Shown: positions 1 to 64,000 of the stretch, piece after piece
Position numbering within the stretch: position 1 is the first letter of the stretch
How the letters are laid out: each line of letters opens with the position of its first letter
Source of the DNA: an uncultured Actinomycetota bacterium
GTDB taxonomy: Bacteria > Actinomycetota > Actinomycetes > S36-B12 > GCA-2699445
Assembly: GCA_963766005.1 (NCBI GenBank)
Contig: CAVXYG010000001.1
Location: forward strand, 2,410 to 66,409
Length of the DNA: 64,000 nt
Direction of reading: 5' to 3'
Notes under the pieces: generated by a model
Seen by the model: the letters and a program-made list of their open reading frames with translations, nothing else
The model's database searches: none
Told to the model about the DNA's origin: nothing
Program-made: the position numbers and the translations under genes

Positions 1-2077
1 GGGTGCCGCCGGCGCCACGGCCGTCCCGGCTTCCGGGGGCGCCGCCGGACCGCGGCAGGCCTCCGCGACGACCGCCCGTGCGGCAGCGGCGGCGATCCCG
101 GCCCGCTCGGCGAGCAGGCCCGCCAGCGCGACCCGCTGCGGCGGGGTCAGCCCTCCCGCGGCGGCGACCGCGGCCCGGGCCGCGGCGACCCGGCCCTCGG
201 CGGTGGCGGCGGGCGGGTGGGCGGCCAGGAGGGCCTCGGCGTGCACGATGCCGCCGGGCCGGGCCGCTGCCAGCAGGCCGCGGACCGCGCCGGCCCCGCC
301 GGCGGCGTACACGTCGGCGAGGTCCGTCCCTGCCGGGGCGGCGGCCGCGGCCGGGTGGGGGTCGCCGCGGCCGGCGAGCATGGCCAGGGTGCGCGCCAGC
401 GCCGCGGTCCCGGCGGGGTCGGCGTCGGGGGCCAGGATCAGGGCCCGCCCGCCGCGGCCGGCCAGGTCGAGGTGGTGGTCGGTGACCGCCGTGCCGCAGG
501 CCGCCACCCCGACGGTGCCGCCGTCGCCGGAGGCGGTGACCGCCAGGGCGTCCCACGGCCCCTCCACCAGGACCAGCGTCGTGGTGCGGTCCGGGTCGAT
601 GTGCTGGGTGCCGAGCAGCAGCCGGCCCTTGGCGAACAGGGCGGTTGCCGGGGTGTTGAGGTACTTGGGCGCGCCGGGGCGGCCGGTGGTGTCCCGGGCG
701 GTGAACCCGACCACGCCGAGGTGGTCGTGGATGGGGAAGGTGATCCTGCCCCGGAACCGGTCGATGAGCCTGCCGCGGCGGGTGGTGGTCGCCACGCCGG
801 CGGCGATCAGGTCGTCGGCGGTGTGCCCGGCGGCGCGGAGGTGGTCGACCAGCCCGGTCCAGCCCGGCGGGGCGTACCCGGCGCCGTAGGCCAGCGCGGC
901 GGCGGTCGTGTGCCCGCGGGCGTCGGCCGCCGCGGCGTACACCGTGCTGCCGGCGGCCTGGGCGACGAACCACGCCTGGGCGTCGGCGGCGACCGCGCGC
1001 AGCCGATCGGCGCCCGGCCCGGCGGCCGCGGCGGCCAGCCGGTCACGGGTGGCCTCGGCATGCGCCGCGGCAGCCTCGGCGGCGGCTGCTGCGGCACTGG
1101 CCCGCGCGGCGAGGCCCGCGGCCCGCCCCGGCTTCCCGGCTGCTGCCGGGTCGCTGGCCTCCAGCAGGGTGCGGGCGGCGGCCAGGACCCGGCCGGCGGT
1201 GCCGGTGACGGCCTGCTCGTCGCGGCCGGCCCAGCCGGCGATGTAGGCGAAGGTGTAGCCGGCGGTGTCCAGCCCGTGGTGGGCGGCGACCAGGTAGGCC
1301 ACGCTCTCGGCCTCGACCTCGATCAGCCCGCGGCAGTCCGGACCCTGGCGCGGCCGGGTCGAGGGGGTCGTGCAGCAGGACGTGCCCGGCTTCGTGCGCC
1401 AGGGTCTTCACGGCCTGGGCGTCGTCGACGTCGCCGCGCACGGTGACGGTGCGCTGGGCGTGGTCGGTGACGCCGTTGGCCCCGCCGATCCCGGCCGGCC
1501 CGGGGCAGCGTCCGACCGTGAACCCGCGGGCGGCGATGGCGCCGGCCAGGGCGTCCCACAGCCCGGGCGGGGCCTGGCCGGCCAGCAGCTGCGGGCGGGG
1601 CGGGGCCGGCAGCGGGTCCCCGTCGGTCTGGGACACGTCGAACACCGCCGCGGCCCGGAACCCGACGACCGGCCCGCGGCCCCGCGCGGGGGCCGGGTCC
1701 TCCTGGCCGGCGGGCTCGTCGCCGCCGGGGACGTCCTGCTCGCTGCGGGCGCGCCGGGCGGTGACCGGGGCCAGCACCCACAGGCCCTTCTCCCCCTTGC
1801 GGACCTGCCGGCCCATCGCCTGCCAGGCGCCGTACCCGGCGACCAGGGTGGCGTCCGGGTTCTGCGCGGCGATCAGGACCTGGTTGCGGAAGCTGTAGGC
1901 GTGGAACCTCGCCGCGGTGTCCAGCCAGCCCCGCCACGCCTGCCCGTCGCGGATCGCGGCGACCCCGGCGGCGAGCTGGCGGTGCAGCGCCTCCAGGCGT
2001 TCGGTGCGGGCGGCCTCGGCGGCGGCCCGCTGCCCGGGGCCGCGGTCCCGCCGCCGGCGGGGCTCAGCGGCGCCCAT
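1..2077 (-). pseudogene. ArdC-like protein (ssDNA-binding N-domain + HExxH metalloprotease) fused to a DnaG/TOPRIM-type primase domain. As sequenced it carries a +1 frameshift, and its 3' end runs off the window.
   Basis: Track ORF 1043..2077 shows FRNQVLIAAQ...WQAMGRQVRKGEKG (ArdC N-domain) and HEAGHVLLH. My own translation of the minus strand from ~1338 to 1 in the +1 frame gives EVEAESVAYLVAAHHGLD...RLIDRFRGRITFPIHD...PKYLNTPATALFAKG...LVLVEGPWDALAV (primase/TOPRIM-like) with no stop. Confidence 0.7.
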
Positions 2078-2222
2078 CGCCGGATTCGAGCAGGTCGATG
2101 ACGACGTCGGTCAGCGCGTCGATGGTGGCCTGCTGGGCCGCCACCGCCCGCTGCAGCGCGCCGAGCTGGCTCTGCAGGTCGGCCAGCACCGGGATCAGGT
2201 CGATCGTCGGGGTGTCGCTCAT
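2064..2222 (-). CDS. Small hypothetical protein (52 aa, coiled-coil-like)
   Basis: Below the track cutoff, so translated by hand: MSDTPTIDLIPVLADLQSQLGALQRAVAAQQATIDALTDVVIDLLESGDGRR. A strong GAAGGAGG RBS lies upstream. Its 3' end overlaps the start of the ArdC-like gene. Confidence 0.5.
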   Translation of the reverse strand: MSDTPTIDLIPVLADLQSQLGALQRAVAAQQATIDALTDVVIDLLESGDGRR

Positions 2223-2235
2223 GTCCTTGCCTCCT

Positions 2236-2769
2236 TCAGCGGGCCGCGGTCCGGGCGCGGGACGCGGCCGGGATGGTCACGGCCGCCGGCGCCGCGGCGG
2301 CGGCCGGCGGGCGGGCCGTCCGCGTCGCGGCGGCGGGCGGCGGGGGCCCGAAGGCCGCGCACTCCTCCGGGTCGATCTGGGCCAGCGCCGCGGCCCAGGC
2401 CCCCGGGGCGTGGCCGCGGTCGGCGATGCGGCCCAGCAGGTCCGCCATCCGGTGCGCGGGGTCCTCCGGCGGGACGGCGGCCCACATGGCCGCAGGTCCC
2501 TCGGCTGCGGGGTCCTGCATCCAGCGGGCCGCCCCGAGCACGGTCAGCGGGCCGTGGACCGAGTGCTGCCCGGTGCCGGCGGCGTGCAGGTACGCGGACT
2601 CGGCGGCCCGCTCCAGCCCGGCCCAGTCCCCCGACCGGGCGGCCAGGACCAGCAGCGCGTCGCGCATGCCCCGGTGGTTGCAGATCGCGGCCAGGTCAGC
2701 GGCCGCCGCCGAGGGGTCGGCGAGTGCGGCGGCGGTGCGCGCCACCAATTCGGACGGTTCTGCGCTCAT
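2236..2769 (-). CDS. Hypothetical protein (177 aa)
   Basis: Uses the internal ATG of track ORF 2236..2949, preceded by AAGGAGAG. GC3-rich coding-like composition. No family recognised. Confidence 0.55.
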   Translation of the reverse strand: MSAEPSELVARTAAALADPSAAAADLAAICNHRGMRDALLVLAARSGDWAGLERAAESAYLHAAGTGQHSVHGPLTVLGAARWMQDPAAEGPAAMWAAVPPEDPAHRMADLLGRIADRGHAPGAWAAALAQIDPEECAAFGPPPPAAATRTARPPAAAAAPAAVTIPAASRARTAAR

Positions 2770-2977
2770 GGTTCTCTCCTTCATCGGTTGGTGGTCCGGC
2801 CGCGGGACGCGGTCGGGGTGGTCGTTGCCGCCGGTGCGGCGGCGGCCTGTGGCCGTGCCGTCCGAGGCAGCGGGTGCCGGGCCCGTGCGGCGGGTCCGCG
2901 GCCAGCGCGCCGTGCACCAGCCGGCAGTGCACCGCCCGGCAGCCGTCATGGACGTGGACGGTCACGGCGCCGCTCAC
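2696..2977 (-). CDS. Possible small His/Cys-rich protein (VSGAVTVHVHDGCRAVHCRLVHG...). The 3' extent is doubtful.
   Basis: A GTG start forms a GTGA overlap with the stop of the 49-aa ORF upstream. It is the tail of track ORF 2696..3076. It overlaps the next gene by 74 nt, so the real stop may have been lost to an indel. Confidence 0.25.
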   Translation of the reverse strand: MSGAVTVHVHDGCRAVHCRLVHGALAADPPHGPGTRCLGRHGHRPPPHRRQRPPRPRPAAGPPTDEGENHERRTVRIGGAHRRRTRRPLGGGR

Positions 2978-3123
2978 CGCCGCTCCCCGCTTCCGGCGGC
3001 GGCGATGACCTCGGCCCGCCACAGCCCGACGATGATGGCCGCGTCGTCGTCGGCGCCCGCCTGGGCGGCCGCCCACCAGCGCGCCAGCATGTCGTTGATG
3101 GGTTCCACGCCGGGGCCGCTCAT
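2974..3123 (-). CDS. Small hypothetical protein (49 aa)
   Basis: ATG at 3123 forms an ATGA overlap with the stop of the 184-aa ORF. Sequence: MSGPGVEPINDMLARWWAAAQAGADDDAAIIVGLWRAEVIAAAGSGERR. Confidence 0.45.
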   Translation of the reverse strand: MSGPGVEPINDMLARWWAAAQAGADDDAAIIVGLWRAEVIAAAGSGERR

Positions 3124-3674
3124 CGCACGCCCATCCCTGCCCGTCCGTGCGCGCGCGGCGGTACGGCGGCGGCCGAGGTGGCCGCGGGCAGGGCGGTGCG
3201 CTTCGACTCGTCCTGCACCGGCCCGGCCAGCAGCGCCCGCACGGACTGGATGCGGGCCAGGTACCGCTCGTCGTCGCCGGTGCGGCCGGCGGGGTCGACC
3301 CATGCGGCGGGCACCATCACCTCGTGCCCGACGTGGGCGCCCTCGACGAGCCCGGTCTGCGGGGTGTAGGCCAGCCACAGCCCCGGCTGCTCGGTCTCCG
3401 GGGACAGGAACACCTGCCAGCGGGCGCTCGGTGCGGCCTCGACGAGGGCGGCGTCGTCGAACCAGTTGACCTCCTGCAGCTCGATCGACCCGCTGTCCAG
3501 TCCGGCCCATCCCCCTCGCGGCCGCAGCGCTCCGCCGTCCGCGTCCACGGCCAGCGGGACGGGACGGTCGTCGGGCCCGAACAGCTGGTCGACGTGCGCG
3601 GCGATCTCGCGGCACGCCATCACTGCCGCCAGTCCGCCTCGGACCTCCAGCACCGCTCCCCCGCGGCTAGTCAT
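3120..3674 (-). CDS. Hypothetical protein (184 aa)
   Basis: Track ORF 3120..3674 has non-repetitive, protein-like composition and is coupled to both neighbours. No family recognised. Confidence 0.6.
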   Translation of the reverse strand: MTSRGGAVLEVRGGLAAVMACREIAAHVDQLFGPDDRPVPLAVDADGGALRPRGGWAGLDSGSIELQEVNWFDDAALVEAAPSARWQVFLSPETEQPGLWLAYTPQTGLVEGAHVGHEVMVPAAWVDPAGRTGDDERYLARIQSVRALLAGPVQDESKRTALPAATSAAAVPPRAHGRAGMGVR

Positions 3675-3834
3675 CGCGCCGGCCCCGGCGGCGCTCGGCG
3701 GCCAGGGCCTCGGTCAGTTCCTCCACCGCGCTGGGCCGCGACTCGTTGGCGTCGGCCCACGCTTCGGCCTCGCCGTCGGTGGTCCACGGGGCGGCGGCGG
3801 GCCGCCACCCCAGCTCCTGCGGTTCCTCGCTCAT
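3667..3834 (-). CDS. Small acidic hypothetical protein (55 aa)
   Basis: ATG at 3834 is preceded by AAGGAGGGAAGG. Sequence starts MSEEPQELGWRPAAAPWTTDGEAEAWADANESRPSAVEELTEALAAERRRGRRDD. It overlaps the next start by 8 nt. Confidence 0.5.
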   Translation of the reverse strand: MSEEPQELGWRPAAAPWTTDGEAEAWADANESRPSAVEELTEALAAERRRGRRDD

Positions 3835-3851
3835 CGGGTTCCTTCCCTCCT

Positions 3852-4295
3852 TCACAGGCCCGGCCCCCGGCTGGCGCCGAGGGTCCGGGCGGGGGCGGGG
3901 GCCGCCGGTGCGGCGGTCCGGGGGCCGCCCGGGACGTAGGGGTGGTGCGGGTCTGCCTGGACGGCGCCGCCGGCCGGCAGGTGGTCGCTGCCGGTGGTCC
4001 GGCCGATCGGGGTGCGGCGCATGGCGGATCCTTCCTGCCGCGGCGGCGGGCGCAGCGCCCATGCCTGTGCGCGGTCCCCGCCGCGGCCGTCGCCGCACAC
4101 CTCGCAGCGGGCCCACGAGAAGCCGGCCCCGCCGCCGCCGGGCTCCAGGCGCCACCCTTCGGCGGCCCACCCGGCGATCCCGCCGGTGATGGCCGCGGCC
4201 CGGTCGGGGCCGAGGTCGTCGGGCAGCCCGTTCGCCAGGGCGAGCTCGCAGTCGGTGCACACCTCGACCTCGGCCTGCTCCCACGGGTCGTTCAT
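3852..4295 (-). CDS. Hypothetical protein with two CxxC pairs (zinc-ribbon-like), 147 aa
   Basis: Uses the internal ATG of track ORF 3852..5087. Sequence MNDPWEQAEVEVCTDCELALANG...WARCEVCGDG. Confidence 0.6.
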   Translation of the reverse strand: MNDPWEQAEVEVCTDCELALANGLPDDLGPDRAAAITGGIAGWAAEGWRLEPGGGGAGFSWARCEVCGDGRGGDRAQAWALRPPPRQEGSAMRRTPIGRTTGSDHLPAGGAVQADPHHPYVPGGPRTAAPAAPAPARTLGASRGPGL

Positions 4296-4633
4296 GGCCG
4301 GCCCGCCTGCTTCGCGGCCGAGGCGCGGCCGCGGGCCGGCGCGGCCGGGGCGGCGGCGGTGCTCGGTGCGGCGGTCCGCGGCGGGACCCGCGCCGGGTCG
4401 GTGGCCTTCATCGCGACGGCCTCGATGTCCGCCAACTGGTAGCCGGTGTCCGCGACCAGCAGGCCCAGCCACTCGGCGCCGCCCGGGTTGGGGGTGCGCC
4501 AGGTGGAGGTCGCCAGGGACCGCTCGGCGGCGTCGGCGGCCGCCGCCAGCAGTTGCCCGACGACCCTGTTGGCGGGTGCGGCAGGATCGGTGGTGCGCGG
4601 GCCGGCCAGTCGCCCCGGAGTGCGCCTGGCCCG
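4292..4633 (-). CDS. Coding-like ORF (113 codons) with no canonical start codon in its first 67 codons. It directly follows the rseP stop codon in the same frame.
   Basis: Hand translation: RARRTPGRLAGPRTTDPAAPANRVVGQLLAAAADAAERSLATSTWRTPNPGGAEWLGLLVADTGYQLADIEAVAMKATDPARVPP...KQAGRP. Its TGA overlaps the ATG at 4295 (ATGA). The first ATG/GTG/TTG is TTG at codon 68. Confidence 0.35.
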   Translation of the reverse strand, partial: RARRTPGRLAGPRTTDPAAPANRVVGQLLAAAADAAERSLATSTWRTPNPGGAEWLGLLVADTGYQLADIEAVAMKATDPARVPPRTAAPSTAAAPAAPARGRASAAKQAGRP

Positions 4634-5992
4634 CTACCCCGTCAGCGTGATCGGCTTCACCAGGTCGGCCCAGATCACGATGATGCCCGAGGCGATGAGC
4701 ACCACGGCCACGGCATAGGTCACCGGCAGCATCCGCGCCGTATCGACCGGTCCGGGGTCCGCCGCGCCCCGGAGGAGGGCCAGTCTGCGGCGCACCCCCT
4801 CGTACCCGGCGGCAGCGACGTGCCCGCCGTCCAGCGGCAGCAGCGGCAGCAGGTTGAACAGGAAGAGGAAGAGGTTCAGCGAGGCGGCCAGCCCGATGAA
4901 CGCCGCGGCCTTCGCCTTGATGGGCTCGTCGAGGGCGGCGATCTCGCCACCGATCCGGGAGACGCCGACCACGCCGACCGGGCCGTTGGGATCCCGCTCC
5001 CCGCCGGAGATGAGGGTACCGGTGAGTTCCACCAGCCGGACCGGCAGCGAGATGAGCGCCTCGACCGATCGGACGGTCAGGTCCCACATGTAGCCGGGCA
5101 CCGCTACCAGCGACATCGGCACATAGGCGGCATCCGGGCGTACTCCGACGAACGCCCGAACCTGTGTCTCCCCCGTCGGTTGGCCGTCCTCGTCGAGGAC
5201 CGGGTACACGGCCTCGGCCAACGTCAGGGTCGTCGCACGCGGCTGCCCGCCGCGATCCAGATCGACCGTGACGGTGTCGCCGGGGCGGGCGTCGGCCAAC
5301 ACGGCGGTGAGGTCGTCCCAGGTCGACACCGGCGCTCCCTCCAGCGCCACGACGACATCGCCGACCTCGATATCCGCCGCGACGGCGGGGCTGGGCTCAG
5401 CATCGCAGGCGCCCCCCGGCAGCGGCTCGCCGAACGGCTCCCCCGCCGTCGGCACGCAGGGGACCACCTCGCGCACGGCGGTCGTGGTCTGCGGCGTTCC
5501 GATGCCCACCAGGAGCACGGCGAACAGGGCCGTGGCCAGGATCAGGTTCATGGCGGGGCCGGCCATCATGACGACCATGCGCCGGCGGACCGGCAGCTTG
5601 TAGAACACCCGGTCCTCGTCGCCGGGCTCGATCTCCACCATCGATTGGTCCCGCGCCTGCTCGACCATCGTGGCGAAGCGGCCTGTGGTGCTGGCCGGGA
5701 CCATGCCGGGCGGCGCGTCCTTCCCCGGCGGCAGCATGCCGATGATGCGGACGTAGCCGCCCACGGGGATCGCTTTGAGGCCGTAGACCGTCTCGCCGCG
5801 GGCCCTGGTGAAGAGCTTCGGCCCGAAACCGACCATGAACTCGGTGACTTTCACGCCGTAGCGCTTGGCCGTCACGAAGTGGCCCCACTCGTGGAAGGCG
5901 ATCGAGAAGCCGATCACGAGCACGAAGATGGTGATGCCGACCACATTGGCCGCGATGTCGGTCATGAGCGCCCTTCTGCCCTTGTCCCCCAT
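4634..5992 (-). CDS. rseP: Site-2 protease, M50-family zinc metalloprotease (RseP/Rip1 type)
   Basis: Track ORF 4634..5992 has HEWGH in the first TM segment, a PDZ-like middle region and multiple TM segments. The internal ATG at 5965 would form an ATGA overlap with the dxr stop and may be the true start. Confidence 0.9.
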
Positions 5993-7194
5993 GATGCGGC
6001 CTCGGCACGTGCTTGCGCATCAGCGGCGAGCACGTCGCCGATGTCGCCGATCGCCGCGTCGCTGCGGAAGCCGCCGTCGGTGGCCAAATGCGCGTCCAGG
6101 ACATCGGCGATGACGGCGACGATGTCGAGGTAGGCGATGTCACCGGCCAGGAACCGCTCGACGGCGGCCTCGTTCGCCGCGTTGAACACCGCCGGTGCCG
6201 TTCCCCCCGCGGCTCCGGCGCGCCGGGCCAGCTGGACGGCGGGGAAGGCGCCGTGGTCGATCGGGGCGAAGTCCCATCGGGCTGAGCGGGTCCAGTCGAT
6301 CGGTGCGATAGCGCCGGGCACCCGTTCGGGCCAGGACAGCCCCAGCGCGATCGGCAGCCGCATGTCCGGCGGGCTGGCCTGGGCGATGCTGGAGCCGTCG
6401 GCGAACTCCACGATCGAGTGGACGATCGACTGCGGATGCACCACCGCCTCGATCCGGTCCATCGGCACCCCGAACAGCAGATGCGCCTCGATGATCTCCA
6501 GCCCCTTGTTCACCAGGGTCGAGGAGTTGATGGTGACCAGCGGACCCATGCTCCAGGTCGGGTGGGCCAGAGCCTGCTCGGGCGTGACGCCGTGGAGCTG
6601 GTCGCGGGTGCGGCCCCGGAACGGGCCCCCGCTGGCGGTGAGGACCAGTCGCGCGACCTCGTCCGGGGCACCGGCGCGCAGCGCTTGCGCCAACGCCGAG
6701 TGCTCCGAGTCCACCGGCACGATCTGGCCAGGACCGGCCAGGCGGCGCACGAGCGGCCCGGCGATGATGAGCGACTCCTTGTTCGCCAGGGCGAGCGTGG
6801 TCCCGGACCTCAGCGCCGCCAGGGTCGAGGGCAGGCCGGCGGCGCCGGCGAGACCGTTGAGCACGACGTCGGCGGGAGCCGCGGCGATCGCTGCGACCGC
6901 CTCGGGGCCTTCGTCGATACGCACGGCGGATCCGCCTCGCGAAGCCAGCGCATCGTGCACCCTGACTGCGGCATCGGCATCGGCTACCGCGATGCGCCCG
7001 ACATCGAAGGCCAGCGCCTGCCGAGCCAATGCGTCCGGCCGCCGGCCGGTCGCCGCCAGCCCCCCGACCCGGAAACGGTCGCGATTGCGCGCGATGACAT
7101 CGAGGGCCTGCGTCCCGATCGATCCGGTGGAGCCGAGGATCGTGACGCTGCGGCGAGCTGGCGTAGCCATGGCTCCATTGTGGTGCAGGGCCAA
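5962..7194 (-). CDS. dxr: 1-deoxy-D-xylulose-5-phosphate reductoisomerase
   Basis: Track ORF has an [18 protein letters not shown]-binding N-terminus and LANKESL and PVDSEHSA motifs. The start may be the ATG at 7170. Confidence 0.92.
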
Positions 7195-7237
7195 CCCGGC
7201 AGGGTTGCGGCGGGCGCGGGCTCGCTACCGTCGACGA

Positions 7238-8422
7238 ATGGCTGCTCGTCACCGATCCACCGACCCGCGCGCGATTCCACTGCTCGACCCCGAGCTGCTG
7301 CTCAGCGAGCAGGAGCGCTCGTTGCAGGAGCGCGTCGCCTCGGTGGCCGCGCCGTGGCGCCCCCTGATCGCCGAGTGGTTCGCCGAGGAATCCGTGCCGG
7401 TGCCGGAAGTGGCGCGCACGATGGGCGCAGCCGGACTGCTCGGAATGACGCTGCCTGCGCCGTACGGGTCCGGTGCGAGCGCCGTGGAGTACGGACTGGC
7501 CTGCCTGGAGGTCGAGGCGGTGGATTCCGGTCTGCGATCGCAGCTGTCGGTCCAGGGGTCGCTGGCCATGCACGCGATCCACGCGTTCGGCACTGCGGAG
7601 CAGCACCGGCACTGGCTGCCGGGCATGGCGGCCGGCGATGTCCTGGGCGGCTTCGCCCTCACCGAGCCCGATGTCGGGTCCAACCCCGCGGAGTGCCGGA
7701 CCCGCGCGGTCCGCACCGCGAGCGGCTGGGTCCTCGATGGCACCAAGAAGTGGATCACCAACGGCCCCGTGGGGCAGCTCGTGGTGACCTGGGCCGCCAC
7801 CGAGGAGGGGATGCGCGCCTTCATCGTCCCGACCGACGCCCCCGGCGTCACGATGTCCGACATCCCGGGCCGGCTGTCGCTGCGGGCGAGCCGTTCCGGC
7901 GAGATGGTGCTCGACCACGTGGAGCTCGGCGAGGATCACCGACTGCCCGGGGCGCGCGGGCTGAGGGCGCCGCTCTCGTGCCTGAACGAGGCTCGCTTCG
8001 GCATCATCTTCGGGACACTGGGCGCGGCCCGCGACAGCCTGCTCGCGGCCATCGACTACACGGTCGGACGGGAGCAGTTCGGCAAGCCCTTGGCCGGGTT
8101 CCAGCTCGTGCAGGCCGAGCTGGCCGACATGGCCTCGGCGCTCGCCGGAGCGTTTGTGCTGGCCGTGCACCTGGGTCGGATCAAGGACGCCGGCAGCATC
8201 ACCCCGGCCCAGGTCAGCCTGGGCAAGCGCACCAGCGCGGCAACCGCCCTCGGCATCGCCCGCCGCGCCCGAGCCCTGCACGGCGCCAACGGCGTGCTGT
8301 TGGAGCATCCGCCGATGCGCCACGCAGCGAATCTGGAGTCGGTGGTCACCTACGAAGGCACGCATGAGATGCACACGCTGGTCCTCGGACAGGAACTGAC
8401 GGGGGTGCCGGCGTTCCGGTGA
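7238..8422 (+). CDS. Acyl-CoA dehydrogenase family protein (glutaryl-CoA dehydrogenase-like)
   Basis: Uses the in-frame ATG at 7238 inside track ORF 6137..8422. Motifs FALTEPDVGSNP, KKWITNG and YEGTHEMH are present. Confidence 0.85.
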   Translation: MAARHRSTDPRAIPLLDPELLLSEQERSLQERVASVAAPWRPLIAEWFAEESVPVPEVARTMGAAGLLGMTLPAPYGSGASAVEYGLACLEVEAVDSGLRSQLSVQGSLAMHAIHAFGTAEQHRHWLPGMAAGDVLGGFALTEPDVGSNPAECRTRAVRTASGWVLDGTKKWITNGPVGQLVVTWAATEEGMRAFIVPTDAPGVTMSDIPGRLSLRASRSGEMVLDHVELGEDHRLPGARGLRAPLSCLNEARFGIIFGTLGAARDSLLAAIDYTVGREQFGKPLAGFQLVQAELADMASALAGAFVLAVHLGRIKDAGSITPAQVSLGKRTSAATALGIARRARALHGANGVLLEHPPMRHAANLESVVTYEGTHEMHTLVLGQELTGVPAFR

Positions 8423-8587
8423 GGTGGGCCGATCGCCGCCGGTGTCCCCCGGCTCAGAGATCGGCACAGTCTTCGCCACGGGGCGAATCCCCGGTCGGGT
8501 CGTCCCCGGGCACGTCGCGGCTCCGGATCTGCTGCCTGAGGAATTCTCGACGTTCCCCCAACCGGGATGCCGCCCCCGGGATGAGCC

Positions 8588-9472
8588 GTGGTCGCCACCG
8601 CAACCGCTGCCCGGGCCGTTGGGCCCCGGTCGGCCGAGCAGCAGCCCGCCGCGCCGTCGTGGGCGGCGCTGCCCGGCGCAGCGGACTCCCCGCACACCTG
8701 GGGCGCATACGCTGTGACGGTGCTCCTGCCTCTGGCTATCGGCTCGCTGACGATCGCGCTTCTCGTGTCGTGCTCGCACGCCGCCCCGGTCAGCCCGAGA
8801 CCCCTGGCAGGGAGCTCGTGGATCCTCACCGCAGTGGCCGCGGAGCGCGCCATGCGTCCCAGCGTCGATGCCAGCGCCTCCCTGAACTTCGGCGCTGACG
8901 GCACGATCGCCGGGAGCACGGGCTGCAATCGCTTCACCGGGACGTGGACCGCTCAGGCCGATCGACTGACCATCGCGCCGGGGGCGACGACGATGCGCGG
9001 ATGCCCCGACCAGCTCGGTGCCCAGGAGGCGGCGGTCCTTGCTGCGCTGGGCGCAACGCATCGGTTCCGCCGCAGCGGCGAGTCCCTCGTCCTGCTCGGC
9101 TCCGATGGCGTCGTGCTGGCGCAGTACCGGGCTGCCGCCGGGGCATTGGCGGGCACGTCGTGGCAGGCGACCGGGGTGAACAACGGCCGCGGCGGTGTCG
9201 TGTCCACAACCGCGACCGGGGCGCTGTCCTTGACCTTTGCCGGGGACGGGACAGTGAGCGGATTCGACGGTTGCGGCGCATTCGCCGGCTCCTTCGCCAC
9301 CGACGGTGCCCGGATCAGCATCGACGCCGAGCCGGCCGTCTCCTGCGGGGACCCGGAGCAGCTGGCCTACCTCTCCGCGCTGCGCAACGCGACGACCTGG
9401 CGGGTGGACGGCAACCGGCTGGAGCTGCGCGACGACGAGGGCGCGCTGCAAGCCGGGCTCGTGCAGGCCTGA
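8588..9472 (+). CDS. META-domain (HslJ-like) lipoprotein with two META repeats
   Basis: Track ORF 8588..9472 has the lipobox LLVSC and the motifs GCNRFTG and GCGAFAG in two repeats. The start could instead be the GTG at 8714. Confidence 0.7.
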   Translation: MVATATAARAVGPRSAEQQPAAPSWAALPGAADSPHTWGAYAVTVLLPLAIGSLTIALLVSCSHAAPVSPRPLAGSSWILTAVAAERAMRPSVDASASLNFGADGTIAGSTGCNRFTGTWTAQADRLTIAPGATTMRGCPDQLGAQEAAVLAALGATHRFRRSGESLVLLGSDGVVLAQYRAAAGALAGTSWQATGVNNGRGGVVSTTATGALSLTFAGDGTVSGFDGCGAFAGSFATDGARISIDAEPAVSCGDPEQLAYLSALRNATTWRVDGNRLELRDDEGALQAGLVQA

Positions 9473-9516
9473 CTCCCCCGCTGGCCGGGCTCGTGCAGGC
9501 CTGACTCCCCCGCTGG
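9453..9516. repeat. Perfect 32-bp tandem duplication (2.2 copies) spanning the stop codon of the META gene
   Basis: CCGGGCTCGTGCAGGCCTGACTCCCCCGCTGG occurs at 9453..9484 and again at 9485..9516, followed by the partial copy CCGGGC. Confidence 0.95.
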
Positions 9517-9663
9517 CCGGGCCGATGCCCAGGGCACCGACCTGGTCCAGCAGTCCGATCCGTGCCCGGACATCGGCGCGCATCCGCTGTTCCTGCGTCG
9601 TGGCCCTCCGACGGTCGCGAGACGCCCCCTCGTCGTGCCCGTCCCGACGTGAGCGCCGGGGAG

Positions 9664-10209
9664 CTACGCCCTCGAGGGCGACGTGACCGGCACCTTGATC
9701 GATCCCATCGACTCGATCGGGTGCCAGGTCTTGTCCGACAGCACAATGCCGAGGCAGGCGATACCGCGGTCGTTCACGACCTCCCGCGATTCCGCTGTCG
9801 GGAAGATCGGGGCCACGTCGAACCGGCTGTCGACGAATGGCTCTCCGGTGTACTCCTCCACGGCCGCCGCACGTGCCTCGTACACCCGGCTCGTCAGCAC
9901 TTCCTCGCTCGGCAACTCCGCCTCGCCGGAGAAGAAGTCGTCGTCGACGAGGACGACTTCCCCGGTGTGCGCCTCGCTGCACGACACGGCGTCGTCTTGC
10001 GCCACCTCGAGGACGGCATCGGCGTCCGCCTCGTCGACCGACGCCGGCAACGATGGGTCGTTCACGCAGTCTCCGACCTGCAGCGCGAGGACCCCGAGGT
10101 CGCCGCCCTGAGTGATCTCGCCGGCATCGTCCCTGACGGTGGTGTCGACCACGCTACTGGCACATCCCGCCAGGGCCAGGAGCGAAAGCCCGGCCAAGCC
10201 CACCAGCAT
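9664..10209 (-). CDS. Lipoprotein with a possible septum-formation-type domain
   Basis: Uses the internal ATG at 10209 of track ORF 9664..10545. Signal sequence is MLVGLAGLSLLALAGC (lipobox LAGC). A VGDC...SC.EAHTGEVV pattern is present. Confidence 0.65.
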   Translation of the reverse strand: MLVGLAGLSLLALAGCASSVVDTTVRDDAGEITQGGDLGVLALQVGDCVNDPSLPASVDEADADAVLEVAQDDAVSCSEAHTGEVVLVDDDFFSGEAELPSEEVLTSRVYEARAAAVEEYTGEPFVDSRFDVAPIFPTAESREVVNDRGIACLGIVLSDKTWHPIESMGSIKVPVTSPSRA

Positions 10210-10579
10210 GGAGTCCTTGATCCCCCGTTGACCCCTTCCTCTTCTGCAATCTTCCAGAGGAACGCATCTCCTCAAATCTGCACTTTTCGTGATCGGCCGA
10301 TGACTTGCCGTAATTGTGCGGGCGCCACTGGCGCATCCACCGCCGCAGCGACCCCCGTGCCACGGCACGGCAGGACCCGCGGGCCGCGGAGCAGGGAATG
10401 AGCGACCGAGCCGACCGATACCGGCGCACCTGTCACCCGGCTTGCGGCGCGGCGCGATGGTCCTCGCTACCGCGGCAAAGGCCTTCGCGCCCCGCTGCGG
10501 TTTCGGGCGCGGTGCTGATCGATCGAGGGCCTTCTGACCCGTCACCGAACAGCAACGGGGCCGGCCGTCCCCGGGAGCG

Positions 10580-11701
10580 CTACTCCGGCGCCGCAGCCAG
10601 TTGCCCGCAGGCGCCGTCGATCTCCTGGCCCCGAGTGTCCCGGACGCTCACCGCGATCCGGCGGCGACGCAGCGCCGCGACGAAGGCGTCCTCGTCGGAC
10701 CGCCGCGACGCGGTCCACTTGGAGCCGGGGGTGGGGTTGAGCGGGATGAGGTTCACGTGGGCCAGATGACCGCTCAGCAGGTCGGCCAGAGCTTCGGCCC
10801 GCCAGACCTGGTCGTTGATATCGCGGATCAGCGCGTACTCGATGCTCACGCGTCGGCCTGTGGCCTCGGCGTAGCCCCAAGCGGCGTCCAGCACTTCGGC
10901 AACCGGCCACCGGTTGTTCACCGGCACGAGTTCGTCGCGCAACTCGTCGTCCGGAGCGTGCAGGGAGACTGCCAGCGTCACCGGGATGCCCTCGGTCGCC
11001 AGCTCACGCATCCGGGGGACCAGCCCGACCGTGCTGACGGTGATCTTGCGCGCGGAGATGCCCAGCCCGGCCGGCGCCGGGGCCGTCAACCGTCGAACCG
11101 CGGCGATGACCGCCCGGTAGTTCGCCATGGGCTCGCCCATACCCATGAAGACGATATTCGACACCCGGCTGCCGGCACCGTCGCCCAGATCGGAGACCGC
11201 CATCTCCCGTGCACCGGCAAGGACCTGCTCGACGATCTCGGCGGTGGAGAGGTTGCGCGTCAGGCCCGCCTGACCCGTGGCGCAGAAGGGGCAGTTCATG
11301 CCGCACCCGGCCTGGGACGAGACGCACATCGTGACCCGGTCGTCGTAGCGCATCAACACGCTCTCGACCAACGCACCCTCGTGCAGGCGCCACAGCGACT
11401 TGCGAGTCTCCCCGTCGTCGGTCATCTGCTCGCGCACCGGTGTCAGCAGCGGCGGAAACAGCTGCTCGGCGATCTGCGTGCGCATGCCCTTGGGAAGGTC
11501 GGTCCACTGCGTCGGATCGGACGACAGTCGGCCGAAGTACTGCCGGGCGATCTGGTCGGCCCGGTATGCCGGATAGCCGAGGTCCGCCAGCGCTTCGGCG
11601 CGCTCCTTCGGTTCAAGATCGGCGAAGTGGCGCGGCGGCTTCCCCCGCCGCGGCGCTTCGAAGACCAGCAGTGGGGCGTCGGTCGCCATGTCAGATGCCA
11701 A
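10580..11701 (-). CDS. rlmN: 23S rRNA/tRNA (adenine-C2)-methyltransferase, radical SAM
   Basis: Track ORF has the [11 protein letters not shown] (CxxxCxxC) motif and a GMGEP motif. Confidence 0.9.
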
Positions 11702-12632
11702 GGAACCAGGCGAAGAACGCCCAGGAGACGAAGGCGTTGGGAATGAGCGAATCCAGCCGGTCCATCACCCCGCCGTGCCCCGGCACCAGAGTGCCCATGT
11801 CCTTCACCCCGAGGTCGCGCTTCAGCGCGCTTTCGACGAAGTCGCCCAGGGTCGCGGTCACCGTCATCGCCAGCCCCAGGACGACGCCCTGCCACCACGA
11901 GGCCTCCAGCGCGAAGGTGAACATCAGCGCACCCAGCAGCGCCTGCAGGGTCAACGATCCGGCGAATCCCTCCCAGGACTTCTTCGGAGAGATGCTCGCA
12001 TCCATGGGGTGCTTGCCGAAGAGCACACCGGCGATGTAGCCGCCGATGTCGCTGCCCACCGTGAGCAGGACATAGGTCGCGATGAGCCAGGCGCCGGTGT
12101 CCAAGCCGAGGGGGCCCTCCCCCTCGGCGGCCAGCGTCAGCACGGCGAAGCCGAGCATCAGCGGCAGGTAGGCAGCCACGAACACACTGCCGGTGACGTC
12201 CTGCACATAGCCCTGGACGCGGAATGCGCCGTCGTCGCGGACCCGGAGACGGAAGAGCATCAGTACCAGGACGAGCACGGCGAACGACACCAGATGGCCC
12301 ACCACGCCGACCTCGTAGGCCACGAACGCGATGATCGGCAGCGACACCAGGATGGGGATGCGCAGGATTCGGTACCCGTGACCCCTCATCGCATCGCTCA
12401 ACTCGACCGCGCCGGCCCAGACAGCGACCACGCCCACCACCGCGAAGAGCCACTTGGCGAACACCAGGCTGACGGCCACCAGAATCAGCAGCCCTGCGCC
12501 GACCCCGACTGCGACGGGCAGGTTGCGGCCGGCCCGAGACGCCTTGGGTGCCTCGGGAGCAGGCGCCTGCTCATCCGGCCCGGGTGTACCGGGCGGACCT
12601 GCCTGATCGTCGGTCGTGGGATCGTCGCTCAT
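11691..12632 (-). CDS. cdsA: Phosphatidate cytidylyltransferase
   Basis: Multi-TM track ORF with the C-terminal signature [29 protein letters not shown]. Confidence 0.9.
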
Positions 12633-12633
12633 G

Positions 12634-13191
12634 TCACACCTCGAGGAGTTCTGATTCCTTGTGTTTCAGCAGCTCGTCCACCCGCGCGACATGTGCCGCC
12701 GTGAACGAGTCCAGCTGCTTCTCGGCGCGCTTGGCCTCGTCCTCCCCCGCGTCTCCGTCCTTGATCATCTTCTCCAGGTGCTGCATGCTGTGGCGCCGAA
12801 TGTTGCGGATCGACACCTTGGCATCCTCCGCCTTCGTGCGGGCCAGCTTGATGTACTCGCGGCGGCGCTCCTCGGTCAGCTCCGGCAGGACCACGCGGAT
12901 GATGGAGCCGTCATTGGCCGGGTTCACGCCGAGGTCTGAATCCCGGATCGCCTTCTCAATGCCGACCAGCGATCCCTTGTCGTAGGGGCTCACGATGATC
13001 ATGCGCGCCTCCGGCGACTGGAACGATGCCAACTGGTTCAAGGGCGTCGGCACGCCGTAGTACTCGACGCTGACCTTGTTGAACATCGCCGGATTCGCCC
13101 GGCCGGTGCGGATCGTGGCGAAGTCCTCGCGCGCCACCTCCACGGCCTTGTCCATCTTGTCCTCGGCCTCGAGGAGTTCCTCGTCGATCAC
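12634..13191 (-). CDS. frr: Ribosome recycling factor
   Basis: Uses the GTG at 13191 inside track ORF 12634..13434. Sequence [37 protein letters not shown]...VSIRNIRR; 185 aa. Confidence 0.9.
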
Positions 13192-13216
13192 GTCCGCTCC
13201 AGTCGCGTGTGGGCTG

Positions 13217-14047
13217 CTAGTTGACCAAAGTACCGATCTTGTCACCCCGAACCGCGCGGGCGATGTTGCCGTGCTGCAGCAAGTTGAACACGACGATCGG
13301 CATCTCATTGTCGCGGCACAGACTGATCGCCGTAGCATCGGCCACCTTGAGGTCGCGCTGCAGCACCTCGTCGTAGCTGAGCCGCTCGAAGCGCCGGGCA
13401 TCGGGATTGGTCCGGGGATCGCTGTCGTAGACACCGTCGACGCCTTTGGCCATCAGCACGATCTGGGCGCCAATCTCCAGCGCCCGCTGCGCCGCGGTGG
13501 TGTCGGTGGAGAAGTACGGCGCTCCGAGACCACCGCCGAAGATGACGACACGGCCCTTGTCCAGGTGCCGCTCGGCCCGGCGCGGCACGTACGGCTCGGC
13601 GACCTGTCCCATGGAGATGGAGGTCTGCACGCGGGTAGGGACACCCTGCGCCTCCAGGAAGTCCTGCAGTGCCAGGCAGTTCATGACCGTGCCCAGCATG
13701 CCCATGTAGTCGGCCCGGCCCCGATCCATCCCGGCACGGCTCAGCTCCGAGCCCCGGAAGTAGTTGCCGCCCCCGATCACGACCGCGACTTGGACGCCGC
13801 GCTCGACGACTGCGGCGATCTGCTCGGCGATGGAGGCAACGGTCGCGGGATCGACCCCGAGCCCGCCGCCGCCTGCGAAGGCCTCGCCGGACAGCTTGAG
13901 CAGCACCCGGTGAAAGCCGCCCTCCGGCGCCTCCGGCCAGGACTCCGCCGTCCCTTCCAGGACCGCCTGCGCCGATGCCGGCCCCGCCGTCCCGACTCCG
14001 CCGGTCACCGTCATCGTTCCACCCTTCCGCGAGCTCACGAGGCCCAT
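13217..14047 (-). CDS. pyrH: UMP kinase
   Basis: Track ORF has [20 protein letters not shown] and [12 protein letters not shown] motifs. The alternative start at 14014 also has an RBS. Confidence 0.9.
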
Positions 14048-14117
14048 CCGGTGCCCTCAGTCTGCCGTACCCGGACCAACGATGGGCGGGACACCCCAAT
14101 GGCCGCGGACAAAGACG

Positions 14118-14152
14118 CAGCGGCGGCCGCCCGATGTGGACGGCCGCCGCTG
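14118..14152 (-). terminator. Intrinsic-terminator-like hairpin downstream of tsf
   Basis: Perfect 12-bp stem CAGCGGCGGCCG / CGGCCGCCGCTG with an 11-nt loop. On the transcribed strand it is followed by CGUCUUUGU. Confidence 0.6.
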
Positions 14153-14163
14153 TCGTGTCGGTC

Positions 14164-14976
14164 TCAGGCGCCGATCTCCAGACGGACGAAGCCGGAGACC
14201 GTGGTCCCCGCCTCGTCCAGCATGGCCCGGACCGTGCGCTTGCTGTCCAGGATCGATGCCTGCTCCAGCAGGCAGTGCTCCTTGACGTACCCGTTGACCC
14301 GGCCCTCCACGATCTTGGGCAGGGCCCGCTCGGGCTTGCCCTCCTCGCGCGCGGTCGCCTCGGCGATGCGCCGCTCGTTGTCCAGGACGTCCGAGGGGAT
14401 GTCGTCGCGGGTGAGGTATGTCGGCCGCATGGCCGCGACCTGCATCGCGACGGTACGTGCCGCCTCCGCCGAGCCCTCGTAGGCGACCACGACGCCGGTC
14501 TGTGCGGGCAGGTCGCCGGACTTGCGGTGCAGGTAGACCATGACGTCGCCGTCGAGGTGCGCGACCCGCCCGGCGGCGAGCTTCTCGCCGATCACGCCGG
14601 AGAGGCTCTCGACCTCCTCGGTGACGGTCTTCCCGGAATCGAGGACCAGGCCCTGCAGCGCCGCAGCGTCGGTCGGCCGGGCAGCGTCGGCGGCTGCCGC
14701 GATCCGGGCGCCGAGTCCCTGGAATTCCGTGTTCTTCGCGACGAAGTCCGTCTCGCAGAGCAATTCCACGACCGTGCCGCCCTGCTGGGCAACCAGTCCG
14801 TTGGAAGCCGCCCGGCCCGACCGCTTGGCGGCCTTGGCCGCTCCGGAGATCCGAAGGATCTCCACAGCCTTGTCGTAGTCGCCGTCGGCCTCGACGAGTG
14901 CCTTCTTGCACTCCATCATCCCGGCGCCGGTAGCGTCGCGGAGCTTCTTGACCTCCGCAGCGGTGATGTTCGCCAT
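14164..14976 (-). CDS. tsf: Translation elongation factor Ts
   Basis: Track ORF starts [27 protein letters not shown]. Confidence 0.93.
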
Positions 14977-15056
14977 CTCGTTGTGTCTCCTTCATGGCAG
15001 GGCGGGGCCGCGACAGCGGTCGCCCTGTCGGTCTCCTGCGTGGCGCTCGAGCGGAC

Positions 15057-16027
15057 TCAGGCCTGCTCGGCGGTGGTCGGCGCGTCTCCGGTCGGTGCCT
15101 CGGCGATCGGCTCGGCCGGTGCCTCGGCTGCCGGCTCGGCAGCGGCCTCGGCTGCGGCTCGGCCGGTGCCTCGGCTGCCGGCTCGGCAGCGGCCTCAGCG
15201 GCGACGCGCTTCTCGTCGGCAGCGATCTCAGCAGCCTCGTCCGGGCCCGGCGCAGCCATGGCCTCCCCCGCCACGAGCAGTTCCCGCTCCCACTCCGGCA
15301 TCGGCTCGGCGTCGGTGGCCGCGGCCTCCGATGCCCCGGCTCGGGCAACGAGTCCCTCGGCGACGGCGTCGGCGATCACCCGCGTCAGCAGCCCGACTGC
15401 GCGAATGGCATCGTCGTTGCCGGGGATCGGGAAGTCGACCTCCTGCGGATCGCAGTTGGTGTCGAGGATGCCCACGACCGGGATGCCCAGCTTGCGCGCC
15501 TCGGCGACGGCGATGTGCTCCTTGTTGGTGTCCACGACCCAGATCGCGCTCGGCGGGCGCTGCATATCGCGGATACCGCCGAGGGTGCGCTCGAGCTTGT
15601 CCTTCTCGCGACGCAGGACCAACAGCTCCTTCTTCGTCATGCCGGAACCGGCGACGTCGTCGAAGTTGATCTCCTGCAGCTCCTTGAGTCGCTGCAGCCG
15701 CTTGTGGACCGTGTTGAAGTTGGTGAGCATGCCGCCGAGCCAGCGCTGGTTGACGTACGGCATGCCGACGCGCGCGGCCTGCTGCTCGATGGCCTCCTGA
15801 GCCTGCTTCTTCGTGCCGATGAACAGGATCGTTCCGCCCTTGGCCACGGTGTTCTTCACGAACTCGTAGGAGGAATCGATGTAGGTCAGGCTCTGCTGCA
15901 AATCGATGATGTAGATGCCATTGCGCTCGGTGAAGATATGGCGCTTCATCTTGGGGTTCCAGCGCCGGGTCTGGTGTCCGAAGTGGACGCCGGAGTCCAG
16001 CAGCTGGCGCATGGTGACGACAGCCAT
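15057..16027 (-). CDS. rpsB: 30S ribosomal protein S2, with an apparent 1-nt deletion in its Ala/Glu/Pro-rich C-terminal tail
   Basis: Starts at ATG 16027 ([27 protein letters not shown]...) inside track ORF 14057..16342. After ~15153 the natural tail ...[23 protein letters not shown] is in another frame and ends at TGA 15057. As sequenced, the frame instead runs on through tsf. Confidence 0.85.
15109..15196. repeat. Tandem repeat in the rpsB tail: two identical 41-nt cores spaced 47 nt apart (48 nt would keep the frame)
   Basis: GGCTCGGCCGGTGCCTCGGCTGCCGGCTCGGCAGCGGCCTC occurs at 15109..15149 and 15156..15196. Confidence 0.9.
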
Positions 16028-16045
16028 GGTGATGTGCCCTTCTGC

Positions 16046-16085
16046 GGTGCCTTGCGGCACCTGTTGCGGTGCCGGTGTCGGCACC
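16046..16085 (-). promoter_or_regulatory. Twin hairpins with identical arms in the rpsB 5' leader, just upstream of the SD
   Basis: On the mRNA: GGUGCCG-ACAC-CGGCACC (16085..16068), a 6-nt spacer, then GGUGCC-GCAA-GGCACC (16061..16046, GNRA loop), then GCAGAAGGGCACAUCACC-AUG. Confidence 0.35.
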
Positions 16086-16226
16086 TGGTGTCGGTTCCGG
16101 TGGCGGAGCCACCCCTGGTGCTCGGGAATCACGCCCAACCCCGAAGGGACCGCAGGGCGTGACCGGCGCAACGATCTGACCGACCGCTCCGAGCACGCGA
16201 AATATGCCGCCGTGGCGGCGCTTGCC

Positions 16227-16257
16227 AGTGTAGCCGAGCACAGGGGCGGCCAGCCAA
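16227..16257 (-). promoter_or_regulatory. Candidate rpsB-tsf promoter (-35 TTGGCT, 19-nt spacer, -10 TACACT)
   Basis: Read on the minus strand. The -10 region resembles the TGGCACACTG motif found upstream of rpsP and rplS. Confidence 0.3.
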
Positions 16258-16404
16258 CCACGCGTTCCGGCCGCACCGGGGGCCACCGATGCACGCAGCC
16301 GCGGCGCTGCGGCGGGCTGGCGCCGGCGATCCACCGGGCCAAGCCAATCCCCAGACCGGCTCGGCTCGGCTGCGGCCACCGCGAGTGCCCGCCATGGTGT
16401 CGGA

Positions 16405-16948
16405 GTGCGCCCTGGACTTCTGCTGTCGATCCTCTTCCTCATCCCTGCTCTCGGCAGCGACGCAGCGGCGTCGGCGTCGCTGCCGATGCCGTGCCGTGCC
16501 GATCAGCGACACCGCCGCATCGGCTGTGTCCGGGCCTCGTCCGCAGGCAGGATGGCCGCTCTCGGGCCGCCCCGTCGTCGTGCACGGCTTCGCGCCGCCG
16601 CCGCAACCGTGGTTGGCCGGCCATCGCGGTGTCGATCTCCGCAGCAGCAGCGGGGCTGTCGTCCGCGCGCCGATCACGGGGCGGGTCGAAGTGGCGCGCA
16701 CCATCGTGGACCGGGGTGTGCTGGTCCTGCGATCCGGCTCGATCCAGGTCAGCCTGGAGCCGGTCTCCGCGGTGGTCCTCGTCGGGGATTTCGTGCAAGC
16801 CGGGGACCCGATCGGCGTCGTGGCCGACGGCCGCAGTCACTGCGCGCCTCAGCATTGCCTGCACTGGGGACTGCGCGTGGCCGGGGAGTACCGCGATCCG
16901 CTGCTCCTGGTTCGCCGCTACCGTGCGGTGCTGCTGCCCGTCGACTGA
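16405..16948 (+). CDS. M23 (LytM-type) metallopeptidase. The signal peptide and the catalytic domain are in different frames as sequenced.
   Basis: The catalytic part lies in the frame of track ORF 16289..16948 ([10 protein letters not shown]...HCLHWGLR). A signal-like N-terminus, [24 protein letters not shown], lies in the frame of ORF 16405. The switch falls near the GCCGT-GCCGT-GCCG repeat at ~16488..16500. Confidence 0.65.
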
Positions 16949-17769
16949 CCGCCGATCGGCTCGAGCAGCTCGCGGACTTCGTCGGGGCCGCTGACGAGGA
17001 CCGCCACGTGGTCGCGGATGAGGCTGTGGCACCCGGCATGCACCGGATCGTCGACCGGCCCGGGGACCGCCATGACGATCCGGCCCAGCTCGGCCGCACG
17101 CCGGGCTGTCGCAAGCGCTCCCGACCGCTGGGCCGCCTGGACGACCAGGGTTGCGGGGGTGAGGGCTGCGATCAGGCGGTTGCGGGTGAGGAAGCGGTGA
17201 CGTGCCGGCGAGGTACCCGGCGGCACCTCCGACACGACGGTGCCGTGCTCGACCACGCGATCGAGCAGCTCGGCGTGGCTGCGCGGCGATGCGACATCCA
17301 CGCCGCCGGCGAGCACCGCCACGGTCCGGCCGCGGCATTGGAGGGCGCCGCGGTGCGCGGCCGCATCGATGCCGAAGGCGCCGCCACTGACGATCGTGTA
17401 GTCATCCGAGGCCAGCGACGCCGACCACTGCACGGCGATCTCGCGGCCCGGCCCCGTGGCCGCTCGCGCCCCGACGACGGTCAGCGAGCGCAGCAGCGAT
17501 ACCCGCAACGGCTTGCCCCGGACCCAGAGCATCAGCGGTGGAGCCTCGAGGTCGTCCAACTGGGTCGGCCATCCCGCGTCGCCGGGGATCAGCGTCTCGA
17601 TGCCGGCGGTGCGCCACCTCGTGAGGTCCTCCGCGGCCCGCGCCAACACCACCTCGGTGGCGCCCAGAGCGGCGACCGCTCCCACCTGGCGCACCAGTGC
17701 CGCCGTGGCCTGGTCGGCAGGCTCCGCGCTACGGCTCAGTGCGATTCGGGCAAGTCGTTCGATCTCCAT
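16918..17769 (-). CDS. dprA: DNA-processing protein DprA
   Basis: Track ORF has SGGAFGIDAAAHRGAL and FLTRNRLIAAL motifs. Confidence 0.85.
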   Translation of the reverse strand: MEIERLARIALSRSAEPADQATAALVRQVGAVAALGATEVVLARAAEDLTRWRTAGIETLIPGDAGWPTQLDDLEAPPLMLWVRGKPLRVSLLRSLTVVGARAATGPGREIAVQWSASLASDDYTIVSGGAFGIDAAAHRGALQCRGRTVAVLAGGVDVASPRSHAELLDRVVEHGTVVSEVPPGTSPARHRFLTRNRLIAALTPATLVVQAAQRSGALATARRAAELGRIVMAVPGPVDDPVHAGCHSLIRDHVAVLVSGPDEVRELLEPIGGQSTGSSTAR

Positions 17770-17892
17770 CAGTCCCTCCCCCGCTCAGGGTGGGGCGAGC
17801 CGTGACGGTTCGTGGGCGAGCCTTCGATGCGTGGGGATGGGCTGCGGGCTGTGGACGGGGCGGGGATCGGCCCGGGTCGGCGGTCCGCGCCG

Positions 17893-18663
17893 TCAGCGGC
17901 CCGCGCCGGTGGGGGTCGCCGGGTCGGCACCCGTCCCGGGCGGCAGGATGAGCAGTTGCTCCCCGTCGGCCAAGCGACGCCAGGTCCGGCGACGTTCGGG
18001 GTCGAGTCCATGCAGTTGCTCGTCGGTGCCGGGCAGCTGCCAGCTCAGCCGGTGGTGCTTCGATGGGCCCTGCTGCGCGATCGCCGAGAGATGCTCGGGT
18101 GCTGCGTACCCCTTGTTGCTGCACCAGCCGTAGCCCAACCCGGGATTGTCCAGCCGGGCCATGATCCGGTCCCGCTCGACCTTCGCCAGCACGCTGGCCG
18201 CGGCAACCGACGAGCAATCGCGGTCCGCCTTGACCCGCATCGTCACCCGATGCGACCCGGGGAACTCCGGCACGCCGTCGCCGGTCGATCCAAGCCAGTC
18301 GTGGGAGCCGTCGAGCAGGACGGCCGCCACCGGCCGGCCGAGCGCGCGCAGTGCGCGCACGCCCGCCAGCCGCAGCGCAGCGGTCAGCCCGACGACATCG
18401 ATCTCCTCGGCCGAGGCGTGGCCGACACCGTGCGCCGGCGCCCACCGAAGCACCCGAGGGTAGAGCGCCTCGCGCTGCTTGGGACTGAGCGCCTTGCTGT
18501 CCCGCAGACCGGTCGGCGCCGAGCGGGTTTCCGTCAGCACGAGGACCGCCCCTACCGTGACCGGACCGGCCAGCGACCCGCGGCCCACTTCGTCCATCCC
18601 GACGACGCTGGCCGCGCCGGCGCGAAGGAGTCTGCGTTCGTGGGTCAGCGATGGTCGAGACAT
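17893..18663 (-). CDS. rnhB: Ribonuclease HII
   Basis: Track ORF has VVGMDEVGRGSLAGPV and DSKALS motifs. Confidence 0.9.
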   Translation of the reverse strand: MSRPSLTHERRLLRAGAASVVGMDEVGRGSLAGPVTVGAVLVLTETRSAPTGLRDSKALSPKQREALYPRVLRWAPAHGVGHASAEEIDVVGLTAALRLAGVRALRALGRPVAAVLLDGSHDWLGSTGDGVPEFPGSHRVTMRVKADRDCSSVAAASVLAKVERDRIMARLDNPGLGYGWCSNKGYAAPEHLSAIAQQGPSKHHRLSWQLPGTDEQLHGLDPERRRTWRRLADGEQLLILPPGTGADPATPTGAGR

Positions 18664-18672
18664 CCGCCGTCG

Positions 18673-19512
18673 CTACCCCGCTGCTGCCGGAGTTCCGGCG
18701 CCGGCCGGTGCCGGGGTTGGTCCCGGGGATGCCGCCCCCGCCGACCGGTCACCGGCGGAGTCCGCCGCAGCCCGCGCCCCATCCGCAGCCTCTGCCGGCA
18801 TCGACGACTGCGACCGCACCAAGCCCCACCGGTCCCACGGCCAGATCACCATGGCGACCCGCCCGATCGCCCGGTCCACCGGCACCATGCCGCCACCCGG
18901 GTCGCCGAGGTGCGCCCGGGAATCGGCCGATGCCGAGCGGTGGTCGCCCATGAGCCACATGTGGCCGTCGGGCACGACGACGTCGAAGGGCTGGGTGCTG
19001 GGTAGATCGCCGGGGTAGAGGTACGGCTCCACCAGGGGTTCGCCGTTGACGAGAATCGCCCCGGCCTCGTCGCAGCACTGCACGCGGTCGCCGCCGACAC
19101 CGATGAGCCGTTTGACGAACACCGTGTCGGGCGGGGCGACGAGTCCCACGGTGCGCCCCAGTTCCAGGGCGACGCGCTCCAGCAGGTTCGCTCCAACGTC
19201 GGCGGGCGGGGCCTGCGTGAACGTGCCGGCACCGTCGAACACGACGACGTCTCCCCGCTGCGGTTCGCCAATGCGGTAGGCGATCCGATTCACCGCGACA
19301 CGATCGCCCACCTCGAGCGTGTCCTCCATCGAGCCGGAGGGGATGAAGAAGACCTGGACCAGGAACGTCTTGACCAGCAGCGCCACCACGAGCGCGACAA
19401 CGATCGTGAGCGGGAGTTCGATCCAGCCCGGGATCCGTCGGCGTCCTGGGCGCTCCTGAGCCTGCGCCGCCGACCCGTCCGAGGACGGGACCGCGCCAGC
19501 GGAATCAGACAC
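18673..19512 (-). CDS. lepB: Signal peptidase I
   Basis: Track ORF has an N-terminal TM segment and IPSGSMEDTL and GDHRSASADSR motifs. Confidence 0.9.
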   Translation of the reverse strand: MSDSAGAVPSSDGSAAQAQERPGRRRIPGWIELPLTIVVALVVALLVKTFLVQVFFIPSGSMEDTLEVGDRVAVNRIAYRIGEPQRGDVVVFDGAGTFTQAPPADVGANLLERVALELGRTVGLVAPPDTVFVKRLIGVGGDRVQCCDEAGAILVNGEPLVEPYLYPGDLPSTQPFDVVVPDGHMWLMGDHRSASADSRAHLGDPGGGMVPVDRAIGRVAMVIWPWDRWGLVRSQSSMPAEAADGARAAADSAGDRSAGAASPGPTPAPAGAGTPAAAG

Positions 19513-19554
19513 GTCGAGCAGTCTCGCCGCTGCGGCAGTCGCCGCGGGCAGTCA

Positions 19555-19908
19555 TCAGCCGGCGTTGTGGCGGCGCTCGCGGATCTTGGCGGCCTTGCCG
19601 CGACGCTCGCGCAGATAGTAGAGCTTCGCCCGGCGGACATCGCCGCGAGTCACCACCTCGATCTTGTCGACCGACGGGGTGTGCACCGGGAAGGTCCGCT
19701 CAACGCCGACGCCGAAGGACACCTTGCGCACGGTGAACGTCTCGCCGATTCCGCCGCCCTGCCGGGCGATCACGGCGCCCTGGAACATCTGGATCCGCGA
19801 GCGGCTGCCCTCGATGACCTTCACATGGACCTTCACCGTGTCGCCGGGTCGGAAGTCCGGGATGTCGCTGCGCAAGGAGGTCGCATTGACCGAGTCGAGG
19901 GTGTGCAT
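19555..19908 (-). CDS. rplS: 50S ribosomal protein L19
   Basis: Uses the internal ATG at 19908 of track ORF 19555..20775. Sequence [44 protein letters not shown]...; 117 aa. Confidence 0.93.
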
Positions 19909-20031
19909 GGGGTGTCCATTCCGCAGGCGCCACAGGTCGCCCGCCGTCGTCCGGCGCTCGCCGGTGATGAGTTCATGCGGTGCAGCGCCGTCCCGGGGCT
20001 CCCTGCGGCAAGCGGACCCGCGGCGCGGCTT

Positions 20032-20041
20032 CAGTGTGCCA
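20032..20041 (-). promoter_or_regulatory. Candidate extended -10 element TGGCACACTG upstream of rplS
   Basis: The identical 10-mer also lies upstream of rpsP (22204..22213). It sits about 120 nt upstream of the rplS ATG. Confidence 0.3.
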
Positions 20042-20071
20042 CAGGCCGGTCGGCTGCGGCCAATCCCCGCA

Positions 20072-20775
20072 TCACGCCGGCGGCAGCAGGTCGGGACGGA
20101 CCTGTCGCGGTGCGCAGCCGGGACTGCTCGTTGCGCCAGAGCGCGACGGCGCCGTGGTCGCCGGACTGCAGGACGGCCGGCACCGGCAGGCTGCGCCAGA
20201 CCGGGGGCCGCGTGTACGCCGGCGCTTCGAGCAGTCCGTCCCGGTCCGCGGCGAAGGAGTCGTCGACCAGCGCTGCCCTCGTTGCCGAGCACGCCCGGGA
20301 GGAGCCTGGCGATCGCCTCGATCATCACCAGCGCCGCTGCTTCACCCCCGGCCAGGACGTAGTCGCCGATGGAGACCTCGCGAACGTCCACGCGCTTGCG
20401 GTAGTGCTCGGCGACCCGCTGATCGATACCCTCGTAGCGCCCGCACGCCAGGACCAGCCGATTCCGCCGGGACAGTTCCTGGGCGGTGTCCTGGCGGAAC
20501 GGGGTGCCGGCAGGGGTGGGCACGAGGAGCACCGCATCGCCAGGGTCCGTCCCCAGCACCTCGTCGAGGCATTCGCCCCAGGGCTCGGGTTTCATGACCA
20601 TCCCGGGGCCGCCGCCGTACGGCGCGTCGTCGACGGTGCGGTGGCGGTCGTGGGTGTAGTCGCGCAAGTCGTGCACGCGCAGGTCGAGGATGCCGACGGT
20701 GATCGCCCGCCCAACCAGCGAGAGCCGCAGCGGTGCCAGGTAGGCGGGGAAGATCGAAACTACGTCGATGCGCAT
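20072..20775 (-). pseudogene. trmD: tRNA (guanine37-N1)-methyltransferase TrmD, with two apparent single-base insertions as sequenced
   Basis: [13 protein letters not shown]...[10 protein letters not shown] is in the frame of track ORF 19555..20775. The expected continuation [56 protein letters not shown] is in the +1 frame from ~20271. The terminal RPDLLPPA* is in the +2 frame from ~20099. Confidence 0.8.
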
Positions 20776-20778
20776 CGC

Positions 20779-21306
20779 TCAGTCGTCGGCTTGGTCGGCT
20801 TCGTCGGCTTCGGAGAGCAGGCCCGGGCGGTCGGCGACATGGATGCGCCCGGCAGCGGTATCGACCTCGGTCACGAGCTCGACAACCAGGGGCACCAACC
20901 GCGTGGGCCCGTCGGTGAGACGTACTGCCAGGAGGTCCTGCAGGGGGAGGTGGACGACATCCACCACCTCGCCCACCAGACCCTGATCGGTGTGCACGGA
21001 GCACCCGACCAGCTCGTGGTCGTACCAGGCCTCAGGCTCCGGAACCGCGTCCTCGGGCTCACGGAACAGTGCCAGGCCCCGCAAGGCCTCGGCGGCGGCG
21101 CGGTCGGCGATGCCGGCGAACTGGACGAGCAGCCGCCCGGAGTGCCAGCGACTGTCCGACACGGTCAGGGTGCCGGCCCCGTCCTGCGATGTCAGCAACA
21201 CCGATCCCGGAGCGAAACGGATCTCCGGATCATCGGTCCGCGGCTGCACCGCGACGTCGCCGCGCACCCCATGGGCCCGGCCGACGCGGCCCACGAGGAA
21301 GCGCAC
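20779..21306 (-). CDS. rimM: 16S rRNA processing protein RimM
   Basis: Track ORF starts LVGRVGRAHGVRGDV and has a PRC-barrel C-terminus. Confidence 0.85.
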   Translation of the reverse strand: MRFLVGRVGRAHGVRGDVAVQPRTDDPEIRFAPGSVLLTSQDGAGTLTVSDSRWHSGRLLVQFAGIADRAAAEALRGLALFREPEDAVPEPEAWYDHELVGCSVHTDQGLVGEVVDVVHLPLQDLLAVRLTDGPTRLVPLVVELVTEVDTAAGRIHVADRPGLLSEADEADQADD

Positions 21307-21551
21307 TACCGACCGGCCACGTCCATGAAGTCCACACGGACCCGAGGTCCGGTATCGGCGTCCACCGCATCGACCACAGTGCGGACCGCGTTGGCGGTGC
21401 GACCGGCCCGGCCGATGACCCGCCCCATATCGTCCGGGTGCACGCGGATCTGCAGTACGCGGCCCCGGCGTGATGAGGACAGCCGAACCGAGACGTCGTC
21501 CGGGTGGTCGACGATGCCCCGTACCAGGTGCTCGACAGCGTCAGCGAGCAT
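21306..21551 (-). CDS. KH-domain RNA-binding protein (YlqC family)
   Basis: Track ORF has the motif VHPDDMGRVIGRAGRTANAVRTV. It occupies the conserved position between rpsP and rimM. Confidence 0.8.
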   Translation of the reverse strand: MLADAVEHLVRGIVDHPDDVSVRLSSSRRGRVLQIRVHPDDMGRVIGRAGRTANAVRTVVDAVDADTGPRVRVDFMDVAGR

Positions 21552-21553
21552 GG

Positions 21554-22078
21554 TCAGGCCTTCTCCGACTCCGCCTTGGCCTCATCAGCCTTGTCTGCGG
21601 CGTTCTGGGCCTCCTCTGCGGCGATCTCCACCTGCGCCTCAGCGGCCTTGGCCTCGGCCTCGGCAGCCTTGGCCTTCGCCTGAGCAGCATCCCTGGCCTT
21701 GGCCTTCTGCTCCTGCGCGAACTTCTCGTTCTCGCCGGCGGCCTCCCTGGCGGCAGCCTCGAAGATGGCGCGACGGTCCGGCTTCGGCTCGGCGACCTTC
21801 AGCGTTCCCTCGGTACCGGGCAAGCCCTTGAAGGTCTGCCAGTCACCGGTGATCTCGAGCAGGCGCTGCACGGCCTCGGTGGGTTGGGCGCCCACGCCGA
21901 GCCAGTACTGCGCGCGCTCGGAGGAGATCTGGATCAGGCTCGGCTCCTCCTTGGGGTGGTAGAGGCCGATCTCTTCGATCGCCCGACCGTCACGGCGGTT
22001 GCGGGCGTCGGCGATGACGATGCGGTACTGCGGGTTGCGCTTCTTGCCCAAGCGCTTCAACTTGATCTTGACAGCCAC
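21554..22078 (-). CDS. rpsP: 30S ribosomal protein S16 with an Ala/Lys/Glu-rich C-terminal tail
   Basis: GTG at 22078 ([21 protein letters not shown]...) is preceded by GGAGA. Track ORF 21554..22120 extends 14 codons further upstream. Confidence 0.9.
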
Positions 22079-22203
22079 GGCTGCAGGGTCTCCTGGTTCT
22101 GTAGTGCTCATCCCGGCCACCGGGTGGGGTCCGGGGGACGCGGATCACAAAGGGTTGCATCCGCGGCGGAGAGAGGGGCCGCTGCGCTGATGCCTCGTCC
22201 GAC

Positions 22204-22213
22204 CAGTGTGCCA
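22204..22213 (-). promoter_or_regulatory. Candidate extended -10 element TGGCACACTG upstream of rpsP
   Basis: Same 10-mer as upstream of rplS. It sits about 127 nt upstream of the rpsP start. Confidence 0.3.
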
Positions 22214-22256
22214 GATGAGGCGGATGCGGGGGTAATCGCGGCGCATGGCTGCCGGT

Positions 22257-23780
22257 CTAGCCGAGCAGATTCTTGAACTCGTCGGGCAACGCGACCGCGT
22301 CGGCGTCGGTGGACTGGGCCGCGGCCGCCTGTTGGGCCCGCTTGGCGGGGTTGCCGCTGCGCCCCTTCGTTCCGCGCTTGGACTTGGCGGATTTGCCCTT
22401 GGCCTTGCGGGGGCCTCCGCCACCGCCGGCACCGACGCCGGGCATCGGCGGCATCCCCGGGATCCCGGGCATCCCACCGCCGCCGCGCATCTGCTTCATC
22501 ATCTTCTGGGCTTGCTCGAAACGCTCCATGAGCTGGTTGACATCCGCGACGGTCCGGCCTGATCCCTTGGCGATACGCTGCCGGCGACTCGCATTGAGGA
22601 TCTTGGGGTCGTGCCGCTCCTGCGGCGTCATCGACTGGATGATCGCCCCGACGCGGTCCATCTCGCGGTCGTCGAGGTTGGCGATCTGGTCCTTCAGCTC
22701 TCCCATGCCGGGCAGCATGCCGAGGAGCTTGGACAACGAGCCCATCTTCTTCACCGCCTGCATCTGCTGCAGGAAGTCGTCCAGAGTGAAGCTCTCGCCG
22801 CGTTCGACCTTGCCGGCCATCTCCATGGCCTGCTCGGCGTCGAACGCGCGCTCAGCCTGCTCGATGAGGGTCAGCACGTCGCCCATGTCGAGGATGCGGG
22901 AGGCCATCCGGTCGGGGTGGAATACCTCGATGTCGTCGAGCTTCTCGCCCACGGCGGCGTACAGGATCGGCTTGCCCGTGACCGTCACCACCGACAGCGC
23001 GGCACCACCGCGGGCATCGCCGTCGAGCTTGGTGAGGATCACGCCGTCGATGCCCACCTCGCGAGCGAAGGTCTCCGCAGTGTTGACGGCGTCCTGGCCG
23101 ATCATGGCGTCGACGACGAGCAGCGTCTCGTCCGGCTGGACCGCGTCCTTGATCTGGCGCAGCTGGTCCATGAGATCGGCGTCGATCGCCAGTCGGCCGG
23201 CGGTATCGACGATGACGACGTCTCTCAGCGTGGTGCGCGCCTGCGCGACACCGTCGCGCGCGACGGCGACGGGGTCGCCGACTCCGTTGCCCGGCTCGGG
23301 GGCATACACGGGAACCCCGGCCTGCTCGCCCACGACCCGCAGCTGGTCCACGGCGTTGGGCCGCTGCAGGTCGGCCGCGACGAGCAGCGGCTGGTGACCC
23401 TGCTGCGTCAGGTGTCGCGCCAGTTTGCCGGCCAGCGAGGTCTTCCCCGCGCCCTGCAGGCCGGCGAGCACGATCACCGTCGGTGGCGTCTTGGCCAGCG
23501 TGAGTCGCCGGGTCGAGCCGCCGAGGATCTCGATGAGTTCCTCGTTGACGATCTTGACGACCTGCTGCGCCGGATTGAGGGCCTGATTGACCTCGGCCCC
23601 GAGCGCCCGCTCGCGGATCCGCGAGGTGAAGGCTCGCACCGCCGGCAGCGCCACATCGGCGTCGAGCAGCGCGATGCGGATCTCACGGATCGTGGCGTTG
23701 ACGTCCTCCTCCGTCAGACGGCCCTTGCCCCGCAGGCTCTTGAACGTCGCGGTGAGACGGTCGGACAGATTGGCGAACAC
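22257..23780 (-). CDS. ffh: Signal recognition particle protein Ffh
   Basis: Track ORF has GLQGAGKTS, DTAGRL and TKLDGDARGG motifs and a Met-rich M domain. Confidence 0.95.
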   Translation of the reverse strand: MFANLSDRLTATFKSLRGKGRLTEEDVNATIREIRIALLDADVALPAVRAFTSRIRERALGAEVNQALNPAQQVVKIVNEELIEILGGSTRRLTLAKTPPTVIVLAGLQGAGKTSLAGKLARHLTQQGHQPLLVAADLQRPNAVDQLRVVGEQAGVPVYAPEPGNGVGDPVAVARDGVAQARTTLRDVVIVDTAGRLAIDADLMDQLRQIKDAVQPDETLLVVDAMIGQDAVNTAETFAREVGIDGVILTKLDGDARGGAALSVVTVTGKPILYAAVGEKLDDIEVFHPDRMASRILDMGDVLTLIEQAERAFDAEQAMEMAGKVERGESFTLDDFLQQMQAVKKMGSLSKLLGMLPGMGELKDQIANLDDREMDRVGAIIQSMTPQERHDPKILNASRRQRIAKGSGRTVADVNQLMERFEQAQKMMKQMRGGGGMPGIPGMPPMPGVGAGGGGGPRKAKGKSAKSKRGTKGRSGNPAKRAQQAAAAQSTDADAVALPDEFKNLLG

Positions 23781-23886
23781 TGCAGCTCCCCCGTTCAGGG
23801 CTGGACCGGCATGACTGGTGCAGCGCGCGCACCAACGTCCTCAGGGTACCTGCAACCCGGGCCGAGGGTCGGCCAGCAAGCGCCGT

Positions 23887-26238
23887 TCACCGTCTGTCGA
23901 GCACACCCTGCAGCGCGACGCGCACCGCCTCGGCGGCGGCCGGGCCCAGTGGCCGACCGGCATGGTCGGTGACGTAGAAGGTGTCCACCACGTTGGCGCC
24001 ACGCGACTCCAGGTGGGCCGAGGCGATGTTGCTGCCGGTCTCGGACAGCGCACGGGTGAGCCGGTACAGCGTCCCTCGCTGGTCGTGGGCGCGGACCTCG
24101 ACGACGGTCGCCGAGCGCGATGCGTCCGCCACGATGTCCACGCGGTTGGCGGGGCGGTCGAACGGCAACTCCGGCGTCGAGTAGGCCTCCTCGCGCCGGC
24201 GCAGCGCCTCGGCGATGTCCAGCGACCCGGACAGCGCGCGCCGGATGTCGGCGGCGAGCCGCTCGGCCGCGGGGGTTCTGCCGTAGGCGGATTCCACGGT
24301 CCACACCAGCAGGGCCCGGCCGTCGTGGGTGGTGGTGTTCGCCGAGCGCACGTCGAGGCGGTGCATCGCCAGCACCCCGGCCACCAGGGCCAGCAGCCCC
24401 TGCCGGTCGTCCGCGGCGACGACGACCTCCAGCCCCGCGGGCAGCTCCTGCATGGCCACGGCCACGCCGTCGCCGGCCAGGAGCGCGCGGTGCTCCGGCG
24501 TCGGCCCGGTCTGGCTCCGCTGCGGTGCTCGGCCCTGCAGCACGGCCCTGGTCCGCCCGGTCAGATCCTCCACCAGGGCGGCCTTCCAGTCGCTCCAGGC
24601 CTTCGGACCCGTTGCGGCGGCGTCGGCCAGGGTCAGGGCGTAGAGCAGATCCAGGGTCTCGGTGTCGCCCACCAACTCGGCCACCATGGCGAGGGTGTCC
24701 GGGTCGTCGAGGTCGCGTCGGGTGGCGACCTCCGGCAGGAGCAGGTGGTGCTCGACCAGGGTCCGCAGCACGGTGCTGTCCGCCTCGTCGAAGCCCAGGT
24801 CGGGAGCGAGCTGCGCCACGATCTCGGCGCCGAGGGCGCTGTGCGGGCGTCCCGGGCGGCCCTTGCCGATGTCGTGCAGCAGCGCCCCGAAGAGCAGCAG
24901 GTCAGGTCGCTCGACGCTGCGCTGATGGCGGCCCGCCTCGACGGCCGTCTCCACCAGGTGGCGGTCGACCGTGAACCGGTGCACGGCGTTGCGCTGGGGC
25001 GCCGACCGCACCGGCGTCCATTGGGGGATGAGCCGCTCGACCAGGCCCACCTGGTCCAGGGCCTCCCACACCGCCACCGCCGGGCGACCCGCCCCGAGCA
25101 GCCCGACCATGGCATCGCGGGCGGACCTGGGCCACGGCACCGGCATCGGTGCGGATTCCTCGGCGAGCCGGGAGACGGCATGGGGCGACAGTCGCAGGCC
25201 GGACTGCGCCGCGGCGGCGGCGGCTCGGAGCACGAGGATCGGGTCGCGTGCGGGCACCGCGTCGGCGGCGAGCACGACCTCGCCGTCCTGCTCCACGACG
25301 CCGTTGGCCAGCGGCCGACGTTCCTGGCTCCGATCGGGGCGCAGCCGACGCAGCGGCCCCCGCTTGACGCGCGTCGTGGCCCGCTGCAAGCGGTACCAGG
25401 TGGTGTCGCTGGCGTAGGCGATCGCGCGACCGGCGGCTGAGATCTCGCGCATCATCGTCAGCGAGTCGCTGCGGCCCAGGATGGCGGCCACGGCGTCCTG
25501 CTCCTGCATCAGCAGGCGGTCGCCGGGCCGGGACGAACGGGACAGCAGCGTCAGGTGCAGCGCATCGCGCACGTCGAGCAGGAGCCGCCGGGGCGCCTGG
25601 ATCTCCGTGTGCGGCAGGTCGGTCAGCCAGGTCGCCGTCAGCGCGCGCAGGATCGTCACCTCGCGCAGGCCGCCGTAGGACTCCTTGAGGTCGGGCTCCA
25701 GCAGGTAGGCCAGCTCGCCGTCGCGCTGGACCCGATCGTCGACCAGCTCCCGCAGCTCGGGCAGCCGGCGCGCTGCTAGCCCGCGCCAGTCCGCGAGCAC
25801 GGACTCCACGATCTGGCGCCGCAGGGCGTCGTCGCCGACGATCGTTCGGGCATCGAGCAGGCCGAGCACGGCCTTGAGGTCCGATGCCGCGACGCGGCGG
25901 GCCTCAGAGACGGTACGGACGCTGTGGTCGAGCTTGAGCTTGGCATCCCAGATCGGGTACCAGATGGCCTCCGGCAGCCCGTCGACGGCACCGCTGTGGA
26001 CCAGCAGCAGGTCCAGATCGCTGCCCGGCGCCAGCTCGCGCCGGCCGTACCCGCCGACCGCGATGAGCGCTGCGTTGTGCTTGTCGCCGCCCGCGGCCTC
26101 GAACAGACCCGCCAACCACTGATCGGTCAGCGCCGCCAACTCCGCGCGACGTGCCGCGGGGGTCAACCCGGCCCGCTGCAGCAGGTCCTGCCGCGCCGCC
26201 GCGTAGTCCGGTACCGCACTGCCCACCATCGGGTCCAT
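23887..26238 (-). CDS. glnD: [Protein-PII] uridylyltransferase/uridylyl-removing enzyme
   Basis: 783-aa track ORF with a nucleotidyltransferase N-terminus (GGYGRRELAPGSDLDL), an HD domain (LLHDIGKG) and C-terminal ACT-like repeats. Confidence 0.9.
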   Translation of the reverse strand: MDPMVGSAVPDYAAARQDLLQRAGLTPAARRAELAALTDQWLAGLFEAAGGDKHNAALIAVGGYGRRELAPGSDLDLLLVHSGAVDGLPEAIWYPIWDAKLKLDHSVRTVSEARRVAASDLKAVLGLLDARTIVGDDALRRQIVESVLADWRGLAARRLPELRELVDDRVQRDGELAYLLEPDLKESYGGLREVTILRALTATWLTDLPHTEIQAPRRLLLDVRDALHLTLLSRSSRPGDRLLMQEQDAVAAILGRSDSLTMMREISAAGRAIAYASDTTWYRLQRATTRVKRGPLRRLRPDRSQERRPLANGVVEQDGEVVLAADAVPARDPILVLRAAAAAAQSGLRLSPHAVSRLAEESAPMPVPWPRSARDAMVGLLGAGRPAVAVWEALDQVGLVERLIPQWTPVRSAPQRNAVHRFTVDRHLVETAVEAGRHQRSVERPDLLLFGALLHDIGKGRPGRPHSALGAEIVAQLAPDLGFDEADSTVLRTLVEHHLLLPEVATRRDLDDPDTLAMVAELVGDTETLDLLYALTLADAAATGPKAWSDWKAALVEDLTGRTRAVLQGRAPQRSQTGPTPEHRALLAGDGVAVAMQELPAGLEVVVAADDRQGLLALVAGVLAMHRLDVRSANTTTHDGRALLVWTVESAYGRTPAAERLAADIRRALSGSLDIAEALRRREEAYSTPELPFDRPANRVDIVADASRSATVVEVRAHDQRGTLYRLTRALSETGSNIASAHLESRGANVVDTFYVTDHAGRPLGPAAAEAVRVALQGVLDRR

Positions 26239-26322
26239 CTCCTCGCGCCTCCTCGCTGCAACGGCTGCGGGCCGGCCGCGATCTGCTCGATCGCGACCGG
26301 CCCGGCTACCGGAACCCCTGCG

Positions 26323-27973
<1,651 letters not shown>

Positions 27974-27998
<25 letters not shown>

Positions 27999-29341
27999 TC
28001 TCCCTCCCGAAGTGAACGGACTCCATCACCTTGTGCCCCCGGTGTTTCGCTGAAGGGGCGGGTCGTGTTTCCCCCATGTATCGGATCGGGTTGCCGTGTT
28101 AACGCTGGGTTACGTCCCCGGTCTCTCGCGGCCCTCAGGCGTCGGGTGTCGCCGCCGATGATGGCGCTGACGAAGACCTCCGGGTCGAAGGGCGCAAGGT
28201 CGTCCGGGCCTTCGCCGAGCCCGACGAGCTTCACCGGCACTCCGAGCTCGCGCTGCACGGCCACCACGATGCCGCCCTTGGCGGTGCCGTCCAACTTGGT
28301 CAGCACGATGCCGGTGATGTCCACCACGTCGGCGAACACGCGGGCCTGGTTCAGTCCGTTCTGACCGGTCGTCGCGTCGAGCACCAACAGCACCTCGCTG
28401 ACGGGCGCCTGCTTCTCGATGACCCGCTTCACCTTGCCCAGCTCGTCCATCAGCCCGGTCTTGGTGTGCAGTCGGCCGGCGGTGTCCACCAGCACCGCGT
28501 CGGCCTCGCTCTCGATGCCCGCCCGAACGGCGTCGAAGGCCACCGCGGCCGGATCGCCGCCGTCGGGCCCGCGCACGACCTCGGCCCCCACGCGCTCCCC
28601 CCACGTCGTCAACTGGTGCGCGGCTGCGGCGCGGAAGGTGTCGGCCGCACCGAGCACGACGTGCTTGTCCTCTGCCACGAGAATCCTGGCGATCTTGCCG
28701 GTCGTGGTGGTCTTGCCGGTGCCGTTCACTCCGACGATGAGCACCACGGCCGGCTTGCCCTCGGAGCGGGAGGTGTGCAGCGACCGGTCCATCGTGGGGT
28801 CCACCTGTGCCAGCAGCTGCCGGGTGAGCACGGCTCGCACCTCCTCCGGGTCGGCGATCCCGCTGACCCGGACCTCGGTGCGCAGGGCATCGACGATCTC
28901 CGTGGCCGGGCCGACACCGAGGTCTGCCATGAGGAGCGTGTCCTCCACCTCCTCCCAGGTGACCTCGTCGATGCGGTCGCGGGAGAGCAGCGACAGCAGC
29001 GCCGCGCCGATGGCGTTGTTCGACCGGGCCAGCCGCGCGCGCAGCCTGGCCATCCGGCCCTCGGGCGGAGTCGGGGTTTCCACCCCTGGGACGACGGACG
29101 GCTCGGGCACCAGCTGCGGCTGCGGGGCCACCAGGACGTCGCCGACCGAGACCTCCTCGATTCCGCGGCGCGGCGTGTCGCGCGGTTCCGTGGCGTCGTC
29201 GCCGACACCGGGAACATGGTCGCCGGCCTTCGGCACCGGTGGCGCCTTCCTGGCACGCCGTACCAGGAGGAGCAGGCCGGCGCCGAGTGCCAGCAGCGAG
29301 AACAGGACGATGATCGGCAGCAGGAGTTCATCGAGATTCAC
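27974..29341 (-). CDS. ftsY: Signal recognition particle receptor FtsY. The last ~55 codons of the ORF are probably not real.
   Basis: GTG at 29341 (VNLDELLLPIIVLFSLLALGAG..., TM anchor) lies inside track ORF 27974..29494. GVNGTGKTTTTGK and DTAGRLH motifs are present. After ...FDPEVFVSAIIGG the frame continues through the amt operator with rare codons (AGA, TTA, ATA, CAA) and into the amt start. Confidence 0.88.
28044..28113 (-). promoter_or_regulatory. Putative GlnR-type operator (11-bp-spaced GTnAC/GAAAC direct repeats) upstream of amt-glnB-glnD
   Basis: On the amt strand: GTAAC-n6-TTAAC (28113..28098), GATAC-n6-GAAAC (28082..28067), and a further GAAAC (28048..28044). These lie 46-115 nt upstream of the amt start. 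Confidence 0.4.
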
Positions 29342-29430
29342 GCTGCGAATTGTCGCACCCGCAGCGGGCCGGTACCGACCCCCCGGCGAGCCGCGGTTTG
29401 CCGGCAGGTGATAGCGGGTAGACAAGAGCC

Positions 29431-29607
29431 ATGACCACCGCCGCCGTCCAGCGCCAACAGACCGCCCCGCCGAGCCGTGCGCCGGCGTCGCCATCGCCGC
29501 CGTCGCGTCGCGCGGCGCTCGCGGTGTGGGCTGCTCTGATCGCCGTGAGTCTCGGCCTCTGGGCGGCTCTCATCACGGCGGGAGTCACGCTCGCCGGCGG
29601 ACTCTGA
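29431..29607 (+). CDS. Possible small membrane protein (58 aa, one TM helix)
   Basis: Below the track cutoff, so translated by hand: MTTAAVQRQQTAPPSRAPASPSPPSRRAALAVWAALIAVSLGLWAALITAGVTLAGGL. GC3 is high. The RBS is weak. Confidence 0.3.
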   Translation: MTTAAVQRQQTAPPSRAPASPSPPSRRAALAVWAALIAVSLGLWAALITAGVTLAGGL

Positions 29608-29640
29608 GGCGGACGCACCGCGCCCCGATCGGGTGGCCGA

Positions 29641-30351
29641 TCAGCCAGCCGGTTCGGCTTCGGTCATCTCCCTGCGCCGCGTCAGCGGCGGCGACAGCAA
29701 CCGATGGGTCAGGAACGCCCCGAGCAGGAACAGCGGGAATCCCAGCGCGAGCTTCGCCGCGCCGAGCACCGCTACCGCGCCCAGCAGGTACAGCGGCACC
29801 TGCACGGCGACCCGGACAGCGAACAGGGATGCCCACATCCACGTGGCCAGGTAGGCGGCGCGGCGCAGCGGCTCGAAGTCCCGCCACGCTCCCCCGTCAG
29901 CGGTCATGACACGGATACCGACGCCGACCAGCGGCTGACGGATCAGCGCCGAGACGGCGAAGGCGGCGCCGTAGGCGAGGTTGAGCAGCAGCCCGGGCAG
30001 GAAGAAGTCCTCCGCCCGACCCGTCCGGTTGGCCAGCCAGGCAGCGATCGCCACCCCGAGGAAGCCTGTGAGGATGTGTCGCACGCTCTCCCGGCGCACG
30101 GCCCGCCACCCGGCCACGGCGACACCGGCCGCCACTGCGGCGATCAGCGACGGCTGCAGCTGCGACCCGGTGATCACGTAGGCCGTCAAGAAGGCCACCG
30201 TCGGCAGGCTGGTGTCGATGATGCTGTTCTTATCGCTGAGATTGGCCCGGAGCAGATCGGCGACACCGGGTTCCTGCTCGACCTTGCGCCCGACAGGATC
30301 CGGAGCCGCTGCGCCCCCCGATCGCGACGGCCGCTCAGTCATCTGCAGCAT
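29641..30351 (-). CDS. DUF3159-type integral membrane protein
   Basis: Multi-TM track ORF in the conserved position next to the OB-fold gene in the actinobacterial dut neighbourhood. Confidence 0.75.
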   Translation of the reverse strand: MLQMTERPSRSGGAAAPDPVGRKVEQEPGVADLLRANLSDKNSIIDTSLPTVAFLTAYVITGSQLQPSLIAAVAAGVAVAGWRAVRRESVRHILTGFLGVAIAAWLANRTGRAEDFFLPGLLLNLAYGAAFAVSALIRQPLVGVGIRVMTADGGAWRDFEPLRRAAYLATWMWASLFAVRVAVQVPLYLLGAVAVLGAAKLALGFPLFLLGAFLTHRLLSPPLTRRREMTEAEPAG

Positions 30352-30751
30352 CCGGGCTCTGCGCCGGGAGCAGCTCGTAGCGCGGGTTGTACATCATCGA
30401 GACGTCGTCGTGGCAGGTCACCCGGCCGTCGGCGATCAGCCGTCGGCCCGGTTCGATCCCGGCGATGACGCGTCGGCCGAGGAAGACCAGCGTCAGGTGC
30501 CCCGACCCGTCGTAGAGGTCGGCCTCGACGGCGGGCACTCCCGCCCTGGGGCGCAGCGACACCGACTTCAGCACGCCGCACACCTTCGTGCGGGTTCCCG
30601 TACTGCAATCCGCGATCGCCATGGCGTCGGCGGCGCGGACATCGTCCTGCACCTCACGCTGGACCTCGCGGATCTCCTGCTCGGCCTTCGGGGCGACGAG
30701 GCCCGAAAGGATCCGTCGGAATCGAGCCGCCTTGGGCGGATGCGTGGCCAC
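30335..30751 (-). CDS. OB-fold nucleic-acid-binding domain protein
   Basis: Track ORF contains CGVLKSVSLRPRAGVPAVEADLYDGSGHLTLVFLGRRVIAGIEPGRRL...MYNPRYELL. Confidence 0.75.
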   Translation of the reverse strand: MATHPPKAARFRRILSGLVAPKAEQEIREVQREVQDDVRAADAMAIADCSTGTRTKVCGVLKSVSLRPRAGVPAVEADLYDGSGHLTLVFLGRRVIAGIEPGRRLIADGRVTCHDDVSMMYNPRYELLPAQSPDAADD

Positions 30752-30786
30752 ATGCCTAGGCTAGCCAGGCGGAACGGAGAGCCATA

Positions 30787-31518
30787 ATGCGAACGCCGAC
30801 GGCTGCCCGCGGCGGGGCGCACCGCTGCCTCGTCGTGGCCCATGGCGCGGGCTCCTCCGCCGGTTTCCTGCAGCGGGCGTTCCCGGGTAGCAGCACCGGG
30901 GCGGCACTGCTCGCGGTCGAGGACCGCACCGGGTCGGTCGAGCGGATCGTCGACGCGCTTGCCAGGGCCGTGGACGCCGCGCGGCGCCGGTATCGGCAGG
31001 TCATCCTCGGCGGGGTGTCGATCGGCGCCCACGCGGCTGCGCTGGCCTGCGCCGCCGCCCCGCCGGGAGCCATCGACGGGTGCGTCTTCGCCATGCCCGC
31101 CTGGACGGGCCCGGCGCCGATGCCGAATCCCACAGCAGCGGCGGCAGCGGAGGTGTCCTCGGTCGGAGCCGCCGGCGTGCTGCGGCGGCTGCGCGCGGAT
31201 CCCGCGCTGCGGGGGGACTGGATTGTCGACGAACTTGACGCTGCCTGGCGGGACCGGCCGACGCTGGCCGCGGAACTGCGCTCAGCCGCCGTCGGCGCAG
31301 CGCCCACGGCGGCCGAGCTCGGCCGCATCGGGCAACCGACCCTGGTGATCGCGCTGGCACAGGATCCCGTCCACCCCGAGCACGTCGCCGAGGAGTGGAC
31401 TGCCGCGCTGCCGTCGGGATCGCTGTATCTGATCGGCCGCCACGACCCGGGGCCGGATCGCGCCGTCTTCGGTCGGGCGATCGGGCAATGGCTCGCGGCC
31501 GGCGCCGTGCCCGGATGA
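30787..31518 (+). CDS. Alpha/beta hydrolase-like protein
   Basis: Track ORF has HGAGSS and GGVSIGAH (nucleophile-elbow-like) motifs. Confidence 0.6.
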   Translation: MRTPTAARGGAHRCLVVAHGAGSSAGFLQRAFPGSSTGAALLAVEDRTGSVERIVDALARAVDAARRRYRQVILGGVSIGAHAAALACAAAPPGAIDGCVFAMPAWTGPAPMPNPTAAAAAEVSSVGAAGVLRRLRADPALRGDWIVDELDAAWRDRPTLAAELRSAAVGAAPTAAELGRIGQPTLVIALAQDPVHPEHVAEEWTAALPSGSLYLIGRHDPGPDRAVFGRAIGQWLAAGAVPG

Positions 31519-31567
31519 TCGACGCAGATGGCACCGTTCCGGCGCGCGCCCGCACGCGGGGTCGCGG

Positions 31568-32299
31568 TCAGCGCACCTCGGTGATCCGGTCCTTCGGGTC
31601 CACCTGGTCCAGACCGGGGGCCGCGGGTGCCGCCGTCGGCGCGCTGATCGCCTGCTCCGGCGGGCGCAGCGCCAGCATCGCCCCCGCCGGCATCGCTTCG
31701 TCGCCGCGATTGACGACCACGGCGCCCAGCACCTCCTCCAGCGGCTCCCAGCGGTCCTCGGCCCGCGACTCCGTGGTGAAGACCGCGTGCAGGAGCCACC
31801 GGGGCCCCTCGACACCGACGAAGCGGACGTAGCGCGTCGGGCCCGGCGAACCGTCCTGCTTCTGCACGCGCAGCTGTGCGTGCAGCTCCGGGCCGTAGAC
31901 GCCGGATACCTCCTCGACAATGCCGCCCTGCGCCGCCACCTGCTCGAGAATCGACGCGCGATTCTCGTCCCACATCCCGCCGCTACGGGGCGCGGCGAAG
32001 GCGCGCAGCTGCACCGAGGCGCCGTCGCGGAGCACGGTGACCGCGATGATCCGCTTGGTCTTCGGCTCCGCGTCCAAACGAATGGAGACGCCGGGGATGG
32101 GACGCAGCAGCAGCCCCCCGAGGTCCAGATATCCCGACGTGTCCTCGACCTCGCTGCTATCGAGGGGGGCATGCGCGGGCTGGTCCGGGGCCGCGTCGGC
32201 AGCCTCGTCGACTGCCTCGGCATCGGCGGTCTGCGCCGCGGCATCCTCGTTGTCGGCGGCGGCGTCCTCGGCGCGCGCACGACCCTTCTTCCTGAACAC
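31568..32299 (-). CDS. DUF3710 domain protein
   Basis: Track ORF contains LRAFAAPRSGGMWDE...RFVGVEGPRWLLHAVF. It lies immediately upstream of dut, as in other actinobacteria. Confidence 0.8.
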   Translation of the reverse strand: MFRKKGRARAEDAAADNEDAAAQTADAEAVDEAADAAPDQPAHAPLDSSEVEDTSGYLDLGGLLLRPIPGVSIRLDAEPKTKRIIAVTVLRDGASVQLRAFAAPRSGGMWDENRASILEQVAAQGGIVEEVSGVYGPELHAQLRVQKQDGSPGPTRYVRFVGVEGPRWLLHAVFTTESRAEDRWEPLEEVLGAVVVNRGDEAMPAGAMLALRPPEQAISAPTAAPAAPGLDQVDPKDRITEVR

Positions 32300-32300
32300 T

Positions 32301-32762
32301 TCAGGCCTCCTTCATCGGGGCAGTCCCCGTCGAGCCGAACCCGCCGTCGCCCCGGTGCGATCCCGGGAGCCGCCGCACCTCATGCAACACGACCTCGGGC
32401 ACCTGTTGCACGACCAACTGGGCGATGCGGTCGCCCCGGCGCAGCGAGATGGGCCGCAGCGGGTCGGCGTTCATGAGCAGCACCGTGACCTCGCCCCGGT
32501 AGCCGGCGTCGATGGTGCCGGGAGCGTTGACCATCGTCAACCCGTGTCGCAGCGCCAGTCCGCTGCGGGGGTGCACGAAGGCGGCGTACCCGGGCGGCAG
32601 GGCCAGCCCGATCCCGGTGCCGACAGCGGCCCGCTCGCCCGGCGCGAGGACGATATCGACGGTGCTGACCAGGTCGAGCCCGGCGTCCCCCGGGTGGGCG
32701 CGACGGGGCAACGGCAGCGCCGGGTCCAACCGCACGATGAGCACATCCACGGAGTCGGTCAT
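32301..32762 (-). CDS. dut: dUTP diphosphatase
   Basis: Uses the internal ATG at 32762 of track ORF 32301..33224. Motifs [26 protein letters not shown] and GFGSTG are present. Confidence 0.92.
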
Positions 32763-33346
32763 GGATTGATCTCCAGCCAGGGCCGGCGCGGTGAGGTGTC
32801 GTCCTGCGCCGCCCGCGCGACGTCGTCCCGCCTGCCGTTGTCCGCGAAGTGCGCCAGCGGCACCTGCAGGAACAGCCCTCTGGCGTGCAGGACCGGCCGG
32901 CCGTCCACACGGCCGTCGGCGATGCTGTAGACCTTGCGCCCCGACTGGCCCGCGATCGCCGCGGTCAGCTCCACCGTGGCGCCGACCGGAACCGGCCTGA
33001 CGAAGTCCACCTCCAGCCGCGCGGTGACCGCAGGCTCCATCAGCAGCCAGTTGAGCGCCCCCATGACTTCGTCGACCGCGGAGGCCAGGACGCCTCCATG
33101 GGCGAGGCCGGGGGCGCCTTGGTGGAACTCGCCGACGGCGAAGGTGCCGGCGACCGACAGCCCGGGGCCTGCGCTCACGCGCAACTGCAGTCCGCTGTCG
33201 TGATCGGACCCGCAGCCGAAGCACAGCCGGTAGTGGCTGGGGATCACGGTGCCGGGAGCCAGGGCAGCGTCGTCGCGGCGCGGCACGACCGCATCGTCCG
33301 GCGGCATCGTGGCGTCGCTGCCTCGCGCTGCGATGATGGAGTCCAT
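32759..33346 (-). CDS. PaaI-family (hotdog-fold) thioesterase
   Basis: Uses the internal ATG at 33346 of track ORF 32759..33943. Contains CFGCG...[20 protein letters not shown]. An ATGA overlap links it to dut. Confidence 0.75.
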
Positions 33347-33397
33347 ACCCACGACAGTAGCGACGCCGACTGCAGCGGCCCGCAGGGAGGAACCAGG

Positions 33398-33883
33398 ATG
33401 ACCGGTGGTGTGCCCGCGGCCCTGCCCTATCGCGAGGTGCTGCTGCCGCGGCCCTGGGTATGGCTGATGCCCATCGGCTTCGCGGCGTTCCTCGGCGTTG
33501 CCTACGGATACGCCTACGGCTCGGCCGCGGGCTGGCTGGTCGGGCTCGCGACCGCTTCCGCGCTCCTGGCCTGGCTCGCGCTCGGCACCCGCACCAGTGT
33601 GGCAGTCGACGCCGGGACCGTTCGTGCGGACCGCGCGCAGCTCCCGGCCCGGTACATCGGACGGGTGCGCCCGCTGGACCCGCAGGCCACGTTCCGGGCC
33701 CGCACGGCGGCGGCGGACCCCCGCGCCTTCCTCATGCTCAGGCCATGGGCCAGCGCATCCTCGGTCGTCATGGAGGTCACCGACCCGGCCGACCCGCATC
33801 CCTACTGGCTCATCTCCACGCGTCGGCCGCAACGCCTCGCCGATGCACTCGTGGCAGCCCGGGCAGGGGCATCGGCAGGCTAG
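33398..33883 (+). CDS. DUF3093 domain membrane protein
   Basis: ATG at 33398 follows GGGAGG. Sequence [24 protein letters not shown]...; it is the tail of track ORF 32849..33883. Confidence 0.75.
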
Positions 33884-33891
33884 ATTGGCCG

Positions 33892-34176
33892 ATGACCCGA
33901 GGAGGAGCGTTGGACAGGAACGACATGCTGCGGCTAGGTGCATCGGTCGCAGCCGCAGGGACCGTGTACGTCGCCACGAAGGCGTTGCGTGCGGGCTACT
34001 CCAAGGCGACGGGGAGCACGCCGCCCACGCCGGACGACCTCACCGCGTCGACCACCCGAGTGGTGGTCTTCGCCATCGCAACAGCAGCGTTGACCGCCAT
34101 CATCCAAGTCAGCGTGCAACGTGGCGTTGCGCGGGCGATCAGCAAGTCGGAGCCGCAGGAGCCGGTCGCGGTCTGA
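33892..34176 (+). CDS. DUF4235 domain protein
   Basis: Tail of track ORF 33460..34176: ...GTVYVATKALRAGYSKATGSTPPTPDD...AIIQVSVQRGVA. The start may instead be the ATG at 33925. Confidence 0.65.
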   Translation: MTRGGALDRNDMLRLGASVAAAGTVYVATKALRAGYSKATGSTPPTPDDLTASTTRVVVFAIATAALTAIIQVSVQRGVARAISKSEPQEPVAV

Positions 34177-34198
34177 CTCGTCGCCCGGACGGTCTGCT

Positions 34199-34225
34199 CC
34201 GCGGCACCGCGGTCGGGTGCCGCGG
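34199..34225 (+). terminator. Hairpin downstream of the DUF4235 gene
   Basis: Perfect 10-bp stem CCGCGGCACC / GGTGCCGCGG with a 7-nt loop. There is no U-tract. Confidence 0.35.
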
Positions 34226-34503
34226 CCCGCGGGCTGCTCGGCGTTGGTGACACGCGCTGGCGGCGTTGCGAGAGCGCCTCCGCCTGCGCCGAGCGTGGCC
34301 GACGGCAGCCGTTTCGGTCGCGGATCTCGAGATTGCCGGCTGCAGTCTCACCGTCCATCACCCACGGCGACTCGCTGCGGCACCAGGAATCTCGCGGCAG
34401 CAGCAGCCCGCGATCTGCTCGCGGCCACGTCGACCCGGGAGCAAGGACAACGAGGCTTGGAACGATCACCCCGCCAATTCCGGCGCCTTAGCGACCTGCC
34501 GTG

Positions 34504-34803
34504 TCAGTCGGCGCAGTCGCGGCAGACCTCGTGACCGGGTCCCCCGGAGACGTACTGGCTACGGTGGTGGACGAGGAAGCAGACCGAACACGTGAACTCG
34601 TCCTGCTGCTTCGGCAGCACGCGGACGCTGAGGCTCTCCTTGGAGAGGTCTGCGCCGGGCAATTCCAGGTTCTCGGCGAGGTCGGACTCGTCGATATCGA
34701 CGGCACCGGCGGCCGTTTCGGCTCGGCGCGCCTTCAGTTCCTCCAGGCTGTCGGTGGCGAGGTCCTCGTCCTTGTTGCGCGGTGCGTCGTAGTCGGTTGC
34801 CAT
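34504..34803 (-). CDS. DUF4193 domain protein
   Basis: Uses the internal ATG at 34803 of track ORF 34504..34854. Sequence MATDYDAPRNKDEDLATDSLEELKARR...DEFTCSVCFLVHHRSQ...CRDCAD. Confidence 0.85.
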   Translation of the reverse strand: MATDYDAPRNKDEDLATDSLEELKARRAETAAGAVDIDESDLAENLELPGADLSKESLSVRVLPKQQDEFTCSVCFLVHHRSQYVSGGPGHEVCRDCAD

Positions 34804-35022
34804 TCGTCCTTCTCCACCTCGTCGCGAGTGCGCGCTGCAAGATTGCGGCCTCAAACGTCAGTCCTAGCGCCGCGATTGTGCCTCAATTCGGCACTGTCTA
34901 CCAACGGGAACCGCCTGGAAGTCTGCCCAATCCGCTGTGAGTTTGCTGACAGCGGATTTCCGCACGGCCGCAGGGACCGTCAACGGATAGCATCGCGGCA
35001 GCCAAACCGACCAGGAGCGCCC

Positions 35023-35541
35023 ATGCCGCTGTACGCCATCGGAGATCGCCGGCCCAGCATCGACCCCGCCGCGTTCGTGCACCCCGACGCCGTCATCATC
35101 GGCGACGTCACCGTCGGTCCGGAATCCACGATCTGGCCGGGTGCCGTGCTGCGCGGCGATCACGGCAGCATTCGGGTGGGCGCCCGGACCTCGGTCCAGG
35201 ACGGCGCGGTCGTGCACTGCACTGCCGCCCACGACACCGTGATCGGCGACAACTGCACGATCGGCCATCGGGCGCACCTGGAGGGGTGCACTGTCGAGGA
35301 CGAGTGCCTGATCGGATCGGGCAGCGTCGTGCTGCACCGCGTCGTCGTGCACCGCGGTGCCCTGGTCGGCGCCCAGGCGCTGGTGACCAACGATACCGAC
35401 GTGCCATCGCGGGCGATGGCCCTCGGCGTGCCGGCCAGGATCCGCCCCGACGCAGTCCCCGAGGGCGAGACGCTGCGGGCAGCCGAGGTCTACGTCCGCA
35501 ACGCCCACTGGTACAACGCTGAGTTGCGCCGCCTGGACTGA
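35023..35541 (+). CDS. Gamma-class carbonic anhydrase family (hexapeptide-repeat) protein
   Basis: ATG at 35023 follows AGGAG. It is the tail of track ORF 34501..35541 and has left-handed beta-helix repeats (IGDNCTIGHRAHLEGCTVEDECLIGSGS). Confidence 0.85.
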   Translation: MPLYAIGDRRPSIDPAAFVHPDAVIIGDVTVGPESTIWPGAVLRGDHGSIRVGARTSVQDGAVVHCTAAHDTVIGDNCTIGHRAHLEGCTVEDECLIGSGSVVLHRVVVHRGALVGAQALVTNDTDVPSRAMALGVPARIRPDAVPEGETLRAAEVYVRNAHWYNAELRRLD

Positions 35542-35548
35542 CCGGTCG

Positions 35549-36358
35549 TCAGGCGCCCTCGTGCGCGCCCGCGGCCACGAGCAGCTCCCGCAGCTGCGGG
35601 TGCACGCCGGGGGCCGAGCCGACCAGCAGGTGGCCGTCTGGCTCCGGAGCGGTCGCCCCGGTCACGATCGCACCGGCTTCCCGGGCGATCAGGGTGCCGG
35701 CCGCCGCGTCCCACGGCTGCAGGCCGCGCTCGAAATAGGCGTCGTAGCGGCCGTCGGCGAGCCAGCACAGGTCCAGCGCTGCCGCGCCGCAGCGGCGGAC
35801 ATCGCGCACCTCGCCGATGATCCGGGCCAGCGCCGCGCCCTGGTCGAGGCGTCGGTCGCGCCGGTAGCCGAAGCCCGTGGCCACCAGCGCCGAGCCGACC
35901 GATTCGCACCTCCGTACCGCCAGACCGCGGCGGCCGCCGCGCGACAGCGCCCATGCGCCGCCGCCCCGGGCCGCGGCGTACGTCACGCCAAGAGCCGGGA
36001 CCGCTACCGCGCCCGCCGCTGCCCCGTCCGGGCCTGTCGCGGCAACGGACACCGCCCACAGGGGCATGCCGTACAGGTAGTTCACCGTCCCGTCGAGCGG
36101 GTCGATCACCCAGCGCACGCCGGAGGACCCGGGCCGCTCCCCTCCCTCCTCGCCGAGGATCGCGTCATGGGGGCGGTGCCGCAGCAGGTGCTCGACGATG
36201 GCCTGCTCGCTGGCGGTGTCCATCTGCGTGACCACATCGGTCGGGGAGCTCTTCGCATCGACCTGCCGTGCCCCCGGCTGGCCCGCCAGGAGCAGTTGTC
36301 CGCCGAGATCCGCGGCCGCGATGGCGAGGGAGAGGAGATCCTCGGGCTGTGCGCTCAT
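35549..36358 (-). CDS. Inositol monophosphatase family protein
   Basis: Track ORF has ILGEEGG, WVIDPLDGT and a WDAAAG-type motif (PWDAAAGTLI). Confidence 0.85.
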   Translation of the reverse strand: MSAQPEDLLSLAIAAADLGGQLLLAGQPGARQVDAKSSPTDVVTQMDTASEQAIVEHLLRHRPHDAILGEEGGERPGSSGVRWVIDPLDGTVNYLYGMPLWAVSVAATGPDGAAAGAVAVPALGVTYAAARGGGAWALSRGGRRGLAVRRCESVGSALVATGFGYRRDRRLDQGAALARIIGEVRDVRRCGAAALDLCWLADGRYDAYFERGLQPWDAAAGTLIAREAGAIVTGATAPEPDGHLLVGSAPGVHPQLRELLVAAGAHEGA

Positions 36359-37392
36359 CGGTCCATCGTGCCCGACTTCCCGCGCGGAGCCACCGGCAAG
36401 CAGCAGTCCACCGGGCAGCGCGGCAGCGGCCCGCGCTCGCGGAACGACGGGAACGGCTCGCCATCGGCGTACTCGGCGACCAGATCGGTCAGCACCTCCA
36501 GGAACCGGTCGTCGGTGCCCACCGTGGGCGTCCGGACGACGGCCAGGCCCAGGTCGCGGCCGTCAGCCACAGCCACCGTGTCGAGGTCCCACAGCACCTC
36601 GATGTGATCCGACACGAAGCCCAGCGGCACGAGTACCACGCCGGTGAAGCCGTCCTCGTGGGCGGTTGCGAGGCGGTCGGAGACGTCCGGCTCCAGCCAC
36701 GGCTGGTGCGGCGGCCCCGAGCGTGACTGGTAGCACAGGTCCCAGGCCAGGCCGTCCGGCAGCGTCGCCATCACCGCCGAGGCCAGCTGCAGGTGCTGGG
36801 CGACGTAGGCACCGGTCCCGCCCGGTCCCGCAGCGCGGGCGGCGGCCTCCGGGATCGAGTGGGTCGAGAACAGCACGAGCACGCGCTCCTGATCGGCCAG
36901 CCGCGCCAGCCCGGACCGCACGCTGTCGGCCCAGATGTCGAGCATGAGCGGGTGGTCGAAGAACGGGTGCGCCTTCACCACCTCGGGCCCGCCGCCCACC
37001 TCTTCGGCAGCCGCCGCGATGTCCTGCCGATACTGACGGCAGCCGGAGAAGGAACTGAAGGCGGAGGTCACGACGGACACCGCGGAGCGCACGCCGTCGG
37101 CCTCCATCTCGCGCAGCGCGTCGGCGATGAACGGCCGGCTGTTCCGGTTGCCCCAGTACAGCGACAGGTCAGGCCAGCGCTGCCGCAGCACCGGCTCCCA
37201 ACGGCGCAGGAGTTGACGGTGGAACTCGTTGATGGGCGACACGCCCCCGAAATGGTCGTAGTGGCGACCCACCTCGACCAGCCGCTCGTCGGGGATGTGC
37301 TTGCCTGCCGTGACGCGGCGCAGGAACGGCAGCACCTCATCGGGCCCCTCGGGACCGCCGAATCCGATGAGCAGCACAGCGTGATTCGTCAT
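36355..37392 (-). CDS. hemH: Ferrochelatase (actinobacterial type with a C-terminal Cys cluster)
   Basis: Uses the internal ATG at 37392 of track ORF 36355..37557. Contains LLIGFGGPEGP, STHSIP and C-terminal CPVDCC. Confidence 0.85.
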   Translation of the reverse strand: MTNHAVLLIGFGGPEGPDEVLPFLRRVTAGKHIPDERLVEVGRHYDHFGGVSPINEFHRQLLRRWEPVLRQRWPDLSLYWGNRNSRPFIADALREMEADGVRSAVSVVTSAFSSFSGCRQYRQDIAAAAEEVGGGPEVVKAHPFFDHPLMLDIWADSVRSGLARLADQERVLVLFSTHSIPEAAARAAGPGGTGAYVAQHLQLASAVMATLPDGLAWDLCYQSRSGPPHQPWLEPDVSDRLATAHEDGFTGVVLVPLGFVSDHIEVLWDLDTVAVADGRDLGLAVVRTPTVGTDDRFLEVLTDLVAEYADGEPFPSFRERGPLPRCPVDCCLPVAPRGKSGTMDR

Positions 37393-37625
37393 GATCCGAT
37401 AGTGCGCCCTGCCCCGACCCGCCGCCGCTTCGGGCGCTGTTGCCGCAGGGATCGGCGGCGGCGCCGAGCGAACCCTTTCGCCGCCGCTGCCGCCGAGGCG
37501 GCGATCGGCAACGGCGGCCGCGCCGCGATGTCGCCGACGAGCCGCTGTGGTGTGCAAAGATGGGCGGGCTGCCGGCCGATGCGCGAAGGGGTCGCCGGCG
37601 GGGGCGAGGTGTTCGGAGGGGCGCG

Positions 37626-38534
37626 ATGCAGGAGTTGACGTTCGTAGGCCTGGCGGAGGACGGATCCCGGCTGCTACTGGCGCTGCCCGACGGCCGACGA
37701 TTCGCGCTGCCGATCGACGAGCGGCTGCGGGCCGCGACGCGCGGGGTCGCCCGTCCGGGACAGATGAGGATGCCCACCGAGGTGATGCGTCCCAAGGACC
37801 TCCAGGCCCGGCTGCGGGCGGGAGCCACGACGGAGGAAGTCGCCGAGTCCTCGGGGTGGCCGCTGGACCGTGTCGAGGCGTTCGCGGTCCCGGTCATGCA
37901 GGAGCGCAGTTTCGTCGCCCAGCGCGCCCGAGCGTCATTGATCCGCTATCAGGACGGCGAGCTGCCGCTGGAGGGCGTCGTCGCCCATCGGCTCGCCGAG
38001 CGCGGCATCGCTGCCGACGACTTCCGCTGGGACGCCTGGCGCGGCGAGGACGGCCGCTGGACCCTGCTGCTGGCCTATCCGGCCGGTCGCGGAGATCAAG
38101 TGGCCACGTGGCTGTTCGATCTGGAATCGCGCACGCTGCAGCCGGTGGACGAGGAGGCGGCATGGCTGACCGAGTACCACGCGGATCCGGCAGGTGCCGT
38201 CCCCGCGACGCCCCACGCGGACCCCGACGAGCCCGGAGCACTCATCGTCAACCTGCCGCCGGCCAAGGACCGGGCGTCAGAAGGGGACAGCAGCCGTCAC
38301 CCTGCCCTGCGGCGCCAGTCCGGGCCGCGAACGGCCTCGCCGGCGTCGGCCTCGGCCGAGCCGCCGAGCCCGACGCAGGACGAGGCACCCGGGCACGACG
38401 CCGAGCGCGCACCTGAGGATCCGGCGCGGGACACGGCCGAGGCAGCGCAGGAGCGCTCCCGCGGCAAACGGGCGACGGTGCCGAGCTGGGACGAGATCCT
38501 CTTCGGCGGCTCTTCCGAGGACGACAGTTCCTAG
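37626..38534 (+). CDS. sepH: Septation protein SepH (DUF3071 N-domain, disordered C-terminus)
   Basis: Uses the ATG at 37626 inside track ORF 37440..38534. Sequence MQELTFVGLAEDGSRLLLALPDGRRFALPIDERLRAATRG..., with C-terminal KRATVPSWDEILFG. Confidence 0.8.
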   Translation: MQELTFVGLAEDGSRLLLALPDGRRFALPIDERLRAATRGVARPGQMRMPTEVMRPKDLQARLRAGATTEEVAESSGWPLDRVEAFAVPVMQERSFVAQRARASLIRYQDGELPLEGVVAHRLAERGIAADDFRWDAWRGEDGRWTLLLAYPAGRGDQVATWLFDLESRTLQPVDEEAAWLTEYHADPAGAVPATPHADPDEPGALIVNLPPAKDRASEGDSSRHPALRRQSGPRTASPASASAEPPSPTQDEAPGHDAERAPEDPARDTAEAAQERSRGKRATVPSWDEILFGGSSEDDSS

Positions 38535-38629
38535 CACGACCGGCGTCATCGGGGCCGTGATGGCCGGAGCCCGACCGGGCATCACGCGCAGCCCGGCGCC
38601 CGTCGCTGCCACGGCTATCCCGCAGCCGC

Positions 38630-39769
38630 CTATCCCGCCATCCATGCCAGCAGCGGCACGCGACGCTCGACGTCGGTGAGCCCGCCGTGCTGTCCACGCA
38701 GCCCGGAGACGATGGAATCGAAGTGCTCGCTGACCAGGGCCACGTTGGCGACGGGCAGGGCCAGCACGTCGCCGATGCGCTCCTCGATACCCGGGGCCAC
38801 CTCGCCGAACAGGCCCGCGGCCAGCGCGGCGTCGCGCGTGAGGACGACTGCGGCAGACCCCAGGGCATCCCGCCACCGCAGCGCGATCTCGTGGGGGTCC
38901 GCCGTCGGCTTGGCGTAGAGGTGCCGCATCCGGGGCTCGCCGGCCATCCGACGGAGCCCATCGCTGAACGGATGCCCGTCCACGCAGATCCGAGCGCTAT
39001 CCGGGCAGTTGACCATGCCGTGGTCGCCGGTCACCAGGAGCAGCGTCCGCGGCGGCAGCCGATCCGCGAGCTGCCGGACGGCGAGATCGGTGTACTGCAG
39101 GTCCAGCCTCCACTGCGGCGAGCCCGCGCCGTGGATGTGCCCCGACTTGTCGACGGTCGGGAAGTAGCCGTAGACCAGGGCCGGCGCAGGGTCGGCGGCC
39201 GCGGCGGCAAGGGCGACCACCGCCTCACCCGGCGAATCCGCGCCGACATAGCGGGCGCCGCGCAGCGCTGATCGGGTCAGGCCGCTGCTGGCATAGTCCC
39301 GCGGCGCCACGACAGTGGCAGCGATCCCGATGCTGGCGACCTGCTCGAACACGGTGGGCTCGGGCTGCACCACCTGCGGGCTCGGCCGGTCCCGCCATCC
39401 CAGGGGGAACAGGACGTTGTCGATCTCGGGCAGCCAGAAGGACGCGCCGACGATCCCGTGGCTGCCCGGGGCGAGCCCGGTACCGAGCGAGGTCAGGCTG
39501 GCGGCCGTCGTGCTGGGGAAGGCCGCATCGATCCCCTCGGCCAGCACGTGCTCCATCCGCGACAGGAACGGAGCGGCCTCGTGATGCGCTCCCAGCAGCT
39601 CGTGTCCCAGACCGTCGACGAGCAGGACGACGACACGGTCGGCCGAGGGCATCGGCAGCACCGGCGGCTGTCGTGCCAGGACGGCCGCGGCCGAGGGCAG
39701 CACCTGGGTGAGGCAGGCCGCCGCGTAGTCCGGCGGCGCCCAGGGCAAGTCCGGTGAGCGGGGGTTCAC
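38630..39769 (-). CDS. Alkaline phosphatase / nucleotide pyrophosphatase family protein
   Basis: GTG at 39769 forms a GTGA overlap with the upstream stop, inside track ORF 38630..39970. Motifs LLVDGLG, FPSTTAASLTSLGTG and GDHGM are present. Confidence 0.8.
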   Translation of the reverse strand: MNPRSPDLPWAPPDYAAACLTQVLPSAAAVLARQPPVLPMPSADRVVVLLVDGLGHELLGAHHEAAPFLSRMEHVLAEGIDAAFPSTTAASLTSLGTGLAPGSHGIVGASFWLPEIDNVLFPLGWRDRPSPQVVQPEPTVFEQVASIGIAATVVAPRDYASSGLTRSALRGARYVGADSPGEAVVALAAAAADPAPALVYGYFPTVDKSGHIHGAGSPQWRLDLQYTDLAVRQLADRLPPRTLLLVTGDHGMVNCPDSARICVDGHPFSDGLRRMAGEPRMRHLYAKPTADPHEIALRWRDALGSAAVVLTRDAALAAGLFGEVAPGIEERIGDVLALPVANVALVSEHFDSIVSGLRGQHGGLTDVERRVPLLAWMAG

Positions 39770-40350
39770 TGCAACCCGTGACCGGTCGCCTCGGACAGCG
39801 CCTCGGCGAACTGCAGCGCCTGCGCGACCACGCGCGCTCCGTCTGCGGCCTCGCTCACGCGCAGCGAGAGGTCGTCGTTGGACGCGGCACCGGTATAGCC
39901 GTGGTCGGCATCGCAGTTGGGGTCGCCGCAGGTGGCGGGTTCCAGGTCGATCCGGCTGACCGCGCCCCATCCGATCGTGAGCATCACCTCGCGGGCCGCG
40001 CCGCCGAGCCGGTGCTCTGCCGGGTTCGTCACGACTCGCGTCACCACTACCGACTGCACCTGCTGCAGGCGTACCGCCTCGGTCGAGGTCGTCGCGTACG
40101 GCTCGGTGTACGTCCCATCAGGCGGGTGCTCATCGGTGTGCGAGACGAACAGCCGGCTCGGCGTGAGCACCAGGACCGTCATGTGCCGCCGCAGCTCTTC
40201 GTTGTCGAATGTGGCCTCGTGCTGGACGAGATAGGCCTTGACCGGCTCGCCGCCCAGGGCCGTGGCCATCGCATCGGCGACCAGATCCGGGTAGTACCCG
40301 GTCTTGTCGATATCGCGCCGCAGACGATGCATGAGGGCTGCGTCAGTCAT
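39766..40350 (-). CDS. DUF5998 family protein
   Basis: Uses the internal ATG at 40350 of track ORF 39766..40410. Sequence MTDAALMHRLRRDIDKTGYYPDLVADAM... Confidence 0.75.
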   Translation of the reverse strand: MTDAALMHRLRRDIDKTGYYPDLVADAMATALGGEPVKAYLVQHEATFDNEELRRHMTVLVLTPSRLFVSHTDEHPPDGTYTEPYATTSTEAVRLQQVQSVVVTRVVTNPAEHRLGGAAREVMLTIGWGAVSRIDLEPATCGDPNCDADHGYTGAASNDDLSLRVSEAADGARVVAQALQFAEALSEATGHGLQ

Positions 40351-40402
40351 ACCGGTAGTCTCCCATTCCCGCGGCCCTGGTCGGTCGCGGGCGCGGCGGA
40401 AC

Positions 40403-43139
40403 CTAGACATCGGCCAGCCGGCGGGCCTCGGTGTCGATGCGCAGATCCGGGACCCGGACCCAGACCGCGGCTCCGAGCACGCTCACCGACCGCGGGGACA
40501 CCACCACCGGGTCAAGGTTGACGCGGACCAGCGAGGGCAGGTCCTCGGCCATCCGACCCAGCCGGATCAGCAGGTCCTCCGCCTGGGCGACATCGACCGG
40601 CGGGTTCCCGCCGTAGCCGAACAGGACCGGCGACGCACGCGGCGCGCGGACCAGCGCGGCGGCGTCGAGATCGGTGATCGGCGGAACCCGGAAGGCCTTG
40701 TCCACCAGCAGGTCCGGCACGACGCCGCCGATGCTGAACGACACCACGGGCCCGAACAGCGGATCCTCCACCGTCGACAGCACGCAGGGCACACCGGCCG
40801 GCGCCATCCGCTGCACGACCACCTGTGCCATCGATGTTCCGTCGAGCTGAGCGCTCATCGACAGGTACGCGGCGCGCAGGGCGGACTCCGATTCCAGGTT
40901 CAGCCGAACCCCGCCCATCTCCATGCGGCGCGCCAGCCGCGGATCGATCGTCTTCAGCGCCACCGGCCAACCGACCCGATCGGCGAAGGCGACCGCCTCG
41001 TCCTCGCTGGCGACCGGCAGCGCCGGCCAGACGTTGATCCCGTAGCGGTTCAGCAGCTTTGCCACCGCGGGCGCGGAGAGCCGGACAGTCTGCCGCTGCG
41101 ACGGCGCGCGGTCCCACTGCCGGGCCAGAGCCTGCTCCACGATGGCGCGCCCAGCCTCGGTGTCGACGTCCGGGAGCTCGGGCACCTCGCCTCGGGGGCG
41201 GTTCAGCCAGCTCCGGTAGCCGGCGACATGGCCCAAGGTGTGCAGCGCGTCCTCCACCGTGCCGAACACCGGTACCGATCCCCGGGCGGCGGCCCGATCC
41301 GGCCCGTCCTGCACCAGGATCTTGCGGTCCTCGCTGAAGGAGAGCACGGCAACGACCGGGACCGTCGCCTGAGCGCTGGCCTGGAGCAACACCTCGGACA
41401 CGTCCGGCGGCGCCTCCACGCCGGGCGGGGAGTTGATCACGAGGACGGCGTCGACGCCGGGGTCGCGCAGTGCGTCCTGCAGCGCGCCGCGCAGCTGTCC
41501 GAGCGGATCGGTGAGGATGGTCCCCTCCCCGACCGGCTGCAGCCCGAACCCGCTGGCCGAGTCCACCGCGATGGTGGCCAACTCCACCGAGTCGCTGATG
41601 ACCGCCACCCGGTTGCCGCGCGGCAGCGGTTGGCAGGACAGCAGGCCGCAGACGTCCAGCATGCCGTCCAGCGAGTCCACCTCGATGAAGCCCGCCTGCT
41701 CGAACAGCTGCTGCACGCCGTGCGAGGGCAGCGTGGTGCGGCGCACCTTCGGCCCCAGCGGAAAGGCCTGGCTCACCCGTCCGGCGCGCAGGGCCACGAT
41801 CGGGGTCCGGCGGGCGACATCGCGGGCGACGCGGATGGCTTTGCTCGGATTCGCGATGCCGTCGAGGTAGAGCGCGATCACACCGGTGGCGTGGTCGTCG
41901 GCCCAGTAGTGCAGGGCGTCCGGGCTGGAGACGTCGGCCCGGTTGCCCACGGACAGGAACGACGACAGTCCGAGCGAACGCTGCCGGAAGCGCTCCAGGA
42001 TGACCGTGCCGATCGCCGCCGACTGGCAGAAGACCCCGATCCTGCCCCGCAAGGACTGCTCCTTGGTCAGGGCCGCGTGCAGTCGAACCCGGGAGTCGGT
42101 GTTGATGATGCCCAGCGCGTTCGGCCCCACCAGTCGCATCCCGGCGCCGCGGACGTTCGCGACGAGTTCGCGCTGCCGCTGGACCCCCTCTCGCCCGGCC
42201 TCGGCAAAGCCGGAGGAGATGACGACCAGGCCGTGGACGCCGGCGGCAGCGGCGTCGTCGATCACGCGCTCCACGGCGTCGGCCGGCACCGCGATGACGG
42301 CCAGGTCCACCGCACCGGGGGCGTCCCGCAACGTCGGGTAGGCAGGGACCCCGGCAACCTCGTCGGCGGCCGGGTGGATCGCGAGGAGCCGACCGGTGAA
42401 GCCGCCCTCCGCGCAGCGCACTGCAGCAACTGGTTGCCCATGGAGTCCTTGCGCCGCGACGCCCCGATCACGGCCACGGAGGAGGGCCGGAACAGCCGCG
42501 CGATCGATTTGGCCTCGGCGCGCTGCTCCCGGCTTCGCGCTACGGCGCGCATGGCGTCGGTGGGCTCGATGTCGAAGGCGAGCCGGACGACGCCCTCCTC
42601 CATCTCCTGCGCCACCGTGTAGCCGGCCACGGCGAAGGTTCCCAGCATCTTGCGGTTGCCGGGGAGCACCTCCGCGACGAAGCGGTCCACACCTCGCTCG
42701 CGGGCCGCCGCGGCCAGGTGCTCCAGCAGCACCGACCCCAATCCCCGGCCCTGATGGTCGTCGCGGACCGTGAAGGCGACCTCGGCCTCGGCATCGCTGA
42801 CGCGGTCGTAGCGGCCGACGCCGATGATCTCGTCACCGACGGTGGCAACGATGGCCACCCGCTTGTCGTGGTCCACCTCGGTGAACCGCCGCACGTCCCG
42901 GTCGGTGAGCTCCGGGTACGGGGCGAAGATAGCGGTAGTAGATGGTCTCGGCGGACAGCTGCCCGTGGAAGTCGCGCAGCCGCTGGGCGTCGGCGGGGCT
43001 GATCGGCCGCATGTGGCACGTGCTGCCGTCGCGCAGCACGACGTCGGCCTCCCAGTGCTCGGGGTAGTCGGCCGCCTCCTCGGCCTCGATCCGGCACTGC
43101 GGCCGGTGCGCTGGCGCTATCGCTGTCCACGCTTGACAC
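40403..43139 (-). pseudogene. Pat-like bifunctional GNAT acetyltransferase / NDP-forming acyl-CoA synthetase family protein, split over 3-4 frames as sequenced
   Basis: The pieces join by sequence logic. YPEHWEADVVLRDGSTCHMRPISPADAQRLRDFHGQLSAETIYYRY is in the frame of ORF 42833..43834. FAPYPELTDRDVRRFTEVDHDK...GNAT...SVAVIGASRRKDSMGNQLLQ is in ORF 42262..42894. EGGFTGRLLAIHP...CoA-ligase/ATP-grasp is in ORF 40403..42421. The shifts fall at ~42930 and ~42418, with a possible third at ~43090. Confidence 0.75.
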
Positions 43140-43252
43140 GCTAGTTGTTCGCACCGCCGATCGCCCCGTGTCTCGGCGCCCGGGAGCGCGGGCGCCCTGG
43201 AATAGCATGGCCGAAGCCAGGTTCCGCCGTTCACGTCCCTCGAGGAGTCGCC

Positions 43253-45702
43253 ATGGCCCGCCGCCGCGGCCCGGACCAGCCCCGCCCGCCGCAACCGGAG
43301 CACATCGTCGACATCGATGTCAGCGACGAGATGCGGCAGTCGTTCCTGGAGTACGCCTACTCGGTGATCTTCTCCCGCGCCCTGCCCGACGCCCGCGACG
43401 GGCTGAAGCCGGTGCAGCGGCGGATCCTGTTCCAGATGGCGCAGATGGGCCTGCGCCCCGACCGCGGCCACGTGAAGAGCGCCCGCGTTGTGGGCGAGGT
43501 GATGGGCCGCCTGCACCCGCACGGCGACAGCGCCATCTACGACGCGCTGGTGCGGATGAGCCAGCCGTTCTCGCTGCGGCTGCCGATGGTGGACGGGCAC
43601 GGCAACTTCGGGTCGCTGGACGACGGGCCGGCGGCGATGCGCTACACCGAGTGCCGGCTGGCCTCCCCCGCGCTGGACATGACCGCCTCGCTGGATGAGG
43701 ACGTCGTCGACTTCCTGCCGAACTACGACGGCCGGGAGACGGAGCCGAGCGTCCTGCCCGCGGCGCTGCCGAACCTCCTGGTGAACGGGGCCGCGGGGAT
43801 CGCCGTCGGCATGGCGACGAACATGCCGCCGCACAACCTCGGCGAGGTCGATCGCCGCGGCTCGTCATCTGCTGGACCATCCCGACGCGGACACCGCCGC
43901 GCTGATGCGATTCGTGCCCGGCCCGGATCTGCCCGGCGGCGGTATCGATCGTGGGCCTCGACTGGGATCCGCGATGCCTTCGAGACCGGCCGGGGCAGCT
44001 TCCGGATGCGATCCACGGCCCGCATCGAGCAGTTGACGCCGCGCCGCAAGGGCATCGTCGTGACGGAGTTGCCCTACAACGTGGGCCCGGAACGCGTCAT
44101 CGAGCGCATCAAGGCGCTGGTGCAGAGCAAGAAGCTGCAGGGCATCGCCGACCTGGTCGACCTGACCGACGGCGAGCACGGCCTGCGGCTGGAGCTCGCC
44201 GTCAAGACCGGCTTCCACGCCGAGGCGGTGCTGGCCGAGCTGTACCGGCTGACGCCGATGGAGGAGCAGTTCTCGGTCAACAACGTGACGCTGGTGGAGG
44301 GCCAGCCGCGGGTCCTGGGCGCTGAAGGCGCTGCTGGAGGTGTTCCTCGACCACCGGATGGACGTGGTGCGGCGGCGCTCGCAGTACCGCCGCGACCGCG
44401 CCGCAGAGCGGCTGCACCTCGTCGACGGCCTGCTCATCGCGATCCTCGACATCGACGAGGTGATCGCCATCGTCCGCGGCAGCGACGATGCCGCGATCGC
44501 GCGCGAGCGGCTGATGCTGGCGTTCGACCTGTCGCAGGACCAGGCCAACTACATCCTCGACATGCCGCTGCGCCGGCTGACGAAGTTCTCCCGTATCGAG
44601 CTGGAGACCGAGCGCGACGAGCTGCGGGCCGCGATCGAGGACCTCGAGGACATCCTGGCCAACGAGGCCCGGCTGCGGGCGGTCGTCTCCGCGGAGCTCG
44701 CCGACGCGGCCGCGCGCCACGCCACGCCCCGGCGCACCGTCCTGCTGGAGTCGGAGCGCTCCGTGGCGACGCCGGCCGCGGTTCCTCTGGAGGTCTCCGA
44801 CGACCCCTGCTGGGTGCTGCTCAGCGGGTCGGGGCTGTTGGCGCGGACCGTTTCCGACGACGTGCTACCGCACCGAGGGGAGCGCGCCGCGCACGATGTG
44901 CTGGTCTCGGCGGTGCCGGCGACGGCGCGCGGGGTCGGTGGCACTGGTGACCAGCGACGGCATGGCCCGCCGATTGTCGGTAGTGGAACTGCCGACGATC
45001 GTCACCACTGCGCAGCGCCCGAACCTGTCCGGCGGAGCGCCGCTGGGAGCCCTGCTGGAACTGCCGCAAGGCGTTCGCGCAGTGGGACTGCTGCCCCTGG
45101 ACGGCAAGACCGGGCTGGTGCTGGGCACGCGCCGAGGGGTGGTGAAGCGCGTCGTCGCCGATGCACCGGCCAGTCGCGAGGCCTGGGAGCTCATCTCCCT
45201 GGCCGCCGGCGATGCGGTGGTCGGCGCCGCCGCGTCCGTTCCCGACGACGGCCGCGACCTGGTGTTCATCACCGACGCTGCGCAACTGCTGCGCTTCGAA
45301 GGCGCTGCCGTGCGCGCCCAGGGCCGGGCCGCCGCCGGCGTCGCCGGCGTGAAGCTGCCGGACTCGGCCGCCGTGGTGGCCTTCGGTGCCGTCGCCCCAG
45401 CCGCTGACGACGCCCATGTGGTGACCGTGGCCGGGTCAGGTGCCGCGCTGCCCGGCACGGAGCCGGGCCTGGTCAAGGTCACGCCGCTGTCGATGTACCC
45501 CTCGAAGGGTCGCGCGACCGGAGGGGTACGGTGCATGCGCTTCACGAAAGGCGTCGATCGCCTCGTCTTCGCCGCAGTGGTGCCTGGGGCACCGATCGCT
45601 GCAGCTTCGAGCGGGTCCCCGATCGACCTGCCGGCTGTGGACCAGCGCCGCGATGGGCCGGGTGCCCCGCTGGCGGTACCGATCGGCGCGGTGGGGGTGT
45701 GA
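43253..45702 (+). pseudogene. parC: DNA topoisomerase IV subunit A (GyrA/ParC family), with five apparent single-base insertions as sequenced
   Basis: ATG at 43253 follows GAGGAG. ...[14 protein letters not shown]..., HPHGD and AAMRYTE motifs lie in the frame of ORF 43145. The frames change at ~43850, ~43947, ~43963, ~44321 and ~44937, passing through ORFs 44340..45407 and 44896..45702. Confidence 0.85.
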
Positions 45703-46511
45703 CACCGTTCTGCTCGCAGTCGTCGGTCGCCGAACCGCTGGCGGGCAGCGCGCCGACCCAGGCCCGTTGGCTGTTCGTGGAGGCTCCGGGTCGGTGGGGT
45801 CGCGAGGCGTTGGACTGCTGCTCCTTGCCCGAGCAGCAGCGTCTCGCGCTGGCCGCACTGCCGCCGGGTTGGCGCGTTGTCCTGGTGCGTCGGCCCGACC
45901 GGCCGCTGCGCGCGCAGCGGGACCGCACCGTCTGGCTCAGCGGGCCGGGCGGCGATGCCCGACGATGGCGGCTCCCACTGGACGCGCCGGTGCTGCCCCA
46001 CACGTTGCCGGGACCGGGCATGGCAGTTGTGCATCCGGAACTCTTCGTCTGCACGAACGGAGCCCGCGACCGGTGCTGCGCACTGGCCGGCCGGGCCGTG
46101 TTCGACCTCGTGGCAGCATCGGGAGCCTGGGAGTGCTCGCACCTCGGCGGACACCGCTTCGCCCCCACGGCCGTCCGGTTGCCCGACCTGCTGGTGTTCG
46201 GACGGTTGGACGGGTCCACGAGCGCTGCGGCGATGGCCGGCGACACGCCGATGGACGCCGTGCGCGGCCCAGCAGGCTGGCCCGCCGCGGTGCAGGCCGC
46301 TGCCGTTGCCGTATGGCGACGGCACGGCGTCGTGCCGCTCGAGGCTGCGGAGGTCCGCGGCGACCTCGTCACCGTCCGGCTGGCGGACAGGTCGGCATGG
46401 CGCGTCCCTGTGGAGCAGATCCCGGTGCCCGAACGCGTGGTCTCCTGCGGGGACGAGCCGACGGCCGGACAGGCGCTGCGAGCCGGCACGCCGATGCCGG
46501 TCGGACCATGA
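45699..46511 (+). CDS. Sucrase/ferredoxin-like (thioredoxin-like [2Fe-2S]) family protein
   Basis: GTG at 45699 forms a GTGA overlap with the parC stop. It is the tail of track ORF 45531..46511 and contains FVCTNGARDRCCALAGR...CSHLGGHRFAP. Confidence 0.75.
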   Translation: MTPFCSQSSVAEPLAGSAPTQARWLFVEAPGRWGREALDCCSLPEQQRLALAALPPGWRVVLVRRPDRPLRAQRDRTVWLSGPGGDARRWRLPLDAPVLPHTLPGPGMAVVHPELFVCTNGARDRCCALAGRAVFDLVAASGAWECSHLGGHRFAPTAVRLPDLLVFGRLDGSTSAAAMAGDTPMDAVRGPAGWPAAVQAAAVAVWRRHGVVPLEAAEVRGDLVTVRLADRSAWRVPVEQIPVPERVVSCGDEPTAGQALRAGTPMPVGP

Positions 46512-46638
46512 CAGGGTGCCGCCGGGTCGGCGCTGAGGCCCGGGCATCGGATGCGGCGCTGATGGCTGCGGCGCGCGGGCAGGGGCGCACCGCAGCGGGG
46601 ACGCGGGATAGATTGCTGCCGGCAGCGAAGGAGCCCCC

Positions 46639-47028
46639 ATGTCGTACGCGTTGAAGATCACCACCGACCTCTCCCCCGCCGAGGCAGAGGAGCGGGTCCG
46701 TCGAGCCCTCAGCGACGAGGGGTTCGGCATCATCACCGAGATCGACATGGCCGCGACGCTGAAGGCCAAGCTGGACAAGGACATGCCCCCGTACAAGATC
46801 CTCGGTGCCTGCCGACCGCCGCTCGCGGCCGCCGCGGTGGCTGCCGAGCCCGATATCGGGCTGCTGCTGCCGTGCAACGTCGTGGTGTACGAACTCAACG
46901 GCCGGACCGTGGTGGCCGCGCTGGACCCGCACGCGATGCTGCGAATGGCCCAGGCCGATGGGATCGACGACATCGCCGAGGACGCGAAGCGTCGGGTGGA
47001 GCGGGCACTGGCCGCGGTCGTGGCCTGA
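46639..47028 (+). CDS. DUF302 domain protein
   Basis: Track ORF contains GFGIITEIDMAATLKAKL...YKILGACRP...LLPCNVVVYE. Confidence 0.8.
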   Translation: MSYALKITTDLSPAEAEERVRRALSDEGFGIITEIDMAATLKAKLDKDMPPYKILGACRPPLAAAAVAAEPDIGLLLPCNVVVYELNGRTVVAALDPHAMLRMAQADGIDDIAEDAKRRVERALAAVVA

Positions 47029-47110
47029 GGCTTCGCGGCCGGCGAGGTCCGCGCTCCGCGCCGGCGGCGTTCAGCCCCGGCGCCGGCACCAACGTCCTGG
47101 CCGGGTACCG

Positions 47111-47518
47111 CTAGCCGGCGCGCCGCTCCCCCGGGCGCGCCGTCCGAAACGGCAGCGACCAGTCCTCCTCGGTCCGCCCACCGATCACCAGCCGCCACTC
47201 GTAGCCGGTATCCGCATCGAGCTGCATGGGGGTGACTGCCATCACCAGGGGCACGGTGATCGGCGTCCCGGGGCGCAGGCCGGACGGTCGACCGACCTCG
47301 AAAGCGCCACCGGCCTCGCCGACCCGTCGACCATCCTCGGAGACGAGCTGCAACTGGTACTCGAAGCGGATATTGGTCTGATCCCAGGGAACGGCGACGA
47401 GGATCGCCACCGCGTGCGGCGGCGTCGGCGTCCCGCACACGTCCCAGCCCGCCCCGTTGATGAACAGCTTGTTGTCCGCGACCTGGGCGTGGTCGCACAG
47501 CATCATCGACACCTTCAT
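47111..47518 (-). CDS. Hypothetical protein (135 aa)
   Basis: Uses the internal ATG at 47518 of track ORF 47111..47686. Sequence MKVSMMLCDHAQVADNKLFINGAGWD.... No family assigned with confidence. Confidence 0.6.
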   Translation of the reverse strand: MKVSMMLCDHAQVADNKLFINGAGWDVCGTPTPPHAVAILVAVPWDQTNIRFEYQLQLVSEDGRRVGEAGGAFEVGRPSGLRPGTPITVPLVMAVTPMQLDADTGYEWRLVIGGRTEEDWSLPFRTARPGERRAG

Positions 47519-47664
47519 CGCGCTCCCTGCATGAGCACCATCATGCCTACTGCCGCGCGCGGCCCGGAGGACGACGCGCTCCGCGAGCCGCCGTGGCGCG
47601 GACGCCAGACCGGCGAAGAGCGCGTCGCCGGACAACCCGCGCCCGGACTTGGCAGTATCGCGGT

Positions 47665-49059
47665 ATGCCGGAACGCCTATCAGCACTCGACGCCTCCTTC
47701 CTCCTCATCGAGAAGCGCCACCGCCCGATGCACGTCGGCGGACTGCTCCTCCTGGATCCCGGGCCCGACGGCTTCGACGTAGACCGGATGCTCGCGCTGA
47801 TGCAGGAGCGGCTCCACCTGATCCCGCGCTATCGGCAGAAGGTGCGATTCGTTCCCGGCTACCTCGCCAATCCCGTCTGGGTGGACGATCCGTCGTTCCA
47901 GCTGAGCTACCACGTGCAGCACGTCTCGCTGCCGAGGCCCGGTCGCGAGGATCAGCTGTGGGAGTTGGCCGGACGCGTGTTCTCCCGCAGTCTGGACCGC
48001 AGCCGGCCGCTCTGGGAGGGTTACCTCATCGACGGCCTCGAGGATGGTCGGGTCGCGCTGCTCATGAAGTCGCACCACTGCATGGTCGACGGCATCAGCG
48101 CGGTGGAGATGCTCACGACCCTGGTCGATCCCACGCCCGACCCGCGGCGGACAGATGCCCAGCCCTGGCAGCCGGATCCCGAGCCCAGCGATGCCGAGTT
48201 GCTGAAGTCCGGCGTCCTCGAGCGGGCCCAGCAGCCGCTGCAGCTGGCGGTGGCGATGAAGGACTGGGTGGCGAACCTCTCCGGCACCGCCAGGACCGCG
48301 GCGGCCACGGCCGTCGGGCTGGCAGCCACCGGGAAGAAGCTGCCGCAGCGGATTGCACAGACGCCGCTGACGACGCCGAGCACGGAGTGGCGGCGATACC
48401 GGGGGCTGCCGCAGCCGCTGGAGGACTACAAGGCGGTGAAGAACCAACTGGGAGGCACGATCAACGACGTCGTGCTGGCGGTGGTGGCCGGTGCACTGCG
48501 GTCGTGGCTGCTCAGCCGCGGCGAGGATCTGGATCCAGACCTGACTCTTCGCGTCATGGCGCCGGCGTCGATGCGCAAGCCGGAGGAGATGGGGTCCGGC
48601 GGCAACCTGGTCTCGGCGATGTTCACCGACGTGCCGGTGGGCGAGCCGGATCCGAAGCGCCGCTACGAGATGATCCAGGCGCAAACCCGGCGGATCAAGC
48701 AGACCGGCGAGGCCGTGGCCGCCGGGGCGCTGATGCCGGCGGCGGACTTCATCGCCCCGAATCTGTTCGCGATCGCGGCGCGTTCGGCCATGCACGCCGA
48801 CGTCCTGCACACCGTGGTGACCAACGTGCCGGGGCCGCAGTTCCCGCTCTACGTCAACGGTGCCACCATCACGCACATGTTCCCCTTCGTCACCACCTTC
48901 CCCAACCGTGCCCTCACCAACGCGGTGCTGTCGTACAACGGTCAGATGTGCTGGGGCGTGACCGCGGAACGGGATGCGATGTACGACCTCGCTTCATACA
49001 CCGACTTCCTGGACGCATCCCTGACGGAACTGCTGGAGGTCGCTGCAGCGACCACCTGA
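47665..49059 (+). CDS. Wax ester synthase / diacylglycerol acyltransferase (WS/DGAT) family protein
   Basis: Uses the ATG at 47665 inside track ORF 47593..49059. The HHCMVDG catalytic motif and the NVPGP motif are present. Confidence 0.88.
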   Translation: MPERLSALDASFLLIEKRHRPMHVGGLLLLDPGPDGFDVDRMLALMQERLHLIPRYRQKVRFVPGYLANPVWVDDPSFQLSYHVQHVSLPRPGREDQLWELAGRVFSRSLDRSRPLWEGYLIDGLEDGRVALLMKSHHCMVDGISAVEMLTTLVDPTPDPRRTDAQPWQPDPEPSDAELLKSGVLERAQQPLQLAVAMKDWVANLSGTARTAAATAVGLAATGKKLPQRIAQTPLTTPSTEWRRYRGLPQPLEDYKAVKNQLGGTINDVVLAVVAGALRSWLLSRGEDLDPDLTLRVMAPASMRKPEEMGSGGNLVSAMFTDVPVGEPDPKRRYEMIQAQTRRIKQTGEAVAAGALMPAADFIAPNLFAIAARSAMHADVLHTVVTNVPGPQFPLYVNGATITHMFPFVTTFPNRALTNAVLSYNGQMCWGVTAERDAMYDLASYTDFLDASLTELLEVAAATT

Positions 49060-49341
49060 TGCGGCACCGCCGGGAGCCGCAAGGGGATGTCGGCCGTGGT
49101 GAGCCGGGCGGCTTCCGGCCAGACGCCACGCCGACCGGCGGTCTGGCGGCACCTGCCTGGCAGACGGGACCAGAGAGGGCGACCCAGCACGACCTGCGTC
49201 CGCGACCTGCTGGGTCGCGGCGGGGCGACACCCGCTCTTCGCGACCGGCGTCGATGCAGCCTCGCGGAGCGGCCGCGGCCCGGATGGCAGGCAGGCGGGA
49301 CGGGTGATGGGCCCGGCACCGCCGATTGCGACCATTGGCCC

Positions 49342-50109
49342 ATGACGCAACCGACTGCGGCTCGGCACCGGGGAACGCGGTTGGCCGTGCCGCAGCAACA
49401 TGGTGCATGGGCCTTCCTGGCGGTGCCGCTGCTGCTGGGGTTGGCCCTGGCGGGGCCGACCCCGATCGGAGTGCTGTTCTGCAGCGCATGGGTCGCGGCC
49501 TACCCCGCCAGCTGGTACCTCGGGCGTGCCGTGGTCATCCGGTGGCGCCGTGGCAGCTGGAGCCGGCTGGCGCAACGGGAGCTGCGCAACGCCGTGCCCT
49601 GGATGGTCGCGGCCGCAGCCATGGCTCTGGTGCTGCTGTGGGCGCGCCCGTGGCTCGCCGCGGTGCTCCCGCCGCTGCTGGTGGCCTGGGTCGCCAGCCT
49701 GCGACTGATGCGGGCCGGCCACGAGCGCGGGGCGACCAACGACCTGCTGCTGGTGGTGCAGGCCGCACTTGCCGTTCCGCTGCTGTGGGCGGTCACCATC
49801 GACGGCTGGCCGCCGGCCGACGCTTGGACGGCAGCCGGGATCTGCGCGGTGTTCTTCACAGGATCGGTGCTGCACGTGAAGTCACTCATCCGCGAGGCCG
49901 ACGATCGGCGCTGGGCTGTCGGCTCGAGGGCGTTCGCGGTTGCTTCGCTGGCATTGGGGCTGGCCTCGCCCTGGCTCCTGCTGCCCTTCGGCGCGGCAGC
50001 AGTGCGGGCCTTCATCGTCCCGGCGGGGACCAGACCGGCCCTGATCGGTGCGGCGGAAACCGTGGTGTCGATCCTCGTCGTCGTCGGCGGAGTGCTCGCC
50101 CTCGGCTGA
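49342..50109 (+). CDS. YwiC-like membrane protein
   Basis: Uses the ATG at 49342 inside track ORF 49087..50109. Contains QQHGAWAFLAVPLLLG and multiple TM segments. Confidence 0.7.
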   Translation: MTQPTAARHRGTRLAVPQQHGAWAFLAVPLLLGLALAGPTPIGVLFCSAWVAAYPASWYLGRAVVIRWRRGSWSRLAQRELRNAVPWMVAAAAMALVLLWARPWLAAVLPPLLVAWVASLRLMRAGHERGATNDLLLVVQAALAVPLLWAVTIDGWPPADAWTAAGICAVFFTGSVLHVKSLIREADDRRWAVGSRAFAVASLALGLASPWLLLPFGAAAVRAFIVPAGTRPALIGAAETVVSILVVVGGVLALG

Positions 50110-50188
50110 GGCGCCGGGCCCGACCCAGTCGCCGGGCTGCCTGCCCCGACAGCAGCGCGGAGCTCATCCGGCCGGATCCGCGGACCAA

Positions 50189-51250
50189 CTACGGCACGAC
50201 CACCGCTGCGTAGTACAGCCCGGCCGCCACGCCGTCGGTGGCGTCCAGATCGTCCGCGGCATCCTGGTGCGCGAACACGACCGTGGCACCGCCGACGATC
50301 GCGGAGCGGACCAGGTCTTCCAGCGCATCGGAGATCTCCAGGTGCGAGCTGATCACGACCTCCCGCACGACGCGCGAGGAGAGCGCATCGATCACCGCCT
50401 GCATGCCGAACACCGCCCTGCCCCGGGCAGCCGCCGCGTGCAGCTCGGCGACCACGGCACGGTCGGCATCGGTCTCGGCCTGCTCGGCCACCGCCGACAC
50501 CCGCTGGAGCAGGTCGTTGTCGGCGATGTCCACCGGGCAGGGGATCACGCCGAGGAGGGCGCGCGTGGCACGGGCCCCCAGGGCCCGAGCCACGCCGTGG
50601 GCCTCCACCGCGTTGCCCCCGAGCACGAGACGGTCCACCTCGGGGAACTGCTCCAGGAATCGGTCGGCCTGCTCGGCGATCGAGCGCTGGTGCTTGGCCT
50701 GGTACTCCTCCCGGCGCGACTCGAAACGGAACTGATGGCGGGAGCGGGTCGGCCCCGGCTCACCCCAGCGGTTGTCGACCTGCAGCGCCACCAGGTCGTC
50801 GACGAAGCCCAGCGCCCCGACCAGCAGCCGCGCAGTCTCCCCGTCCACGAGCAGCATCCCGTAGAGCCGGTGCTCACTGACCGCCCTGGACAACTCCGCG
50901 ACCGCCGGCCGCCCGTAGGCCGACCGCTGGGCGAGACGTATCGGCAACTCGATGTCGATGACCCGGTCCGGGCTCGCCACGAGCACCAGCGTGCGACCGC
51001 CGGGGTGGTAGGCGGCCATCCACTGCTCGACGGCGGCGCGCGTCTGCGCGAAGCGCTCCGCTTCTGCCTCCTCGACGTTTCGGGCGATCTCGTGCAGATC
51101 GTTGCGGAGCTGGACCTCCCAGGACCGGCTGCCGACGTCGCGGTGATTGGCCGGGTCCGTGGTGTCCACGGGCAGGTAGAGGGTCAGGACCGGATCGACG
51201 CCGGCGGCATCGAGCAATTCGCGCAGGTCGTTGGTATCGAGCAGGATCAT
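50189..51250 (-). CDS. Bacterial aeRF1-like protein (baeRF / VLRF1-type release-factor fold)
   Basis: Uses the internal ATG at 51250 (GGAGGA RBS) of track ORF 50189..51388. Has an N-terminal VLTLYLPVD... segment. The C-terminal ARGRAVFGMQAVIDALSSRVVREVVIS resembles eRF1/Pelota domain 3. Confidence 0.55.
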   Translation of the reverse strand: MILLDTNDLRELLDAAGVDPVLTLYLPVDTTDPANHRDVGSRSWEVQLRNDLHEIARNVEEAEAERFAQTRAAVEQWMAAYHPGGRTLVLVASPDRVIDIELPIRLAQRSAYGRPAVAELSRAVSEHRLYGMLLVDGETARLLVGALGFVDDLVALQVDNRWGEPGPTRSRHQFRFESRREEYQAKHQRSIAEQADRFLEQFPEVDRLVLGGNAVEAHGVARALGARATRALLGVIPCPVDIADNDLLQRVSAVAEQAETDADRAVVAELHAAAARGRAVFGMQAVIDALSSRVVREVVISSHLEISDALEDLVRSAIVGGATVVFAHQDAADDLDATDGVAAGLYYAAVVVP

Positions 51251-51424
51251 GGATTCCTCCGCTGGTCGTGCGAGCAGCCTACGGCGCGACCTGCTGCCGC
51301 GCCCGTCATCGGCGCAGTGCTGAGGTGGAAGCGGCGGACCGCCGGCACTGCGGATGCTCGCGGCCCTGTCCACACCGGCGCCCAGCATCTACCCTGGCCA
51401 AGGTGAACACGAGGTGTTGTCGCG

Positions 51425-53615
51425 GTGAACGGCTCTGACAGCATCCGGGACCGTCTGCCGATCCTCACGTGGGCTCGGCAGTACCGGTTCGGGTGGCTGC
51501 GCGGCGACCTGCTGGCCGGTCTCGTCGTGGCGGCGCTTGCCGTGCCGCAGGCCCTGGGCTACGCGACCATCGCCGGCGTGCCGGTCGTGCTCGGCATCTA
51601 TGCCATTCCGGCCGCACTCGTCGCCTATGCCCTGTTCGGATCCTCGCCGCACCTCGTGGTCGGACCGGTCTCGACGGTCTCGGTGGTCTCCGGCACGCTG
51701 GTGCTGTCGCTGTCCGGCGGCGATCCGGACCGTGCGATCGTCTTGACGACCGCCCTGGCGATCGCCTCCGGCCTCGGGCTGCTCGTCGGCGGGCTGCTCC
51801 GCATCGGCTGGGCGGCGGAGTTCCTGTCGCGCCCGATCGTCACCGGTTTCGTCTTCGGCCTGGTCCTGGTCATCATCATCGGCGAGATCCCGAAACTGCT
51901 CGGACTGCCGGCGGTGAGCGGGGACTCCATCGAGCAGGCCGTGCAGATCCTCGGCAACATCACCCAGCTGCACGGACCCACCGCAGCGATCGGGTTGGGG
52001 GCGCTGGCGATCCTCGTCCTGGGCGCCCGCTTCGCCTCGGCGCTGCCGTGGGGGCTGATGGTCCTGGTGGCCGCGATCGCGCTGTCCTCGGCGTTCTCGC
52101 TGCCGGCCCGCGACGTCGTCGTGATCGGGCCCGTGCCGTCCGGCCTTCCTCCCATCGGGCTGCCGGACATCAACCCCAGCGATGTCGCGCCGGTCCTGTT
52201 CGGCGGCCTCGCGATGGCGATGGTGGGTCTGGCCGAGGGGCTCAGCGCCGCCCGCATGTTCGCCGCGCGCGAGGGCTACTCCATCGACTCCAACCAGGAG
52301 CTCCTCGGCTCCGGGGTGGCCAACGTGGCGGCAGGGTTGTCGGGAGGGCTGGGGGTCGCGGGCTCGCTGTCCAAGACCGCCGCATCCCGGCGCGCCGGGG
52401 GCAAGACTCAGGTCACGGGCCTGACCGCGGCCGCCGTGACGCTGCTGGTGCTCGTCCTGTTCGCCGGTGCCCTGGAGCCGTTGCCCCGAACCGTGCTGTC
52501 AGCCATCGTGATCCAGGCCGTGTGGGGCTTGATGGACCTGTCCGCCTTCCGCCGCTACCAGCGGATCCGACGCAACGACTTCGTCGCCGCCATCGCCGCG
52601 CTGGTCGGCGTCGTGATCTTCGGGCCGCTCTACGGGCTGCTCATCGCCATCGGGCTGGCCTTGCTCGGCCTGGTGTACCGCTCCAGCCGGCTCGACGTCG
52701 AGGTCATGGGCAAGGTGCCTGAGGAGAAGGCCGCCTGGGGCTCCCTGCGCAACCATCCGGAGCGTCGCACCTACCCCGGCGTGGTCGTCGTGAGACTCGA
52801 CGCTCCGCTGTTCTGGGCCAATGCCAGCGAGGCGGCCGACCTGGTGCTGCGGCGCGTCGACGAATCTGAGGGTGCGGTAGCTCTCGTGCTGGACCTCGAG
52901 GCCACCTCCCAGCTGGACACGACCAGCGTGGATGCGCTCGGTCGAACTGCTGGACCAACTCGACGAACGCGCCGTCGACCTGTACTTGGTGCGGGTGTTC
53001 TACCAACCCCGTCGAACGCTGGCGCGGGCGGAGTTCCTGCAGCGGCTGGGCGAGGACCACATGTGGCACAGCATCTCCGCCGGTGTGCGGGCTGCACGTC
53101 GTGCCGCCGATCTCAGCGGGCGGGCACGGGCGCAGATCGACGTCGAGGTGGCGGAGGAGGAGAGCGTCGACGCCGAGGCCGATCTGCCTGCCGGCTCGGA
53201 ACGCATCGCGGTGGAGGACGGCGTCGAGGATGATGGTGCCGGGGACGCCGGAGCCGGAGTCGACGCAACGTCAGACAATGGTGCCCCGAAGCCGCGCGGC
53301 GGGGGTTCGCCCGCCTTCCCCGACATGCCGACCGCCGGGCCCGACCGGGACCGGGACCGGCCCCCTCATGGCGGGGGTGAAACGGCGCAGGCTGGGGAAG
53401 CCAGGATTGCACCACGCGGCACACCCCGCCGCGCGAAGGCCGCGCCCGGGTCCGACGGGAACACCGGCGCGCGCGAAGCGGGGGCGGCAGTCGAGGTCGG
53501 CACCGGCGACGCCGACGTGGCTGGCCCCGCGCCGCACTACGCAGACCCCACGCCGGAGGGCGCGACGCTCAGCGGGCTCCATCGCTGGATCCGCCGGCTG
53601 CGCCGCAAGGGCTGA
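51425..53615 (+). pseudogene. SulP-family anion transporter with a STAS domain and a long acidic tail; one apparent single-base insertion inside STAS as sequenced
   Basis: Track ORF 51425..53233 has SulP TM motifs up to ...LDLEATSQLDTTSVDAL. The continuation VELLDQLDERAVDLYLVRV... is in ORF 52932..53615. The shift is at ~52940. Confidence 0.8.
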
Positions 53616-53671
53616 GTCGCACCGACCAGTCTCGGCGAGGCCAGGCAGCGACCGGGGCTGCCGCCCCGGCA

Positions 53672-54424
53672 TCACACCGTCAGCAGCTTCATCCGGTCGA
53701 GGACCTCGTCGGCGCTCGGCGCCTGCAAGTGGTCCACGATGGAGCCGTCGGCGAGGAAGAGGACCGAGTCGGCGTAGGAGGCGGCCCTCGCGTCGTGCGT
53801 GACCATCACGATGGACTGCTGCAACTCGTCCACCGAGCGCCGCATGAACTCCAGCACCTCGGTTCCGGCACGGGAGTCCAGGTTGCCGGTCGGCTCGTCG
53901 CCGAAGATCACGTCCGGGCGGGTGACCAGGGCGCGGGCAACCGCGACCCGCTGCTGCTGCCCGCCTGAGAGTTCCGCCGGCCGGTGCGTCAAGCGGTCCG
54001 CCAACCCCACCGTGCTCACCACGTAGGAGAACCACTCGGGATCGGGCTGCTGGCCCGATATCGCCATCGGCAGCCGGATGTTCTCCGCCGCGGTGAGGGT
54101 CGGGATGAGGTTGAAGCTCTGGAAGATGAACCCGATGCGCTCGCGGCGCAGTGCCGTGAGCTTCTTGTCGTCCAGGCTCGACAACGGCGTCTCGCCGATC
54201 CAAACCTCGCCGGAGGTCACCGTATCGAGCCCGGCGACGCAGTGCATGAGCGTCGACTTGCCGGACCCCGAGGGACCCATGATCGCCGTGAATCGGGCTG
54301 CCGGGAACTCCACGCTGACCTCGTCGAGGGCCCGAACCGCGGTGGGTCCCGACCCGTAGATCTTGCTGACCGAGTCCGCGCGAGCCGCCGTCGCGCCGGT
54401 GGGCGCGCTCCTGGCCGGGGACAT
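53672..54424 (-). CDS. ABC transporter ATP-binding protein (MacB/LolD type)
   Basis: Uses the internal ATG at 54424 of track ORF 53672..54520. Motifs [24 protein letters not shown] and [11 protein letters not shown] are present. Confidence 0.92.
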
Positions 54425-54502
54425 GGTCACCCTCGGTAGTCTAGGGCTGCACCGGGCCGGCACGGCGAAAAAGCGCCGACACCGGCGGATGCGGCTGCGA
54501 GA

Positions 54503-57040
54503 ATGCCGCACGTGGGTCAACTGCTACTGATCGCTTGGCGCAATGCCACGTCGAGTCTCGGCCGGACAGCGATGACGCTGCTCGCCGTGTGCCTCGGCGT
54601 GGCATTCCTCGCCGGCTCACTGGCGGTCTCGGACACCCTGACGCGCAACATCTCGGTGCTGTTCTCCTCGCAGTACGACAGCGTCGATGTCGTCGTCCGC
54701 GGCGAGGCCGTGGCGTTCGGCCTGCGGGCCGACGTCGACGAGGCGCTGGTCGACCAGGCGGCGGCGGTGCCGGGGGCGGCGGCGGCCGCGGGAATCGTGG
54801 AGGGCCCCGCCCAGCCTTTGGATGTGGACGGCGAGCCGCTGGGGAGCGCCCAACAGCCGGGGATGGGCCGCACCTGGATCGGCGACACGCGCCTGCAGAA
54901 CATCCCCTTGCTGTCCGGGAGCCCACCGGCAGGTCCGGGCGAGGTCGTGCTCGACGCCACCACGGCCGAGCAGGCAGGCCTAGCCAGCGGCGACGCGATC
55001 CAGATCGCCACGTCCGCTGCGGTGCAACCGGTGACCGTGGTCGGCGTTGCCGATGTCAGCAGCGGTACCGGTTCCGCGCTGACCTGGTACGACCCGGCCA
55101 CGGCGCAGTTGCTGCTGGGCAGCCCCGGCGTGGTGCAGGAGGTCTTCGTGGCCTCCGACGGCTCGCTCACTCCCGACGACCTCGCCTCCGCCGTCGCCGC
55201 GACCGCGGGCCCCCAGGTCGAGGTCCTGACCGGGGCCGACGCGGCCGAGCAGTCCCGGCGCACCGTCGAGGCCGTCTTCGGCTTCTTCCGCGTGATCCTG
55301 CTGATCTTCGTCGCCATCGGCCTGCTCGTGTGCACCTTCATCGTCTACAACACCTTCGCCGTGCTGACCGCCCAGCGGACGCGGGAGTTGGCCACGCTGC
55401 GGGCGCTGGGCTGCAGCCAGCGGCAGGTGACCGGGTCGACCCTGGCCGAGGGCGCGCTGATCGGCGCCCTCGGATCGTCGATCGGCGTTGCGCTGGGCTA
55501 CTTCGGCAGCACCGGACTGCTGCGGCTGATGGCGGCGCTCGGGTTCGGCGACATCAGCGGCGGGATCGTGCTGCGCCCCGCTACGGTCGCCGTGGCCTTC
55601 ACCGCCGGGATGGTCGTCACGATCCTCGGCGCCTACCCCGCCGCCCGCGCCGCTGGCCGCATGCCGCCGGTCAGCGCCATGCGGCAGACGACGACGCAGA
55701 TCGACCCGGTCACGATCGGACGGATCCTGGTCGGATTCGCCGGCCTCGCACTGACAGTCGTCTTCGTCGCACGGGGCACGACGATCGGCTTCCCCGACGG
55801 CCTGGCCGACGTTGGCATCGGCCTGCTGGCGCTCCTCGTGGGCCTGGGCGCCTGGACCCGGCCCATGGTCGGCGGCATCATCGGGGGCCTTGCCCCGGTC
55901 TGGACTCGCCTCGCCGGACTGGCCGGGGACCTCGCGGGACGCAACAGCCTCCGCGACGTCCAGCGCACGACGGTGACGGCCGGCTCGCTGGCGCTGGCAC
56001 TAGCGCTGGTGACCTCGATGGGCGTGCTGACCTCCTCCACCAAGGCCACTTTGGACAACGCCGCCAGCTCAGAGTTGAGTGCAGACGTCCTGGTCATTCC
56101 GGTCGTCGGCGCCACGGCGATGCCGGCGGGCGTGACCGATGCGGTCACCGGCACCGACGGGGTGGCTGCGGCCAGCCCCATCCTGTTCGATGCGGCCCTC
56201 ATCGGATTGCGCCCGACCTTCGTCACGGGCGTCAACCCCGACGCCGTGTCGCAGGTGATCAGTCTCGACGTCGAGGATGGCGACGCCGCGGCGCTGCGCG
56301 ATGGCGAACTGCTGGTCTCGCGATCCACCGCCACCGCGCGCGGCCTGCGTGTGGGGCAGGATGTCCGCACGCTGTTCGCAGCCAGCGGATTGGTGGAGCT
56401 GCGGGTGGGGGGCATCTACGCGGACAACATCTACGCCGGCTTCGCATTGCTGGACGAGGGGCTCTTCCGGCAGCTGTCGGGCAAGTCCGGTGTCTGGTAC
56501 GTCTACGCGACGATCGACGAGGGGTCCGACCCGGAGACCGTGCGCGACGCCGTGGCCCTCTCGATCGAGGGCATCGCCAACACCGAGGCAATCACGCTGG
56601 AGCAGTACACCGAGTACCAGGACCAGATCGTCGACCAGGCCCTCGCAGGGGTGTACTTCATGCTCTTCTTCGCCGTGATCGTGGCGCTGGTCGGTGTTGC
56701 CAACACCATTGCGCTGTCGGTCAGCGAGCGGGTGCGCGAAATCGGCATGCTGCGCGCCATCGGGATGACCCGGACGCAGGTGTCCCGCATGATTCGATCC
56801 GAAGCAGCCCTGACCTCCATAGCGGGTGCGGCGATCGGCGTCCTCGTCGGGCTCTACCTCGGCTTGGCGATCCGCGCCCTGCTCTCCTCGGTCGGCTTCT
56901 CGCAGCTGTCCATCCCGATGGCGTCGATCACGGTGTTCTTCGCGGTGGCCGTGCTCGCCGGGGTGCTCTCGGCGGCGCTTCCCGCCCGCCGCGCCTCGCG
57001 GCTGAACGTTCTCGACGCGATCCGCGGCTCCGGGGCATAG
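54503..57040 (+). CDS. ABC transporter permease with two FtsX-type domains (MacB-like)
   Basis: 845-aa track ORF with two FtsX modules ([10 protein letters not shown].., [10 protein letters not shown]..). It is divergent from its ATPase across a 78-bp gap. Confidence 0.9.
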
Positions 57041-57046
57041 CCGCCC

Positions 57047-57538
57047 ATGGACGATGGTCGTGCGACCGCGCCGGATCCCCCCGGGGACGGCCCGGTCTCG
57101 CCCTTCGACCTGCCCTCGGCGGCCGCGCGGGAGCGGGTATGGGACATTGCGCTGGCGATCGCGGCAGGCGGGGCTCTCGGCGGCGCAGCCCGGTACGCGG
57201 TGAGCAGCGTCGTCCCCTCCTCGGACGGCGGCTTCCCGTGGGCAACCTTCACCGAGAACGCGTTGGGGTCCTTCCTCATGGGCATCCTCACGGTCTACCT
57301 GATGGAGGTATGGCCGCCCAACCGATACCTGCGGCCGTTCCTCGGCGTGGGGATCCTCGGCGGCTTCACGACCTTCTCCGCCTACACCTCCGAGGCGCGC
57401 GCGCTGCTGCTCGACGGCGAGGGCGCGATGGCCGTGAGCTACCTGTTCGGAAGCGTCGCGGTCGGCCTGACCGCCGTCGTGGCCGGCCTGATCGTGGCGC
57501 GCGCCATCGCAGGCACCAGCACCCGGAGGGGCACATGA
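57047..57538 (+). CDS. crcB: Fluoride efflux channel CrcB
   Basis: Track ORF has [14 protein letters not shown] and [11 protein letters not shown] motifs. Confidence 0.88.
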
Positions 57539-57888
57539 AACTGCAGGGACCAGCGACCAGGCTCATGATCTTCGTCGGCGAGTCCGACCAGTGGCACCAT
57601 CGCCCGGTGTACAGCGAGGTGGTCCATCGGGCGCACGCGGCCGGATTGGCCGGCGCGAGTGTCGTGCGCGGAATCGAGGGTTTCGGCGCCACCTCCCGGA
57701 TCCACACCACGCGGCTGGTCAGTCTCAGCGACGACCTCCCGGTAGCAGTGATCATCGTCGACAGCGAGCACAAGATCGCCGCGTTCCTGCCGCAACTCGA
57801 CGACCTGATCACCGAAGGCCTCGTGATCGTCGAGCCGGTGCAGGTCATCAAGTACGTCGGCAGGCCGAAGGGCAACAGCCAGACATGA
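57535..57888 (+). CDS. DUF190 (PII-like) protein associated with CrcB
   Basis: ATG at 57535 forms an ATGA overlap. It is the last 117 codons of track ORF 54535..57888: [42 protein letters not shown]. Confidence 0.85.
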
Positions 57889-58265
57889 CGCTGCTGCTCG
57901 TCATGATCGGCGCCGCCACCGGCGCCGTCGGGCGCTGGTTGGTGGATCGCGCGATCGCCGGGCGCAACGACAGCGTCTTCCCGTGGGGGACGTTCACCGT
58001 CAACGTCAGCGGGTCGCTGCTGCTCGGCATCATCGCCGGCGCCACCGCAGCCGGGCCCGGCTCCTGGTACCCGTTGCTCGGCATCGGATTCTGCGGCGGC
58101 TTCACGACCTTCAGCACCTTCAGCATGGAGACGTGGCGACTGATCGAGGACGGCTCCCGCACCGTGGCGCTGCGCAACGTTGCGGCCAGCCTCGCCGCCG
58201 GCCTGGCCGCTGCCCTCATCGGGTGGTATCTCGCGGTCGCGATCTGGGGCCCCCCGCCGTCCTAG
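57885..58265 (+). CDS. crcB: Fluoride efflux channel CrcB (second subunit)
   Basis: ATG at 57885 forms an ATGA overlap. It is the tail of track ORF 57591..58265 and has [13 protein letters not shown] and [12 protein letters not shown] motifs. Confidence 0.88.
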
Positions 58266-58298
58266 GATCGGCGTGCCCGACGACCGGAGCCTGGATTC

Positions 58299-58317
58299 CC
58301 CGTCTGCCGAGGACGGG
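58299..58317 (+). terminator. Small hairpin downstream of the crcB cluster
   Basis: CCCGTC-TGCCGAG-GACGGG. There is no U-tract. Confidence 0.3.
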
Positions 58318-58759
58318 ATCGCGGACACGACCGGCGGCAGTCGGTGCGCGCCGATCGCGGACGCCCTGCCCGCCGAACCCTGTCCAGCATGCCGCCGGAT
58401 AGATCGATCGCACCCGACGGACTCCGCGGAGCAAGGGTGAGGCGCACGCGTCCCACGCCGAGGCCATCAGACTGCCGGATGCCCCAACGGTCCGGGGCCC
58501 GCGGCGAGACCACCGGTGGCACCGGGTCCCGAGGTCGCGACGGACTGCTCCGCGGACCACTTGGGCGAGCCAGACCTGCACCGCAGCAGGCTCCGTCGCC
58601 AGGAGCCCTCGCGGGTGTCCCGGGACTCTCCGTTCCGGCACACCCCCCGCAGGCCGAGCCCCGGCACACCCGTCCGAGTTCGCTCGGGGCCCACGATCGG
58701 CCGGGGACCGCACCGAGGCGTACGACCCCCAGCGATCTGAGGCTCGGTAGGCTGCAGGT

Positions 58760-59314
58760 ATGGCTGTCTCCTCCCCGAGCACCCCCTTGGGATCCCCACT
58801 GCCGGGCACCGTGCTGCCCGATTTGACCGGTGCCGCCCTCGACATCGCTGCCTACGCGGCGAGCCGGCCGCTGCTCGTGGTCTTCGCGTGCAACCACTGC
58901 CCCTACGTCCGCCACGTGGAGGCCGCCCTCGGGGAACTCGTGGCCGGGTACGACACCGCTCTGCTGGCGGTGGTGGCGATCAGTCCGAATGACGTGTCGC
59001 GCTACCCGGAGGATGATGTACCGCGCCTGGCCGAGCAGGTCGGCCGTGCCCACTGGACCTTCCCGTACCTGGTCGATAGCGGGCAGAGCGCCGCCCGAGG
59101 GTTCGGGGCTGTGTGCACGCCCGACTTCTTCCTCTACGACGCCGACCACCGACTCGCCTACCGCGGTGCCTTCGACTCCTCCACCCCGGGCAACGGCCAG
59201 CCGCTGACCGGCGACGACCTTCGTGCCGCCATCGATGCGGTGCTCGCAGGCCAGCCCGCGCCCCAGCCCCAGCGTCCCGCGATGGGCTGCTCCATCAAGT
59301 GGAAGGGCGAATGA
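58760..59314 (+). CDS. Thioredoxin-fold protein (redoxin/thiol-disulfide oxidoreductase-like, CNHC motif)
   Basis: Track ORF contains LLVVFACNHCPYV. TAGGCT lies 6 nt upstream of the ATG, which suggests a leaderless transcript. Confidence 0.8.
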   Translation: MAVSSPSTPLGSPLPGTVLPDLTGAALDIAAYAASRPLLVVFACNHCPYVRHVEAALGELVAGYDTALLAVVAISPNDVSRYPEDDVPRLAEQVGRAHWTFPYLVDSGQSAARGFGAVCTPDFFLYDADHRLAYRGAFDSSTPGNGQPLTGDDLRAAIDAVLAGQPAPQPQRPAMGCSIKWKGE

Positions 59315-60299
59315 GCGTGACCGACCACAGTTGCGATCTACTGATCATCGGAGCCGGGCCCGCCGGGCTGTACGCCGCCTACTACGCGGGCTTCCGCGGG
59401 TGGTCGAGCATCGTCATGGACAACCTGCCCGAGCCCGGCGGCCAGATCACGGCCATGTACCCGGAGAAGGACATCTTCGACGTCGCCGGCTTTCCGAGCA
59501 TCCGGGGCCGCGAACTCGTGCACGGCCTGGTGAAGCAGGCCGAGCCGTTCGAGCCGCACTACCTGCTCGGAGAGCAGGCCGTGGAGCTGGCCACTGCCGA
59601 GAACGGCCCGGTCCGGGTCACGTCGGCATCCGGTGCGACCATCGAGGCCAAGGCCTGCGTGATCACCGGCGGGATCGGGTCCTTCTCCCCCGCCCCATGC
59701 CGGCCGGTGCCGGGTGGGAGGGCAGAGGCCTGGTGTACTTCGTCCCGCGCCTGGAGGAGCACCGGGACCAGGACGTCGTCATCGTCGGGGGCGGGGACTC
59801 CGCCTTCGACTGGGCGTACATGTTGCACCCCGTCGCACGAAGCATCCGCATCGTGCACCGCCGGGAGCAGTTCCGCGCGCACGGCGCGATGGTGCAGCAG
59901 GTCAAGAACCTCGGGATCACCCTGCACACGCCGTGCGAGGTGACCGCGGTGAACGGCGAGCATCGCATCGCCTCGGTCGATATCACGAGCAAGACCACCG
60001 GGGAGACCGACACTGTGCCGGCCGACACGGTGATCGCGGCGCTCGGGTTCATCGCCAACATCGGCCCCATGGCCAGTTGGGGCCTGGAGTTGGACAAGCG
60101 ACACATCAAGGTGGACACGACGATGGCGACCTCGCTACCGCGGGTCTTCGCCGCTGGGGACATCGCCGTCTATCCGGGCAAGGTCGCCCTCATCTCGGTG
60201 GGTTTCGGCGAGGCTGCCCTGGCCGTCAACAATGCCGCGCCGATCATCGATCCGAACATGGGGATCTTCCCCGGCCACTCCTCCGGAGAGAGCAACTGA
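59311..60299 (+). pseudogene. Ferredoxin-NADP reductase (thioredoxin-reductase-like, YumC type), with an apparent 1-nt deletion at a C-run as sequenced
   Basis: ATG at 59311 forms an ATGA overlap. DLLIIGAGPAGLYAAYYAG...GGIGSFSP lies in the frame of ORF 59113..59943. RPMPAGAGWEGRGLVYFV...VIVGGGDSAFDWA... lies in ORF 59223..60299. The shift is at the CCCCC run, 59687..59691. Confidence 0.82.
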
Positions 60300-60808
60300 T
60301 GACCTTCCCGCGCGACGCGTTCAGCGACGTCCTCCAGGCGAACGAGGAGTACGCGCAGACCTTCCACAACGAGCAGCTCGGCGGACGGGCCGCCCGGGGC
60401 CTGGCGCTGGTCACCTGCATGGACTCGCGGATCGATCCGCTGTCGATGCTCGGGATGCATCCGGGCGACATGAAGATCATCCGCAACGCCGGTGCCCGCG
60501 TGACCGACGATGTCCTGCGGACCCTGGTCCTCGCGGTGCACCTGCTGGCGGTGGATCGCATCCTGGTCGTCCCCCACACCAACTGCAAGATGGCCTCCGG
60601 GGATGACGCAGCCGTGCATCAGGCGCTGTCGGACGCCACCGGACTGGATACCCGGTGGATGGACATCGGCACGACACCGGACCAGATGGGCGCCTTGCAG
60701 CACGGCCTCACGCGGATCCGCACGATGCCGTACATCCCCGAGCGGGTGACGGTGGCCGGCGCCATCTACGACGTCTTCACCGGGCGGCTGGAGCCGGTGG
60801 ACGCTTAG
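60299..60808 (+). CDS. Beta-class carbonic anhydrase
   Basis: ATG at 60299 shares its A with the upstream TGA. It is the tail of track ORF 59714..60808 and has CMDSR and HTNC zinc-ligand motifs. Confidence 0.85.
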   Translation: MTFPRDAFSDVLQANEEYAQTFHNEQLGGRAARGLALVTCMDSRIDPLSMLGMHPGDMKIIRNAGARVTDDVLRTLVLAVHLLAVDRILVVPHTNCKMASGDDAAVHQALSDATGLDTRWMDIGTTPDQMGALQHGLTRIRTMPYIPERVTVAGAIYDVFTGRLEPVDA

Positions 60809-60997
60809 GCGAACTTCGGCGAGCGGTCGAGGTCGCGGCGACGTCGGCCGCTGCGTTGCGGGCACGCCGTCGCGGGTCGGCGGTTGGCCACCCCCCTTCC
60901 GGCAGCGCGCCCGAGCATCGGCGACCTCCGCCTCTGGTGGCCTCCCCCGGCGCCGCAGTTGGCTGGCTGTCGTAGGGCATACCGGAAGGAGGCCGTC

Positions 60998-61459
60998 ATG
61001 GTCATGCGAAGCGGGAGCCCGGCGACTGGCCGCGGCGGGTTCGCCGTCACCGAGCGGGCGCTCGGCATCATCGGCTCCATCGCTGCGTTCCTCGGGGCGT
61101 TCATCCTGCTCGGATCGGGGAACCAGTCGATCGGCCTCGGCGGCCAAGTGTCCTGGCAAGTTGACCAGATCGCTCCGTGGTGGGGGTATTCCCTGCTGAT
61201 CCTGGGTGCGGTGCTGGTCGCCGGCGCCGTGGCGCTCAAGCTGCTCCGGCCGAAGTCGCAGCCGCGCTCCGGCAAGGGCGACGTACTCGCGCACAGCGCC
61301 ATCTTCGTGGTGGTCAACGCCTTCCTGTGGGCGCAGGACATCGCGATCGGCGGTGGCCTGGACTACGCCTACTGGATCACCATTCCCTGGGGCATCGGCT
61401 TGGTTGTCCATGCGAGGGCGCAGACCACCGCGAACCGCGAGCCAGCGGGACCGCAGTAG
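60998..61459 (+). CDS. 2TM-domain membrane protein
   Basis: ATG at 60998 follows GGAAGGAGG, inside track ORF 60884..61459. Contains LAHSAIFVVVNAFLW...YWITIPWGIGLVVHA. Confidence 0.7.
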   Translation: MVMRSGSPATGRGGFAVTERALGIIGSIAAFLGAFILLGSGNQSIGLGGQVSWQVDQIAPWWGYSLLILGAVLVAGAVALKLLRPKSQPRSGKGDVLAHSAIFVVVNAFLWAQDIAIGGGLDYAYWITIPWGIGLVVHARAQTTANREPAGPQ

Positions 61460-61633
61460 CCGGGACCCGGAGACCCGCCGGACGCCGGCACCGCGCCCGT
61501 CGGGGACTGGTGGTGCAACTCCTGCCCGGCCGACCACCGGTCGTCGGGCCGCCACCGAGCTTTCGTCCCAGGCTCATGCAGGTGAGCGGCGCCCTGGCCG
61601 AGTCAGCCGACTGGCCCGGACGAACCGCTGCTC

Positions 61634-63859
61634 TCAGGCGTCGATGCGCGCCCGGTCCAACGTGGCCGCCCCTTCAAAGAGGAACTGCTTGCGGGGGTCG
61701 ACGTCCTTGCCCATGAGCAGGTCGAAGACGTCCGAGGCCGCCGAGGCATCATCGACCTGAATCCGCCGCAGCGTGCGGGTGGCCGGGTCCATGGTGGTCT
61801 CCCGCAGCTGTTTGGCGTCCATCTCGCCGAGGCCCTTGTAGCGCTGGACGGGCTCCTTGATCCGGCGGCCCGTCCGCCGCAGGTCGGCCGTGACTCGCGC
61901 CATCTCCGCGTCGGAGTAGGCGTAGATCACCTCCGCGGGACGCTTCCCCGAACCGACCACCTCGACCCGGTGCAGCGGCGGAACGGCGGCGAAGACCCGT
62001 CCGCCATCGAGCATCGGCCGCATGTGGCGGTGGAACAACGTCAGCAGCAGGCAGCGGATGTGCGCGCCGTCGACGTCGGCGTCGCTCATCAGGATGATCT
62101 TCCCGTACCGGGCGGCGTCGAGATCGAACGTACGCCCCGATCCGGCGCCGACGACCTGGATGATGGCCGAGCACTCCGCGTTCTTGAGCATGTCCGCGGT
62201 GGAGGCGCGCTGCACGTTGAGGATCTTGCCGCGAATCGGCAGGAGCGCCTGGTACGCCGAGTCGCGCGCCATCTTCGCCGTGCCCAGCGCCGAGTCGCCC
62301 TCCACGATGAACAACTCGCTCCCTGCGGCCTCGCGGGAGCGGCAGTCCACGAGCTTCGCGGGAAGCGCGGAGGACTCCAGCGCGGTCTTGCGCCGCTGCA
62401 GATCACGGGTCGCCCGGGCCTGCACCCGCGCCCGCATCGCTCCGGCCACCTTGTCCAGCGCCGCCCGGGTCGCCTGCTTCTCCCCTCGCGGCGGCGAGGC
62501 GAACCACGCCGTCAGCTCCCTGCCCACCACGTTCCCGACGATCCGCGACGCTGCCGGGGTGCCGAGGACCTCCTTGGTCTGCCCCTCGAACTGCGGCTCC
62601 GCCAACCGAACCGTCACCACGGCGGTGAGTCCCTCGGTGACGTCGTCCTTGGTCACCGAGTCCTCTGACGACTTCAGCACCTTTCCCTCGCGCAGCTGGG
62701 TGTTCAGCGTCTTGGTCAGCGCCCGGTCGAACCCCGACAGATGCGTGCCGCCCTTCGGTGTGGCGATGATGTTCACGAAGGACCGCACATCGGTGTCGTA
62801 GTGCGTCGCCCATCGCATCGCCACGTCAACCGCCAGCTCGCGCTGCACCTCCTGGTTGCTCATCTGCCCCTTGTCGTCGAGTACCGGCACGGTCTCGGTG
62901 AAGTGGCCCGTCCCGGCCAACCGCAGCACCGGCGTCACGGGCTCGCCGGTCGAGAGGTACTCCACGTAGTCGGTGATGCCGCCGTTGTGCTGGAACACCT
63001 CGTCCACCGGTACTTCCGGGTGCCGGACGTCGACCAGCCGGATGCGCAGCCCCGGCACCAGGAACGTCGTTTGCTGCAGACGGCGGCGGATCTCGTCGAG
63101 GTGGTACTCGGCATCGGCGGTGAAGACCTGCCGGTCGGCCCACCAGCGCACCCGCGTCCCGGTCCGCCGCGCCGGCACCGACCCGACCGCGCGCAGTCCC
63201 GCCTGCCGAGCGAACGGCGCATCCGGGCCGTCGCCGTCGAACACGCCCGGCACTCCGCGCCGGAAGGAGATCGCGTGCGTCCGCTTCCCCCGGTCCACCT
63301 CCACGTCCAGCCGTGCGCTCAGCGCGTTGACCACCGAGGCGCCCACCCCGTGCAGCCCCCCCGACGCCGCGTAGGAGCCGCCGCCGAATTTCCCGCCGGC
63401 GTGCAGCTTGGTCATCACGACCTCGACCCCGGTCAACCTGGTCTTGGGCTCCTTGTCCACCGGAATTCCGCGGCCGTCGTCGCGCACCTCCACCGAACCG
63501 TCGGCGAACAACTGCACCTCGATCGCGCCGCAGTGCCCCGCCAGCGCCTCGTCCACCGAGTTGTCCAGGATCTCCCACAGGCAGTGCATCAACCCGCGCG
63601 AATCCGTGGATCCGATGTACATACCCGGCCGCTTGCGGACCGCATCCAACCCCTCGAGCACCTTCAGGGAGCGCGCCGAGTAGTCCGTCCCCACCTTGTC
63701 CGCCACGCCGACCCCTTCCGTGTCCGCCTGCAGCGTATCCGCACCGGCGACAGTGGCCGCGGAGTCGGCGCCCCCGCGGGCGCGCCAACCGGACCGGTCG
63801 GGGATCCGTCGCGGCGCGGCGGAGCCCTCGTCCAGCAGTGGGACCGGGTGCTCCAGCAC
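61634..63859 (-). CDS. parE: DNA topoisomerase IV subunit B (GyrB/ParE family)
   Basis: Track ORF has LEGLDAVRKRPGMYIGST, a GHKL ATPase region and TOPRIM (LFIVEGDSA, PIRGKILNV). The start is uncertain (GTG 63859 or GTG 63706). Confidence 0.92.
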   Translation of the reverse strand: MLEHPVPLLDEGSAAPRRIPDRSGWRARGGADSAATVAGADTLQADTEGVGVADKVGTDYSARSLKVLEGLDAVRKRPGMYIGSTDSRGLMHCLWEILDNSVDEALAGHCGAIEVQLFADGSVEVRDDGRGIPVDKEPKTRLTGVEVVMTKLHAGGKFGGGSYAASGGLHGVGASVVNALSARLDVEVDRGKRTHAISFRRGVPGVFDGDGPDAPFARQAGLRAVGSVPARRTGTRVRWWADRQVFTADAEYHLDEIRRRLQQTTFLVPGLRIRLVDVRHPEVPVDEVFQHNGGITDYVEYLSTGEPVTPVLRLAGTGHFTETVPVLDDKGQMSNQEVQRELAVDVAMRWATHYDTDVRSFVNIIATPKGGTHLSGFDRALTKTLNTQLREGKVLKSSEDSVTKDDVTEGLTAVVTVRLAEPQFEGQTKEVLGTPAASRIVGNVVGRELTAWFASPPRGEKQATRAALDKVAGAMRARVQARATRDLQRRKTALESSALPAKLVDCRSREAAGSELFIVEGDSALGTAKMARDSAYQALLPIRGKILNVQRASTADMLKNAECSAIIQVVGAGSGRTFDLDAARYGKIILMSDADVDGAHIRCLLLTLFHRHMRPMLDGGRVFAAVPPLHRVEVVGSGKRPAEVIYAYSDAEMARVTADLRRTGRRIKEPVQRYKGLGEMDAKQLRETTMDPATRTLRRIQVDDASAASDVFDLLMGKDVDPRKQFLFEGAATLDRARIDA

Positions 63860-64000
63860 CGCCAGACACGACCGGCGACCCCGCCGGATTCGGCTCCCCG
63901 AGGAGAGCGGGGCGTTGCCCTCTGCGCTGCCGCCGATGGACAGGCCGCGTTCCCTCCTCGGGCCCGCCCACAGACGTCGGCGAGACTCGTCCCTGCGGCC

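Follow-up and report, generated by a model that had tools for sequence, protein, structure and literature searches.

Proteins that join a single-strand-binding domain to a peptidase are familiar from conjugative plasmids. ArdC of the IncW plasmid R388 binds ssDNA, contains a metalloprotease domain and exerts its action in the recipient, and in ArdC of R388 and pSa an N-terminal ArdC-N ssDNA-binding domain is followed by an HExxH (HEAGH) metallopeptidase region (PMC7213743). In the TraC1 type of RP4, a ssDNA-binding header and a peptidase precede a DnaG/Toprim primase, and proteins composed of ArdC-N, peptidase and Toprim primase are reported only from conjugative elements of the T4SS type, for which they are characteristic, and not from phages (Iyer et al., 2017; PMC5512222).

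The window described here, a 64-kb stretch of DNA from an uncultured member of the Actinomycetota, contains such a gene in a block of minus-strand genes adjoining rseP. Its product resembles ArdC of R388/pSa in its ArdC-N domain and putative HEAGH peptidase region and in belonging to a conjugative element, and an early action in the recipient may be expected; it differs in its C-terminal fusion to a DnaG-type primase, its origin in high-GC Actinomycetota and its frameshift. With the TraC1 type it shares the succession of header, putative peptidase and primase, whereas the family represented in the window is actinobacterial, measures ~700 aa and has a conserved 52-59-aa companion gene upstream.

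Further relatives are found in the same phylum. The ArdC part is ~70% identical at the DNA level to ArdC-like genes on plasmids of Rhodococcus, Gordonia, Janibacter and Xylanimonas. Both plasmids inspected, from Janibacter melonis (NZ_CP046475.1) and Xylanimonas allomyrinae (NZ_CP035496.1, MOBP/MPF_T), likewise carry a same-strand chain of small hypothetical genes before ArdC, with ParA/ParB nearby, but their ArdC-like genes encode ~300 aa and lack the primase. An integrated element in the chromosome of Microlunatus sp. Gsoil 973 (CP046122.1; L121) has a TrwC/MobF relaxase, a 56-aa homolog of the companion gene and a 700-aa ArdC-primase (44% identity), which shows that the module does occur inside chromosomes; this locus differs in its adjacent relaxase, intact genes and other cargo, and it is unrelated to the rseP-ispG site.

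The fragment in the window is an ordinary kind of mobile DNA, consisting of the tail of a parB-like gene, six small genes and a frameshifted ArdC-primase gene. On balance, although by no great measure, we think it probable that the block (1-4601) stems from a conjugative plasmid or ICE of actinobacteria and is a truncated piece of its establishment module, joined to the chromosome at the usual place of ispG.

Gene chain of the block

A codon-position GC plot shows minus-strand coding all through 1-4633 and thereby confirms the single chain that a sequence-only reading of this DNA had proposed to the left of rseP; rseP and dxr also lie where that reading had placed them (Table 1). It had listed about ten open reading frames in the chain; we count eight coding units, namely the parB-like tail (parB'), p147, p55, p184, p49, p177, p52 and the ArdC-primase gene. 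Four of its five overlaps are real: ATGA joins the stop of parB' to the start of p147 (4295/4292), and stop and start overlap by 8 nt between p55 and p184 (3674/3667), by 4 nt between p184 and p49 (3123/3120) and by 14 nt between p52 and the ArdC-primase gene (2077/2064). The fifth (2977/2974) is unsupported, as the gene calls in the nearly identical contigs L001 and L002 put the gene concerned, p177, further downstream rather than starting it at 2977, leaving a 204-nt spacer, and an indel in L002 (at 2809) falls inside the proposed frame. The spacer accommodates one copy (2760-2885) of a ~110-nt direct repeat, the other copy of which (2215-2340) lies upstream of p52; the two are 84% identical when aligned. 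The single-strand fold of the spacer is unexceptional (z = -0.5), and Rfam returned no match for it.

Table 1. Coordinates of the features at the left end of the window
Feature	Position	Strand	Remarks
ArdC-primase	1..2077	-	Polyvalent gene encoding ArdC-N, a putative HEAGH metallopeptidase and a DnaG-type primase with Toprim; ~706 aa if repaired
Extra base	1345..1345	-	C on + strand, G within GGG run of coding strand; shifts ArdC-primase frame
p52	2064..2222	-	Short; stop overlaps ArdC-primase start
p177	2236..2769	-	Ala-rich, 177 aa; gene calls in L001, L002 and L003
Spacer	2770..2973	.	204 nt; sole sizeable non-coding gap of the chain; one repeat copy
p49	2974..3123	-	49 aa; GC3 frame; gene calls in L001 and L002
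p184	3120..3674	-	Rare unannotated family
p55	3667..3834	-	Acidic, 55 aa; GC3 frame; gene call in L001
p147	3852..4295	-	Two CxxC pairs in N-terminal 88 aa, low-complexity tail; GC3 frame; gene call in L001
parB'	4292..4601	-	C-terminal ~103 codons of ParB/KorB-like partition gene, 5'-truncated
Junction spacer	4602..4633	.	~32-33 nt, from rseP stop to start of element similarity
rseP	4634..5992	-	Site-2 protease, complete, 452-aa ORF; last chromosomal gene before junction
dxr	5962..7170		

The ArdC-primase gene extends 14 codons beyond the left window edge, and the source annotation contains only a 448-aa piece of it (P0006); since this piece ends 14 codons past the edge, the source contig continues to the left. 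In a Pfam search with the spliced two-frame translation, we found DNAG_N (PF08275; 2.7e-23), Toprim_2 (PF13155; 1.4e-8) and PF01751 (6.7e-6). ArdC-N (PF08401) scores 36.2 bits against a cut-off of 22.6 (E 8.2e-9), and Peptidase_M78 (PF06114) stays just below its cut-off of 22 with 21.2 bits (E 2.7e-4); the HEAGH motif and an EVEAES motif downstream of it are conserved with homologs. Intact homologs have 700-711 aa and are 64-70% identical. The extra base in the window is missing in L002, the frame plot switches at this position, and without the base the protein aligns end to end with the intact homologs. As the frameshift is located in a G run, it might reflect a sequencing error and not genuine decay.

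A nearly identical element in other metagenomes

Between 1392 and 4601, the window is 99.5% identical to L001 (ENA ERZ25039600 contig_90453), a plasmid-like metagenome contig of 39 kb, with 15 substitutions and no gaps over 3.2 kb. The genes of L001 follow each other in the order ParA, two uncharacterized genes, a 477-aa relaxase-like gene, a 283-aa gene, DUF4192 and ParB_N (494 aa), and continue with p147, p55, p184, p49, p177, p52 and ArdC. The 477-aa protein weakly matches the MobA/VirD2 nuclease family (PF03432), with 23.8 bits where the cut-off is 24.6. While the chain from p147 to ArdC is the same as in the window, L001 differs in its complete parB-like gene with the relaxase-like, DUF4192 and ParA genes upstream, and in its own ArdC gene, which is broken at the HEAGH codon by DNA with a tyrosine recombinase.

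Traced backwards, the frame of parB' stays open as far as the rseP stop, and neither ATG nor GTG nor TTG occurs in it before 4435; parB' shares 99.5% identity with the 3' end of the ParB_N gene in L001. What the sequence-only reading had taken for a separate rightmost frame (4292-4435) is really the tail of this parB-like C-terminus, and the last gene of the chain is consequently not the only one with a recognizable family. The L001 ParB-like protein matches phrog_6218 (6e-51) and NF010406, and its ParB N-terminal domain (PF02195) comprises residues ~11-233, a part not kept in the window, where 4292-4601 contains neither this domain nor the start codon of the gene. Full-length ParB-like homologs have 490-560 aa, and those at 60-65% identity have the gene intact.

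These observations weigh upon the assumption of the sequence-only reading that the island is intact, with its right edge at rseP and its mobility genes further left. In that case, the block would form the right-hand end of an ICE, AICE or prophage that is still functional and has integrated between rseP and ispG, and its integrase, relaxase and att site would lie to the left of the window. The displacement of ispG, the leftward extension of the contig and the chromosomal ArdC-primase relatives adjoining a TrwC relaxase would fit this picture, but the right boundary cuts through a gene that is whole in L001 and in the 60-65% homologs, and the ArdC-primase gene is frameshifted. Furthermore, the relaxase-like, DUF4192 and ParA genes of L001 stand on the side of the block that faces rseP here, yet, as judged from protein clusters, none of the six upstream L001 proteins has a relative of at least 90% identity on the 171,926-bp source contig, where the clusters of p184, p147, p55, p49, p177 and p52 do have members. 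Together with the total lack of phage similarity and the absence of tRNA genes and meaningful direct repeats, this makes an intact island very unlikely.

The sequence-only reading had described the block as foreign and either plasmid/ICE- or prophage-like. The first part stands, given L001, the plasmid-borne ArdC relatives and the ispG site; a prophage finds no support, as a blastn search of 50,697 phage records gave no match, PHROGs matches were obtained only for the ParB-like protein, apart from two weak ones to uncharacterized families, and IMG/VR holds no relative of P0001, a 70%-identical ArdC-primase homolog.

The junction behind rseP

In eight relatives, ispG directly follows rseP, as the sequence-only reading had presumed, which makes this position normally that of ispG. 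These eight (L066, L067, L004, L006, L007, L008, L010 and L068) are the four closest relatives, with RseP identities of 60-73%, and four others that are more distant. In the window, as that reading had also noted, ispG is absent; tblastn finds it nowhere in the whole 64 kb, and a GNAT gene, a patatin-like gene and proS are missing as well. Where the MEP pathway is used, ispG is normally essential.

Could the block simply consist of native, lineage-specific genes, with ispG residing elsewhere in this lineage? In a more distant, lower-GC Actinomycetota MAG (L005; 57% RseP identity), there is indeed no ispG within 1 kb after rseP. Against this stand the rseP-ispG order in the eight relatives, the 99.5% identity to a plasmid-like contig, the plasmid-typical ArdC-primase and ParB-like functions, and the occurrence of the block in samples from which no RseP or Dxr at least 90% identical to those of this host is recorded. 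Given the plasmid-like contig match, the plasmid ArdC relatives and the gene order in relatives, we consider native genes refuted for practical purposes.

RseP ends in ...VKPITLTG*, as in relatives, and it is the short spacer behind this intact gene that contains the break, a site where a tolerated insertion would be expected. Similarity to L001 and to a 67% relative, L064, ends at 4595-4601. The junction spacer matches neither L001 nor any other fetched locus and lacks the TGGATAATCG motif that L066, L067 and L004 have in common between rseP and ispG and that L006 has in a variant form. The junction sequence has no match in the JGI metagenomes. A domain search found no integrase in 1-4633, there are no tRNA genes in the window, and a search for att-type direct repeats gave only chance-level ones.

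The most serious rival, which the sequence-only reading had left out of account, is an assembly chimera, in which the assembler would have joined a ~72% GC actinobacterial chromosome, just past rseP, to a ~78-80% GC plasmid of the same community. The GC content climbs abruptly from ~0.72 to ~0.80 to the left of rseP, a step of 8 points, and the element genes have GC1 of 0.74-0.84 and GC3 of 0.91-0.98, compared with 0.64-0.79 and 0.85-0.93 in the host genes. The breakpoint in the middle of the parB-like gene, the lack of att repeat, integrase and tRNA, the absence of the remaining L001-type element from the contig (clusters at 90% identity or above) and of ispG and the three other missing genes named above from the window would all agree with a mis-join. 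Likewise, RseP, whose exact protein is known from no other contig, and Dxr are both singletons confined to the source contig, whereas the element occurs at 99% identity or above in four or more other assemblies, in one of them as a plasmid-like contig of 39 kb. However, the join is placed precisely in the short stretch that follows the intact rseP and not within a host gene, as selection on a real event would produce; at ~90% coding density, a random mis-join would be unlikely to do so. Moreover, the contig measures 172 kb and runs on to the left of the window, and the junction shows no repeat common to both partners that would cause a mis-join in the assembly graph. A chimera appears less likely to us than a real join, but it deserves serious consideration.

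If the junction is real, its position inside an element gene, next to which there is neither an integrase nor an att repeat nor a tRNA, suggests illegitimate capture of a plasmid fragment, for instance when a break between rseP and ispG was repaired by end-joining, and is ill-suited to site-specific integration. Alternatively, the element may have integrated first and suffered a deletion later. Given the 99.5% identity between the block and copies that stand free in other samples, the acquisition would be recent.

Putative roles and the small genes

The functions of the intact element can be anticipated from its protein families. The ParB-like protein would partition or silence the element, the ArdC-N domain would coat the incoming single strand, the HEAGH peptidase might process a polyprotein or attack host restriction, and the DnaG/Toprim primase would prime complementary-strand synthesis in the recipient. 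By virtue of their position, the translationally coupled genes p147, p55, p184, p49, p177 and p52 may be early establishment or anti-defence accessories; both the label of a 'leading region' and anti-defence roles for these genes are borrowed by positional analogy. The copy in the window is probably an immobile fragment, incapable of self-transfer as seen: ~390 codons are missing from the start of the parB-like gene, no relaxase-like, DUF4192 or ParA gene is present, and the ArdC-primase gene has a +1 frameshift. No oriT was located for the block, and the window contains neither a relaxase nor transfer genes.

As the sequence-only reading had anticipated, the small genes are hard to assign. 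No family match was obtained for p55 (Pfam, NCBIfam and PHROGs), p49 or p177, and p147 has none in Pfam, NCBIfam, PDB or PLSDB; over its N-terminal 88 aa, p147 shares 69% identity with a 261-aa protein of L064. A search of 1.84 billion proteins gave 27 representatives of the p184 family at E<=1e-3, with a Pfam hit in none of 24 members, and neither p184 nor p147 has a tblastn match in PLSDB. AlphaFold2 predicts an α/β structure for p184 with confidence (pLDDT 87.9, pTM 0.79), for which Foldseek found no structural neighbor (best E 0.11 in PDB, and 0.005 with a TM of 0.36 in BFVD). An identical p177 protein is present on the source contig and in L001, and a 357-aa gene of L065 corresponds to p177 over part of its length, at 44% identity. 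Lastly, p52 is probably a coiled-coil protein, judging from its sequence and a weak SlyX match, and it is a conserved companion of the ArdC-primase gene, with homologs directly upstream of that gene in L064, L065 and the Microlunatus chromosome.

Layout of the block beside rseP

The block to the left of rseP (window positions 1–4633) is coding on the minus strand over its whole length, with frame switches at the gene boundaries in a codon-position GC plot, and has a GC content of about 80% (from position 1 to about 4600) vs about 72% beyond. It contains parB', the 3' remnant of a ParB-like gene, six small genes that we name after the number of amino acids in their products, and an ArdC-primase gene that extends past the window edge. 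The sequence-only reading of this region was largely right: rseP and then dxr adjoin the block, as it had stated, and four of the five start/stop overlaps that it listed are genuine (4295/4292, 3674/3667, 3123/3120 and 2077/2064). The fifth depended on an ORF starting at 2977, which is unsupported, since gene calls on near-identical contigs start p177 at 2769, after a 204-nt spacer; in L002, a Logan contig with near copies of the block genes, that ORF would be interrupted by an indel.

Genes of the block, the adjacent rseP and p52-type genes of related elements
Gene	Sequence	Positions	Strand	Remark
rseP	window	4634–5992	minus	
parB'	window	4292–4601	minus	frame open to 4633
p147	window	3852–4295	minus	
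p55	window	3667–3834	minus	
p184	window	3120–3674	minus	
p49	window	2974–3123	minus	
p177	window	2236–2769	minus	independent gene calls on near-identical contigs
p52	window	2064–2222	minus	
ArdC-primase	window	2077 to beyond position 1	minus	
p52-type	L064	5459–5638		
p52-type	L065	1072–1248		
p52-type	L121	9824–9994		

No tRNA gene was found anywhere in the 64-kb window, a local signal search detected no sigma-70-like promoter or terminator signal, and an Rfam search returned no family match. A direct repeat of about 110 nt has copies at 2215–2340 and 2760–2885 that are 84% identical; both end in GAAGGAG, directly in front of p52 or p177, and may represent a 5' leader or promoter that was duplicated. 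Neither the repeat nor the 204-nt spacer has an exceptional single-strand fold or matches an Rfam family.

The junction with the rseP–ispG neighbourhood

The closest RseP relatives, found on two JGI metagenome contigs (73% identity) and in MAGs (68, 60 and 53%), are all encoded by an rseP gene that is separated from ispG by a spacer of 30–75 nt; where enough downstream sequence is available, one or more of three further genes (GNAT, patatin-like and proS) lie beyond ispG. ispG also directly follows rseP in a Corynebacterium genome, an Acidimicrobiia MAG and one more metagenome contig. Judged by these gene orders, ispG is to be expected after rseP here as well. In tblastn searches of the 64-kb window, none of the four genes (ispG, the GNAT gene, the patatin-like gene and proS) was found, which bears out the earlier claim that ispG is missing from its expected place. 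Any metabolic inference from this MAG must account for this absence first. The adjacency of rseP and ispG is not universal in the phylum, since ispG is absent from the 1 kb after rseP in L005 (2582–3574), a lower-GC and more distant Actinomycetota MAG (57% RseP identity); a small membrane-protein ORF takes its place there.

The window RseP has the normal C-terminus of its family (...VKPITLTG), and the break thus falls after an intact rseP. In scans for the empty site, the best RseP identity was 68% in GTDB and 73% in JGI, which suffices for gene order, not for a base-level breakpoint. The rseP–ispG spacers of three RseP relatives (L066, 2054–2135; L067, 1266–1365; L004, 2538–2617) have the motif TGGATAATCG in common, and a variant of it is present in a fourth (L006, 11305–11375). 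This motif, which is absent from the post-rseP sequence of the window, may be the -10 element of an ispG promoter or another regulatory site.

An exact look-up of p52, which sits in other assemblies too, led to L001, a plasmid-like 39-kb ENA metagenome contig that matches window positions 1392–4601 with 99.5% identity (15 substitutions, no gaps). Its intact gene order comprises ParA, two unknown genes, a 477-aa protein that weakly matches the MobA/VirD2 nuclease family (23.8 bits vs a cut-off of 24.6), a 283-aa gene, DUF4192, a 494-aa ParB_N protein (phrog_6218 at 6e-51, NF010406), p147, p55, p184, p49, p177, p52 and ArdC. The similarity of the window to L001 begins in the middle of the parB-like gene, of which only the last ~103 codons are retained; starting at the rseP stop, the frame stays open as far as 4292, without a start codon before 4435. 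As full-length ParB-like homologues measure 490–560 aa (60–65% identity), the long form in L001 is the natural one. In L064, a more distant element locus with 67% ArdC-primase identity, similarity to the window also stops, at 4595. The ~32 nt between the end of similarity and the rseP stop had no match among the fetched sequences, and the exact 60-nt junction sequence was not found in the JGI metagenomes.

We further asked, by protein cluster look-ups at 90% identity, which of these proteins have members on the 171,926-bp source contig that carries the window. The clusters of p184, p147, p55, p49, p177 and p52 each do; the 261-aa, 276-aa, 477-aa, 283-aa and DUF4192 proteins of L001 are singletons, and its ParB-like protein has its sole cluster partner on a 1.5-kb contig. 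According to these memberships, the source contig has the block from parB' to the ArdC-primase, without the partition and relaxase side. A circularly permuted integration found no support: a ParB search for the N-terminal half in another part of the source contig came back empty. A simple single crossover inside parB would have placed the 5' half at the far end, so this result speaks against it.

We lean towards the view that the block is a fragment of the establishment module of a conjugative element, truncated and now immobile, which was captured recently and non-site-specifically in the rseP–ispG spacer. In favor of such a capture, the break lies inside an element gene and yet spares rseP, the identity of 99.5% is to free copies, and the contig continues leftward. 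The fragment could have been captured by end-joining at a break in the spacer, or by integration and subsequent deletion. A chimeric assembly, in which block and chromosome were joined artefactually, appears less probable but deserves serious consideration, given the GC step at the junction, the break within a gene, the lack of ispG and the unequal occurrence of host and element across samples: in the cluster look-ups, the host RseP and Dxr are singletons that occur on the source contig only, and the element is present in at least four other assemblies. That the genes are native to this lineage is effectively excluded. The block may be an assembly artefact, and we find it appropriate to label it either as the truncated remnant of a conjugative element or as a suspect join. 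The earlier notion of an island with undiscovered ends is not supported: the block is a broken piece of an element of a well-known type, cut in the middle of its parB-like gene. If the junction is real, plasmid DNA was captured recently and without site specificity within a conserved housekeeping cluster of an uncultured high-GC actinobacterium.

Relationship to plasmids, integrated elements and phages

The ArdC part shows ~70% DNA identity to ArdC-like genes of Rhodococcus, Gordonia, Janibacter, Xylanimonas and other actinobacterial plasmids. As in the window, small hypothetical genes on the same strand precede ArdC in the Janibacter and Xylanimonas plasmids, which also carry ParA/ParB genes close to ArdC; the Xylanimonas plasmid is typed as conjugative by PLSDB (MOBP, MPF_T). 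On the chromosome of the cultured strain Microlunatus sp. Gsoil 973 (L121), genes for a TrwC relaxase and a 56-aa p52 homolog immediately precede a 44% ArdC-primase relative, so the module is found in integrated elements as well. ArdC itself binds single-stranded DNA, has a metalloprotease domain and is active in the recipient (PMC7213743), and polyvalent proteins with ArdC-N, peptidase and Toprim-primase parts are characteristic of conjugative elements of the T4SS type and absent from phages (PMC5512222). Given these plasmid-type matches and the near-identity to L001, the region was correctly described as foreign and plasmid/ICE-like. The prophage option, by contrast, is not borne out, as a phage collection yielded no match to the block and IMG/VR none to P0001, a 70%-identical ArdC-primase homolog. 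An intact ICE or prophage, as had been proposed, is unlikely.

Two further observations concern the related elements. Window positions 304–871 (Toprim/primase) have 66–68% DNA identity to plasmid genes of Nocardioides and Pimelobacter that carry the annotation 'MobF family relaxase', which suggests relaxase-primase fusions on those plasmids. In L065, another distant element locus, a Dpd-like 7-deazaguanine DNA-modification cluster (3714–13358) comes after a 70% ArdC-primase relative. It comprises two DndB-like genes, TGT, QueC, radical-SAM, PTPS, DpdD and a DEAD helicase, and resembles defence cargo carried by this family of elements.

The small proteins and the ArdC-primase gene

While the element is of a well-known kind, its unannotated small proteins, chiefly p184, are mildly novel. 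The family and structure searches that had been suggested for them assigned no family to p147, p55, p184, p49 or p177 (no Pfam, NCBIfam or functionally annotated PHROG match), and PDB sequence and PLSDB tblastn searches with p184 and p147 gave nothing usable. The p184 family is rare, with 27 representatives at E<=1e-3 among 1.84 billion proteins, and none of those checked has a Pfam domain. Its AlphaFold2 model is confident (pLDDT 87.9, pTM 0.79), and Foldseek found no convincing structural neighbour in PDB and BFVD; 'YubB ferredoxin-like' matches (E ~0.1, TM ~0.3) are noise. For p52, the sequence itself and a weak match to SlyX point to a probable coiled coil. Homologs of 52–59 aa lie immediately upstream of the ArdC-primase in every element examined (window, L064, L065 and L121), and the end of the p52-type gene overlaps the ArdC-primase start in the first three.

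Judging from their position and tight coupling to the ArdC-primase, we infer that the small genes may encode early establishment or anti-defence factors; all of them, including p184, are reasonable candidates for such functions on plasmids. It is doubtful, though, that p147, p55, p184, p49, p177 and p52 are a new establishment/anti-defence set of actinobacterial conjugative elements, with a p184 fold that lacks a solved or viral-predicted neighbour, and that at the same time the fragment is a genuine end-joining capture splitting the rseP–ispG operon. Among relatives, the genes are shuffled: L064 combines p147-like, p52-like and ParB-C-like parts, L065 p184-like, p177-like and p52-like ones. 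In L065:2–1075, p184-like and p177-like sequences share one frame in a 357-aa gene call, a possible fusion that would link both proteins functionally. It does not generalize, being a single gene call, and longer p184-family members lack p177.

With more than 300 homologs of its ArdC-primase, the element family is widespread in metagenomes. In the window, the ArdC-primase gene is split into frame A (2077 to ~1346), with ArdC-N and the HEAGH motif, and frame B (~1344 to 1), with the remaining peptidase region, the DnaG catalytic core and Toprim. L002 is one base shorter at window position 1345, within a G run of the coding strand, and removal of this base yields a product of 692 aa whose alignment with intact homologs of 700–711 aa (64–70% identity) spans the full length. 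In the source record, the gene is annotated only as a primase piece of 448 aa (P0006, 100% identical), which ends 14 codons past the left edge of the window on the 171,926-bp NCBI/ENA contig. Like the host RseP and Dxr, P0006 and the 47-aa parB' ORF occur on this contig only in the cluster look-ups. The frameshift is thus present in the deposited sequence and reflects either real decay or a homopolymer error. In L001, an insertion (10832–13275) interrupts ArdC at its HEAGH codon; the inserted DNA encodes a 406-aa tyrosine recombinase (PF00589) and then another ORF. The 90% cluster of this recombinase includes fused versions of 830–1232 aa, and the insert may be a multi-recombinase transposable unit.
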